Below are positions 1 through 64,000 of a stretch of DNA of 64,000 bases, one piece after another. The notes beneath the pieces were generated by a model, which was given only the letters and a program-made list of their open reading frames with translations, was not told the origin of the DNA and did no database searches. Made by a program: the position numbers and the translations under genes. This DNA is from Octopus vulgaris (taxonomy: Eukaryota): assembly GCA_951406725.2 (NCBI GenBank), contig OX597816.1, positions 16,864,001 through 16,928,000 on the forward strand, given 5' to 3'. Every line of letters starts with the position of its first letter. Position 1 is the first letter of the stretch.

Positions 1-2505
1 TATTAAACATATTCTATTTTTAAATGCTAGCATGAGTTGGTTCCTGAAGTATGTAAACATTTTTCTCTGAAGCTTATCTAAGCTTTGTCAGCTCTTCAAA
101 TGGTTAAACTTCACAAAGTTATATTTACAGGACAAGAGGGAAATTGTGATATCTATTGTAAAGCCGTTTCTGTGCAATTACTGTTCTGTAACCAAGCCAT
201 AAAATAGTCTGAGAAATTCCCAACTGTGTAATACAAATTGAGAGTTTATAAAACTATGCTATATGCCAATAAAAAGAAAATCGTTTGATTTGTTTTGACT
301 GAAACTTCCTCATAGCCATCAGAAATGAGTTCCATATTTTTGAAACATTATTTCTATGCATTTTTACTGTATCTATTGTTTATTGTTACAAACTAAAGAT
401 AAAAATAATTTCATGAATGTAATAGAAAATTATTTGTCAAATACAGAACTAAACTGAAGAGCTACTCTGGTGGCTTTCTATGAAGATAATATTGTTATAA
501 ATGTACATATAACAATAATCTTGATATCAATATAAACACAATTATTCAAAGATATTATGAAACAATAACATTATATTTAATATGAATATTCTCTTCCGAT
601 GTGTTGAATTTCCTTTTCTTTTTTTTATCTTCATTTTCAATGAACTAATAAACAATTGATTGATCAACATATTAAACACTGGCTAAAGGTTATGTATTTG
701 TTTTAATATATCTCCAGGATTTTCTTTATTTTATAAAGAAATACAGACATTCAAATTTTTATAATGTTTTCAATAATTGATTAAATCTGTTTTTTTTAAA
801 TAGAAAATCCATTATGTTGAACTTTGTGGAATAGAAGTTATGACGGCATTCATGAATGAAATTATTGATGATATTGTTACTTTACAGAGTGGTGGAGAGA
901 CAGATGTAGTTGTATACCAGACTAAATGCCTCACAGAATTTAGATATAGCCTTTCACATTCAGATTTCAATCCTGCTAGAGTTGTCTTTGCTTTTCTTCC
1001 TTCCAATTTCAATGAAAGAATTACCAATACTCCTTTCCTAAAAAATTAAGTCCTTGTTCAAATATCTGAAGTCAATGATTACTAATTTGTTTATTTTTAC
1101 ATTTGCCATTGATAGGAAATGTGAAATGTTTGGAAAGATCATTCTTAGAAAAAAAAACACAACTAAAACAAAAATGAATAACATAATCAAAGCTTTAAAT
1201 GCTTTCCTACTGAGTATTAAATAATTTTCTTTTCTTTCCTTTTGGTTTTTAAAAAGCAAAATTGATTCTTTACTTTTGAGAGTAGTTAGTGATGAGTATA
1301 GCATACAAAGGATGAAATTGTCCACAATTGTAAGACATACTTCAAGTTCTTATGAGAGGTTAATTATAATATTTTTGACATCATTTAACCTTTTAAGATT
1401 ACTTTTTGATTAGTAACAGTTGAATTTACATATTAGGTGTGTTAGACATCTGTCATGATCCACGTTTTCTAAATAAGGTATATTTTGATGTTATTCTCAG
1501 TCAGTATCTGGTGATCTATTTCATAGAAATGTCAGGTTTAATCACACAGAAAGTATGCTGGAGGTGAGTTATGAGTAACAGTACTGATTTCATTATTTGC
1601 TAGTTTTTTTTCCCGGTCTCTGTGCAAGCCTATCATAAAAAGGTGGGAGAAATCTTCAGAGATTCATATATTCATGTAATTTGTAACTTGGAAAGCATCT
1701 TAGTAAAATTATTGATTACAGCAATGTCTGCGGAACCCAACACCTTCACTAAAGGGATATGAAATACTGTTACATCACAATTGTTGGCAAAGCTTTGTTA
1801 GCGTAAAATGTGTGAAACATTTTTGTAAATGGAAAATAATATTCTACGATTCTGATGTTAACAAGCTGATATTATTATGTGTTCTAATAAGCGTTCACAA
1901 ATATTTGTATAAAAAACGATCTCTGGAATGTTTGTTCAACATGTTTAAAACATGGCAGAGCAAACCAATTATTTTTCATAATATTACCTCAAGAAAAACT
2001 TTCATAAAATAGAATCTAAACAGATCATAAGAGACTACACACAAATTTGAAATATGATTGTACATGCCATTAATTTCATACTGAAAACTATGTTAGTAAT
2101 CATTTCAGTTGCATGAAAAATCCAAAGAACAAGTTACAACAAGAAAATAATAAAAGAAGTATATTCTATGAAGTAGGCAAACTCATTCACAACTTTATAA
2201 ATCTATTGATCTATTTTCTTCTTCTATTGCTCTGTTAATACTACTATAATCTTAGAAGTGACAAACTGTGTGGCAACTCCGTCTAGATACATCTGATGCA
2301 CCAACCTCCCACATTATAACTCATGTTCTGGATAACACCCAGAAACATGTCAGAAGGAAGCAGCATGAACATTCAAACATCAACATAATGGAGTGGTTCA
2401 CAGTGTCATTAAAAGAATGATGATGAATGTGTATGTAAGACTTTGTGGAAACCTGGTGCACTGAATTTGTAGCAAATTTTACAATACTCCAACTTGTTGG
2501 CATTA

Positions 2506-2716
2506 CACTTAAACAACGAGATCACCCAGAAGAGTTGCAGGAGTTTCCAAAATCGTCTGGAGGCTGTGGTTGAAGCCAATTTTATTGAAGAAATTTACTC
2601 TTTAGTATTTCAAGATATTTTTATGTAATTTTGGTAAATATATCTTTTAAAATGAGATGTCAGTGTTACTCTCATTTTTGCGTAATTTAGACAACAATAT
2701 AATCTCTGCACCGTGT
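2506..2716 (+). mobile_element. 3' fragment with right TIR of a Tc1/mariner (maT, DD37D) element
   Basis: Closely matches 25165-25384 (cagaagagttgcagga...aaatgagatgtcagtg) and ends at a TA leading into a (TA)n/(CATA)n tract. Confidence 0.8.
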
Positions 2717-2745
2717 ATACATACATACATACATACATGTATATA

Positions 2746-2791
<46 letters not shown>

Positions 2792-2836
2792 GTATATACA
2801 TACAAACACACACAGATATATATGTACATATAACTT

Positions 2837-2874
<38 letters not shown>

Positions 2875-2910
2875 TGCACATACGTTTACATATATACACC
2901 TATACATACA
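2716..2910. repeat. Compound (CATA)n/(TA)n/(CA)n microsatellite
   Basis: Seen directly. Confidence 0.95.
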
Positions 2911-3569
2911 TGGTCATGATGTTTCTTATTAATGATCTAGTGTTGCTGTTAAGATATTTATTATGTAATGTCCCAATGTCTATTTTCTGTAGTTTTTTAA
3001 TGCAAATTCACTTCTAAGCACTTCAAGTTAAAAATCCTGCAATTTAAATGTGATATCACAAGCAAAAATACAGAATTATTAATGCACTTACAGAAAGCAA
3101 CTTTATATATCTTTTAATAAAAAAACAGCTTTTTTATGTTTTATATTGACTAGGCTAGCATGTTAATTTGTCTTGATTTTTATCATCAATGCACAAAAAA
3201 AAAAAAAATTTGTATTTTTGTAGTTTTTGTAATTATTGAGTGAAAAGTAGCATCATGAGAACCATTTCTTAATCCAAATCAGAAGTATTTGATCTTTTAC
3301 AGAATTTAGAAAATATTTATTAGAATTTAGTCAATCTGCTATATTGATTATTTCATTGTTGCTTTCTATGTAATATTTTTGTCATTTTCACTGAAAAATG
3401 TTGTCCCATTAGAATGATGGAGTAGATCTAAAATTGTAGCATTTCATATTCAGTTAACTTTAATGGCAAAAGTAAAGAAGAGCATGAAGGAACAAAGAAG
3501 GAAACTCATGTGGAAAAATTATACTGCTAAAATCCCCAATAAAACACAAAATTAGGGGCAATGAACCAG

Positions 3570-4225
3570 TGAAAGTGCATGTATATGGTCCCTTTCACTC
3601 CACCCAACAGTCTTAAAGAAAGGACACGATGGATAATGGATAATGTAGGCCAGGGTAAATTCTTCAGAGTTAAAATAAAAATGGACAGTCATTACTTGAA
3701 TACCTTTGATCAAAGATTTGCTCAATGAAATAAGAAAGATCCCGAGGATTACCGAAACCTTTTGAGAAACAAAGAATGGGTATAAATAGCATATCACTGA
3801 ATATAAATAGTTGGAGGTCAATTTGTTTATGCAAATGTGTAAGCAAAAGTCTTTCAGATAAATCCACCTATGAATGAATTCTTAGAAATATAACCATACA
3901 TAGACATTGAGAATTAATAGATATGGATATGAGTAACATTTTATGATAGAGAAAGCATAGAGAACACCAGCTCAGATGAGCAGCTATAATCTTAAGCAAA
4001 GAAAAGTAGATGCAGAGAAGACACAAGTAAATAGAAATCAGAAATTGGAAATAGTTCTTGATAATTGATTTACTCACCACAAATAAATATAAATCTATAC
4101 ATTAAGTAAGATATTCATAGAGGAGAGAAAAGGAGAATTTGCAATGGCTCACATTGAATTTGATTTGATATGTTTTGTTGACAGTTCAAGGTATGCCAGA
4201 AAATTATATGGGGCTGTATTTATAA
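3570..4225 (+). pseudogene. Possible very old BEL/Pao-like pol remnant
   Basis: KVHVYGPFHST at 3572 resembles VHLFGAxSSP; ICFVDSSR..LYGAVF at 4168 resembles the RNase H motif FxDASxxAYGAV; heavily decayed. Confidence 0.25.
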
Positions 4226-4564
4226 ATGAAATAATATACAGTAGGCTGTATTATGGATCAGTATCTTCTGACTACATAAAGGAAGTTCAATCTCTTTGAT
4301 GTGGATTTGGCAAAGTACTGAATGTGGGCTTTCTTAGAAATAGCGAAAGTGTCATAACTCTCTGAAAGATTCTCAATCTCTTTGCAAACAATATTTCATT
4401 CCATTCATATACTTTTGATCTTTGTCACCAACAAAATTGGTTTTTCTTTCTTCGTATTCACACGTTCTAGAGAATAGAAGGTTTAGTATTTTCAGAGAAA
4501 GAAATATAGTATATGTTTACTGCACACGCTTTCCCTTCTGGTTTGGTAATATCATCTTTTTATG

Positions 4565-4835
4565 TAATGTGTGTGTGTGTGTGTGTGTGTAATGTGTGCA
4601 TGCGTGTGTGATGTATGTGTGTGTGATGTGTGTGTGTATGTGCGTGTGTGTATGAAGTGTGTATGTGTGATGTGTGTGTGCGTGATGTGTGTGTGTGTGA
4701 TGTGTGTGTATGTAATGTATGTGTGATGTGTGTGTGTGTGTGTGTGTGTGTGTGATGTGTGTGTGCGTGTGTGATGTGTGTGTGATGTGTGCGTGTGTGT
4801 GTGTGTGATGTGTGTGTATGTAGTGTGTGTGTGTA
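4565..4835. repeat. (TG)n microsatellite interrupted by TGA/TA
   Basis: Seen directly; explains the His/Thr-rich ORF 4517-4873. Confidence 0.95.
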
Positions 4836-5455
4836 CTGATAATCATGATAATCAGTATATTTTGCTTTAGCAATTTATTTCATCTTCAGTTTTATGTGGT
4901 TGCTAGTATATCAGTTATCTTAGCATAATAAACACAGTTTTAGGTAAGATTTGCTTTTCTGTAAATACTTGTTTACAGAAATTGTTTGAAAAAGGTATAA
5001 GACCAAACCCAATGCTTTCCAGATCACTAACACCGACAGAGATTCTTTGATCTTTCATCCTTCAAGTCACATTAGATAACATGAAACGCTCCATAAGTTC
5101 TTACAAATTGGTTATTTAATTTAAATGTAATTAGTATAATGAGTAAATCAATGACACAAAAGAAAAGAAATACGTCTCAACACAATTCCTATACAATTGT
5201 TTTTAGTACAACAATTAACCTCATCGTAAGAGATGAAACATTTTCCTTTATATTTACATCAACTTTGTAGATGTAAATAGTAAAACACTGTTTCATCTTT
5301 AAACATGGGGAAAATAGCCTCAAAAATAATAATTGCCTTAACGATAACTTATTTCAGAAATTTTGAGATTTAATAATGCATAAACATGTGCATTATATAT
5401 TTAATAATATATGGACATACAGACAAATATCTAACAAAAACACTGATTAAAGTTA

Positions 5456-5500
<45 letters not shown>

Positions 5501-7069
5501 AAACATACACACACAGAGTTAAGAGGTTTTACATGACTACAGTTATATAAAAAAAAAACACAAAAAAAATTGCTTTAAGAACTTTATCATAGATAAAAGA
5601 AAAAGCATTCACATTTTTACCAAAATATGATACTGGCTTTGATCACTTTAAAAGATGATTTAGTCATGCTGAAATAAAAGGTAAAATTAAATGAAATTAA
5701 CTAAATTAATTTTATTTAATTTATTTTAATTCATTTTCTCTCTTATTTCAGCATAACTAAATTGTTGTTCAAAAACATTGAAACCGGTAGCATATTTTAA
5801 TAAAAATGTAAATATTTGTTGTTATCCATAAAAAAATTCTCTTTTTGTTTTTTCAACTTTCATATACATATATATATCATATATTATATATGTATATATG
5901 TATATGTACAGTGTATGAGTAAAAGCAAAGAAAATTAGGCAAATAATATAAGACCACAATGACGAATGTTAAGAAAACAAAATAACTAAATATAGTGAAC
6001 ATTCAAATTGTGAAGTGAGTTATTTCAGCAGATATACTATATACTGAGTGATAACATCATGAAAAAAATATCTAAACAATCACAGACAGTACCAACACAA
6101 ACAGTCATCGTTATATTTCTTTGGTGACATCAGATAAACGAATTCTCATAAAATAATGATAAAAGAAGATAATTTAGATGACAAGAAATTTCAAAGTGAT
6201 TTGTGAAAATAGGTGATTTCTTATTTATGACTATATGTGAATAATTTATACACATAATGAAAGTGAAAACGTGAATATCTTTGTAGAAATGTTTGGATTT
6301 ACCCTCTGTTGCATTAGGTTCAATTTTAAAAATTGTGTTATATAATGGCACACCTAAATTAAATGAAAAAGAAAATACAAAATTTATGAAGCGTTTACCT
6401 TTTTTTCAAAACATTCCACATTTATATTTGAATGAAAAGTTAGATATAATTTACATGCTCCTTGTTTTTAGTTATTGAAATATTGCATGATTTCAATGAA
6501 TAACATTTTTATATGAATCAATAAACAAACTAGTAGAGTCATTGATGGATTTCCCAGAGGATTGAACACATTGATATATATATATATATAAATAAATATA
6601 TATATATATATAATTCCCATAAAATTGTGTGGAGTGTAAGGCCATAATGAATAGTAAGTAGATGTTTTTTATTAAATTAATATAATTACATACATAGACA
6701 GAAAAACAAGATGATGTGACACTCATACCTTTATAAGGGTATTTGTGAGATGAATTAGGTAGTTTTGAGTAGAAATTAGAATTGATCAATGATTGAGTCT
6801 CACAGAAACATATCACTGTAAATGCATACTCTCATAAAAATAATCTAAGGCAAATTCCATACATACAACCAAAATTTCACATATTCAACAGTTTTTGTTA
6901 TGCTCTTAATTATCCTTCTTTGTTCTTATTTTGTTATGCCATGTGCTATCAGTTAACTTTTATTACTCTAATAATTTAATTATTTACATCAAGATTAGAA
7001 AACCCTTTACCCACGGGTGAAATTTCACCTTCATTTTACGTTTGAAACAGCTTGCTAACAAAGTTTTCA

Positions 7070-7144
<75 letters not shown>

Positions 7145-7399
7145 TATATAAATAGTTGAAAAACACTGATTAAAGATGTGGTAACCAAATAAAATTTTGT
7201 AGTTCATTTGCTTTTTTTTTTTTTAAAGATTTTTAAATGATTTTATATACTGCATAGATGAAATCCCTTCTATGACAGAACTGAGAAAATGAATTGCTGA
7301 CTTTAGTTCTTTGATGAAAAATAGACATATCATTATTTTTAATAAAACTATATCAAAAATAGTATGAATTATTTGTAGATTCAGATGTAGTTTATCAAA

Positions 7400-7625
7400 A
7401 CTACTATCTTCAAAGCCTACAATTTGATCAAGCATAATGGATAGGAAAAACTTCTATCAATTTTAAAAGAAACTTTATGCAAACAGCATTCTATTTCAAA
7501 AGCCATAATAATAAAAAAAGATTTCTTTAACAGAAGAAGTTATGAAATGTGCAAGTTAACTACAAAGGAAGTGAAGCCATACACTGATGGTGAGTTTGTT
7601 AAAGAATGTGTAGTTGTTGTACAAC
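7400..7625 (+). pseudogene. hAT transposase remnant (SPIN/Buster/GTF2IRD2-like)
   Basis: 7538-7621 translates to SYEMCKLTTKEVKPYTDGEFVKECVVVV, matching the SY..IAK..KPFTDGEFxKEC motif. Confidence 0.6.
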
Positions 7626-7785
7626 TGTGAGCAATTGCTAAGTGAAACTTAAGTAAACTATCACCACTTGATGTAATATGTCTTCACATTCTGCTCCAAA
7701 TATAGATTTCTGTATCAGATTATGTTAGTACAGTGTATGACAAATACTAGTATCTGCTTTACAATTCTTAGATTATGACACTATG

Positions 7786-7848
<63 letters not shown>

Positions 7849-7849
7849 T

Positions 7850-8060
7850 TCTCATTATTGTATCCTCCACTTTTCCATGCTAATGGGTCAGACAGAATTC
7901 ATTTAGATTTTCTATGGCCAAATGCTTTACATGTTGCCAACCCACACTTGCTCACAAGTAAGGTAATATTCCATCATGGCTGGACATGTTTTCATAGAAT
8001 ATTAGAAACAAAAGACCATGTTTTATGATGCTGCCACTTATTCACAACAATTGCACGATG
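7850..8060 (-). mobile_element. Old SINE 3' half (family of 22960-23354)
   Basis: ttttccatgc..gggtcagacagaattc..ttgccaaccc..gtaaggtaatatt; similar pieces at 10470-10620 and 34645-34717. Confidence 0.55.
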
Positions 8061-9353
8061 GATGAAAAGATAGCTTCTTCTAAAAGGAAGGACTACAATA
8101 AAAATCTTTAAGAAAGGAATACATCTGTGCTAATACATGGCGAACAAAGCTCATTCAAAGCAAATTTGTGCATACATGCACCATCTACTCACATGGGCCT
8201 CATTTTATGATTAACTGCACTACAACATATTTCCCAAAGAAGATGTGAACATGGTGAAAAGTACAAAGAAATATGCAAGAAATAATAGACATGATATCAA
8301 ATATAACCTTATTGTCAGTGAAAAATATTTACACTATAATTTTGAAAATGAGTTCCTTCTTATAATAGTGTCAGTAATTAAAGAAAGAAATGGTCCAAGT
8401 GTCTAAGTTAGATTCTTTTGCATTATCAGAAGATGAAAGAAGAACGTTTTGGAAACTGAATAGTTATAACTTGTAGTTTATATTTTCAGGCAATGTTATC
8501 CACAAAGAATATATTTGACAATTAGGAACTTCAAAACTTGACACAGAATCACTTCTGCAGTGCATATATACAGTGCTGAAATCTACTGGTGTTGAGACCC
8601 AGTTATGTGCTACCAATGTTATGCTGACCCTTTGATAATGAGCAAAAAATAATGGAAAAAAATATATGTTCAAGTGAAACTGTAAGCCAGGGTCCTATTT
8701 CCTGTCTACATTTACTGCAACACCAACTCATCCGTTTGTGATTGACTGCACATGAAATATAAAGATTACAAGAGAATTTTTCACCATATCGTGGCAACTC
8801 TACCACTTCATAGCTCAGGCCGCTGTGCATCGGTACTCAAAACAAGAAGTAAAGCATGAATATCCATTGGAGCTAAGCTTGTCAGCACACATTGGATCTG
8901 TCAGCATGGATGCTGTAACATGCTGCAGCATAGGCTTTCATATATTTTGGAGATTTTATTCCATTTCAGTGAGGACATGACAAACTGAGAGAAAGTCACT
9001 TCTATAACTTATATCTGCAAAGTTTTTCTGAGTTGTCATCCTCTTTAAATAGTTCTACTGTGAACCAGGCTTCTGGCAAAGATGCTTCAATCTTCACTGG
9101 GTATGAATGCTGCAAATGAATTAGTATCCAGTGACACAGATAATGTTGATATCAAGCAAAACAAACTGCGCAACAAAGGTATGTAGCATACAATCAAGCA
9201 ACAAGCCCCAAGCAGACTAGCTGGTTTGCTTGAAAATGCAATGATAGTATGAAGCCACAATATTAGGCCTTGATATTATTAAAGTTTACTGAAAGATTAC
9301 CACCAAGTAGCAGAGCTAAATGATGTCTTCTCTCCTTTTTTGTTTTACATTAA

Positions 9354-9879
9354 CCCTTTAGTGTTCAGATTACCCCTGTTAAATGTAATATTTTTTTACT
9401 CAAATTGTTTTTAATTGATCATGGCACCTGTGTCGGTGGCACCTGTGTCGGTGGCACCTGTGTCTGGCACCTGTGTCGGTGGCACATAAAAAACACCATC
9501 CGAGCGTGGCCGTCTGCCAGCCTCGTCTGGCACCTGTGTCGGTGGCACATAAAATCACCCACTACACTCTCGGAGTGGTTGGCGTTAGGAAGGGCATCCA
9601 GCTGTAGAAACACTGCCACATCTGACTGGCCTGGTGCAGCCTTCGGGCTTCCCAGACCCCAGTTGAACCGTCCAACCCATGCTAGCATGGAAAGCGGACG
9701 TTAAACGATGATGATGATGATGATGATGCATTATCTTATAGCTTTGGGTTTTCAATGATGTGATTGTTTATTCTTAGAATGTCAATGTAGGTTAGGTGTG
9801 AGAAGCTAGATATCGCCAGTTTGAATATAAAACATGTAGAATATTTGATCCGGATATGGCCAGTTTAAATACTAAAGAG
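9354..9879. mobile_element. piggyBac-type MITE interrupted by a SINE
   Basis: TTAA at 9350-9353 and 9880-9883; ends ccctttag...ctaaagag; body is the reverse complement of 36657-36877 once 9422-9728 is removed. Confidence 0.85.
9422..9728 (+). mobile_element. RTE-tailed SINE-like retroposon (family B), 5' truncated
   Basis: ggcgttaggaagggcatccagctgtag core; ccgtccaacccatgctagcatggaaagcggacgttaaac(gat)n tail; upstream gtg(c/t)cggtggcac units. Confidence 0.9.
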
Positions 9880-11365
9880 TTAAATACAAGTTGGGGAGAG
9901 AAATTTCCTTATTCAATACTATTCTTAAGAACCTTGGGGAAACACCCTGGCTGCTTGGATGTCTGCATTTGAAGAGTCTCCAGAAATGCAGATACTGTGT
10001 AGGCTAAGCCACACATTTGAATCTATTATACCAAACACTGCTAGCTATGAATGTTTTTAAATAATCTTCTTCATCATATTAATGTTTGTAATAATCACTT
10101 AGTTTAAGTTTGTGTTGCATTGATTTTCACCATTCACCCATACAGCAAATATATCTTCCTTTTTTCAAATATTTGGTTTGGTTTGTGTTTTCTTTTTTTC
10201 TTGTTTCATATGCACTTCTAATAAGAATATATGTTAGTTAATCATCATCATCATCATCATCATCATTTAACGTCCACTTTCCATGTTAGCATGGGTTGGA
10301 CGATTTTGACTTGTTTGAATAAGTTACCTTTACTGACAACAGTGAGATTGCCATGGCAGAAGCTTTATTTTGTTTACATTCTTCATGATGGTTCTTATCA
10401 TTTATGTGTCCAAATTTAAAGACTTGATGTTTGCAAGATTTCAATTACCACATTTCCAATCTTACATTATCATCATTCTAATGACCACTTTTCCATACTT
10501 GCATAGATCAGAAAGAATTTGTTGAGGCAGATTTTCTATAGCCAGATGCTCTTTTTGTTTCCACCCAACACATGTTTTCCTGTAAGGTAATATTTCCCCT
10601 GGGTTGGAAGCTTAGAAACAAAAGGAACCCACTATAATATTTTTCTTGCTATTGTAGACAAAACTATTAGTCTCTAGAGGTACAAGTCCTTTTCTGTCTA
10701 TGATAAATAAAGAATTTTTACTTTATAATCTTTTTGCGTTTTTGTAAGATATTTTGCACTATGAATTTTCTTCTTATTTTATATTTAATTATGATTCACC
10801 ATGGAATAAAATCAAAGACTTTCACTAGTAAGAAAATGAATGAAACAACACAGATAAAAGATGAGAGGAAAAACAAGAATTTAAGACCTAACCAATGAGT
10901 AAGAAGAGCCAACACATGAATGAGTAAGAATGTGAAAGTTGCCAACAATATTGAAGAGACAGTAAACAGATACATATAGGACACATGAACAGTAATAATC
11001 TAGCTGTTTATAGGCAACGACATTGAGAGAAGTATGAAGGATTAATATGAACAAACAGCAGCAAGTAGAAAATCAGGAAGAACTTAGGCAAAAAAAATTC
11101 AGTATGATGAGAAAATATGAATGAAAAACAGTTGCACGAAATATTCAAGGAGAACAATATAAAAAATGATTTGATGCTTTGATGATATGATATCAGAATA
11201 ATATCTTTATTGTTATTTTTTGTCGATAAACTCAATCTATTGTCTAGCTCATTATCATAAAAACTTTAATATAATATATTGAAACAATGTAATGAATTTT
11301 CACAATGAAATTAATAAAAAGAAATTAATATTCATTCTATGTGAGTAGAAATATTATTTTCTGAA

Positions 11366-11826
11366 TGCCAGTGGCACTTAAAACACACCATTTGAGCGTT
11401 ATCGTTACCAGTGTCGCCTTACTGGCACTTGTGCCCATGCTAGTAGGGTGCCAAGAGCACCATCTGAGCATGATCGTTGCCAGAGCAGCCAACTGGCTTC
11501 CGTGACAGTGGCACGTAAAAGGGCACCATTCGAGCGTGATCATTACCAACGTCGCCTTACTGGCACCTGTGCCGGTGGCATGTGTAAAAAGATTCGAGCG
11601 AGGTCGTTGCCAGTACCGCCTGATTGGCCCCCGTGCCGGTAGCACATAAAAAGCACCCACTACACTCTCGGAGTGGTTGGCGTTAGGAAGGGCATGCAGC
11701 TGTAGAAACTCTGCCAAACCAAGATTGGAGCCTGGTGCAGCCATCTGGTTCACCAGCCCTCAGTCAAAATCGTCCAACCCATGCTAGCATGGAAAGCGGA
11801 CGTTAAACGATGATGATGATGATGAT
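11366..11826 (+). mobile_element. Family B retroposon with about five internal units
   Basis: Same core and (GAT)n tail; nearly identical to 62714-63176. Confidence 0.9.
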
Positions 11827-12394
11827 AATTAACCAACATATATTCTTATTAGAAGTACATATGAAACAAGAGAAAAGAATAACACAAACCAAAAGTTATG
11901 TCCTTCCCTTTGGAAATGTCATGCATAATGTGCCTATTTTATCAATTAATCTGAAATAGATCAAGCACATAGTTTTTACTTATGATGGAAGAATCACCTA
12001 GAATGCTGATAAGCCAAACAACAGCAAAAACCTGGATGCCAGTCAGTTAAATATGATTTTTCTCCTGCTATAAAATCCCTTTTGGTCACAACACACAAAA
12101 ATTTATTCACAAAATCTTTTCACGTATGTAAACCTTAAAGTAACATGTGATGTTTACTCTTTCTCCCATTTGTTTTTTGAGTATTATTTATGTAAAACTC
12201 ATCTTGTGAAAACATATCTATGAAAGTGATTGTTTGGTTAGTCAAATGACATAGCAACAATTTAATAGTAAACCAAAGGATTATTCAATACTTTTTAGTG
12301 AAGTATATATTTACTAACTTTTAAAAGGAAAAGGTTGATAGTGAACTTTCCTTGTAAAATTTATATATTCTCTCTCTCTCCCTCTCTCTCTGAG

Positions 12395-12725
12395 CATTGG
12401 GTCTCATGGCAGCAAAGTGGCCGAGTTCCTTTCTAGCGTTGGGCATCATGGAGGCAATGACCAAGCACTTTGGCATTATGTTGTGCTTGAGAAGACCGAT
12501 CAAGCTGAGGAAAATCACAGTCGTAGCAGATAATGGTGTCACACAAATGGTTCCCATACCGATGGCACATATAAAGCACTCATTGCACTCTCAGAGCAGT
12601 TGGCATTAGGAAGGGCATCCAGCCAAGAAAACCAAATCAGACTGGAGCCTGATGCAGCCTTCCAGCATGCCAAACCATCCAACCCATGCCAGCATGGTCA
12701 ACAGATATTAAATGATGATGATGAT
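12395..12725 (+). mobile_element. Older family B copy with one unit and a longer 5' body
   Basis: tggcattaggaagggcatccagcc...ccaacccatgccagcatgg..(gat)n. Confidence 0.75.
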
Positions 12726-12771
12726 ATATATATATATAATCAAAATAAGCAACAAGTATATCCGAGGTAAT

Positions 12772-12857
12772 GTGGTACAATCATTTCATGCTACTTCATT
12801 TTATTAAACACTGTAAGTATTACATCAGTTTTAAAATGTCAAGCAATCTTCAGCCAC
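12772..12857 (-). ncRNA. Minimal type-I hammerhead ribozyme motif (left arm)
   Basis: Reverse complement: gtgg CTGAAGA [long stem II] GAAA tgattg TA ccac. Confidence 0.6.
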
Positions 12858-12921
12858 TTATAGAAATTTTCCAATCAAACAGAAAATTCTATCAATAAAA
12901 TTGATTGGAAAATTTCTATAA

Positions 12922-13007
12922 GTGGCTGAAGATTGCTCGACATTTTAAAACTGATGTAATACTTACAGTGTTTAATAAAATGAAGTAGCATGAAATGATT
13001 CTACCAC
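12922..13007 (+). ncRNA. Minimal type-I hammerhead ribozyme motif (right arm)
   Basis: gtgg CTGAAGA ttgct..cattttA..TAAAATG..agcat GAAA tgattc TA ccac; stem I gtgg/ccac; stem III appears decayed from ACGATCGT. Confidence 0.6.
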
Positions 13008-13629
13008 ATTACCTCCTATATACTTGTTGCTTATTTTGATTATAATCACCCCATGGATTTATATGAATAATACTATACAAAATTCTGGTGCCTTTGACTT
13101 AAGTACCATATTCATCTGAATCTAAATTTTGCTGAACCTATATGTATGTATGTATGTATGTATACATGCACATATCGATACATACACACACACATACACA
13201 CAATGGACTTCCACACAGTTTCCGTTTCCTAAATTCACTTAAAAGACATTGGTCAGACAAAGATTACGGGACAAAACCTACAGCGAAGCTTTGTAATATT
13301 TCAGTTCTTCTGATTTACACTGTTGTGCATGAAATAGATATTGTTTAATTAATGACAAGCTGTCAATGCACAAATATGCAAATTCGGTTAATCAAATTTA
13401 TGACTGCTTGATATATATATCAGTTGAACTATGCTAGTGGTTGCAGAAAGGAAGCCAGGTATATTTTCTTTGAGAAAGAATCAATAACGTATGAAAAGGT
13501 TCATCAGGAAAACTTCCTCCTTCTTTTTCCATGTGTCAATAGCATCGAAAGAGTGTGTTTGCATTATTATTTCACCCGGGGAGAGGCTGTATAATGCTTG
13601 AATTAGATGATGATGATGATGATTATTAT

Positions 13630-14077
13630 TATTATTATTAAAGACAAGGAAGAAAATATTTGTAGACGAATACGTGTAAGTATTCCGACTGATAAAAATT
13701 TGACAAATCAAGTAAATATAGGGACCTGGAAAATGAAATACAAAAGATGTGGTATCTTAAAGTGAGAACTGTTCCTGTTATTGTAGGTGCCCTAGGTATG
13801 ATAAAAGAGGGATGTCAGAAACATTTAGATAAGCCCCGGGAGAACATGTTTCAGAGAAATCCAAAAGATTGTGCTGACAAGTACTGACCCCATACTTAGA
13901 AAAACCCTGTTCATTTAAATGTCTGTGTTGTATTATATGAAAATATTTTGCTACTGCTCCTGCCACTTTATCTCCTCAAGTTTTCAGTCATACTGTAACA
14001 TCTCTTATCCTTCACTCATCCAAGGATGCTGGGTGAGTCCTGGCAAGTGATTGTAGCAAACATGCAGCTTAAAAGTA

Positions 14078-14140
<63 letters not shown>
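13630..14140 (+). mobile_element. 3' fragment of an R4/Dong-type LINE (RLE C-terminus, 3' UTR, (AAT)n tail)
   Basis: Translates to KYRDLENEIQKMWYLKVRTVPVIVGALGMIK...EIQKIVLTST.ILRKTL. Confidence 0.8.
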
Positions 14141-14170
<30 letters not shown>

Positions 14171-16851
14171 AAGAAGAACCTCAGGCATATTGCAATAAAT
14201 ACTGTCAGACTGAGGTTCTTGTTGTGACTTGACAGACAGTACAAACCCCTGGTAGACAATCAACATCATGATATTGGCTACTACGCAATGTCTTAAAAAA
14301 AAAAAAAAAATAATAATAATAATAATAATAATAGTAATAATAATAATGGAAAGACTGCTTTGCCATGAGGCTAGTAGTAGAATGCCAAAGAAAGTTAGTT
14401 AAACATTTCTTCTTCTCCTTTTCTTTTCCTTTTTTTTTGATTATCTTCTCCAAATATTCCTATTTAGCTACTGTGATGAAAAGACTGCTTTGCCATGAGG
14501 CCGATGCACCCACCACCACTTCCCTGTATTGAAACTGAGAGTGAGGTAATTATTCATTTATTTTTTTCTTCGGTTGGGATGTTGGCGACTAAACTGGCAA
14601 CCCCACAGAACTTGCTCTGTGAAGAGGGTGCATGATTCTTGCTATTTTGACACCTTACAGGAAGAAGAACATGACCTGTATAAAGGCTAATGAACACTTA
14701 TGAGGCAACGGCCACCAAAATACCAAATACCTAAGAGGCAGAAGCAATCATAATGCTTGAACACACCTTCTAGAAGACGGAAACTCCAAAAATTAAACCA
14801 GGATTACAGGAATCCTATATCCTAGGGTGGTGATCTTGTCAGTGATGGTGTCACAGGAAAAATGAAATACTGGTGGTTGTGCAACCTATAATTCACTAAC
14901 TCTCATCATCAGTGCTGAAAATGTCAAATAAAAATAGAAATGAGAATTGCATGAATGAGGCTGGAAGGCCTTGTGAAGGTCTCTCACCTGGCGGGTGCCC
15001 CATGGGTGAGCAGCATGGGCCCAGGTGTCATCAAGCAACTGCTAAAAGAAGGTGGATGAAAGAAATGAATGTGGCTGTAATGGAGTGCTATTATCTGATA
15101 ATGAAGTACCTGCTAAGGGAAATAGGAAAAGAGAGCACAGGGCATGGAGTGACAGAGGTCTACTTGATTTAAGTGAACAAAATCTGTGTAACCAAGCTAG
15201 AGCCATCAGAAATAATGAATGGTTATCTCCAGTTGAACTAGAATGCATTAAGAGACAGGTGCTTGGGGATAGTAAGACTAGCAGTGAACGGAAGGAGGCG
15301 GAAGAGGATGCAGAGAGTGAAACTATGGCAGTAGACTTAAAGGAAGAAAATGAGCATGAGGCTGAGATTTTTTATCAGGAAAGTGATGAGAAAACCAAGG
15401 AACAGATATCCATTTTAAATAAAATCATTGATATTTGGACCTCTGATAAACAGAGATTTCATATGGGGTTTAAAAAAGTAGACAAAAAGAAACTCAACGA
15501 ATGGGCCAGGAAGATAAATGATATCACTGGTGATATCAAGACTGACAACATCACAAACCCCAACAATCTGATAAATGCAATCTCGATCTTTATAGCCTGG
15601 AAGTTTGGTTTGAAAGCCAAAGGTAAATGTCAATATAACCTGAAGGAGAACAGTGCAGTCTATTAATGAGACCAGAAAACATATTAATATTCTGGAATGG
15701 AAAAAGAGATAAATGAAGTTCAGCAAAAGAAATATGTTGAGCTAGAGAGGAAGTATAGGGTGAAGAGAAAGGGAATCAATGTTGCGATTGAGGAATTAAA
15801 ACAGAGGTTGAAAGCTAAAAAACATAAACTAAAGAGATATGAACAGAGAATTGAGCAGTACAGATTAAACAGACTTTTTGAACAAAATCAGAAACGAGTC
15901 TATCAGAAAGTGGATGGGAAAGAAAAAGATAAAAAAAGTTGTGCCAGATGCTGAAGAAAGTAAAAGATTCTGGTCAAACATATGGTCTCAGGAGAAACAA
16001 CACAAAACTGAAACAGTGTGGCTAAAGACACTCAAAGAGGTGAGTGAGAGTGGAAAGTATCAGCAAGAGGATTAAAGAATAACCGAGGAGATGATTAGAG
16101 ATCAGTGCAGGAAAATTCCAAACTGGAAAGTGTCTGGCTCAGATGGGGTTCAGGGCTTTTGGCATAAAAACTTGGCAGCTCTGCACAGGAGAATTGTGAG
16201 ACAGATGGATGAAATACTGAATAGTGACATCCAAGTACTGACCTGGATGACAAAAGGAAGAATGGTACTATGCTAGAAGGACCCAAGTAGAGGGAATGCG
16301 GTTGGAAATTTCCGACCAATATCTTATTTGCCACTGATGTGGAAACTGATGACGGGCATCACAGCAAACAGCATCTACAAGTACCTAAATGAGAACGACC
16401 TACTACCAGTGGAACAAAAAGGGTGTAGACATAAGAGCAGAGGAATGAAGGATCAATTACTAATCAATAAGACTATCCTGGCTGATTGCAAGAGTGACAC
16501 AAAAATTTGGTGATGGCATGGATGGACTACACGAAAGCATATGACATGGTCCTACAATCATGGATTATTGAATGTCTTAAACTGCTTAAGGTCTCCCACA
16601 ATATCCTGAAGTTAATACAAAACTCAGTGACAACATGGCAAACTGAACTCATAGCATGGGGAGATAAGCTAGGAGAGATAAATATCAAAAGAGGAATCTT
16701 TCGAGGGGACAATCTGTCGCCTCTCCTATTTGTTGACTGCATAGTGCCACTAATGAGTGATTTAATAAAGATGCATATGGGGTACATGCTAGGCAGGGTG
16801 AAAGCAAACAACCTGTGGTTTATGAATGACCTAAAGCTATTCGCTAAGACA

Positions 16852-16900
16852 GTCCAACCCATGCTAGCATGGAAAACGGACGTTAAACGATGATGATGAT
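16852..16900 (+). mobile_element. ~50-bp family B tail inserted into the R4 RT
   Basis: gtccaacccatgctagcatggaaaacggacgttaaacgatgatgat interrupts AK|NEKE just after the catalytic motif. Confidence 0.85.
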
Positions 16901-17908
16901 GAGAAAGAAACTAAGAGTTTTGCGGCAACTATGCAGATGATTAGCAAAGATATTGGCATGGAATTTGGGATTGAAAAATGCGGTGTAATGATTCTCAAAA
17001 GGGGGAAATCAGTAAAAGCCATGGGATCAAGCTGGAAAGTGACAAAACTATAAATGAAGTTAGAGAGGAAGGATATAAGTACCTGGGTATCATTGAAAGA
17101 GATAAGATGAATAAACACAAGATGAAATAAATGTACTGGAAAGAATATTTGAGAAGAACTCGGCTTGTACTCCAATTGAAGCTAAATGGCCACTATAAAA
17201 TTAGAACAGTTAACACGTAGGCAGTTGCTTTGGTGAGATATGGGGCAGGAATAGTATCTTGGAAGAAGTATCAATTACAAGAGATAGACTGGAGAACACG
17301 TAAATTGATGACAATGAACAAGGAACTACACTCCAAGAGTGATGTGTCAAGATTGTATGTAAAGAGGAAAGAATGAGGAGGGGGACTGGTGTGTTGTGAA
17401 GGTTGTGTAAGGGAAGAGGAGAATAGCCTGGCTTGGTATGTCAAGGGGAGTGAAGAAGAAATGGTTGAAGCAGTGAAAATGTAGGGAACCTTAAAAGTAA
17501 ACGAAGCCGTAGATCCAATACAATTTAAGAAAGACCAAAGAGAGCAGATGAAGAAAATTTAGCAGGACAAGAAAATGCACAGTCAGTTCTTGAAGAATAA
17601 AGATGAGATTGATTGGAATAGAACTTGACAATGGTTGCAGAAAGGAGACTTAAAAGGGCCCACTGAGGCATTAGTGTGCTGTGCTCAAGAGCAAGCTCTC
17701 AGAACAAACTACTCCAAATATCACATTGATAAAAGCACTGAATTGCCACAGCGTAGGATGTGCTCTGAGAAAGGAGAAAGTATAAGCCATATTTTTAGTG
17801 AGTGCTGTAAGCTTACTCAATGCAAATACAAAAGGAGACATGACAATGTGACCAGATATGTCCACTGGCTATTGTGCGGTAAAGCAAACCTTGAGAAAGC
17901 TGAACAAT

Positions 17909-18079
17909 GGCGCAGGAGTGGCTGTGTAGTAAGTAGCTTGCTAACCAGCCACATGGTTCCAGGTTCAGTCCCACTGCATGGCATCTTGGGCAAGTGTCTC
18001 CTGCTACAGCCCCGGGCCGACCAATGCCTTGTGAGTGGATTTGGTAGACGGAAACTGAAAGAAGCCTGTCGTATATATG

Positions 18080-18112
<33 letters not shown>

Positions 18113-18323
18113 TTGTGTGTTTGTGTTTGTCCCCCTAGCATTGCTTGACAACCGATGCTGGTGTGTTTACGTCCCCGTCACTTAGCGGTTCGGCAAAAAG
18201 AGACCGATAGAATAAGTACTGGGCTTACAAAGAATAAGTCCCGGGGTCGATTTGCTCGATTTAAGGCGGTGCTCCAGCATGGCCGCAGTCAAATGACTGA
18301 AACAAGTAAAAGAGTAAAAGAGT
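17909..18323 (+). mobile_element. tRNA-headed SINE (family A) with internal microsatellite and (gtaaaaga)n tail, nested in R4
   Basis: Splits the LINE codons AEQW|YKHKPE; short aat(gg) duplication; near-identical inverted copy at 43909-44304. Confidence 0.92.
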
Positions 18324-18842
18324 AATGGTACAAACACAAACCAGAGAGAGTAATGGAAGACATTACTAAATACTCATAGAGGTGAGACGACCAGATATCA
18401 TGCTCATCCATTAAAATGAAAAAGAAGTAAAGATAATAGATGTTGTGATACCAGGCAATACGAAAGTGAAATGTAAGGAAGCAGAAAAGTGTGAGAAATA
18501 TCAGCCACTGCAGGATGAAATAGGAAAGTTATAGGGCATGAGAAAAGTAGTAGTGATACTGGTGGTAATTGGAGCATTAGGGGCAGTTTCCAAGGGCTTT
18601 GAAAAACATATTAAGAATATTGGAGCTGCTGTCAGGCTCGAGATGATCCAGAAGACAGCATTGTTGGGTATAGCTCACATTCTAAGGAGAGTATTGTCTT
18701 TTTGAGCCACAGGAGAAGGCACTACTTGAAACCATTGGTGATTTGTTATTGCCTGCTTTCAAGTAAAGAACAATCAGAAATTAAGAACTATCTGGGAGTT
18801 TTTCAGAATAACAACAACATCAATAATAATAAGAAGAATGAT

Positions 18843-18952
18843 AATGGTTTCAAATTTTGACACAAGGAATGGGCAAACCTATTATATCAAGCACAGTACT
18901 CAGCTGGTACCTATTTTATTGACCCCAAAAGGATGAAAGGCAAAGTCAACTC
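18843..18952 (-). mobile_element. Truncated SINE (family C)
   Basis: ggtacctattttattgaccccaaaaggatgaaaggcaaagtcaac core. Confidence 0.7.
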
Positions 18953-18969
18953 CCCCTACAGAATAACAA

Positions 18970-19009
<40 letters not shown>

Positions 19010-19044
19010 GCTACTACTACTGCTACTAATAATAATAATAACAA

Positions 19045-19263
19045 CAATCCTTTCTACTATAGGCACAAGGCCTGAAATTTTGGGGAAGGGACTAGTCAAT
19101 TACATTGACTCCCAGTGCTTCACTGGTATTTAATTTATTAATCCTATAAAGATGAAAAGCAAAGTCAACCTCGACGGAATTTGAACTCAGAACATAGAGA
19201 TGGGTGAAATACCACTGAGCATTTCATCCAGTGCGCTAACGATTCTGCCAGTTCACTGCCTTA
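19045..19263 (-). mobile_element. tRNA-headed SINE (family C; central domain resembles the MetaSINE-type core as recalled)
   Basis: Reverse complement: aaggcagtgaactggcagaatcgttagc..gagttcaaattcc..gactttgcttttcatc; flanked by (AAT)n-type tracts. Confidence 0.8.
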
Positions 19264-20169
19264 GTAATAATAATAATAATAGCCAATATAAATGTTTGTT
19301 GGCTGGTTGTTTGGTAGATAGCTTCTGTCATACTTTATATCATAAAGAGAGAAGAGAAGGTAAAAGTGAGATACAGAGAGAGAGGCATCATAAGAAGTTG
19401 AAGTTGATAGAGGAATGCAGAAACTGACATGCGGTGATACAGGGAAAGCTAGAGATGAGAAAGAGTTATGTAGTTGATAGATACCAAATGCATGACACAT
19501 GCTTCCACACACATACACACACTCTTCTGTCCAAGTCACACACATACACACACTTAGAGGCATAACTGCAGTTTAATTAGAAAGATAAACTTGGTAAATA
19601 GTTTATAGGGTGAGATAATGGGTAAAAAAAATGCTAGGGAGAAAATATATTTAATAACAGCCAATGTTGGCAGCTGGTTGGTAAATTTCTCAAGTCGCAT
19701 TTTATATTATTTTGAGAAAAGAGGAGAGAAGTAAAAGAGAGCTACGGGGAGGATTAGCATAAGAGGCCTAGCATGAGTACTTTATACCTTTGAGAAAATT
19801 ATGAGGCTATTAATGAAGTTTGTAGAGATAGGTTTCCAATGGAGTAGTCGTGATTGTACAAATAAAATTCAGAAAAATAATACCATATTTATTGCAAATA
19901 TACAAATGAGAAATTCATTTTACTCAACTTTATATTAATTTAATAGATACTTTTTTTAGTATTCATTTCATCATTTTGTAAAATCACAAAAAAATTTGAT
20001 CAGATTTAAATTACAATTATTGCATATATGCCACATTTCCTGATATTACTCATGGTAGCAAAAAATACTTCCAAAGTTTCCTATTATATGACAGGTAACA
20101 CTCTAGCATGTGTATTATGTAAAATACGTAATATATATATACATATAAGGATGCATATTTATATATCCT

Positions 20170-21480
20170 TATAAACTGCTACAAAGGTAAAAGAGATATT
20201 ACATAGAGAGAGAAAGTTGTAGAGACATCAAATAGTTGGACTAAATTATGAAGATCATGGAGAGAGTCATTGCATAATTGATTAGAAACAGAAGTAGCCA
20301 AGTAAAACGCAGTTTGGCTTTATACCCAGGCTATGCTCTACAATCTGACAGTCACTAAGGAAACAAGGTGTAAAAGAAGGACTTGTGAGGGTTGTACAAA
20401 AGCTATGTACAAAAATGTAGTAAATAAAATGAGAGTCAACAATGACTTCAGAGATGAATTTATCATGCAAGTAGACATCCATCAAGAATCAGACTTCAAC
20501 ATCCCTTCTATCCATCATTATCCTACAGGCCATCACTGAAGAGTTTAAGACCAACTGTCCATGGAATTTCCTATATGCTGAGGATTTAGCTTTTACAACT
20601 CAATCTATAGTAGAATTAGAGAAAAAAAATCACCAGAAATGGAAGCAAAACTTAAAAGTGAGAAGTGTCAGTGTAAACTTTTCAAAAACTAAGGTGTTAT
20701 CAAGTAAGAAAGAAGACAGGACTCTAGTAAGATCAGAGAAATGGCATTGTATGATAGGCTGAAAAGGAATAGGTAGGAATTCCATACACTTTACTCAGTG
20801 AATTCTACAGAGACACAACAGGTGTAGCGGAACCACCAGCAGGTTAATGGAGACAACATGCTTCGTATGAGGTAGATGCACTGGAGCAATACATACATAA
20901 GAGTATAGCAGAAATAAATTTTCTTATGTGCATGGATAGTTCACTTGAAATAATTGATAGCTTCTCTTACCTAGGTATCATAATTAGCAGAGGAGATAGC
21001 TATTCAGAAAGTTAAGTACCCAGGGTTAGAATGCATTGGAAAAAGTTCAGGTAGAATTGCCTCTCCAGGCAATTAAGATTTCTTTTGGGATGAAGGACAG
21101 ATTATATGATTCTTATGGAAAAAGTGCTGCAATGCTCCATGGTAGTGAGTTGTAGACCTTGAAAGCAGAAGATGTGTGATGGTTGGAAACAAATGAAGCT
21201 AGCATGTTCCACTAGATGTGCATGAATACCAGAGTACAATTGAGCTGAGAGGGACACTGGCTATAAGAGAAATCAGGTGCAGTGACAAGAAAGAAGGCTG
21301 CAATGTGATGTGCGGCATGTGATGTGCATGGCATTTGACTGTTGCATAAGTAAGTGCAAACTGCTCCAAGTTAATGTGAAAGAGGAAGACCAAGGAGAAT
21401 TTGGAATGAATTAGTGAAGGCTGAATCTCACAGAGGAGACAGCAATAGACTATAATGATTATTAATATGTGGTGATGCTG
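20170..21480 (+). pseudogene. RTE-clade LINE RT and C-terminal remnant
   Basis: NCYKGK, IMKIMERVI, QFGFIP, QVDIHQES (GVHQGS), WNFLYAEDL (YADDL), FSYLG. Confidence 0.8.
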
Positions 21481-22189
21481 AAAATTCAATTACCCACAGA
21501 AAAATGTACTGTAGTAGGAGGGTAGTGTTTTGAGATTAGAATATTTTGTACCCTGCTAAGTCTACATTTGCAGACCCTTCATGACATCCTTTTCATCGAC
21601 CTATTCCTCATCTCCCTTCTCATTCACCTCTTTATCACTCAGTCCTCTATCTCTCATCTCCCAGTCACCTATGCTGACTGCATCAAACTCAGTAGACTGG
21701 TGCAGACTTCTGCCTGGTTAGCTCTTGTCAAACCGTCCCACCTATGCCAGCATAGAAGGCAGATGTTAAACAATGATGATGATGATATAATTTATATATA
21801 TATATATATATATATAATAAATATAACAAATGTAATGCACTCTCTCTCTATATCTCTCTCTCACACACACACACACACACATAATCAGAGATCAAGATTT
21901 TATTAAGAAGTATATATAGAATAATAAAAGTAAACTGACTTTCACTGGAACTGGAAAGAAACAGGCTAGGAAGAGAGTGTGGAATATGAAGAGTGTGTGG
22001 GGGAACACCTATATTATATAAGCCCTACACAAGGATTTTTAATCTAGTTGACAGCAATTAAGAAAGTGAATGTAGGGAAATTAACTGAACTATTGAGGAT
22101 AGTCACCAAGAGGCATAAACTACCTGGAGAAATAGGGTGTAGGATAGTCAACTGAATAATAAATCAAATATTACAATAGAAGATGGTCA

Positions 22190-22945
22190 AGCCAACGACT
22201 GGGTCTGCAGTATTATCATAAAACTGCTATAAGGGCAGAGAAGATGCATGGGAAAACAGAAACTGTAAAGGCATTAAACTGTTAGAACAGGTTATGAAAA
22301 TTATAGAAAGCATAATGGCAAAACTGATTAGGGATAGGATTAGCTTTGATGAAATGTAGTTCAGCTTTGACCCAGGAAAACTACCACAGATGGCATATTA
22401 TTAGTGGGACACATGCAAAAAAAAGTACATATCTAGAAGTATACCCTTATATCAATCATTTATTGATCTGGAGAAGATTTTGGCAGAGTTCTTTGCTCTG
22501 TAATCTGATATTTACTAACAAAACTAAAAGTTGATGAATGGTTTGTTTGGACTGTACAAGATAAGTATAGGAGGGCAAACAGCATAGTGAGAGTCACCAA
22601 TGAGTTCAATGATGAATTTAATGTGTAGACATGAGTCCATCAGGACTCAGTTGTTAGCCTCCTCTTGTTTATTAGAGACCTTCAAGTCGTAACAGAGTAA
22701 TTTAAGTCTAGTGTCCAAGGAAACTTTTGTGTGCTGAGGATTTGGCTCTTATAGTGGAAGCAATTAAAGAACTAAAGCAAAAATTCCAAACATAGAAGCA
22801 AGACCTGGAATTGAAGGGCTTTAATGTAAATATATCATAAGTGAAAATAGTAGGAAGGAGCATAAGGGAAATAGCAGTGGCTCATTTATGAGAAAGAGGG
22901 GTTGATAGGAATTCCATAAAATGTACCCACTGTAAACAATGCTCA
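22190..22945 (+). pseudogene. Second RTE RT remnant
   Basis: NCYKG, GIKLLEQVMKIIE, FIDLEK, VHQDSV, LLCAEDL. Confidence 0.75.
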
Positions 22946-22959
22946 ACTCCCAAGTAGTA

Positions 22960-23061
22960 GGCCAACCAAAACCTTGTGAGTGGATTTAGTAGACAGAAAC
23001 TGAAAGGAGCTTATCATGTGTATGTGTTGTGTGTGTACGGGAAAGAGAGAGAGAGAGAGAG

Positions 23062-23100
<39 letters not shown>

Positions 23101-23354
23101 GTGTTAGCATACCAATGTCAGGGTATTATATGATGGTTGTGAATGTGCATTATTGTCATATAAGCAAGGTTGTTTGTTTCCAATCTTCTGAGAAAACATA
23201 TCTAGCTATGAGAAAAAAAACATTACTTTGCTTGGAAACAGGTGAAGGTTGGTGACAGGAAGACCATCAAGCCAAAGAAAATTTGCTTTGATAAATTCTA
23301 ACCCAAGCAAGCATAGAAAAAAAATGGACCTTAAATGATGATGATGATGATGAT
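22960..23354 (+). mobile_element. Chimeric SINE: family-A 5' body, (GA)n, RTE-type (GAT)n tail
   Basis: ccttgtgagtggatttagtagacagaaactgaaag shared with family A; ggttggtgacaggaag..catc and (gat)n shared with family B; minus-strand relative at 51040-51715. Confidence 0.7.
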
Positions 23355-23574
23355 ACACACACAGTCCAGTGTTCAAAAGCTGACAATCGTGTGGAAGAAG
23401 CTATCAGAATCACTACACCCACAACTCGATATTTACAGCACACTCAGCTCTACTGTTCTTTGCTGGTTTAGTTTATTTAATTTAACTGAACTCTCAAAGA
23501 ATCAATCTAACCTCTTTTCTGTCTACTTACTAACCCAATCATTTATTCAAATCTCCACATGTCTATTTTCCTGC

Positions 23575-23710
23575 CTACTTACCTACCTAACTACCAATCT
23601 ACCCTGCTACTTACCTACCTCTCTTCCTCCTTACCTACCAACCTACCTACCTACCTACCTGTCTAACTAACTAACTACCTACCTATCTATCTACTTACCT
23701 ACCTATCCCT
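23575..23710. repeat. Degenerate (CTAC)n tetranucleotide repeat
   Basis: Seen directly. Confidence 0.85.
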
Positions 23711-24160
23711 CTATCAATTCGTTTGTATCTCCATCTCTTTATTTATCTTATTGCTGCTTTATTTATCTATTTAAAAGCCTACCTTCTACATCTCCTTGAC
23801 TGTCAATATGTTTAAGTATTAAAACTTGAAATATCAGCAAAACTCTTATTGTCTATTGTCTGTCGTATTATTCAGATACATTAGATGATTTCTGATATCT
23901 CATCATTTTAGTTAATATCAAGTTCTTATGATGCTACACCACATTTATCTACAAAGATACTTTATTCACACACAAACAGTATATGTGTAATTGTGTGTGT
24001 GTGTGTGTGTGTGTGTGTGCATGTGAATTTGAGTAAATATATAGTACATATATGCATATAATGTATATCTACATATATATATATATATGTATATCTACAT
24101 ACACACACATATATATATGTATATCTACATACACACACATATATATATATATGTATATCT

Positions 24161-24197
<37 letters not shown>

Positions 24198-24281
24198 GGT
24201 ATAAAAATATATCTAAATATGTACAAGTATAAATATATAACGTATAAGACAGTTTAAAAGTTTTGAATTAATTATTTAAAG

Positions 24282-24373
24282 CATCTTACGATCGTTTCAC
24301 AGAAGTATTGTCCCTATAATGAAATCTTATATTGATAAGCATTTATAGACAACGCTTCTGCTCTTCAGAGATA
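24282..24373 (-). ncRNA. Minimal type-I hammerhead ribozyme, intact core, long stem II
   Basis: Reverse complement: atct CTGAAGA gcagaag..cttctgt GAAA cgatcg TA agat; stem I atct/agat; palindromic stem III ACGATCGT. Confidence 0.8.
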
Positions 24374-24494
24374 TAAAATTTGAATTCTGTATAACATATC
24401 GAATGATAGTCCTTTTAAAAATTTGAAGAAAGCTATAAAATGGTGTTTGAAAGATAAATTAAAAATTAAAAATATATATATATATATATATATA

Positions 24495-25384
24495 TAGGGT
24501 GCAATGGGTAAACTGTTGCCATTTTATACTTTTAATTTCACGCATGTGCATTGCTTGTTTTTGATTTTGCTGACTACTCAGTATAGTAGGGCCAGTTGGG
24601 CACCATCAGTGACAAACACAGCACCATAACACAATTCATTCTGCCATTAATTTAGCAATGACATGCTGTACTGCTTGGCATTCACACCAGAAGTTCCAAT
24701 ATGAACATGTCAGGGTGTTTGAGTGTCAATCCGAGGACAGTACAATCTCAGGATATGTACTGAGAGTAAGAAAAATCAAATATCCAGTCCACATCGTGGG
24801 GTTTGGAGTGATCACTAGTGATGGCGACGTTATGCCTCCATTTGTCTTCCCACACAGACTTAGACTCAACACAGAAGCCTACATCAAGTACCTGGAAGAG
24901 GTAATGCTGCCCTGGGTGAAGAGGGTGGCTGCTGGAAGACTATGTCTGGCAACAGGACTCTGTACCTTGCTACACAAGCAAGAGAACCCAGCTATGGTTG
25001 TCAGATAATTTCTGCGACCATATCGACCGTAACATCTGACCGCATAACTCCCCACTCTGCAACCGCCTTGATTATTATGTGTGGGGTGCAGTTGAGCAAG
25101 AAACCAACAAAACTTCTTGTAACACCAGAGATGAACTGAAGGCAAGGATTATGGCAGCATTCACCAACTTAAACAAGGAGACCATCCAGAAGAGTTGCAG
25201 GAGATTCCAAAATCGTCTGGAGTTTGTGGTTGAAGCCAATGACGATTTTACTGAATAAATTTACTCTTTAGTATTTCAAGATATTTTTTATGCAATTTTG
25301 GTAAATATATCTTTTAAAATGAGATGTCAGTGCTATTTTCATTTTTGCGTAATTTACACAACAGTTTATTCAGCACACCCTGTA
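24495..25384 (+). mobile_element. Internally deleted Tc1/mariner element of the maT (DD37D) family with both TIRs
   Basis: TIRs ta-tagggtg..taaactgttg / caacagttta..caccctg-ta; GVITSDGDVMPPF, YVWQQD-x37-DYYVWG (37 residues counted across one stop). Confidence 0.88.
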
Positions 25385-27303
25385 CACACACACACACAAA
25401 CATATAACATAAAATATTTGTATACAGATAAATATAACACACACACGCACACACACAAACATACAAAATATTTGCGTAAAGATAAATATGACATATACAC
25501 ACACATGTACATACATGCAAACATATACATAATACGTGATAGAATTGAAACCGGTATTGGGTAAGACTAGTGCTTGCTAATCAGCTGCAAAATAAAGATG
25601 TGATGACATTTTAGTTCAGCTGATGGTATGTACTTTTTACCATAGTTACAACATAAAAGTCTTTTCTCATTGAAACACAGTGCAGGATTATAACATTAGG
25701 TATTGTGTACAGACGTGACTTTTTAGCTCACTGATTACAAGACCATTTATTGCTTGATTGTCAAGTGTATATCCTTTCAAGTGGCAAAAATTTCCAAGCA
25801 GACATTGATTCATGTACCTTTGAGCAGTTAACAAGATCAATGTTAGAGAAACTCAGGAATAGGGCAAACATATAAAGAGATTATTACTTTCTCTCTGTAT
25901 TTTCCTCTTACCTGATTTAATGATGAATATTTATTGTGATTATCTTTGAACCGTATGGATGATTCACTACATTTTCTTTCAATGATGCACTATCAAGTAC
26001 AAAGTATTCCCAACTTACCCCATAAATACTACATTTCATGTCCAATTTGGAGCGGTTCTTGTAGATCATCTTTGGTTTTTAACAAGGCCTTTTCCTAGAA
26101 AATAATTCTCTATACAGTAGAAGCTATGGAATTCTTCCATCGCATATAAAACTACAAAAATTGCCAATCTCAGCCGGCTACATTGCAAAACAGCTTCTAT
26201 ACTTATGGCATTGTTCAATTGTCTCTCCAATGTATATTTAAAATTTGGCAAAGTCATTTTTACAGAAAATGTTTCAACCGATTAACATGTCTTATAACAA
26301 AACAGACAAATCCATTTTATATTGTATCAGATTTTTATTTTGACTGTGTTGTTTATGTAAGCCTATTTGTTAAGGCAAGTAAAGTTGGCATATACTTATT
26401 ATTATCCTCACAGCAGTCCTTGTGTCTAGATTTTGTAAACCTGGGTACTTCTTTTGAAATTTGGTAAACATTTTTTAAAGACATCCCATTTGGAAGTATC
26501 TGCCAATGAATTTAAATCCTTGCTCTAAATATAGCCTGACAGATTTTTCAATTAGCTTATAACATCAAAACTTTTTATGCAATGAAATTTTAATAATTTG
26601 ATTTGGCCCTTAATTTGACCTTCAGTTTATTTTATCTCTCACATCATTCAGATCTTTTCTTGTAATTTGAACATAATCATATTACCATTTCTTGGGGCCA
26701 AGGTGCATCCAAGTTAGTTTATGAATCTCATTATGTTACAAAAATGAAATTAAATTCTATGAAAATTTGCAGCAAAAGTAGAACATTGGGGTTTGACATT
26801 GATTTATTTCATCACATGATTCCCTAAGCAATCTCGTATTTCAAAGTTTGCACCAACTTGTGCACTGAAGTTGCTCAAGGATTATTACTTTGCCTCCAAA
26901 CAGAATTTTTACAAAAATACATGTGACAAGACAAAAGTCCAAGCCAAGTTTACATTATCATCGTCATCATTTTACATCCAATTTTCGTTCATTCATGGGG
27001 TAGATGCTTCAACATAGTCTGGGTTAGCATTTATTTGGGGTTATTTTCCCTCCTAGATGAGTTGGGAGAATATATCTCACTGGAATGATAATAGTTTTTC
27101 ATGGTTTCTATGCTGGATGTCCTTCCTATCATCAACCACGTTATAGGATGCATTGGGTGTATTTTAATCACAGTACCATGATAAGGTTGTTATGTCTACA
27201 ATATGGTTCCTCTGTCTCTTAGGTTACTTCTATATTGGCATTCATCACTCTTGCATGCTGCATTCAGAGATCCATCTCTCTCTCTCTCCCTCACACACAC
27301 CAC

Positions 27304-27597
27304 CACCATCCAAACGTGGCTGATGCCAGTGCCACCTTGACTGGTGTCCGTGCCGGTGGCACGTAAAAAGCACTAACCGATCGTGGCCATTGCCAGCCTC
27401 CTTTAGCCCCTGTGTCGGTGGCACGTAAAAAGCACCCACTACACTTATGGAGTGGTTGGTGTTAGGAAGGGCATCCAACTACAGAAACACTGCCAGCTCA
27501 GACTGGAGCCTGGTGCAGCATCCTAGCTTCCCAGATCCCAGTCAAACCGTCCAACCCGTGCTAGCATAGAAAACAGACGTTAAGAGATGATGATGAT
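27304..27597 (+). mobile_element. Family B retroposon (two to three units)
   Basis: gtgccggtggcacgtaaaaagcac units, core and (gat)n tail. Confidence 0.88.
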
Positions 27598-28541
27598 AAT
27601 GGTATGACTAAGAGTGTTCTTCTCTCTACATTCTCTCTACTCTTATGCCAACCACTTTATTGAGTGCACTGTGTGCATTTATCATAGCACCAATACTGCA
27701 GAGATTATCATGTCCTAAGCAAAAAAAAAATTAAGGGCCATCTCAAACCTACATTACCTCAACTCATTTACCAACTACTTTAAAAAACATACTGGGTGTG
27801 TTCTGTCATGTCAACAGCATAACTGTTGTTGCCATGCACCTTACAAAACACAAGAGATGCTTATTATTCTACACTGTCTCCAGAAATGTGAAAGGCAATG
27901 TGAATAAAAAAGAATGGGTAGAAGACAAGGATTGCTAAGGAAGAATTAGAATGGAATAGAGTATGAAGCATGTATATGAAGGGAGAACAGCATGACTGAG
28001 ATGACAGTTGGAAAAAGAGAATGAGAGAAAGTTAGAAGCAGAAATGGAATAGAGGGCACTGTGTTGGTACAGTGTAATGAAACAGTCATGGTGAGGAGGA
28101 ATTTGTAAAGAGGAGTGACGGATAAATATAAAAAATTTTCAGTGGTAAAAGTGTGTTGGATCTCACAGTGAGCAGAAGCGAGTAGTATAAAACGCAAATG
28201 TTAGAAAGTGTGAAAGGACAAGAGTTATGAGTTCCTGAAATGGCAATGGAAAGACAATGATGGATACCTGACTGAAATGGAGTGGAAGTTGGGGCATAAT
28301 ATCAGATGCAAGCTTTCATTAGAATAGCATTGTGATGGAGAAAACACAAATGGTAGATATATATTGCATGAGAGAGGGAGAGAGAGAGAGAGAGAGAGAC
28401 ACAGTTGGAGCAAGAATCAGTTGCCAACAGTTTCATTGAAATTTCTCAATGCTGGAGTATCATGATGAAAGGTGTGGAATACATTAAATGCTGGAGAGAA
28501 ATAGATAGAGAGAGAGAGAGAAAGTATTTGTTTGTGAGTAA

Positions 28542-28573
<32 letters not shown>

Positions 28574-28959
28574 TGGATGGATGGATCTCTGTGAATGCAG
28601 CATGCAAGAGTGATGTATGCCAATATAGAAGTAACCTAAGAGACAGAGGAATCATAGGTGAAAAGTGCAGGTGCAAAGGAATGAGTACAATGGAGATTAA
28701 CAAATCCAAAGCGATCCCTCTCGCTCAAGCATTGTGGTGGGTGGCAGAAAACATTAAGTGAAATACACACGTTGACAGAGATGGCAATTGAGCATGCACA
28801 GATCTAGTGCTTCTTACATTTGATGACTGGGAAGGTGAAATATATATACTACACTAACACACAGGTATATATATGTTGGTACATACAGTATATCCATTAT
28901 ACTTTCTACCCAAGAACTGTGAGAAACACATTTGTATTTTGTTCAAGCATGACTGTGTC

Positions 28960-28968
28960 ATATATACG

Positions 28969-29016
<48 letters not shown>

Positions 29017-29087
29017 TATATACACACACACATACATATATATACACACACACATACATATATATACACACACACACACACACATAC

Positions 29088-29120
<33 letters not shown>

Positions 29121-29156
29121 CACACATACATATATATATATACACACACATACATA

Positions 29157-29192
<36 letters not shown>

Positions 29193-29667
29193 CACACACA
29201 CACACACATATATATATACACACACACACATACATATACATATACACACACATACATATATATACACACACACACACACATACATATACACACACACATA
29301 CATATATATATACACACACACACACACACATATATATATACACACACACACATATATATATACACACACACACACACATACATATATATATACACACACA
29401 CACACATACATATATATATACACACACACACACATACATATATATATACACACACACACACACACATATATATATACACACACACACACACACATACATA
29501 TATATATACACACACACACACACACATACATATATATATACACACACACACATATATATACACACACACACAGACATATATATATACACACACACACACA
29601 TACATATATATACACACACACACACACATACATATATACACACACACACACACACATACATATATAT

Positions 29668-29751
<84 letters not shown>

Positions 29752-29756
29752 TATAT
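28960..29756. repeat. ~800-bp compound (CA)n-TACA-(TA)n microsatellite array
   Basis: Seen directly; source of all 260-312 aa ORFs at 28.8-29.8 kb. Confidence 0.97.
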
Positions 29757-29939
29757 GACGGCAATCATTTCAATCTATTTGTATTTCCATATCTTTCATC
29801 TGATAAATATGATTAGTGAAAGATTATTGAAACATATGTAATCAAAGACTCAGAATATCAATAACTTGTTTCTTGTGTTTATTTCAACTATATGTAACTC
29901 TAGTTACTATGTTAAAGCTTGAGGACAGATTGGTGCCAC

Positions 29940-32900
29940 TTTATACAATGCATTATAAAAACAGGAGTTTAATAAGGTTCAAATATATTTTTTGTATTTC
30001 CTCTATATGTATTTTTTCCTGGCAATAATTTATCAAAGATCAATTTTATTTTACATGTGAACATTAACTCTGCTGGTGGCTTATCTGAATTAGTATTTGG
30101 ATTTGGCATTATTCTATATACTCTCAAAAATTTCGTTAGTGCCTCATCATTAACTAGCTCATTCCTAGCTTTTCTTAGAACTCTTTCGAATGAGTTGACA
30201 AAACTTTTCGCCTGCCCGTTTGACCTTGGGTAGTAGGGTAGGGGTAAAGGTGTGCTTTATGGAATGTATTTTGCGGAAATTTCTTAATTCATATCCTGTG
30301 AATTGTGTTCCATTATCTGAAACTAATGTGTCTGGAACACTGTATTGAGCAAGTAATTCGAGCAGGAACTTTCCTGTTGTCTTTGCAGTGGGTTTATAAC
30401 ATCTGCATACTTCTGGCCACTTTGTATAGCTATCCACAATGATTTGATAGTATGCACCATTCACTGGTCCAGCACAGTCAATATGTATCCTGGACCATGG
30501 GCTCTCAGTCTCCAGCCACAATTGGTATTTTACTGGCAATGCTTTGGTTGTCATCATGCAACCTCTACATGCTTTCACCAATTTTTCAAGGTCCTTGTCC
30601 ATAGTTGGCCAATATAAAGCTTTCATTCTGGACATTCCCAGGTGCCCACAGTTGAATTGTTGCAATACTCATTTCTTTAGTGCACTTGGTACTACTACTC
30701 ACTGTGCATACATTATGACATTGTCACATAGCAAGAAATTATCTGAAGTTGTATTTTTATTATGCTTATTTTCCAATGTTGCTTTCACTCTTGTAATGTA
30801 ACTATTCTCTATAGATTTCATTTTTATATCATGCACTGTCACCAGCAGTTCCTGGATGTGCTTTAAGTATTTCAGGTATTTCTTCCAGATATTCAATGTT
30901 TTCTTTCCCTGAAGCTCGTTGTACGGAATTCAATATCTCTTGGTGCTGGCACTTCAAACATATCAAAGAAGACTTCCATTGGTATAACTTCATTTTTCTG
31001 TATGTCTCATTGTTAACTGGTTAAGGTGTCTCTTATGTTCCAAACGTTGTCCTTTAATTAAATACCTCATGTTACTTAATCTTTTGACAATATTTCTTAC
31101 TTAAATTTCTGACTGCAATGATGCTGAAACAGTCTCTTCTAGCAATTCCTCATTCTTGGAAATTAGCCGCAATAAACAAACTGCATGACTAATTTTTTTC
31201 AATGGAATATACTGCATCTTAAAGTTGTAGTTCAACAATATTGTGTGCCAGCATTGTAGTTGTGGTACTGTATGGGTAGGCTATCCCTTCTTTGAGCCAA
31301 AAATTGATAGTAATGGTCAATGGTCAGTTTGTAATAAAAAACTTCTGCCATGTAGAAATTTGTGAAACTTTTTTACTGCAAAAATAATCGATAGAGCCTC
31401 CTTCTGTAACTAACTATACTTTTTTTCCACAGCTATCAGCGAACATGAAGCATACTTGTGTAGCAAGACCATTCCTATTCCATACTCTGAAGCATCAGAT
31501 GCTACAACAATGTCCATTCTAGGATTGAAATGTGCTAGTGACAAGTCAGAAATTAGTATTTTCTGTATCTCTTCTGACCAATTCTATTTTATTTCTTTTT
31601 TTAATAAATTGTTTAATGGTGCTTTCAATTTATGTACATTTGGAATGTACTGTTGATAGTAATTTACTAGGCTAAGGGAAACTTGTAATGCCGGTATATT
31701 CTTTGTGGGAGGCATATTCTTGAGTGTGTCTGCCCTCAATGGGTCAGGACATCTTCCATTCTTATCTATGATTTGACCTAGGTATTTGATTTTAGGCAAA
31801 CAAATTTCACACTTCCCTTCAGTGAGTGTGAAACCATAATTCTTAAATTTTTTAAAGACACTCTTCTCATGTTTGATATGCTCATTCTGCAATTCGCTTT
31901 TGATTAACACATCGTCAAGGTAAGGAATAGCAAATTGACAGTCTGCCAACATCGCGTCCATCACCTGTTGAAATATTGCAGGTGCTACCTTCAGTCCAAA
32001 AGGTAGTCTATTGTATTTGTATGGACATCTGTGTGTGGTGACTGTTAACAGCTTTGAGCACTTTTTATCTACTTTGATTTGTAGATATGCATCAGACATA
32101 TGGGATCGGTAGTGGATAATGGTTCATTTTTAAACAGTCATTTAAACCGGTCAAAAGATCGGTACACAACCTAATTTTGTTATTTTTTTAAATACATAGT
32201 CAGAGCTTCCCATTTCACATAATCCACTTTTTCAATGATTCTGTTTCTTTTCCCAATCTGTCTAAGTCATTGTCCACTTTCCTTATTTCCACAAAAGGCA
32301 CTTTCTTATTAGGCTTGAACACAGGTGCAACATTATCATCTAATTCAAAACATGCTTCAGTCTTTGTGCACAGACCTAGTTTCTCTAAGAGTACTTATAA
32401 AAGCATTAAAAAAAATTTTCTCTGTTCCTCTTCAGACAAATTACTTTTAGAGGTACAACCATTTATGTTTTTACAACAGAGATTTATGGGGAGGTCCCAT
32501 AAATCAAATAATTCTAACCAATTGGTACCAAACAGGTCAGTTGCATTTTTAGCGATGAAGACTTTTGCCATGCATGTTTTCCTCAAAATGAGACATTAGT
32601 CCACATTTCAGTTTATGAAATGTAATATGTCACCCATCATGCAATGAGCAGATTTTGCGGTTTTCCTCAACATAGGTTTCCCTATTTTCTTCCATATGTC
32701 CATATTTATTATTGAAATATCACTTCCAGTATCCTATTGAAGTTTAATATGTATTCCATATAATATGTATTCCATATATTTTTACGTGCACGAATTTTCT
32801 TATTTGGGAATCGATTTTTGTTTCTGCTGAGAGCACTCTAGGATTTTTAACGTTTGATCTTCGTAATTTTGTTCTCCAGTGTGAACTCATGACCAATTCT

Positions 32901-34447
32901 TTTGCAACTGTAACTTTTTGATTTTTAAATGGACAGTCTTTTCTGAAATGTATGCCCCCCCCACATCCATAACATGAATTAGGACATGACAATCTTTTTT
33001 GTTTGTACTTTTCTGGTCAGCATATGTTTATTTTTGAGGAATCCTTTTCTTGAATTTTTCTACATTGTGTTTCAGGTTTATGATCTTTTGGTATTATTTT
33101 GCCATGGACTGTAAAGTTAGATCTTGGTTTGCTTGTTCCAATTTAGAGAGAATTCTTGGCCAAATTTTTGCACGTTCATTTGCTGTAAGGCCTTATACGA
33201 AAAATAAGACACTTAAACATCTCAGGTGTCAGTCCTTTGAGTTTAAAACTTTCACACATCCAGTTGATATGAGATAAATTCATCATTCTCTTTTTTGTTA
33301 TATTCTAACAATTCTTTTCGAGTGTTAAAAAGAGAAGTTTTATCACCAAATATGTTAGACAGTAATGCTATTGTTTCTTTAAAACAAATTTCATTGGGTG
33401 TTTTGGGGCGATACGAAATTACAATAACATTCATGCTCTAATGGAGCCAATTTTCACAATAACAATCTCACTTTTTGTTCATCAGACCATGATTTGCAAT
33501 CTTGCTTAAAAATCTCCTCATACCTGCTGTAGTATGATGCAAAATTTATACCCTCCTCTGGGTTATGACTGAATTCATTAATCGAGTTTGAAACACCATC
33601 TGGTGAAAATGAACCTACTTCATTTTAGGGCTTCTTTCAATGTAGATCCAATAATTATTGTTGTTGTTGTAGTTGTTGCTGTAATAGTTGCTTCTGCAAC
33701 TCCTGTTGCTACTCTTGCTGTTGCTTTGTTTGTTTGTTTGTTCAGAGCCTCAGGACTGTCTGCAGTCCGAAACATGGTCCTTTGCTATTCGTAAGACCCG
33801 CAGAAGAGAAAGCAGGTCAACCCCCAACACCTAGAGCATCGACGGATAGATGCATGTGCATCCAGGCTCAGCAGTTGTGTAGGAAGTTGGGGACAAGAAA
33901 CAGGAAGAAAGAGCAAGAGAAAGTTGGAGTGAAAGAGAACAACAGGGGTCACCACCACCCCCTGCCGGAGCCTCGTGGAGCTTTTAGGTGTTTTCGCTCA
34001 ATAAACACACACAATGCCCGGTCTGGGAATCGAAACCGCGACCCTCTGACCACGAGACCGCTGCCCTAACCATTGGGCCATTGCGTCTCCACTTGCTGTT
34101 GCTTTTGCAACTGTACCTTGGAAGTTAATAGATCTTCCATTATTTAACAAGTTGTGTAACGAACAAATTGTTGAATCACCTACATGAGCTTCAAAACCCT
34201 CATTGCCAATAAATAAGATAACCAAACAGTAAAAACAATGTAATGAACTAACAAATCTTTTTACAAACCAACAATCAATATTCCTTGTGAACTAACCAAC
34301 TGATACCTTCTGACTTCACTACAAACTAACATGAACTTTGATTGACTTCAAACTCAGAACGTTAAACTCACTCAGATCGTTATTATTTATACTTTACTCT
34401 GCCCAGTCTATCTCTCACAAGGGGGGCATTATAATTTCGTCACAACA
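29940..34447 (-). mobile_element. Decayed Gypsy (Mag/K02A2.6-like) LTR retrotransposon: 5' LTR, PBS, gag, PR, RT, RH, IN; 3' LTR missing
   Basis: LTR starts TGTTGTG at 34447; PBS-like TGGCAATGAGG at 34198-34208; gag RYEEIFK..KVRLLL; CCHC; DTGSDISI; DAYLQI, RLPFG, YLDD; DASEYGIG; GHLG..YWP..C..C; PWSRIHID; SDNGTQF. Confidence 0.92.
33728..34091 (-). mobile_element. tRNA-headed SINE (family D1) with (AAAC)n tail inserted in Gypsy gag
   Basis: A box TGGCCCAATGG, B box GGTTTCGATTCC; 14-bp TSD cttgctgttgcttt at 33714-33727 and 34092-34105. Confidence 0.93.
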
Positions 34448-34448
34448 G

Positions 34449-34548
34449 TAATTTTGGTAAATAGAGCTGTTAAAATGAGATGTCAGTGTTATTTTCATTT
34501 TTGTGAAAATTAGATGACAGTTTAGATAATTAGATGACTTCACCCTAC
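34449..34548 (+). mobile_element. maT right-end fragment abutting the Gypsy LTR
   Basis: taattttggtaaata..aaaatgagatgtcagtgttattttcattttt matches 25294-25347. Confidence 0.7.
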
Positions 34549-35105
34549 ATACAGATATATATATCAAATATACAAATATGTGTTTTTATATATATACACA
34601 TAAACACACACACATAGTCACACATATTTAAAACATGTTTACCATCATCATCATTTTAACATCTACTTTACCATATTTGCATGGGTCAGATGGAATCTGG
34701 TGAGGCAGATTTTCTATTACATTATACATGCATTATATATATATATATGTGTATATGATGATGTATATATACTTATAATTTATATTTATACATATAGCAT
34801 ATGAGGTGGAAGGTGCTAGTATAAATACATCACTGCTCTATGCCTTAGAGTGTGCTACTTTTTCGGTTATATATATATACACTCATGATATATATATATA
34901 TATATATATATATAAGATCAAATGGTTTGATTCAGACTCCTTGGGGTACTGTGAGTTTCATCAGCCCATGTCAAGTACTGGCTTTGTTTCTACTGCTTGT
35001 CTAACGCCAACCACTCCGTGAGTGTAGTGGGTGCTTTTTACGTGCCACCCGCACAGGTGCCAGACAGAGCTGGCAAACGGCCACGAACGGATGGTGATAT
35101 ATATA

Positions 35106-35493
35106 CTAGCAGTATCGCCCGGCGTTGCTCGGGTTTGTAAGGGAAATAACTATATAAGCATTTTTAGAGAGTTATAGCAAAAAAATGCATTAAAAATGGA
35201 ATATAAAAATGATGGTAATTTTTTTTTGTGCAGATGTGAGCGTGGACGTCAACTCCGCCGCCATCGACACACGAAAAATTATGCATTCAAATGGAATAAA
35301 AAATGATGTTAAATTATTTTTAAAATCGTAGACTCATCGTAGATGCGCGCTAATACTCAGACGGGCTCGATATGAATCACGACTATAAGATACCCGAATT
35401 TGGTCAAACTGCACCGCAAAATGTGGGAGTAGTTAGGAATCTAAATCGAAGGGGACAGACACTCACACAACTACAGTTTTATATATATATAGA
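35106..35493 (-). mobile_element. Non-autonomous Helitron
   Basis: Reverse complement begins TC(TA)n and ends CCCG-agcaacgc-CGGG hairpin..CTAG; inserted between A and T with no TSD. Confidence 0.88.
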
Positions 35494-35647
35494 TATATAT
35501 ATATGTAAAAGATCAAAATGGTTTGATTCAGACTCCTTGGTACTCTGAGTTTCAAGCATATTGAGTACCTTTCTTTTATTTGTCTACCCACTTGTATGTG
35601 TCATATATATATATATATATATATATAATATTTTAAAATTGCTAGGT

Positions 35648-35980
35648 CATCATCATTTAAAAGTTTGTATTGCATGCTGGTACGGGTTGGATGATTTGAC
35701 AGGATCCAACTAACCTGGGAAATGAATTGGTCTCCAATGTCTGCTTTGGCAAGGTTTCTATAGTTGGATGTCCTTCCTAATGCCAGCCACTTTACTGAGT
35801 GTACTGGGTGCTTTTTATTTGTGGCAGGAGCACTTTTGAAATCACCAAGTAACTCACAACACAGGACTGTTTGACAGTGTGGAGGTGCTTTTATGCCACA
35901 TGCTAAGAGTTAAAGTGTGAAAGAGGATCAGGAACAGTTGTCTTGCTGTAGAAGAGATTCATGGCTACTACACCATGAAG
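35648..35980 (-). mobile_element. Old relative of family B followed by purine-rich flank
   Basis: (cat)n..ggttggatg..ggatgtccttcctaatgcc; similar old copies at 26955-27180 and 48494-48840. Confidence 0.55.
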
Positions 35981-36352
35981 AGGAAAAAGATGGTGGAGAG
36001 CATAGTTTCAAGGTACAAGAAAGGCAACAAAGAAAAAATAGGGGCAGAGAAATGAATCAAGGGTAGCTAGGTGGTTAGGCAGGTTCCTGAGAGAGAGAGA
36101 GAGATTGTAGAGATGTGGACACAAGTGAAAGCAATGAAATGGGGGTGTGGGCAGTGGTGAGTATCAGTTTGCAGAAATGTAAGGAAAATAGGAGTGGATC
36201 ATGGAAGATGAAGTGATAGATAGTAATAGAGAAAAAAGAAAGAGGGGGAAAGGAGAGGCCAAAAAATAAGAGTGGAAAAATTGCTAAAGCAAGGGTAGTG
36301 TACTGACAGAATTGTTACAGCTAGTGCAGTGTATTAACAGAATTATTAGGGC

Positions 36353-36560
36353 AAGGGTGGTACTTCAGCAGAATTGGTAGAGTACTGGACGTAACACTTT
36401 GCAGTATTTTTTCCAACTCTTAACATTCTGAGTTCAATTCCTGCCTTTCATCTCTTCAGGGTCAATAAAATTAAGTGCTAGTTAAGTGCTGAGGGCAACG
36501 GTATCTATGAATCCCTCCCCTTAAAAACTGACCTTGTATCTTGATTAGACACAATTATAT
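36353..36560 (+). mobile_element. Degenerate family C SINE
   Basis: gcagaattggtagag..ttctgagttcaattcc..gcctttcatctcttcagggtcaataaaattaagt. Confidence 0.6.
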
Positions 36561-36656
36561 TTCCTAAGTGTACTCATGAACTCAGATTGCTTAAGTGTGT
36601 CCTTATGATCTTGGCATTCAAGAAATGATAAAATGATGGAGAATACTTAGTTTTAA

Positions 36657-36877
36657 CCCTTTAGCATTTAGACTGGCCATATCCGGCCAAAAGTATTCTG
36701 CCGGTTTTATGTTCAAACTGGCCAGATCTGGTCTCTCACACCAACCCTACAATATCGTTTTAAAAATTAACAGCTACCTCATCAAAATCTCAAAGCTACA
36801 AGATAATGCATGATTAGTTCAAAACAATATGGATGAAAAAGGATTAATTTTGGCAGAATAATGCGAACACTAAAGGG
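36657..36877. mobile_element. piggyBac-type MITE (221 bp)
   Basis: TTAA TSD at 36653-36656 and 36878-36881; TIR ccctttag/ctaaaggg; empty site visible in the duplicate near 41852. Confidence 0.92.
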
Positions 36878-36904
36878 TTAAATTACACACAACTACAACA
36901 ATAT

Positions 36905-37250
36905 AGATGTGTGGTTAAGAAGCTCACTTTCCAGCCATGTGGTTTCAGATTTAGTCCCACTGTAAGACAACTTCAGCAGGCATCTTCTCCTAAAACCACA
37001 TGTGGACCAATATCTCATAACCAAATTTGGTAGATGGAAACCGTATGGAAGCCTGTTCTGTGTGTGAGCCTTTGTCTTTGGGTCTGTGTTTCTTCTCAAT
37101 TCCACCACTTGACAACCAGTGTAAGTTTGTTTGCATCCCTGTACTTTAGTGGTTAGGCAAAATAGAATAGGAACCTGCTTTAAAAATAAGTACTGGGAGG
37201 AGTGGGGGCAATCTGTTTGAATAAAACCCTTTAAAGTGGTGCCCCAGCAA
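36905..37250 (+). mobile_element. Degenerate family A SINE
   Basis: tgtgtggttaagaagc..gtcccactg..ttggtagatggaaac..gaatag..aataagtactggg. Confidence 0.7.
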
Positions 37251-37364
37251 ATCCATACAAACATACATAGATGTTTGTGTGTGACAGAGAAATAGCATAT
37301 ATTTATTATATTTTCCTATCCATGGAATGTGAGAAACATATGTACTTTGTTTGAGCATGACTGC

Positions 37365-37398
<34 letters not shown>

Positions 37399-37403
<5 letters not shown>

Positions 37404-38055
37404 AAAAATAGGATAAAATCTTTATAAGAATTTATCAAGTAGTTAGCGTGAAAAACCTCATAAGAGAAAAAAATCTACCAATTTTTTCACTTAAATATAT
37501 TCAGCAAGCATCTTCTAAAACCATTATTATATATTGCCCTCTTTATAATATAAATAAATGTATTTAAGTGAAAAAATTGGTGGATTTTTTCTCTTATGAG
37601 GTTTTTCACGCTGACTACTTGATAAATTCTTATAAAGATTTTATCCTATTTTTAAATTGTAAATTTAACCGGAATATATTCAGTACTGAATTTTTATTCC
37701 GAATAAGCATGTTGTTACTGAAATGCAATTCGAAAAAGTCCACCATTTACATAGATGTATAAGCCAGTATAAGGTGAACATTTCTATATACTACGTTGGA
37801 TACGATGGTTGTTCATCTTGTATGTTGATTTTGTTCATTCATTATAAATCTTGAATTATGCTTGTACTGATGACTAAAGAGTGCACCACTGCACTGATTA
37901 TGAAATCACAGTGATCTGCAGCTAAATTCTGTTTTTAAATGACTTGCTTTGAGAGTTGCATCCGGTACAATATGTTTATTTATTTTAGTAGTTTTGACTT
38001 TAAGAGTCTCTCCTAACGTGTGGCATTTATGTGTAGTAATGCCCTCTATATAATA
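37399..38055 (+). mobile_element. PLE pseudo-LTR-like element with ~102-bp inverted arms (37399-37501 / 37557-37658) and a hammerhead
   Basis: Inverted arms; spacer carries a copy of the element's own 3' end (tgccctct..tataatata); both ends lie in (TA)n. Confidence 0.7.
37862..37921 (+). ncRNA. Minimal type-I hammerhead motif
   Basis: ttgta CTGATGA ctaa..agtgca-ccac-tgcact..ttat GAAA tcac-a-gtga TC tgcag. Confidence 0.65.
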
Positions 38056-38204
38056 TATATTTTTATATATATATATATACAAAAGAATATAAGGATAAAA
38101 ATCACATTAATGATTTTTATCAAGTAGTCAGCATGCTATAAAAATTTATAGGCAATTAAGTTAATAATAATGTACATATGTATATAATTACATTAAGGGA
38201 GATC

Positions 38205-38534
38205 AGGCAAAAACGACCTTTCTCCAGCATGGCTGAAGTACCGATACCTTAAAAAAACTACCAAAAACTCCAACTAAATATACACATGGCTGAAAGCAGG
38301 ATATTGAGAGAAAATTAAAAAGACCTCACGTTAATTGTCAATTGGTTCCAATTTCTGGATTAAAGCAAAAGATAAGCTTTCTTCCTCCATCAACACAATA
38401 CACAATGTGGAAATATAATTCCAAATAATTGTACATATTGTCCAAAGCAAATTCACACTGCATACAAACATTTGCACTAGCTTTTTGAAGGTACCGGCAC
38501 TTCAAGCATGCTGGAGACAGGTTGTTTTCGCCCT
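38205..38534. mobile_element. Unclassified element with ~56-bp imperfect inverted termini
   Basis: aggcaaaaacgacctttctccagcatg..ccttaaaaaaacta versus the reverse complement of tagctttttgaagg..catgctggagacaggttgttttcgccct. Confidence 0.65.
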
Positions 38535-38552
38535 AAATATATATATATATAT

Positions 38553-38788
38553 AAGTTCAGCAAAAATTTAGATTCAAATGAATATAGTACTTAATTTAGA
38601 CGCACCAGAATTCTGTATGGTGTTATCCATAAAAATCCGTGCATTTTGTATTTATGGAAAACCTCTATAATTGGCTGATAAGTGCTCAGCATTTTAAAAC
38701 TGTTGTAATACTTACAACATTTAATAAAATGATGTAGTACGAAACAATCGTACCGAATTACCGGAGTCATTCTTGTTGCTTATTTTGA

Positions 38789-38790
<2 letters not shown>
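38553..38790. mobile_element. Sibling of 12735-13140 in (TA)n, with decayed hammerhead at 38669-38759 (+)
   Basis: aattgg CTGATAA gtgct..tgttgtaa-tac-ttacaaca..agtac GAAA caatcg TA ccgaatt. Confidence 0.7.
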
Positions 38791-38827
<37 letters not shown>

Positions 38828-38830
<3 letters not shown>

Positions 38831-38954
38831 TCATCATCATCATCGTTTAACATCCATTTTCTATACTGGCATAGATTGGACAGTTTGACAAGGGGACTGG
38901 CAAGCCAGTAGGCTGTGCCAGGTTCCAATCTGATCTGGCAAGGTTTCTACAGCT
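38828..38954 (-). mobile_element. Family B 3' fragment
   Basis: (cat)n cgtttaac..ttggacagtttgac..tctgatctggcaaggtttctacagct. Confidence 0.75.
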
Positions 38955-39325
38955 ATGAAAAATGTATGGTGAATAAACAAATGACATGGTGTATACTGAA
39001 TGTAAAAATGAGCAGGAAACAAACAAAAGAGCCATAAATCTTCATTAGTTATCGACCAATTGGCAATATTCAGTTTTGCGCCTTTAACAGAAAGACCAAG
39101 TGCTTCCCAAATGGCGGTGTTCATAAAAAACTTTTCTTGCAGAGAATTAATCATGAGAGCAATACACAGACACACACACACACACATAATACATACAACA
39201 ACAATCTTTCTAGTCTTTATATTTTGATATATTTCTTTTGGTAAATATAATCTGTAAAAGATTATTGAAACATGCGTAATGAAAGACTCAGAATATTAAT
39301 AACTTCTTTCCTGTGCTTAATTCAG

Positions 39326-39601
39326 TTCTATATTTAAGAGATGAGGAATTATGTACATTATTTACATTATTTACAATTGACAGATATTCGTCCTCATCTT
39401 GTTTGTTGTTAGCATAACATTTTGGCTGATATACCCTCCAGCCTTCATCAGGTGTCTTGGAGAAATTTTGAACTCGGGTTCTCATTCCTAAAGCATTTTT
39501 TATGTTGTTATTATTATTATTATTCAGGTCACTGTCTGGAAGTGAACTCAGAATATTGGGGTTAGTAGCCTGCGCTCTTAACCACTACGCCATATGCCCG
39601 T
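39326..39601 (-). ncRNA. tRNA-like Pol III head (39527-39599), (AAT)n, decayed hammerhead (39412-39455); probable inverted PLE pseudo-LTR
   Basis: Reverse complement: GGGCATA TGGCGTAGTGGTTAAGAGCGC..GAGTTCACTTCC..; acac CTGATGA a-ggctg..cagcc AAAA tg TT (GAAACG to AAAATG is consistent with CpG decay). Confidence 0.65.
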
Positions 39602-41110
39602 GACAATTCCATCATAATACTTTCGGCCGACAAGGGAAATACTTCAGTGGTGATGAACAAGTCTGACTACTTGGAAAAACTGGCAAGTCTTATAAGTGAT
39701 GGTAGCTACAGCAAAGTAAAGAAAGACCCTACTTTGAAAACAGAGAGGAAGTTGTCACAGATCTTGACAAAGATCAAGGATCACTTTACACCAATGAAGT
39801 ACAGACAACTGACTCAACACTACAGTAAACTACCACACATGTATGGTCTTCCTAAGATTCACAAGGTTGGTATTCCATTAAGACCTATAGTGGGGTGTAG
39901 AGGTTCAGCATGTCATCCACCGACTGAGCTGCTTCCTTGTGGATATAATCAATCCATTAGCAGGAAAGTCAACATCGTGCGTGAAGAATTCCACCCACTT
40001 CACAGAATTCATCAAGGATGCTCCCATTGAATCCAACCAGATGGTGAGTCTAGATGTGATAAGTCGGTTCACCAAAGTCTCAACTGGTGAAGCACTAGTG
40101 GTGATTCAAGAAAAACTAGTGACAGACACCCATCTAAAAGAATGCACTAGTATACCAATAAGAAACTTGATGGAAATGTTGACCTTCTGTGTAGAAACTA
40201 CCTACTTCAGTATGGACACTGATATATATCGAGAAGAAGAGGGTTTAGCTATGGGTTCACCATTATCACAGATAATAGCCAATATATACATGGAATACTT
40301 TGAGAATTTGGCTTTAGGGTCAACACCACTAAAACCAAACACTATGGCTGCGATATGTTGATGACACCTTTATACTCAGGCCCCACCAGGAAGATGTCCA
40401 AGATGTCCAACACACACCAAGTATGGATTCAGGACATCCATACACTACAAGCCGACTTTCACTGGACGATACCTCAACTTCAACTCCCACCATCCGTACA
40501 GTATAAAGAGAGGGATTACTCAGTGCCTAAAACATCGAGCAATGAATATAAGTAGCAATTGTGATACCCACCACAAAGAAATGATTAAGCTCAGTAACAA
40601 TCTATTAAGCAACAACTACCCCAAAAGCATACTCTCCACTCCAATTATGAAGAAAAGAGAGGATGAAACTGAGAAACTGTTCACAGTCCATCTACCCTAT
40701 GTGAAAGGCCTCTCTGAAAAGATACAAAAGACTTCTTCAGCCCATATGACATCAGGACAGTATTCAAAAGTAATACAACACTTTGCAAATATCTCCTTCA
40801 AGTAAAACCACCAATAGAAGAGAATATGACCAGACCAAAGACTGCGTGTACTCCATCCCTTGCAGCTGTGGTAGGTTATACAAAAGCAAAACATGCCACC
40901 CCCTCAAAATAAGGGTACACTATCATCGCAAAACTGTGACATGGGGAGATATTGATAAACTGGGTATAACTGATCATGTATGGAAAAATGGAGACCACCT
41001 CCACCTGTGGGATGAAGTTAAAATAACAGACAGAGACCACTGCTGGAAAATACAAAAACTAAAAGAAGCAGCACATATGCTAAGACACAACAACCTCTTA
41101 AGCAGCATGT
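39602..41110 (+). pseudogene. Penelope-like element RT and GIY-YIG endonuclease, 5' truncated and frameshifted
   Basis: ADKGN, YGLPKIHK..PLRPIV, SLDV, GLAMGSPLS..IANIYM, WLRYVDD, GRYLNFNSHHP, VYSIPCSCG.LY...T. Confidence 0.93.
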
Positions 41111-41394
41111 GGGAATTGGTATTAAGGAGGGATAGGAGAATATTAGATTTTGTCAAAAAGATCCAAAAGGATGAAGGTGATCATGTATAAATGGATACTC
41201 ATGCATTGGAATCATAGGTAGGTTAACAAAAGAAAAAAAAGACTAAGAATGGAGACTTTGCATGAAGCAAATACAAAGAAACAAACACAAAGAACACACA
41301 GGAAACAGGTTTTCTCAAATACCCAGGAGAGTCTCTTCAGATAGCAGCTAGTTTCTGTTACTTCTGTTACCTTGTTAAGCTAATTAGCAACAGA

Positions 41395-42180
41395 GAAGGG
41401 TGTTCTGAAAGTACCAAAGAATATATAAGATGGGGAAAGTGCAGGGAGCTTTATCTCTGTTGGTAAAAAATAAAGGTTTTTCTCTCAGAATGAAAAGGTA
41501 GACTATATGATGCTTGTTTACAGACTGCACTACTAAATAATATTGAGACATGGGCACTGAACATGAAGACTGGAAGGAAATGATGCAAGCATACTTTTGT
41601 GAATGCACAATATCTGTAGACACGAGCAACAGAGTTGTTCACAGACCCAAAGATACACACATGCACACACACACACAACAAGCTTCCATACAGTTTCCAT
41701 CTACCAAATTTGGTCATGAGATATTGGTCCACATGTGGTTATAGAAGAAGATGCTTGCTGAAGTTGTCTTGCAGTGGGACGAAATCTGAAACCACATGGC
41801 TGGAAAGTGAGCCTCTTAACCACACATCTATATTGTTGTAGTTGTGTGTGATTTAAAACTGAGTATTCTCCTTCATTTTATCATTTCTTTTGGGTTTTTT
41901 TTAAATTTTGCTTCTCATTTGTTTCAATGTGTTAGTAAAATAAGATGAACCAGAAGTAGTATGCATGAGAGAAAACTTCACGGGGGTGAGTATGTGATGC
42001 ATATGGACGAGGACAGCTGTATGGAGAAATGCTGATCCTTTACAAGCAAAAATTGTGAAAGACAAAGGACAAACTGGCGATGGTTTATCACTATAAAGGA
42101 AATGACAAAGGAACAAGTTAAACAGTGATATGCAGTGCTCAAGGGGACACCCCCATCTGAGGTAAATGATGAAAATGAAG
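41395..42180 (+). pseudogene. RTE C-terminal remnant interrupted by the inverted duplicate 41640-41888
   Basis: RLYDACLQTALL..ETWAL before the insert; VMHMDEDSCMEKC after it. Confidence 0.55.
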
Positions 42181-43426
42181 TACTAAAAGCATAAAGTATA
42201 CGTTCATGACTGGTCCCCCACTCATTTGATATGTCCCTGTCAAACCGACACCTGCTGTTCTCCTTAGCCCCTCATTACATTATTAATCAGTCTTGTGTAT
42301 TATTTTATCAAATCCTCATTCTTTCTTTACTGCCAGTCATCATTTTCTCTTAATTGAGCTACTTCCCATTTTCACCTATGACAGATTTTTAACAATGTCC
42401 CCACCTTCCATTGACCATATTTTCTGTGCTACCAGTCACTACTCACTTTCCTTTGAGCCATTTTCTGTTAACATCCACCCCTCATTTACAACACAGTTAC
42501 CTTTGCTGCGCGCGCGCACGCGTGTGTGTGTGTATGTATGTATGTGAGTGAGCAAGCAAGCGAGCACGTGTGTGTGTGAGAGAGTGCATGTGTGTGTGTG
42601 TGGTAAAATGATATCAAAACTAATCTCAGAAGTAATCCAGTGATGCAAACAAAGCTGAGATTCTGAAGTTGAATCCAGGGGAAGTTCACGTAGGTGTTGA
42701 GAATATCTTGAGTAAAGGCCATAAGCATTAACAAATACTATACAAAAAGAAAAAAAAAAAAACGCTTGATAAAAAATTATATTAATTTAATGCATCAATG
42801 GAGAAAGAAAATGTTAGTGTCTTAGAAGTTGAAAAGATTAGAAAACATATGGGAATAGTGTTCTACAGATGGAGTTAAAAATGGGCGGAAGCAGTGTGTA
42901 AGTGCATGTACTGGGATGCATCTGTGTCTGGGAGTGTGTGCACATGTGTTCACATGTACGTGTGTGTGGTGTATGTATGTGTATAAATGTGTGTGCAAGT
43001 ATAAGAATTAGTAGGACTAGGGTTCGTGGTGTGTGGGAGTAATTAATTATTAAGTGGGTAGAGCAGAAATGTGTGAAGTGTTGTGGGGTTGGCAAAGCAA
43101 AGAGTGAGTCATGGTGAAGCAGAAGTGTTGGACAGAAGAAAGAATTGGCGATTCAAAGACTTCAGCGAAAAGAAGGAGAGCCAAAGTGAAAGTGTACACT
43201 TGCACACATTTATAGATATACATACATCACACTAGCACACACACACACACACACACAAACCTATATATACACCCACACATTATTCCATCTTATGCTTGCT
43301 TCCAGACTCAGATATACACACAAACATGCATCTACACATCTTCCTCTTCTTCTTTTCTTAGCTCCTACTCAATAAACAACATTCTCACATGCTTTCTAAC
43401 CTTCCTCTTGAGTTCTTCATCTCTTT

Positions 43427-43472
<46 letters not shown>

Positions 43473-43908
43473 GGAAAATCTTTGAGTGTCTAGAACCTGA
43501 ATTTGAGATTAAAAGCTATATCAACCCCTAAGACGGACGCAACTGCATAGTACCAAACATCCTACATTCTACATCTACAATAGGGATCTAATGCTGTAAC
43601 AGCTTTGGATTTTACAATACATTACCGTAAAACCTTATGAATCTACAAAACACAGATGTGAATCATCATCGTATTCAAAAACACAGAGACCAATCTTTAT
43701 CTCAGATACATGATGAGTCAATGTTATGAGCTTCTTTCAGTTTCTTTGATTAGCCTGGAACTATAGTACAAGGCACTTGCCCAAGGCGCCACATAGTGGA
43801 GCTGAACCCAATACCAAGTGGTTGGGAAGCAAACTACTTAACACACAGCCAGATCTATGCAAAAAGATGATATTTATATATATAAATAAATATCACTGTC
43901 AATATATT

Positions 43909-44304
43909 TACTCTTTTACTCTTTTACTTGTTTCAGTCATTTGACTGCGGCCATGCTGGAGCACCGCCTTTAGTCGAGCAAATCGACCCCGGGACTTATT
44001 CTTTGTAAGCCCAGTACTTATTCTATCGGTCTCTTTTGCCGAACCGCTAAGTGACGGGGACGTAAACACACCAGCATCGGTTATCAAGCAATGCTAGGGG
44101 ACAAACACAAACACACACACACATACATATATATACATATATGACAGGCTTCTTTCAGTTTCTGTCCACCAAATCCACTCACAAGGCATTGGTCGGCCCG
44201 GGGCTATAGCAGAAGACACTTTCCCAAGATGCTACGCAGCGGGACTGAACCCGGAACCATGTGGTTGGTTAGCAAGCTACTTACCACACAGCCACTCCTG
44301 CGCC
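43909..44304 (-). mobile_element. Full-length family A SINE
   Basis: Reverse complement of 17909-18323; possible TSD tatatt at 43903-43908 and 44305-44310. Confidence 0.92.
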
Positions 44305-44324
44305 TATATTGTTAATATATTCTT

Positions 44325-44780
44325 CACCATTAAATGTCTTAGTATCTGTAATGGCTGTCTATCTCATTTCCTAGTGAGAATGAAATCTGACTTCAGTGTT
44401 CACTACATTAGCAGATGAGGATTTGTCTGGCTAATTTCTTGAAGATTGTGTTACAGTTTGTCAGACCAGTTGCATCCAAAAGCTTTTCACCCACTTCAGT
44501 TTTCTTCTACAACCTCCATAGATATCATGAAACAAATATCTTTCATAATCATCGGTTATGATAATGAAGTCACCGTCAAATGTCATTGAGGTTAGTAAGC
44601 AAGCAAGGTTCACATGGAAACAGCCCTTCTGTTCATCTGTCAATCCTGGCTGTGGAGTGTACTCAGAATGAATGCTGCTGTCGACTTGTCTATAACAAGC
44701 CCCGTCTTAACCTATTGCACACACTGACCACATCAATTACTTCATCCATTTCTAAGTTAACAGAATAACTATCCATGCCT
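44325..44780 (-). pseudogene. RTE AP-endonuclease remnant
   Basis: EVIDVVSVCNR, YTPQPGLTDEQK, GDFIII, CNTIFKK, DFILTRK, FNGEE across frameshifts. Confidence 0.65.
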
Positions 44781-45020
44781 ACATACATGTGTGTGTGTAT
44801 GTGTATATGTATGTGTGTGTATGAATGTATATGATGTATAATAAACATATATAAATATAAATATAAATATGCATATAAATATATACATATATAAGTATAA
44901 ACATAGCGATAAACATACATATATAAATATATAACATACACACATATAAATATTATATGTCTCTAATTTAATATAATATATATATATATATATATCTCAA
45001 AATTAATATATTAATATATA

Positions 45021-45818
45021 CAAGGTTTGATCAATAAGTATCCGGACTGTTACCATAGTAATGAAGTTAAAGCATGCAAAGTGAAACTGGTTGGCACAGA
45101 TTGACCTTGACCTCTGCTCTGCATGCACATTAAGTTTTAACATTCTAGCTCACTTCCATTGTTTACAGCAATGCTTTGAAGGAAGGTGTGTAACATGTGA
45201 TCATCACATTGACTATGACAGAGAAAGTTATCATGGCAATACCTGCTCAGAAGCCTACACAAAGTTGCTGAAAGTGTATGGGGAGGAGTGTATGAGTGAC
45301 ACACAAGTGTATGAGTTTTCTTACGTTTCCAAGATGGCTGAAAAAATGTCAATATCGACAAACGTTCTGGGAGGCCTGTAACCAGCAGAATAGAGAAAAG
45401 CATTGCAGATGTGCATGCAGCTGTGAGGGGAAATCATTGAATCACCATCCATGAGTTATCAGAGGATGTGCAGATTAGGTACAGTTCAGGAGATGCATGC
45501 CTGCCAAATTTGTGCCAAAACTGCTTCAGCTGACCAAAAAGACACTTGGATTTCAGTTACACAAGATCTCTTTGATTGTGTTGAGAATGATGAAAACTTT
45601 GCATAGGCCTCTGAGCCGCTATTGCCAAGCTTTTTGATGCAGATTCTCTGCTCAATTTATCTGTCATGGTCAATGCAACAATCATACACTAAACACCTTC
45701 CTTCCAAGCACTGCTGTAAACAGCGGAAGTGAGCTAGAATATTAAAACTTAGTGTGCATGCACAACAGAATTCAAGGTCAATCTGTGTCTGACAACTTCA
45801 CTCTGCATGCTTTTAATT
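45021..45818 (+). mobile_element. Fold-back mariner: left end and HTH-coding region, then an inverted copy of the left ~210 bp
   Basis: TA|caaggtttgatcaataag; EAYTKLLKVYGEECMS..VYE, RSGRPVTS, AKFVPKL; arms 45066-45275 and 45596-45818. Confidence 0.85.
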
Positions 45819-46469
45819 TATTTACATCTTATTTACATTTTTAGCGCTTTCTTCTGTTATTGGATTTATCAAAAAATGGTTTAAAGTTAGATTTCTTAGC
45901 CTTTTTATATATAAAGAATTTTCTGGGGTTTGCCAAGCAGGGGAAAAGAAAGAAGAAAAAAATTTGAGAAGGAATTGGAGGTAAAGAGGCATGGCTTTGT
46001 ATGGTCAGATTTGTTTGTTTAGTACCTAGTGGCCTTTTAAGGTGGGGAAGGGAAAAGAAGAGAAAGGAAAAAGAATTTTTGTGTTTGAATTGGTCAAGGT
46101 CTTAATTGGAAAACCAGATATTGTTTTTGACTTTCTTCAATAAAAAATATAAATGCATTTCCAGGTCTTGTTCTTTTGTGTTCATTAAAGAATAGTATGG
46201 ATGTAGTCAACTTTTGTTGTTGAAATTCTATATGTTTTCGAAAGAGTGATTTTTGAGTCCACTATACACTAATACAGCAATTATATATATACATACACAC
46301 ACATACATATATAAATATATATACATACACACACACACACACACACACACTCAAAGACATCTATATATATATAAATGTTCATATTTGTGCCCATATATAC
46401 ATAAGTACACATTATGATTTTTTTTAAAAATAATTAATTAATATAATTAAAGATTCATCTCTGTGGTTA

Positions 46470-47084
46470 AATAAATTTGGAAAGTTTTGGTCATTTTAGT
46501 CACTATTTTTGATTTTTGTCCGAGTATTTGTCCTTCAGACTGGAAAAAGGAGTTAAAAAAAGATTCCTTTATGATGAATATTTGTTCTGGAGGATGGTGT
46601 CAAAGGCCTCATTGTTTAGGGGGTTGTGCATGGATATGTATGGTAGGGCTTTTGGTTATAAATCTTTCTTTAGTTTGGGGTGTCTGAGTTCATGGATGTT
46701 GAGTTGTGAGGCACGTAGAAAGCCTACACCAATTAGTGATGGCAGGTAGTTCCTGTTGATGAGTGTATCCTTTAACTCAGGTAGCAGTGTGTCCCTGGTG
46801 CTTGTATCAAATACTATATTACAAATCCTCTCTGCCAGGTTGTAAGGGATATTCATTCTAGTGTGTCTGGGGTGGCAAGATTTGAATGCCAGATATTGCT
46901 TGGAGTCTGTGGGCTTATAGTAGATGTCTGTTTCTATTTTGCTGTTGGATTTCTTAATGAGGATGTCAAGGAATAGAAGTTGTTGGTGGCTATATTCCTT
47001 CATAAACTGAATTTTTATATCAAGTCCATTCAGAAGTGCTTGAAATTCAGCTTGAAATTCTTTAAGCCTCTCTATATTATTCAT
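46470..47084 (-). pseudogene. Second PLE family, RT C-terminal (thumb) remnant
   Basis: IQFMKE..LFLDILI..TDIYYKPTDSKQYL.F.SCHP.H...NIPYNLA.RIC. Confidence 0.85.
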
Positions 47085-47321
47085 TTCACCCCCCCCCCCC
47101 CATACTAATATTCTGCATGTTTAAATTTGACTACTCATTTCTGAATGCAGGGATTCTTGTTGAACCACCAGATGAAATACAGGCAGCTTCAGTAATGCTG
47201 TCCAGCATGCTTGAAATAACAGCCTAATCCCTGAAAAATAATTTTTTGCCAAAATTTCAATATTTTAAATAAACTCTGCCCCACTGACTCTCTGAATAAA
47301 TATACCCACAGCACAGGCATG

Positions 47322-47632
47322 GTGGAGGCATATGGGCTAGTGGTTAGAGTAGCGGACTCACAGCCGAGGGATCATGGGTCCGAATTTCAGACTAGGTGAT
47401 GTGTGTGTGTTTATGAGCGAAACACTTAAGCTCCATGCAGCTTTGGCAGAAGATAATTCCAAACTTCTGCTGACTTTTTCACCACAACTTTCTCTCACTC
47501 TTTCCTCCTGCATCTAGCAGCTCACCTTTGGTGGACTGGCGTCCTGTCCAGGTGGGGAAACTATACACCAATGAAACCAGGAAACTAGCCCTTATGAACC
47601 AGGCATGACACAAGAATGAACAAACAACAACA
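47322..47632 (+). mobile_element. tRNA-headed SINE (family D2) with (AAC)n tail
   Basis: 15-bp TSD cacag(c/t)acaggcatg at 47307-47321 and 47633-47647; head shared with 33728-34091. Confidence 0.88.
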
Positions 47633-49701
47633 ACACAGTACAGGCATGAATAACTGTTAAACCAGCATATGAAATGAGAGAGGCCTCATTGTGGTCACTT
47701 GACTTTTTATATCTTCCTGTCCTCAGTTTTCAGAATAATGATATCTACCCAACAGAAATATGGAATGGATCAGCACATTTGTTACAACCATGACAACTTA
47801 CACAGAAATATTAGGTAAATTTTGACCGCAGCCCCCCACCTTATTCATGAGGAAACAAAATAGAATTTCCATCCATATAATTCTGGTTTCTTTACTACAA
47901 TGTTGGAAAGTTTGAAATGGTCCAAATCGCTTCTAAAATATGACAGGAAAACATCATTTAACCTTTCAGACCAAAACAATAATTTCATGTGAATTTATAA
48001 AATTGAAGATACTTTATTTTTCTCAAAAGATGCATCTTCAAACATTCTCATAGAGAATCACTTTGTTCCTGCTCTAAACTAAAACCCTTTTCAACCATTT
48101 GGCTTGTATCTTAGTCTTTAATTATAATTACAATCACATTTACTTTTTTTACTATAGGTAAAAAAAATCTTGATAGAATTCTTTTTATTCTATCTTTTAG
48201 CCTTTTTAAGTTTTGACTCAATAACAATTACTTTTTAGCTGCTAAAAGTGTTGCTTGTAAGGAGAGTGGACTAGCAGCAAAAAACAGAGGTGGAGGAGTG
48301 ATAATATTCTTAATTGAACTTGGAAAAGCAAAAGACAAGCAGGAGTGGAAGCTTAAAATTATTGCATTTGAAGTTGAATTGAAATAAAAACAAAAATGTT
48401 TTACAATTCATTCAAATGTAAAAGTATGCTGCTCTCTGGATTCTAATCCTCCTACAAAGAAAATTCTATATAGAATTTCCTACATCAACTCTTCATCATC
48501 ATCATTTAATGTCCCTGTTCCATTGCTAACATGGATTGGATGATTTGATGAGAGTTGACAACTCAGAGGACTGCGTCATGCTCCTATGACTACTTTGGCT
48601 TGGTTTCTATGGCTAGATGCCCTTTCTAATATCAAAAATATGTTCCAGATGGTTTTTCTTTTTTTGGAATACCAGCACTAGTAAGGTCACTATGCCGATA
48701 AGATTAAGACCCCCTTCAATTTAGAGGGGCTGTGGTAGAGAGGGAGTTGGATTTATGTCAAAAGACAAAAGGTTAAAATCTGAGAGAATGTGCTAGGATG
48801 AAGGAAGTTACTTGCTATTGAAGAGCTATTTGACTCTTCACATTATAGAAGAGATAGTGGAGATGGTCATGGTAGAGCTGGAAAGAGATAAAAATAGTGG
48901 TGATGATGTGTCAGGATGGATGCTCAAGATACAAAGTAAGTAAAAGTGAGTGAGGACAGGAAAGCAGAGTGCTGGTGGGTAGAGGCTGCAAGAATATAGG
49001 AGATTGAGAGATGGTTAGGAGTAGGAAATAGGTGAGGGGTGAGATGTGACTATAATGAAGAACAAGTATTGAGGAATAATAAATAGGGAAGGTGGGAAAG
49101 AGTAGGTCAGGGTTGTTGGGCTGAGAGGTGGATGTAGTGAATGGTGGACAGTGCTTGGACAATGATGCAGTCTGGGGAGGTGGGGGACGATAAGAGAGAG
49201 TGGAAAATGACCGAAAAAAGATTTGGGGTGAAGAGCAGGAAACTGAATCAGAAGACAGAGGAAGGATGAGAAAAAAAAAGAGTGACACCTTATAAAATAT
49301 GGTAGCTGATAAAAGGAAGTTGAATAACTCATATATGATATAGTTGTTGCCTGTCTTTCAAAATTTAACAATGGTCAGCTACTTTTCTCTCAAGCCTTTT
49401 TTTCCCTCGAACTAAAACTGAGCTGAGATTTAGACACAGAAAAACAAGCTCATCTACGCAGAAGAGGCAATATTGATGAAGATGCATTTTACCTTACCTA
49501 GAAACAGTCAATGCAGCAGTACTTTGTCAACTCAGAAATAATGAGGGTTAAATGATGAGATGGTTTTAATAACTAAAGAATGAAATCTAAAATACAAAGG
49601 TTTGGGAATCTACGATCATGGAGATCTGGAAATCCAACATTCTTGAGCTCTTGATACCCAGAAATTTTAGGCTCAACATGCATGGCCTCTATAAACTTGA
49701 A

Positions 49702-50157
49702 CATCATCATCATCATCGTTTAATGTCCGTTTTTTGTGCTAGCACGGGTTGGACGGTTCAACCAGGATCTGGGAAGCCAGGGGCTGCACCAGGCTCCAGT
49801 CTGATCTGGCAGTGTTTCTACAGCTGGATGCCCTTCCTAACGCCAACCACTCCGCGAGTGTAGTGGGTGCTTTTTACATGCCACCGGCACAGGTGCCAGG
49901 GAAGTCTGGCATCGGCCACGATCAGTTGATGCTTTTAACGTGCCACCGGCACGGAAGCCAGTCAAGGCAGCACTGGCATCAGCCACGTTCGGATGGTGCT
50001 TTTTATGTGCCACCGGCACAGAAGCCAGTCGAGGCGGCGCTGGCATCAGCCACGTTCGGATGGTGCTTTTCATGTGCCACCGGAACAGAAGCCAGTCGAG
50101 GCGGCGCTGGCATCGGCCACGTTCGGATGGTGCTTTTTATGTGCCACCGGCACAGGT
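49702..50157 (-). mobile_element. Family B retroposon with tandem 67-bp units
   Basis: Units start at 49879, 49941, 50008, 50075 and 50142 (tgccaccgg). Confidence 0.92.
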
Positions 50158-50590
50158 ATCACAAACAATTTTTTCCAAAATTGCGCAAAATTTGATTTAT
50201 GTGCTTAGGATCAGTGGTTTATGCTGAGCATAATAAACCATTGGACATAATCTCAGACATGCATATGAGAGGATGCTATGATGGAAGAAATATAGCCTTC
50301 CAAACTTACCACATTACCAGCATGCTTCTCAAACATAGACTACACTCATCATCATTCTTTTATCTACTTTTCCCCCATCCAAAACCAACCAAGCAAAGAT
50401 GTATGTTAAATTCCAACTTTGTCTGCGATATTTTCAAGCTTCCAATTCTTCATGTCTTATGCTGTTCCAGGTTCAATTAATTAAGAACATGATTATTCCT
50501 GCACACATACATTAATGTTCTCTGCTAGTGTGTGTGTGTGTATATATATATACACACACATATGCATATATATATATATAGAGAGAGAGA

Positions 50591-50634
<44 letters not shown>

Positions 50635-50855
50635 AAACACATATGTATGTATGATATGTAAGTATATTATACACAATAGTGTACATATGTAATACACACA
50701 ACCACAATTATAGACAGATTGATAGATAGACAGACAGAAAGATAGATAGATGACTAGATTGAATGAGATATACACGTATATGTGGACAATATACATATAT
50801 GTAGAATATGTAAGCATGCATGTATGTATGTGTAATACACAAACACACACACAAA

Positions 50856-50910
<55 letters not shown>

Positions 50911-51039
50911 TATATATATGTGTGTGTGTGTATGTGTGTATAATACAGACACACGAATTCACACAAATACACAGATGTGTGTGTGTGTGAGTGTATGTTA
51001 TCCAGACAGATATCATTCACTGCTTGTTCATTTATATAC

Positions 51040-51715
51040 CATATTTTTCATTGCTAGCATGAATTTTATGGAGACATGAGGCAATATTTTATAGCTGGAT
51101 GACCTTTCTGTTGCCAACCCTTGTCTATTTCACAAGGGATTTTTTTTTATGCTATAGGTCTTCAGAAGTGTAGACTAATTGGTTGTAATGTCAACAAAGA
51201 AAGTAAATGTTACATCAACATTTTGCAGAGGTAGGAAGCTATTGGATACCAATATTAGTGTACACATACACACACACACATCCATGCATATACACCAAGA
51301 CACACACTCCTATATATACATGCCCACATACACATACACACATGCACACACACACACATGCTTGTGTGCACACACCCACGTACATGTATGCATGCACACA
51401 CACATACGCATGTATCCATACATATACACCAAGACACACTCATATATATATGCCCACACACACATATACACATGTGCATGCACACACACATACATGTGTG
51501 CACACATATGTACACATACATGAATGTGCATGCACACAGACAGACACACACACAACAGGCTTCCGTACAGATTTTGTGTACAAATTCCACTCCCAAGACA
51601 TCAGTTGGTTCAGCGCCATTCAAGAAGACATTATGTCAATCAGCAGCACAGTGAGATTGAACCTGAAACCACTTGGTTGTGAAGCAAGTTTCTTAACAAC
51701 AAGCCATTCCCATAC
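51040..51715 (-). mobile_element. Old chimeric SINE (family-A head, long internal (CA)n, RTE-type 3' part)
   Basis: Head remnant at 51555-51715; ctggatgacctttctgttgccaaccc at 51095. Confidence 0.6.
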
Positions 51716-53327
51716 TTTCATAGATAGCATTTGTATTTTCAAAACACAGTGGAAGCTTGTTTGTAATGCTGAAAGTCAACTGGAAACAAATAACCAGCTT
51801 GCTGCAGTGGCTTCATTTTCCCAAGATATTTTCACAAAAGAGCATGTCTAGACATAGCGTTATTTTGCATACTTTTTATGACAGGTGATTTTACTTAGCA
51901 TATTATATTCTATTGTACATCTTTCATGTTGATACACATTACTATTTTAAACATTTTCTTATGCCACATTGAGTTCTCTTACAGAAACATATACTACAGA
52001 AACAAATTTGTAGGAGTCTGCTTATTCATGCACACAAGTACATTTAGAAAATGCTAAAAATGGACTGTTTGTCTACACACTCACACACATTTATGTATAT
52101 GTATGTGGATATACTTTACATAGAATTTGTAGTGCTGGACACACCCTTCATCACATATCAATTGGAGATCACAATGATTTTCAACATCTTCTGTTTGTAG
52201 TGCCAAGTTATGAACAGGTTTTTTTAGCCCATGGTGTAGCATACCTTTCTCCTCATGGTATATGCAGCCAGCACATAAATCACACCAACCATACAGCAAC
52301 TATTACATTTTACTACTATCTGAGTATTTTTTTGTTTGCTTGCTTTCAGCTTTGTTCTTTCTCTTGTATATGTTTGCAATATTCCCCAAGGATCCAAGGG
52401 GAGGAAGCCTGAGGGGCACGTGCCCGCCCCCCTCAAGAAAAGAAGTGCAAGCTTCTAGATAATATTATTATGCCCTTTTCTTCTGGAATTGTATTTCTCT
52501 TCTGATCTTGTGCCTTCTCTTCGAAAAATTCCTGGGACCATGTCTCTCCCTAGTGAACCATTTTCTTCTTCTCTTCCCTGCTTATTAATCACTCCTTTGC
52601 TGTCCTCTCTAAGGACCAACTTCAACAAGTTAGGATCAAGTGCAAACAACTGCAACACTTCTCCTCTACTGAAAGCACTAAATTGCTAAAATTGTCATAC
52701 CTCACATGATCCTCTACAGATTCATAAATCAGATGATTTCCTTCTTGTTCCTACTCCATACTACCTCCACAAGATACTGTCAATTCAACATTCATAATTT
52801 TTTGTCAATCAAACTGTACAATGAGATCAGGACATAATATAATTACAACATAACCGGGAATACAGGCACTTTCTTCAAACACACCTGCATCATCCAGTCA
52901 TAAATACCATGTTGAAGCTTATGCAGCAGCTCTCCTTTGTTTACCCTCAGGTATTGTTCTTTCTTACTCTCCTTAAGGAATACAAGGTAAAACTAGTGCT
53001 CTCTCTGAAGATGGGCACACTGGGCAGTTGGCCAGAGGCAGCATAAAAGCAAGACATCCACACACACACATATAGATATATATACACACACGCATATAGA
53101 TATATATACACACACACATATAGATAAATATATACACACACACATAGATATATATATATATATATACATGCACACACACACAGAGGGATGGGCAAAAGTT
53201 AGTGTACAGTTGCTTAATATGAGGGAATGTTCTTTTCATTTCAATATTTCCCTTTGGAGATAAGAATATAATTAAGCAGACCTTTGTACACAGCAACTGT
53301 ATACCTACTTTTGCCCACTCTCCCCAC

Positions 53328-53361
<34 letters not shown>

Positions 53362-53523
53362 CATATATGTATGCATGCAGTATATAAAATCTTTCTGTTT
53401 CTTCTTTATAGGTAGTGTTGTGCAAGGTACTCTTCTTTCCACAACACCAAAGCCATTAGTTCACAGTGACACTTGTAAGCAAATGTCTTTTTTCTTTCTC
53501 TCTGTGGACAGTAAAAAAATGGA

Positions 53524-53570
53524 TCTACCTGACCGGTTTCGAATCTTGTTTGACTCTCATCAGAGATAGA
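53524..53570 (-). ncRNA. Minimal type-I hammerhead ribozyme, intact core
   Basis: Reverse complement: tctatct CTGATGA gagtc-aaacaa-gattc GAAA ccgg TC aggtaga; 7-bp stem I, 5-bp stem II, palindromic ACCGGT, GUC cleavage site. Confidence 0.88.
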
Positions 53571-53983
53571 ATACCATTTGATCTATCCATGGAGAGAAAT
53601 GTAGCTTATAGCTATAAATGGTTACTAAATGTAGTTAATTAAATGAACTGATAAGTTTGATTTGCATAAATAAGTGCTTCATCTGTGATTTATCCAAATC
53701 CATTAGAACTTTTTTGCACTAAACAGCATTTTCTCTCCACAATATCTGTTGTATTGTACAGTATATACAATGCTTCCCAACACATTGGAGTGATTGCTGT
53801 ATTGTAACAATTGCAAAGAAATGTCTTTTCCTTTCTCTCCGTTGACAGAAAAAATGGATCTACCTGACCGGTTTCAAATGAATGTAAATCATATATATTT
53901 ATGCTTATGCAAATATGTAAACGAAGGTATTTTACAGGTATATATACATACCTTATGGCATGTTCATACACAAAAGTCATGCA

Positions 53984-54014
<31 letters not shown>

Positions 54015-54510
54015 CAGTAAGTGTGTGCATGTATGTATGTACGGATTATGCTTACTTAAGTGTTTATAATTTTTTCTTTTATACATTGACTTATGCAATT
54101 GTATCTCAAGTTGTGTGTGTGTGTGTGTGTGTGTGTGCATGTACTCACACACATGTCTGTATATTCTCATATTTATTTGTATTATTATTTTATGTTTATC
54201 ATCACTGTTTGAATTTAAGCAAGTTTGTATATTCATTCATGCATTTGTATTTTGATTGTCAATTCATCACTTCAGTTGCATTAACAATTTTCCTTCCCCA
54301 TGACTTGAAGTTTATGTTCACCCATTAAATTTGAATAATTGACTCTTTCTGTTTATTAGCTGTGCAAACTTGGAATAATCGCTATACAAGTCAATGACAT
54401 ATGCACCTGCTTTCCATTTAGCTACACCAAAGTGAACAGATTCTTACACTTTAGTAGACAAAGACATTTCATCCAGGTTCTTCTATGCAAGACTCCTCAG
54501 AGTACCACAT

Positions 54511-54673
54511 TCTTTTCTACTCTAGGCACAAGGCACAAAATTTTTGGGGTGGAAGCCAGTTGATTAGATTGACCTCAGTACGCAACTTGTACTTAATTTA
54601 TCGACCCCGAAAGGATGAAAGGCAAAGTCAACTTCAGTAGAATTTGAACTCAGAACATAAAGACAGACGAAAT
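54511..54673 (-). mobile_element. 5'-truncated family C SINE
   Basis: 19-bp TSD actcctcagagtaccacat at 54492-54510 and 54674-54692. Confidence 0.9.
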
Positions 54674-55148
54674 ACTCCTCAGAGTACCACATCACTATTT
54701 CAGTGTGGGTTCTATGTAGTTAGGGATGATTATAGTCCCAACTGCTCTAAATAACCGAGGAATGTTTGCTGTATCTCTAATTAAACCATACTTAGCTTAT
54801 CTTTAATTTCACTAATTCTGTTAAAATTTTATTTACTCAGCTACAAGTTTTTGTACTTACTACCCAAATTATCTGCACTGTACCCATAGATTACAGTTTA
54901 AGTTATCACCTTTCTATTTAGTGCAATCCCATATCTAACTGACATATAATCCAAACTTATTTAATTATTTTTCAGCTGAAAAATTATTTATCACATTAAC
55001 AAAGTCTATATTTGTTTCTTTTTAAATTATTTTAAAATTCTTTCCCCTTCATTAAAGGGATAAACAACTACACTTTAAATTATTTTAAGCTAGTTATATT
55101 CTTCATTAAAATCTCATCCTGATTTCATTATCTTTCAATTATTTGCCA

Positions 55149-55944
55149 AATAATAATAATAATAATAATAATAATTGTGTACAGTGCTCAGGTGCACTAC
55201 AACTCATCTAAAGTGTATATATAATCAGGTGTAGTTTCGGCGGATTTCGGAAAGCATGAGGGCCTTAAAGGATGCAGTGTCATGGCAGTCAACAACTGAC
55301 GCAGGCAGTTTATTCCATGCTTCAGCAACTCTGAGCGTGAAAAAATGTTTCCGAAAGTCATGGGAGCTGTGTTGTTTTCTGACTTTGTAGGCATGTCCAC
55401 GTGTGTTAGACACATGGAGATCAAAAAGGTGTTCAGTGTTGTTGTTGGTGAGGTGGTTGATAACCTTGTGGGTGTTTACCAAGTCCGTCGCCAGACGCCG
55501 GAGCTTCAGTGAATCCATGCCCAGGGAAACAAGGCACTCAGAATATGGTAGGTGTCTGATGGAGGGTATGCGTTTGGTTGCACGTCTCTGGACAGATTCC
55601 AGGAGGTCAATGTTCTGAGCAAGATAGGGATTCCAAACTGATGATGCGAATTCCAAGTGTGGTCGTACCATAGCTGTATACAGTTTTAAATAGATGGCTG
55701 GAGAGCGGCTAACAAAAGTCTTGCTGAGTGATGCCAAGACACCCTCGGCCTTCTTGACAATTTTAGAGATATGCTTTGTCCAACGCAAATCACTGCTGAC
55801 AGTGATGCCTAGGTCACGCTCGCAAGAGGATTTCTTGATATCAGTGTTGTGGAGGGAGTATGTGGACGCAGGGTTTTTTCTCCCAAAATGCATGGTGGTA
55901 CACTTGTCCACAGCCAGTTTCAGTTGCCAGTCTGTGATCCACAA
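55149..55944 (-). mobile_element. CR1-clade LINE 3' end with uninterrupted ORF2 C-terminus, 3' stem-loop and (ATT)n tail
   Basis: WQLKL..DKC, ERDLGI, LY..MVRPHLEF.SSVWNP, LESVQRRATK, FF..RV...WN.LP; agtgc-acctga-gcact hairpin. Confidence 0.93.
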
Positions 55945-56854
55945 TCTTAAATTATATACTCTGCACTTAAACTTTCAAAATCATTCTTTCATTTTTGAGT
56001 AATCTATCAGTGGAGCTGTCAGTTAAGAATAATGTCAAAGAATACCTCTCAATACAATCATCAATTTATCTTCAAACTTATTTCAAAATTTTAATTGAAA
56101 TTACTACCTTGTGAAACTTTGTCCACTAAATTTCAGGGAACATGGTAACACCCCTAAAGACCTTTACATTATTTCCAAAAGAAACTAATGATATACAGTA
56201 ATAAATTGTAAATCTAAATATACCTTCAGAATTATTTCATTTAACTGGCTATTCTCTAGCACTATTACTTAAATTTTCAAATCATAGAGTCACATTTTGA
56301 CTGTAATATTTTATAGACATTTCCATTAACTACACAATTTTAAGTCTGATATCTTGTATGCTTCTTCAACTATAAATCATTTCTGGAACCATACTACATC
56401 TTTATTTAGTACTACTCCATTCTCTTCTTCTCATCCTTGACTAAATTTTGAAAACAGTTAATCATCAAAATGTTGTTTAGCCCAAAGTCTTAACCTTCCC
56501 ATTTTTGAAAGATTCTACTCACCTATCAATAATCTCCGACAGTAAATAAAGCTGCAGCATCCACCTTTCATTAACTTTGAATAAACTACCGCAATGGAGA
56601 CTTCAAAGTACCAAGCAACATTCTTATAATAAATATTTGATTCTACACTTCAGTGCAGTCCTTTATTCATGTTAAGTTCTGTTTGGTGGTTATTTATTTA
56701 AAACCTTATTTTGTTATATACACCTGTGTGTGTGTGTGTGTGTGTGTAGAAGGATTCACATATATATATGTGTGTACATGGGAATATATAAGCATGCATA
56801 TATACATATATATATAAGCATGCATATAAATATATACATATGTGTGTGTGTGTG

Positions 56855-57252
56855 GCCAGTGCCCCTTGACTGGCTCTCATCCTGGTGGCATGTAAAATGC
56901 ATCTTCTGAACATGATCGATGCCAGTGCCTCCTGACTGGCTCCCATGCCGGTGGCACATAAAAGGCACTATCCGAATGTGATTGATGCAGGGCCACCTGA
57001 CTGGCTCCCATGTCAGTGGCATGTAAAAAGCACTATCTGAATGTGATCAATGCCAGGCCCATCTGACTGGCACATGAGCCGGTAGCACATGAAAAGCACC
57101 TCCTACACTCTCGGAGTGGTTGGCATTAGGAAGGGCATCCAGCTGTAGAAACATTGCCAGATCAGATTGAAGCCTAGTGCAGCTGCTAGCTTTCCAGACC
57201 TCAGTCAAACCGTCCAACCCCTACCAGCATGGAAAGCGGATGATGATGATGA
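56855..57252 (+). mobile_element. Family B retroposon with four diverged units
   Basis: Repeated ctgactggc..gtggca..aaaagcac, core and tail. Confidence 0.88.
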
Positions 57253-58599
57253 CAAGATCTACATAGACACGCATTTCTTTGATTGTATCCTTCTGAAAAT
57301 AGGTGTTTGCACCCAAAATATAAAAGTTTTTAAAAGCTTTCTGTATTGTTAGAAGCTTTCCTCATATCTCATTTCGTTTATTATTTTACTTACGTAAGTG
57401 TGTGTGTGTGTAGTTGTGAGTGTGTTGGTTATTCTGATAGAAACTGAAGAAACCACAACTAAATTATGGTACTGACTACATCAAGTAGAGGTTCCGTTGT
57501 TATTTTTAGTGATAAGTGAGTGTTACAGAAAACGTTTTGCTGTATTTCTGGTGAATTCATCAAAGAATGGAATAGCTGTAGTTATTACTCAATTATATAT
57601 GTTTAGGTTCAAGAGGGCATGTCTTGGCAAAGCAACTTGAATGGTTCTTGTAACTGTGGTGAATTGATTGATGCAGGGATTAATATATAAAATAGAAGAG
57701 CTAATATAATTCCTAGTTGGGAAGTAGCAAAAAAAAAAAAAATTGTTAGGAAAGGGTTCATAAGGATGAATGAAAAGATGTGTTAAAATGTTAAATAAGT
57801 AAAATAAATGAGAGGTATGTGAGATGAATCAAAGCAAAATAAAAATAGAATATAAGAATATACAAAGTAAGTAAATAAAGGAAAAAATAAGTAAAAACAT
57901 ACATACATGAGTAAATAAAGATGTAAAAGGATTTAGAAAAGTTATTTAGTCAACCATAGTCAAGGGAGACAAATGAGTTGGGGACGTAGAAGGAACACAG
58001 AGTAAGATGAAATGGTTAGGTCATCAAAAAGTGTGTGTGTGTGTCTGTGTCTGTGTGTGTGTTTTAGTTAATATTTATGGAGACCAGCACTAAGCAGCAT
58101 GCAGAGTGCAACATTAGCCATAGACAATAGGCTTGATGTTGAAAGAATTAAGAGCAGAAGTAAAAACCAGACAATGATAAATGCAATCTAGCACTATGGT
58201 CACTTTAGCAATGAATGGTTAGTGTGAAAACTGAAGGATTTGTTCATATATAAGAAACTGGCTCTTAACCTTTTGGATAAATAAAATCCTTTTATGCAGA
58301 CCTAAGAAGGAAAACTGAATAATAAATAACCAAGTACACATAGTATATCACTAAACAAAGATGATATTGAAGTCCGTCTATACAGGAATCTCTCTAGGGT
58401 CAATCAAAGAAAATCAGAGATCCAAGAAGTCTTTGAACACTATGGATAAGTGCTCTTACCAACTGTTGTTTTCTAGCTTACAAGTTTGTATTAAGTGCAT
58501 TCCCATTCATTTGTCATTTTCACAACTCTCACCTACTTTCAACAAATTCACCCAAGGACAGCACCTCCACCCCAACACACCTTCCTTTTCAGAGAGAAT

Positions 58600-59250
58600 T
58601 TGAAAAGTTGATGATGTGAGATCTACTGAAATGTAAAGTCTCTGTCCTCTACACAACCCCTTTCATTATCGACACCATCAGATAAAAATTGTCTTTCCTA
58701 TCCAGTTAAATGATGACATTAGGGCAATCATCACAATGGACTTGACTGAAAACCAGATTCACCCCACAACAAAAGCAGTTAAGTCAAACAGCTCCAAAAG
58801 CCAGCACTGGGTCAGACACTGAACAAGTGCATGCAGAAGAGTTTCATAGCCCAGTGTGTATCTTGGATACACCCATCTGATAGCAGTTTCTAAACTGGTA
58901 GGGCCCTTCATGAGCACTTCTAAACCAAGGACTTCTGGAAGTTATCCATACTAGCCCTTGATGTGGATGTTCTCCAGAAAATACTAGCCAGTTCATTTTT
59001 GTTCACACCCAGAGCTTACCGGACAACATGATCATTCTCTCCGCAAATAATCCCGTATGAATTGCTAGAATAGAACGTCCATCAATCTTGTTGCCTAGAG
59101 GAAAATGAGAGCCTGATGACATAGTAAATTCCAAGTATTCCAGTCTCCATCTTTGCTTCATTCTTTTAAGGAGATGAGTGGTGCAAAAGTATGATTCACA
59201 GATGGTAACATTCATTCACCAACTAGAAAACTCAGCAGGTTGTGCAGCCT
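58600..59250 (-). pseudogene. Possible ancient Gypsy RT/RNase H remnant
   Basis: LEYLEFTMSSGSHFPLGNKIDG resembles V.FLG..IS..G..P...KV; VSDPVLA resembles S.PVLA. Confidence 0.3.
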
Positions 59251-60259
59251 CAGTACGAGTCCATACATCAGCAACCAAAGCATGCTTTACCCACCATGTA
59301 GAAAGTACCGGCTGGAGATGGATTGCCTAACCAGTGAAACACATCTCTTCTATAAGAATTTGAATAGGAGAAGCCTAATCAGATTGGGACGTAATTGGGA
59401 TAAGGCACAACAGTCAAGCAGGAAACAATAATGGTGGTGAGGCAGGTATACAGCACCACTACTTGACCTGGCAGGGAAAGCTTCCTCTAAGCATATTTCT
59501 TAGTAAGACTGGTCACCCTTCTTGTCCCTTTGTCTTGATTTCTAGTCCATCATCAACAAAATTTTATGCCTACTTTCCTTGGTAGCATGGGTTGCATAGA
59601 TCATTCAGAGTTACTACTCTTCCAGATACAACAGAAGACCATATTATTTTCAAACATTGCTTTTTAACTTGTTTTTATATATGATTTGGATGTCCTTACT
59701 ACCACCATTAACTTAACAAATTTTCAGTACCTTATGATGGATTTGTACCCTTCAAATAACATATCTGAGAAGGCAAGTAGAAGAGGGAACATAGATGATA
59801 AAAAATTTCTATGTTCCCTCTTCTACTGGATGATAAAAAAATTATCAGAAAGAATGGTTGATGGCTGCATGAGTGGAGTGGGAGAGAGAATGGTGGACAG
59901 TAATGGAGAGGAAGAGGAGGAGGTCAATGGTAAGAGTCTACAATGAATATCAATAACAAGTGGCTCAGACAAGAGGGAGTGATGATTGGTAGTAAAGAAC
60001 AGATTCTGCCTTCATCAAATATGAATAGAACAAAATAAAGAAACAATGGGTGGAGAAAAAGTGAATGACTGGTAGAAGAGTGAATAATGAGTGATGGAGT
60101 GCTGAGTGATAGAGAGGTAAGAGTCTAATAAAGATGGAGGAGGCAGTAGAACGCTGGCTTAACATGGACATATTAGATGATAGACTCATACAAGTGCACA
60201 TACATACATAAATAGACATAAATACACACCTACAAACATACACACACACATGTATGTAC

Positions 60260-60315
<56 letters not shown>

Positions 60316-60402
60316 TTCGAGACAAAACCACTATTTTGCAAAACAAACAAGGAAAGACTTAATCAATACATAAAAATTTTTTAATATAAAGAAATAAACC
60401 GC

Positions 60403-60443
60403 CACTACAATCGTTTCATGTCTTCAATGACATTCGTCAGGTG
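60403..60443 (-). ncRNA. Minimal type-I hammerhead motif, intact core, ~95 bp from a (TA)n tract
   Basis: Reverse complement: cac CTGACGA atgtc-attgaa-gacat GAAA cgattg TA gtg. Confidence 0.7.
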
Positions 60444-60899
60444 TGATTGTGTCCAGCACTGCATGTCAACGATCCTTTGTCAACTTCTCCATAAAGCTCA
60501 ACATCCCGATATCAGTATTCACCACTTTAACCTATCTCTTTTTGTGTCTTCTTCTACGGGTCACTTTCACTATCTTGCATTTCTAAATATAGATGTCAAC
60601 TTCTATACACTTCGTATGTTCACACTAACACAGGCTTCTCCCTTGTACACTGCATCTAATTCCTCTTATTCCCAGCTTCTCTTACTCAGTTACTCATGCA
60701 CACTGACACTACACATCCAGTGAAACAGAACAGTGAAGAAGAAAGATAGAACAAAACCAAAACCAGAAGGATGCCAGAGTTTTATAGACTGAGGAACAGA
60801 AATATCTGTCAAAACACATTACAATAGTGCAAATTGATAGCGAGTTATCAATTCAAGATATGAGACACAGATGGTGCCAATGTATGGGCAGTTTAGATA

Positions 60900-61180
60900 A
60901 GTACGTATGCCTGATGTCACTTAAAGTTTCCTGATGTTGAAAGCAACAACGTTCCTTTAAATTTCTCCAAGGTAAGATTCCATTGGTGAAGAACATAGAA
61001 TAAACTCTCTTTGTCTATAGGGAAACCATGCTGATAGTGTTAAGGAGAGAGAGATTCAAGGTGTTGGAGAATGTCATTGTTAATAGTTGTCTCCATTATC
61101 TTGTAGATACTGAAAGTGTGTGCACTAGGTAAGACAATTGTTAGCAGGATTAGAGAAGCTATCTGTCTATCTTGGGAATG
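60900..61180 (-). pseudogene. CR1/L2-type RT N-terminal remnant
   Basis: KIMETTINNDILQHLES...QHGF. Confidence 0.5.
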
Positions 61181-62664
61181 ATTAGATCTCTGTACAGAAG
61201 GAGAGACTAAAGTATTTTGTGAGCTAAATCTCAAATGTAATGTTTTGGGATAACAGAAATGATATGGTCAAAGGTTAATAGTCTAGCTGGTGTGAACTAA
61301 TTGCATTGAACATGTGCAATTAATTAGCCAGTTAATTAATTTCTTCACATTTTCTTCAGGGAAAGATGTATTTTATGAGTTTGTTATTGTAGTTATTTGT
61401 TACTTTGTACAGTAGGTTTTATGAGCAGTAAACGGACAATACTGCATTTGTAGCATCCCACATGCAAAGAGAGGAAATTTTAGTCATTCACCTGTTTTCA
61501 CCTGCTTATTAGACCAATGGGAAAGCATTACTTCTCAACCATGTATTGGGTATAAAAACAGAACTCAAAAGAGCGTACTCACTCTTTGACAGGACTTAGC
61601 CAAAAAAAGTAATCGCTAAAGCTGATCATTAATACAACATATTTCAGATTAATAGGATATTGATTTGCTGTATCTCTATACCACCAGGTTACTAAGGAAA
61701 TAGGCCAATTCCTCAATATTTATCTCAAGAGCAGTTCACATTTATATCATACATATGCTCCAAATAAACTTGTTCTTCACAAACATATAAATTAAATGCT
61801 GACTTTTCAAACACATATGTGCAACATTCCTTCTACACAATATATTAACTCAAACTTTGTTTTTATGAATTTTGCAACAAAAATTGATTATTTTCTCTGT
61901 GTGAATTAGTCTCATTCAAACTTGTACTTTATGAGCATTTGGAAGTAAACACATGCTGTTTAACTACAGTGAATTATATGGTACCACTTAGGCTAGCAGA
62001 GGTCTACTATCTGATGGTATATAGGAAATAAAAGAAACCTTGTATATTTATTTTATTGTGGTTGTCTCTTGCATCTGTATTTTCTACATATTAATTATTG
62101 ATTGAGAAATTAAAAACAGATTAAGAAATTATTTGTTATTGTTGTTGCAGTAATTTATATTATATTTTGCAGTTGCTTATTATCTCAAACACTGGTTGTG
62201 GAAAAGTGACAGAAATAGAAATACTTGAGTAGTTAATAATGGGCTAGCCATTAATAATGACAAATACAGATAATTCGGATTACAATATTTAAGACTGTAG
62301 CTGGAAGAGAAAAAAAATGTTTGCAAATTGTGAAATTGTGTGTGTGTGTGTATGTGTATGTTTGTTGTTAAAGACACGACTATATTATAGTTTAAATCAT
62401 TATCAATGATTTCACATATTTCTTTATTAGTCTTTTAGGTTTGGTAATGTTTCAAGATTGTTTGCTAATGTTTCAAGATTGTCTTGATTTCATCAGAATG
62501 AAGTGACAGTAATAATGATGCAGAGTTTGGGTATTTCGCAGTAGGTCACAGAGGAGTATGAGAATACTGTTATAACTGGCAAACATCAATAATACCAAAT
62601 TTTAAATTATTCAATAGTTATGCCTTGGCACATTTTATGCTTTATTTTATGTGTGCTGTATGTA

Positions 62665-63176
62665 GCACGGAAGCTGGTTAGCTGATCATTGACAGAGTGG
62701 CTAACCAGCTTCTGTGCCAGTGGCACTTAAAGGGCACCATTTGAGCGTGATTGTTACCAGCGTCGCCTTACTGGCACTTGTGCCCATGCTAGTAGGGTGC
62801 TAAGAGCACCATCCGAGTGTGATTGTTGCCAGAGCAGCCAACTGGCTTCCATGCCAGTGGCACATATTAAGGCACCATTCGAGCGTGATCGTTACCAATG
62901 TCGTCTTACTGGCACCTGTGCTGGTGGCATGTGTAAAAGGATTCGAACGAGGTCGTTGCCAGTACCGCCAGACTGGCCCCCGTGCCAGTGGCATGTACAA
63001 AGCACCCTCTACACTCTCGGAGTGGTTTGCATTAGGAAGGGCATCCAGCTGTAGAAACTCTGCCAAATCAAGATTGGAGCCTGGTGCAGCCATCTGGTTC
63101 GCTAGCCCTCAGTCAAAATCGTCCAACCCATGCTAGCATGGAAAGCAGACGTTAAACGATAATGATGATGATGATG
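62665..63176 (+). mobile_element. Family B retroposon (same subfamily as 11366) with a short 5' inversion
   Basis: Same unit order as 11366-11826; 18-bp inverted repeat at 62665-62682 / 62700-62717. Confidence 0.9.
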
Positions 63177-63199
63177 TATCTGTGGTTCAGTTTTGGTTT

Positions 63200-64000
63200 G
63201 TATTTGGCTATTAGTAAAGCTTTCGCAGTTACTCTTATTTTGTGAAATTCTACATAAATTGTACTGTCAGATAATTATTTCTGATCTAAATTTCTTTTGT
63301 GCACTGTACTATATGTTGGTTCAGGTTCTTGTTGTAGATGCATGGTCAATCATCAAGAAAATGCCATACTTGTATGTCCAATGTAACACTTTGAGCCATG
63401 ACGTTTTCACCACTTTCATGTTTACATTGAAATTTGTACATTACATTGGTTATTTGATGTAAGTCCTGTGATTTACAAGTGTGTAGTTTTGTGTTGATGA
63501 TAAGGTTTCTCATTTCTGTGTTCTTGTAATATATTCTAGCTGTGAGTTTCTGGACAAGTTTTATGAGTTATTTTCGTTTTAATGATATACTAATCCATCC
63601 TGTAACCAAGGTGCACTTGGTTCTTGTTATATAAACCATGTGTAGTACGTGCATTTTAATGGATACTGTGGTTGTTGTATCAGTGTATGTGAATTTGTTC
63701 TTGTATTTTTCTATGATGTGGTCTGCTAATATTTAAGTTTATCCATTCTTAATTTAAATTTGTTTCATACATATTTCCTTCTTCAAAGTTTCTTAACTGG
63801 ACAAATATTTAAAAATTCATTTCAGAAAGGATTTGACTGTAGATATTTTATATATCTGGGGATGAAAACTATCACCATACATCTAAGCATTTTCTCACAA
63901 TTTTCTTGTGTATATTGATGTGTTATATGTATTAATTCTTAATGGAGTAGTGTTGTTGTCTGAATATTTATTAGCGCTGTGTTGGATTGTAAATGAAGAC
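63200..64000 (-). pseudogene. Old PLE GIY-YIG remnant
   Basis: TNVMYKFQC...(frameshift) CYIGHTS at ~63365-63450. Confidence 0.5.

What the first reader, a model, noticed from the sequence alone, without database searches (positions are those of the whole stretch)
53375..53880. Best-preserved hammerhead lies in a 335-nt partial tandem (retrozyme-like)
The intact ribozyme at 53524-53570(-) is preceded on the minus strand by a second copy of its 3' half and downstream flank (53817-53878 matches 53481-53543). The two GUC sites are 335 nt apart, the region is ORF-free, and it lies between microsatellites. Established: animal non-LTR retrozymes are tandem monomers of a few hundred nt released by dimeric minimal hammerheads and circularised. 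Inference: a retrozyme or tandem pseudo-LTR whose two ACCGGT palindromes could pair to form the double hammerhead.
Basis: partly seen in the sequence, partly recalled or inferred. Interest (0 to 1): 0.74.

Follow-up and report, generated by a model that had tools for sequence, protein, structure and literature searches.

The report
Old retrozyme copy, unusually well conserved
This is an old, one-and-a-half-unit copy of a small protein-less repeat that carries a predicted self-cutting RNA; the kind is known, but this copy alone keeps the motif intact and differs two to four times less than its flanks between related animals, so the host may have put it to use.

Summary
A complete type I hammerhead lies on the minus strand (53517-53579, predicted cut after 53531), and a half copy lies 335 nt upstream.

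It is a 1.5-unit insertion of an old, dispersed ~335-nt non-coding repeat family. The unit closes at 324-341 nt in independent copies. 10 of 32 loci are back-to-back inverted pairs and 6 are tandems, a Penelope-type footprint, so this is a non-LTR retrozyme.

The double-hammerhead idea is half right. The upstream copy has no catalytic core, so the two-copy fold would cut only at 53866 and would not release a 335-nt circle.

This copy is as old as its paralogs (79% to family majority). Yet it alone keeps all core and stem positions (0 of 31 paralogs do) and folds as a rod (z -4 to -5). It differs from orthologous contigs by 2-3%, against 6-8% in flanks. That suggests constraint, but a test of selection on base pairs was inconclusive, and neither transcription nor cleavage was shown.

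The scan had already noted young 360- and 490-nt retrozymes elsewhere in this genome. Verdict: new member of a known kind, with a possible domestication lead.

The parts
53376..53879 (-). Whole insertion, about 1.5 units of the ~335-nt family
   Evidence: Paralog-only profile matches 53879-53715 and 53744-53386; pairwise alignment to about 53376
53850..53879 (-). 5'-truncated half hammerhead: GAAA, ACCGGU palindrome, C17 (53866) and 3' strand of stem I; no catalytic core
   Evidence: 30 of 31 nt identical to the complete copy (family D15); pairing check
53531..53865 (-). 335-nt cut-to-cut unit, 33% GC, predicted rod-like circle
   Evidence: circfold -79.1 kcal/mol, z -5.0 on 100 shuffles and -4.5 on 30; unit closure in independent copies
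53517..53579 (-). Complete type I hammerhead; helix III is one A-U pair under a palindromic CCGG loop; predicted cut after 53531 only with a second intact core
53376..53516 (-). Tail of the second copy, ending near the family's common 3' end (+145 to +155 from C17)
53412..53474 (+). Cassette-exon-like 63 nt (AG acceptor, GTAAGC donor, one open frame); unproven rival source of constraint
   Evidence: no protein match
53327..53375 (.). CA/TA microsatellite at the 3' end of the insertion
   Evidence: Sequence

Best explanation
This is an old 1.5-unit insertion of a dispersed ~335-nt non-coding repeat with a type I hammerhead motif, likely pasted by a Penelope-like reverse transcriptase, likely no longer mobile, and likely kept under purifying selection; if transcribed on the minus strand it would cut once, at 53866, and would not release a circle. 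Shown: the motif, the family, its unit length, its tandem and inverted copies, its age, and the low divergence between samples. Inferred origin: a Penelope enzyme began reverse transcription at the family's usual 3' site (about +150 to +160), ran 1.5 times through a circle or multimer that was uncut at the first GUC, and stopped inside stem II. Inferred present behaviour: helix III is too weak for the lone ribozyme. As the second core is transcribed, it pairs with the upstream palindrome and stem I strand and cuts the upstream site. After about 60-80 more nucleotides, a rod that pairs in cis wins at equilibrium. I put the family identity at about 0.9, real constraint at about 0.55-0.6, and the ribozyme or RNA fold as the thing selected at about 0.22.
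For: FAMILY: 27 other matches at 70-89% identity. A downstream profile built without window rows hits upstream regions of the window, L003 (E 2e-7) and L007 (E 1e-4). 12 of 15 upstream-versus-downstream pairs give offsets of 324-341 nt. FOOTPRINT: 10 of 32 loci are divergent inverted pairs, 6 are tandems and 0 are convergent; 11 of 58 pieces run to +151..+154 (profile limit +155), mostly into AT-rich TAATT-like letters. This matches the partial tandems, inverted 5'-truncated copies and tails described for Penelope-like elements (10.1101/2021.04.23.441226, passages). GIY-YIG Penelope-like elements are abundant in the genome (17,674 candidates, 150 scored). AGE: 79% to the paralog majority, against a paralog mean of 72% (range 60-84%, 20 rows); the two tails at this locus are only 70% alike. 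INTEGRITY: 0 of 31 paralogs keep core, palindrome, 7/7 stem I and 5/5 stem II. The circle folds at z -4.0 to -5.0, against -3.0 to +0.8 for 14 paralogs and -2.8 to +1.9 for 20 background windows. 28 of 29 nt around the cut site match between the two copies (P 4e-4 at 70%). CONSTRAINT: run X14 differs at 11 of 531 nt (2.1%) against 327 of 4156 (7.9%) in 7 flank pieces, p 6e-8; run X17 at 18 of 593 (3.0%) against 242 of 4031 (6.0%) in 6 pieces, p 0.002. Low-depth contigs X1 and X5 differ at 2 of 557 nt against 68 of 3314 (p 0.003).
Against: The direct test of selection on base pairs was inconclusive: 6 of 46 pairs broken (13%) against 8-55% in 27 paralog pieces, with three pieces lower; substitutions were 14/92 at paired and 28/137 at unpaired sites; the reference structure covered only 231 nt. 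Identity of the ribozyme part to the majority (67 of 77) is close to that of the best paralogs. X14 and X17 share many differences and are not independent; only 7 and 6 flank pieces were listed, and one 136-nt X17 piece is at 3.7%. Constraint from the time of insertion would predict a copy much closer to the majority than 79%. Paralogs were found with this copy as the query, and their monomers were shorter, which weakens their fold scores. The rod scores equally on the opposite strand (z -4.2). The two-copy fold is minor in full context. No family copy was linked to a Penelope ORF (1 of 31 loci has a 36-codon hit). In 10.64898/2026.07.22.740005, 8 of 9 predicted retrozyme dimers did not cleave in vitro.
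Confidence: 0.5

Rival explanations
1. Neutral fossil. It is the same old retrozyme copy, but nothing selects on it. It is the best-preserved draw among a few dozen decayed copies, and the low divergence reflects local mutation rate or shared ancestry.
For: The pair-retention test did not single it out. 4 of 31 paralogs keep core, palindrome and 6-7 of 7 stem I pairs. The two comparison runs are not independent. No host gene was found within 100 kb either side. The first stage picked it because it was intact.
Against: All 7 X14 flank pieces are at 6.1-10.2%, including pieces within about 350 nt on both sides, at similar GC (22-43% against 33%) and mostly single-copy depth. Differences resume just outside the 5' end (5 listed in 53889-53926 for X17). 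The 154 nt around the ribozyme carry at most 2 (X17) and at most 5 (X14) differences (P 0.004 and 0.016).
Confidence: 0.3
2. An active source of 335-nt circular RNA, released by a double hammerhead.
For: The unit has the size, GC content and rod fold of retrozyme circles. Both cut sites and both palindromes are intact. A partner transcript in trans, or slow monomer cleavage (6% in 1 h for the similarly built axolotl HHR_Amex1, PMC7229834), could cut 53531.
Against: The upstream copy has no core. No young copies exist at the sensitivity used: 1 exact and 3 one-mismatch matches to the family ribozyme pattern, and the best other match is 89% over 75 nt.
Confidence: 0.08
3. The constraint is real but unrelated to the ribozyme: the tail of copy 2 was exonised in antisense as a 63-nt cassette (53412-53474, plus strand). 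A DNA-level regulatory element is the untested alternative of this kind and is counted inside the best explanation.
For: The acceptor AG is absent at that position from 13 of 13 paralogs. GTAAG at the donor is present in only 2 of 23. The length is a multiple of three with one open frame. It is 1 of 9 such candidates in 64 kb.
Against: No protein match (3 candidates, none at E<=10; weak test). No host-gene Pfam hit among 147 candidate frames in 264 kb. Contigs X6 and X1 run unspliced across the donor. The low divergence covers about 500 nt, not just 63.
Confidence: 0.07
4. A plain pseudo-LTR end of an autonomous Penelope-like element, duplicated by chance at 335 nt.
For: Penelope pLTRs carry type I hammerheads with palindromic helix III and form partial tandems (PMC4209133). 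Retrozymes are proposed to derive from pLTRs.
Against: Downstream sequence wraps into upstream sequence at 324-341 nt in copies independent of the window. No coding sequence follows or precedes the unit in 30 of 31 loci. The family profile has no hit in 20 Penelope loci, whose own ribozyme is a different minimal form.
Confidence: 0.05

Closest known systems
Metazoan non-LTR retrozymes (Cervera and de la Pena 2020, PMC7229834; parts 2-3 of 6 and passages read): mussel 350-390 bp, axolotl Rtz331 with HHR_Amex1, newt satellite 2 (~330 bp)
   Same: Type I hammerhead in a non-coding unit of ~335 nt, GC under 45%, highly self-paired predicted circle; helix III of one pair under a palindromic tetraloop, as in HHR_Amex1.
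   Different: No multi-unit array with a complete ribozyme in each unit; the family is old and decayed; only 1.5 units and one core here; expression and circles not shown.
Penelope-like element pLTRs and their insertion footprint (PMC4209133, part 1 of 4; 10.1101/2021.04.23.441226 and PMC11167929, passages; 10.64898/2026.07.22.740005, parts 1-3 of 5)
   Same: 5' truncation, partial tandems, back-to-back inverted copies, a shared 3' end in AT-rich or microsatellite DNA, a template uncut at the ribozyme.
   Different: No RT or GIY-YIG ORF; canonical-length helix I (7+6 bp) instead of the short helix I of minimal pLTR ribozymes; a closed unit of fixed length.
Domesticated single-copy hammerheads of vertebrates (3'-UTR and intronic ribozymes of amniotes; seen only as passages in PMC7761336 and PMC7229834; the primary paper PMC2933863 was not held)
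   Same: A lone ribozyme, nearest to Rfam HH9, more conserved than its surroundings.
   Different: Invertebrate-type, dimer-dependent helix III; conservation is seen only over 6-8% neutral divergence; no host gene found; clear retrozyme ancestry.
Young 360-nt and 485-495-nt retrozyme families noted earlier by this scan in the same genome (unchecked notes)
   Same: Non-coding hammerhead unit with a Penelope-type tandem and inverted footprint.
   Different: Those are described as young with hundreds of copies. This family is about 20-30% decayed and had no look-alike in the notes.

Membership tests
Type I hammerhead ribozyme | Core CUGANGA, GAAA and NUH in type I order, with stems I and II | tested here: met
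Type I hammerhead ribozyme | Stable helix III as a monomer | tested here: not met
   One A-U pair under CCGG; six pairs only between two copies
Type I hammerhead ribozyme | Self-cleavage | not testable with these tools
   Needs in vitro transcription
Non-LTR retrozyme | Non-coding unit of 150-450 nt with a type I ribozyme, GC under 50% | tested here: met
   335 nt, 33% GC; closure in independent copies; no Pfam hit
Non-LTR retrozyme | Multicopy, with tandem copies | tested here: met
   32 loci mapped, 6 tandem; counts are lower bounds
Non-LTR retrozyme | Highly self-paired predicted circle | tested here: met
   z -4.0 to -5.0 here; -3.4 for a 231-nt majority-letter unit
Active non-LTR retrozyme (Li et al. 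definition) | Two consecutive units, each with a complete ribozyme | tested here: not met
   Upstream copy lacks the core; definition
Non-LTR retrozyme | Linear and circular monomer RNA in tissues | not testable with these tools
   Only contigs were available
Autonomous Penelope-like element | RT plus GIY-YIG ORF flanked by the repeat | tested here: not met
   tblastn with 7 genome Penelope frames: 1 short hit in 31 family loci; the window's hits are 6-14 kb away
Penelope-mobilised insertion | Partial tandems, inverted 5'-truncated copies, shared 3' end | tested here: met
   10 of 32 inverted, 6 of 32 tandem; 3' ends cluster at +120..+154. The window copy itself has no detectable inverted arm
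Domesticated (host-selected) ribozyme | Lower divergence than flanks at the orthologous site | tested here: met
   two non-independent runs
Domesticated (host-selected) ribozyme | Substitutions spare or compensate base pairs | tested here: inconclusive
Domesticated (host-selected) ribozyme | Lies in sense within a host transcript | tested here: inconclusive
   No host gene found in 264 kb by a crude search; strand cannot be read from contigs

The most novel reading that the evidence does not exclude
A domesticated retrozyme: an extinct family's copy kept by the host as a one-cut, co-transcriptional RNA switch. One catalytic core uses a truncated upstream copy as its substrate during a window of about 60 nt of transcription, after which a rod fold shuts it off. 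No invertebrate case of a host-selected retrozyme turned up in the paper searches made.
Probability: 0.2. Interest if true: 0.75.

Novelty: new member of a known kind. Interest (0 to 1): 0.42.

Why it matters
As a family it extends non-LTR retrozymes back in time in this genome. An extinct 335-nt family, 20-30% decayed, already shows the Penelope insertion footprint, which supports the proposed but largely inferred Penelope route. The locus matters more if the constraint is real. Conserved vertebrate hammerheads are thought to be domesticated from mobile elements, but their source families are gone. Here the source family is still readable, the selection looks recent, and the 1.5-unit build gives a sharp bench prediction: one cut, upstream, during transcription only.

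Tried and rejected
EXPRESSION: no RNA holder is listed on record. Runs guessed to be RNA (X1, X5, X6) have contigs of depth 3.7-4.3 on the element, but X1 and X5 cover flanks at the same depth, so this is no evidence either way. X1 and X6 contigs both stop at 53618, but X5 runs across it; I did not use this.

YOUNG COPIES: DNA searches and patterns found none. The search skips very common words, so counts are lower bounds. 4 of 32 hits are chance matches antisense in a LINE ORF. A DNA alignment could not be used as a genome query.

FOLDING: the two-copy fold as minimum-energy structure depended on ending the transcript at 53505, and was rejected for full context. The stem II indices were off by one and were corrected.

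COVARIATION: ACUAGU palindromes in some paralogs are not counted as covariation, because CpG decay on both strands gives the same letters. The pair-retention test was inconclusive.

HOST GENE: none found; 125 of 201 ranked frames plus 22 others were scanned.

ROWS DROPPED from divergence counts: X17 55667-55781 (14/115, likely a repeat; keeping it would raise flank divergence), X14 53192-53313 (7/122, listed only), and X1 pieces 55183-55917 (repeat depth). Only the longest contig pieces are listed by the tool.

EARLIER NOTES: the young CCGAUGA family of note e1-8666756 was not recovered by my pattern (34 mixed hits against 4 control).

PAPERS: PMC2933863 and PMC5785218 were not held and nothing was read from them. 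No supplements were read; those of PMC7229834 (invertebrate retrozyme lists) may include this family or organism.

Full report
OBSERVATION. The minus strand holds a complete type I hammerhead at 53517-53579. It has a 6-bp stem I extension, 7-bp stem I, CUGAUGA, 5-bp stem II closed by G-C, GAAA, ACCGGU and C17 at 53531. Rfam HH9 matches below its gathering score (26 against 52 bits). A strict descriptor gives 1 hit in the window and 0 in the reversed control. A second copy, 53879-53804, is 85% identical to 53544-53466, and its C17 is at 53866, 335 nt upstream. It begins at the 3' strand of stem II and lacks the core. Homology between the copies fades but continues to about 53376. No protein is supported.

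THE FAMILY. The genome (2.8 Gb; earlier notes call it a cephalopod, not tested here) has 27 other matches at 70-89%, and a few more with a paralog as the query. The 335-nt spacing is a property of the family. A downstream profile built from 18 paralogs, without window rows, hits the upstream regions of the window (E 1e-15), L003 (2e-7) and L007 (1e-4). In the control of 33 more distant regions, the only strong hit was a further family copy in L010. In 12 of 15 pairwise tests the offset was 324-341 nt. Among 32 loci, 10 are back-to-back inverted pairs, 6 are tandems and none is convergent; 3' ends cluster at +120 to +154 from C17 and often run into AT-rich or microsatellite DNA. This is the footprint described for Penelope-like elements (10.1101/2021.04.23.441226, passages; PMC11167929, passages). 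GIY-YIG Penelope-like elements are abundant here. Their own ribozyme is a different minimal form, the family profile does not hit 20 of their loci, and only 1 of 31 family loci has a short coding hit. The unit is therefore a non-autonomous retrozyme, not the end of a coding element. The Penelope route is inferred, as in PMC7229834 (passages) and 10.64898/2026.07.22.740005 (parts 1-3 of 5).

AGE AND INTEGRITY. No young copy was found: the family ribozyme pattern has 1 exact match (this one) and 3 with one mismatch. The window copy is 79% identical to the paralog majority (paralog mean 72%; 2 of 20 are at or above 79%), and its two tails are 70% alike, so it belongs to the same old wave. Yet 0 of 31 paralogs keep core, palindrome and all stem I and II pairs, though 4 come close. 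The 335-nt circle folds at z -5.0 and -4.5, and the other permutation at -4.0. 14 paralogs score -3.0 to +0.8 and 20 background windows -2.8 to +1.9. Around the cut site the two copies match at 28 of 29 nt (P 4e-4 at 70%). The one mismatch is at the last base of stem II, which has no partner in the half copy (sequence).

HOW IT WOULD CUT. Helix III is one A-U pair under a CCGG loop, as in axolotl HHR_Amex1, which cleaves poorly alone and well as a dimer (PMC7229834, part 3). In a double hammerhead each core cuts the other copy's site; this follows from the geometry shown in PMC4209133 (part 1). Here only the downstream core exists, so the six-pair palindrome helix builds one ribozyme, which would cut 53866. 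Site 53531 would need a partner in trans or slow monomer cleavage, so a 335-nt circle is not the expected product. The two-copy fold has probability 0.89-1.0 while the 3' end lies between 53531 and 53485, 0.56 at 53470 and 0-0.06 beyond 53450. In three full contexts it is 1-7%. These are equilibrium predictions on prefixes, not kinetics. The 13 nt kept upstream of the first GUC show that the template was uncut there, in line with uncleaved RNA being the main Penelope substrate in vitro (PMC11167929).

CONSTRAINT. Orthologous contigs that include the 5' junction exist in other runs. X14 differs at 11 of 531 nt (2.1%) against 327 of 4156 (7.9%; seven pieces, 6.1-10.2%), p 6e-8. X17 differs at 18 of 593 (3.0%, at least 5 of them outside the element) against 242 of 4031 (6.0%; six pieces, 3.7-6.9%), p 0.002. 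GC is similar, and depth is single-copy in all but one flank piece. No listed difference falls in 53486-53639; up to 2 (X17) and 5 (X14) are unlisted. Low-depth contigs of X1 and X5 show the same trend (2 of 557 against 68 of 3314). Against this: the runs are not independent, few pieces are listed, and the same contrast could not be measured at paralogs. The pair-retention test did not single the copy out (6 of 46 pairs broken; three paralog pieces did better). A copy constrained since insertion should also lie closer to the majority than it does, so any selection began late or acts on part of it.

RIVALS. A neutral, lucky fossil remains plausible (0.3). An antisense 63-nt cassette at 53412-53474 has derived splice signals. 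It has no protein match, no host gene was found within 100 kb either side, and contigs cross it unspliced. An active circle source and a plain pLTR end are unlikely for the reasons above. Transcription was neither shown nor excluded.

NOVELTY. Retrozymes of this size are known from mussel and axolotl, and the scan had noted several young families in this genome (unchecked notes). This family had no look-alike in the notes. Paper searches for cephalopod or domesticated invertebrate retrozymes returned nothing relevant in their listings; supplements were not read. Verdict: new member of a known kind, interest 0.42. There is a 0.2 chance of a domesticated one-cut ribozyme, which would deserve 0.75.

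Noticed in passing
window 53185-53325: A ~140-nt element with imperfect terminal inverted repeats, MITE-like (a Tc1/mariner resemblance is recalled, not tested), between microsatellites next to the retrozyme; many other contigs match its end.
   Followed up: partly
window 39575-40712 (+) and 46698-47063 (-): Decayed remnants matching Penelope-like open frames of this genome (21-35% identity); no intact ribozyme found beside them.
   Followed up: partly
L029, L030, L033, L035, L040, L041, L045, L047, L053, L054, L055, L058: A second old hammerhead family with the same ACCGGU palindrome, a longer stem II and 300-500 nt of shared sequence, with inverted copies in some loci.
   Followed up: partly
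L096-L112: A young GIY-YIG Penelope-like family carrying a minimal hammerhead with a UUGAAGA variant core and an ACGU palindrome, in 15 of 20 loci.
   Followed up: no
window 53412-53474 (+): Cassette-exon-like segment with derived acceptor and donor inside the antisense tail.
   Followed up: partly
L031, L034, L036, L037: Four hammerhead-pattern hits lie antisense in a LINE ORF and are false positives.
   Followed up: yes
G000, pattern: 34 CCGAUGA-core hammerhead-like matches against 4 control matches, from several unrelated families.
   Followed up: no
family paralogs: The palindrome decays to ACCAGT far more often than to ACTGGT; this may be seed bias or a subfamily effect.
   Followed up: no
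window 12834-12949: A long near-perfect hairpin, probably a MITE; it gives sub-threshold microRNA hits.
   Followed up: no
window 49906-50155 and 56855-57099: Tandem arrays of a 66-67-nt unit from a very high-copy repeat, in opposite orientations.
   Followed up: no
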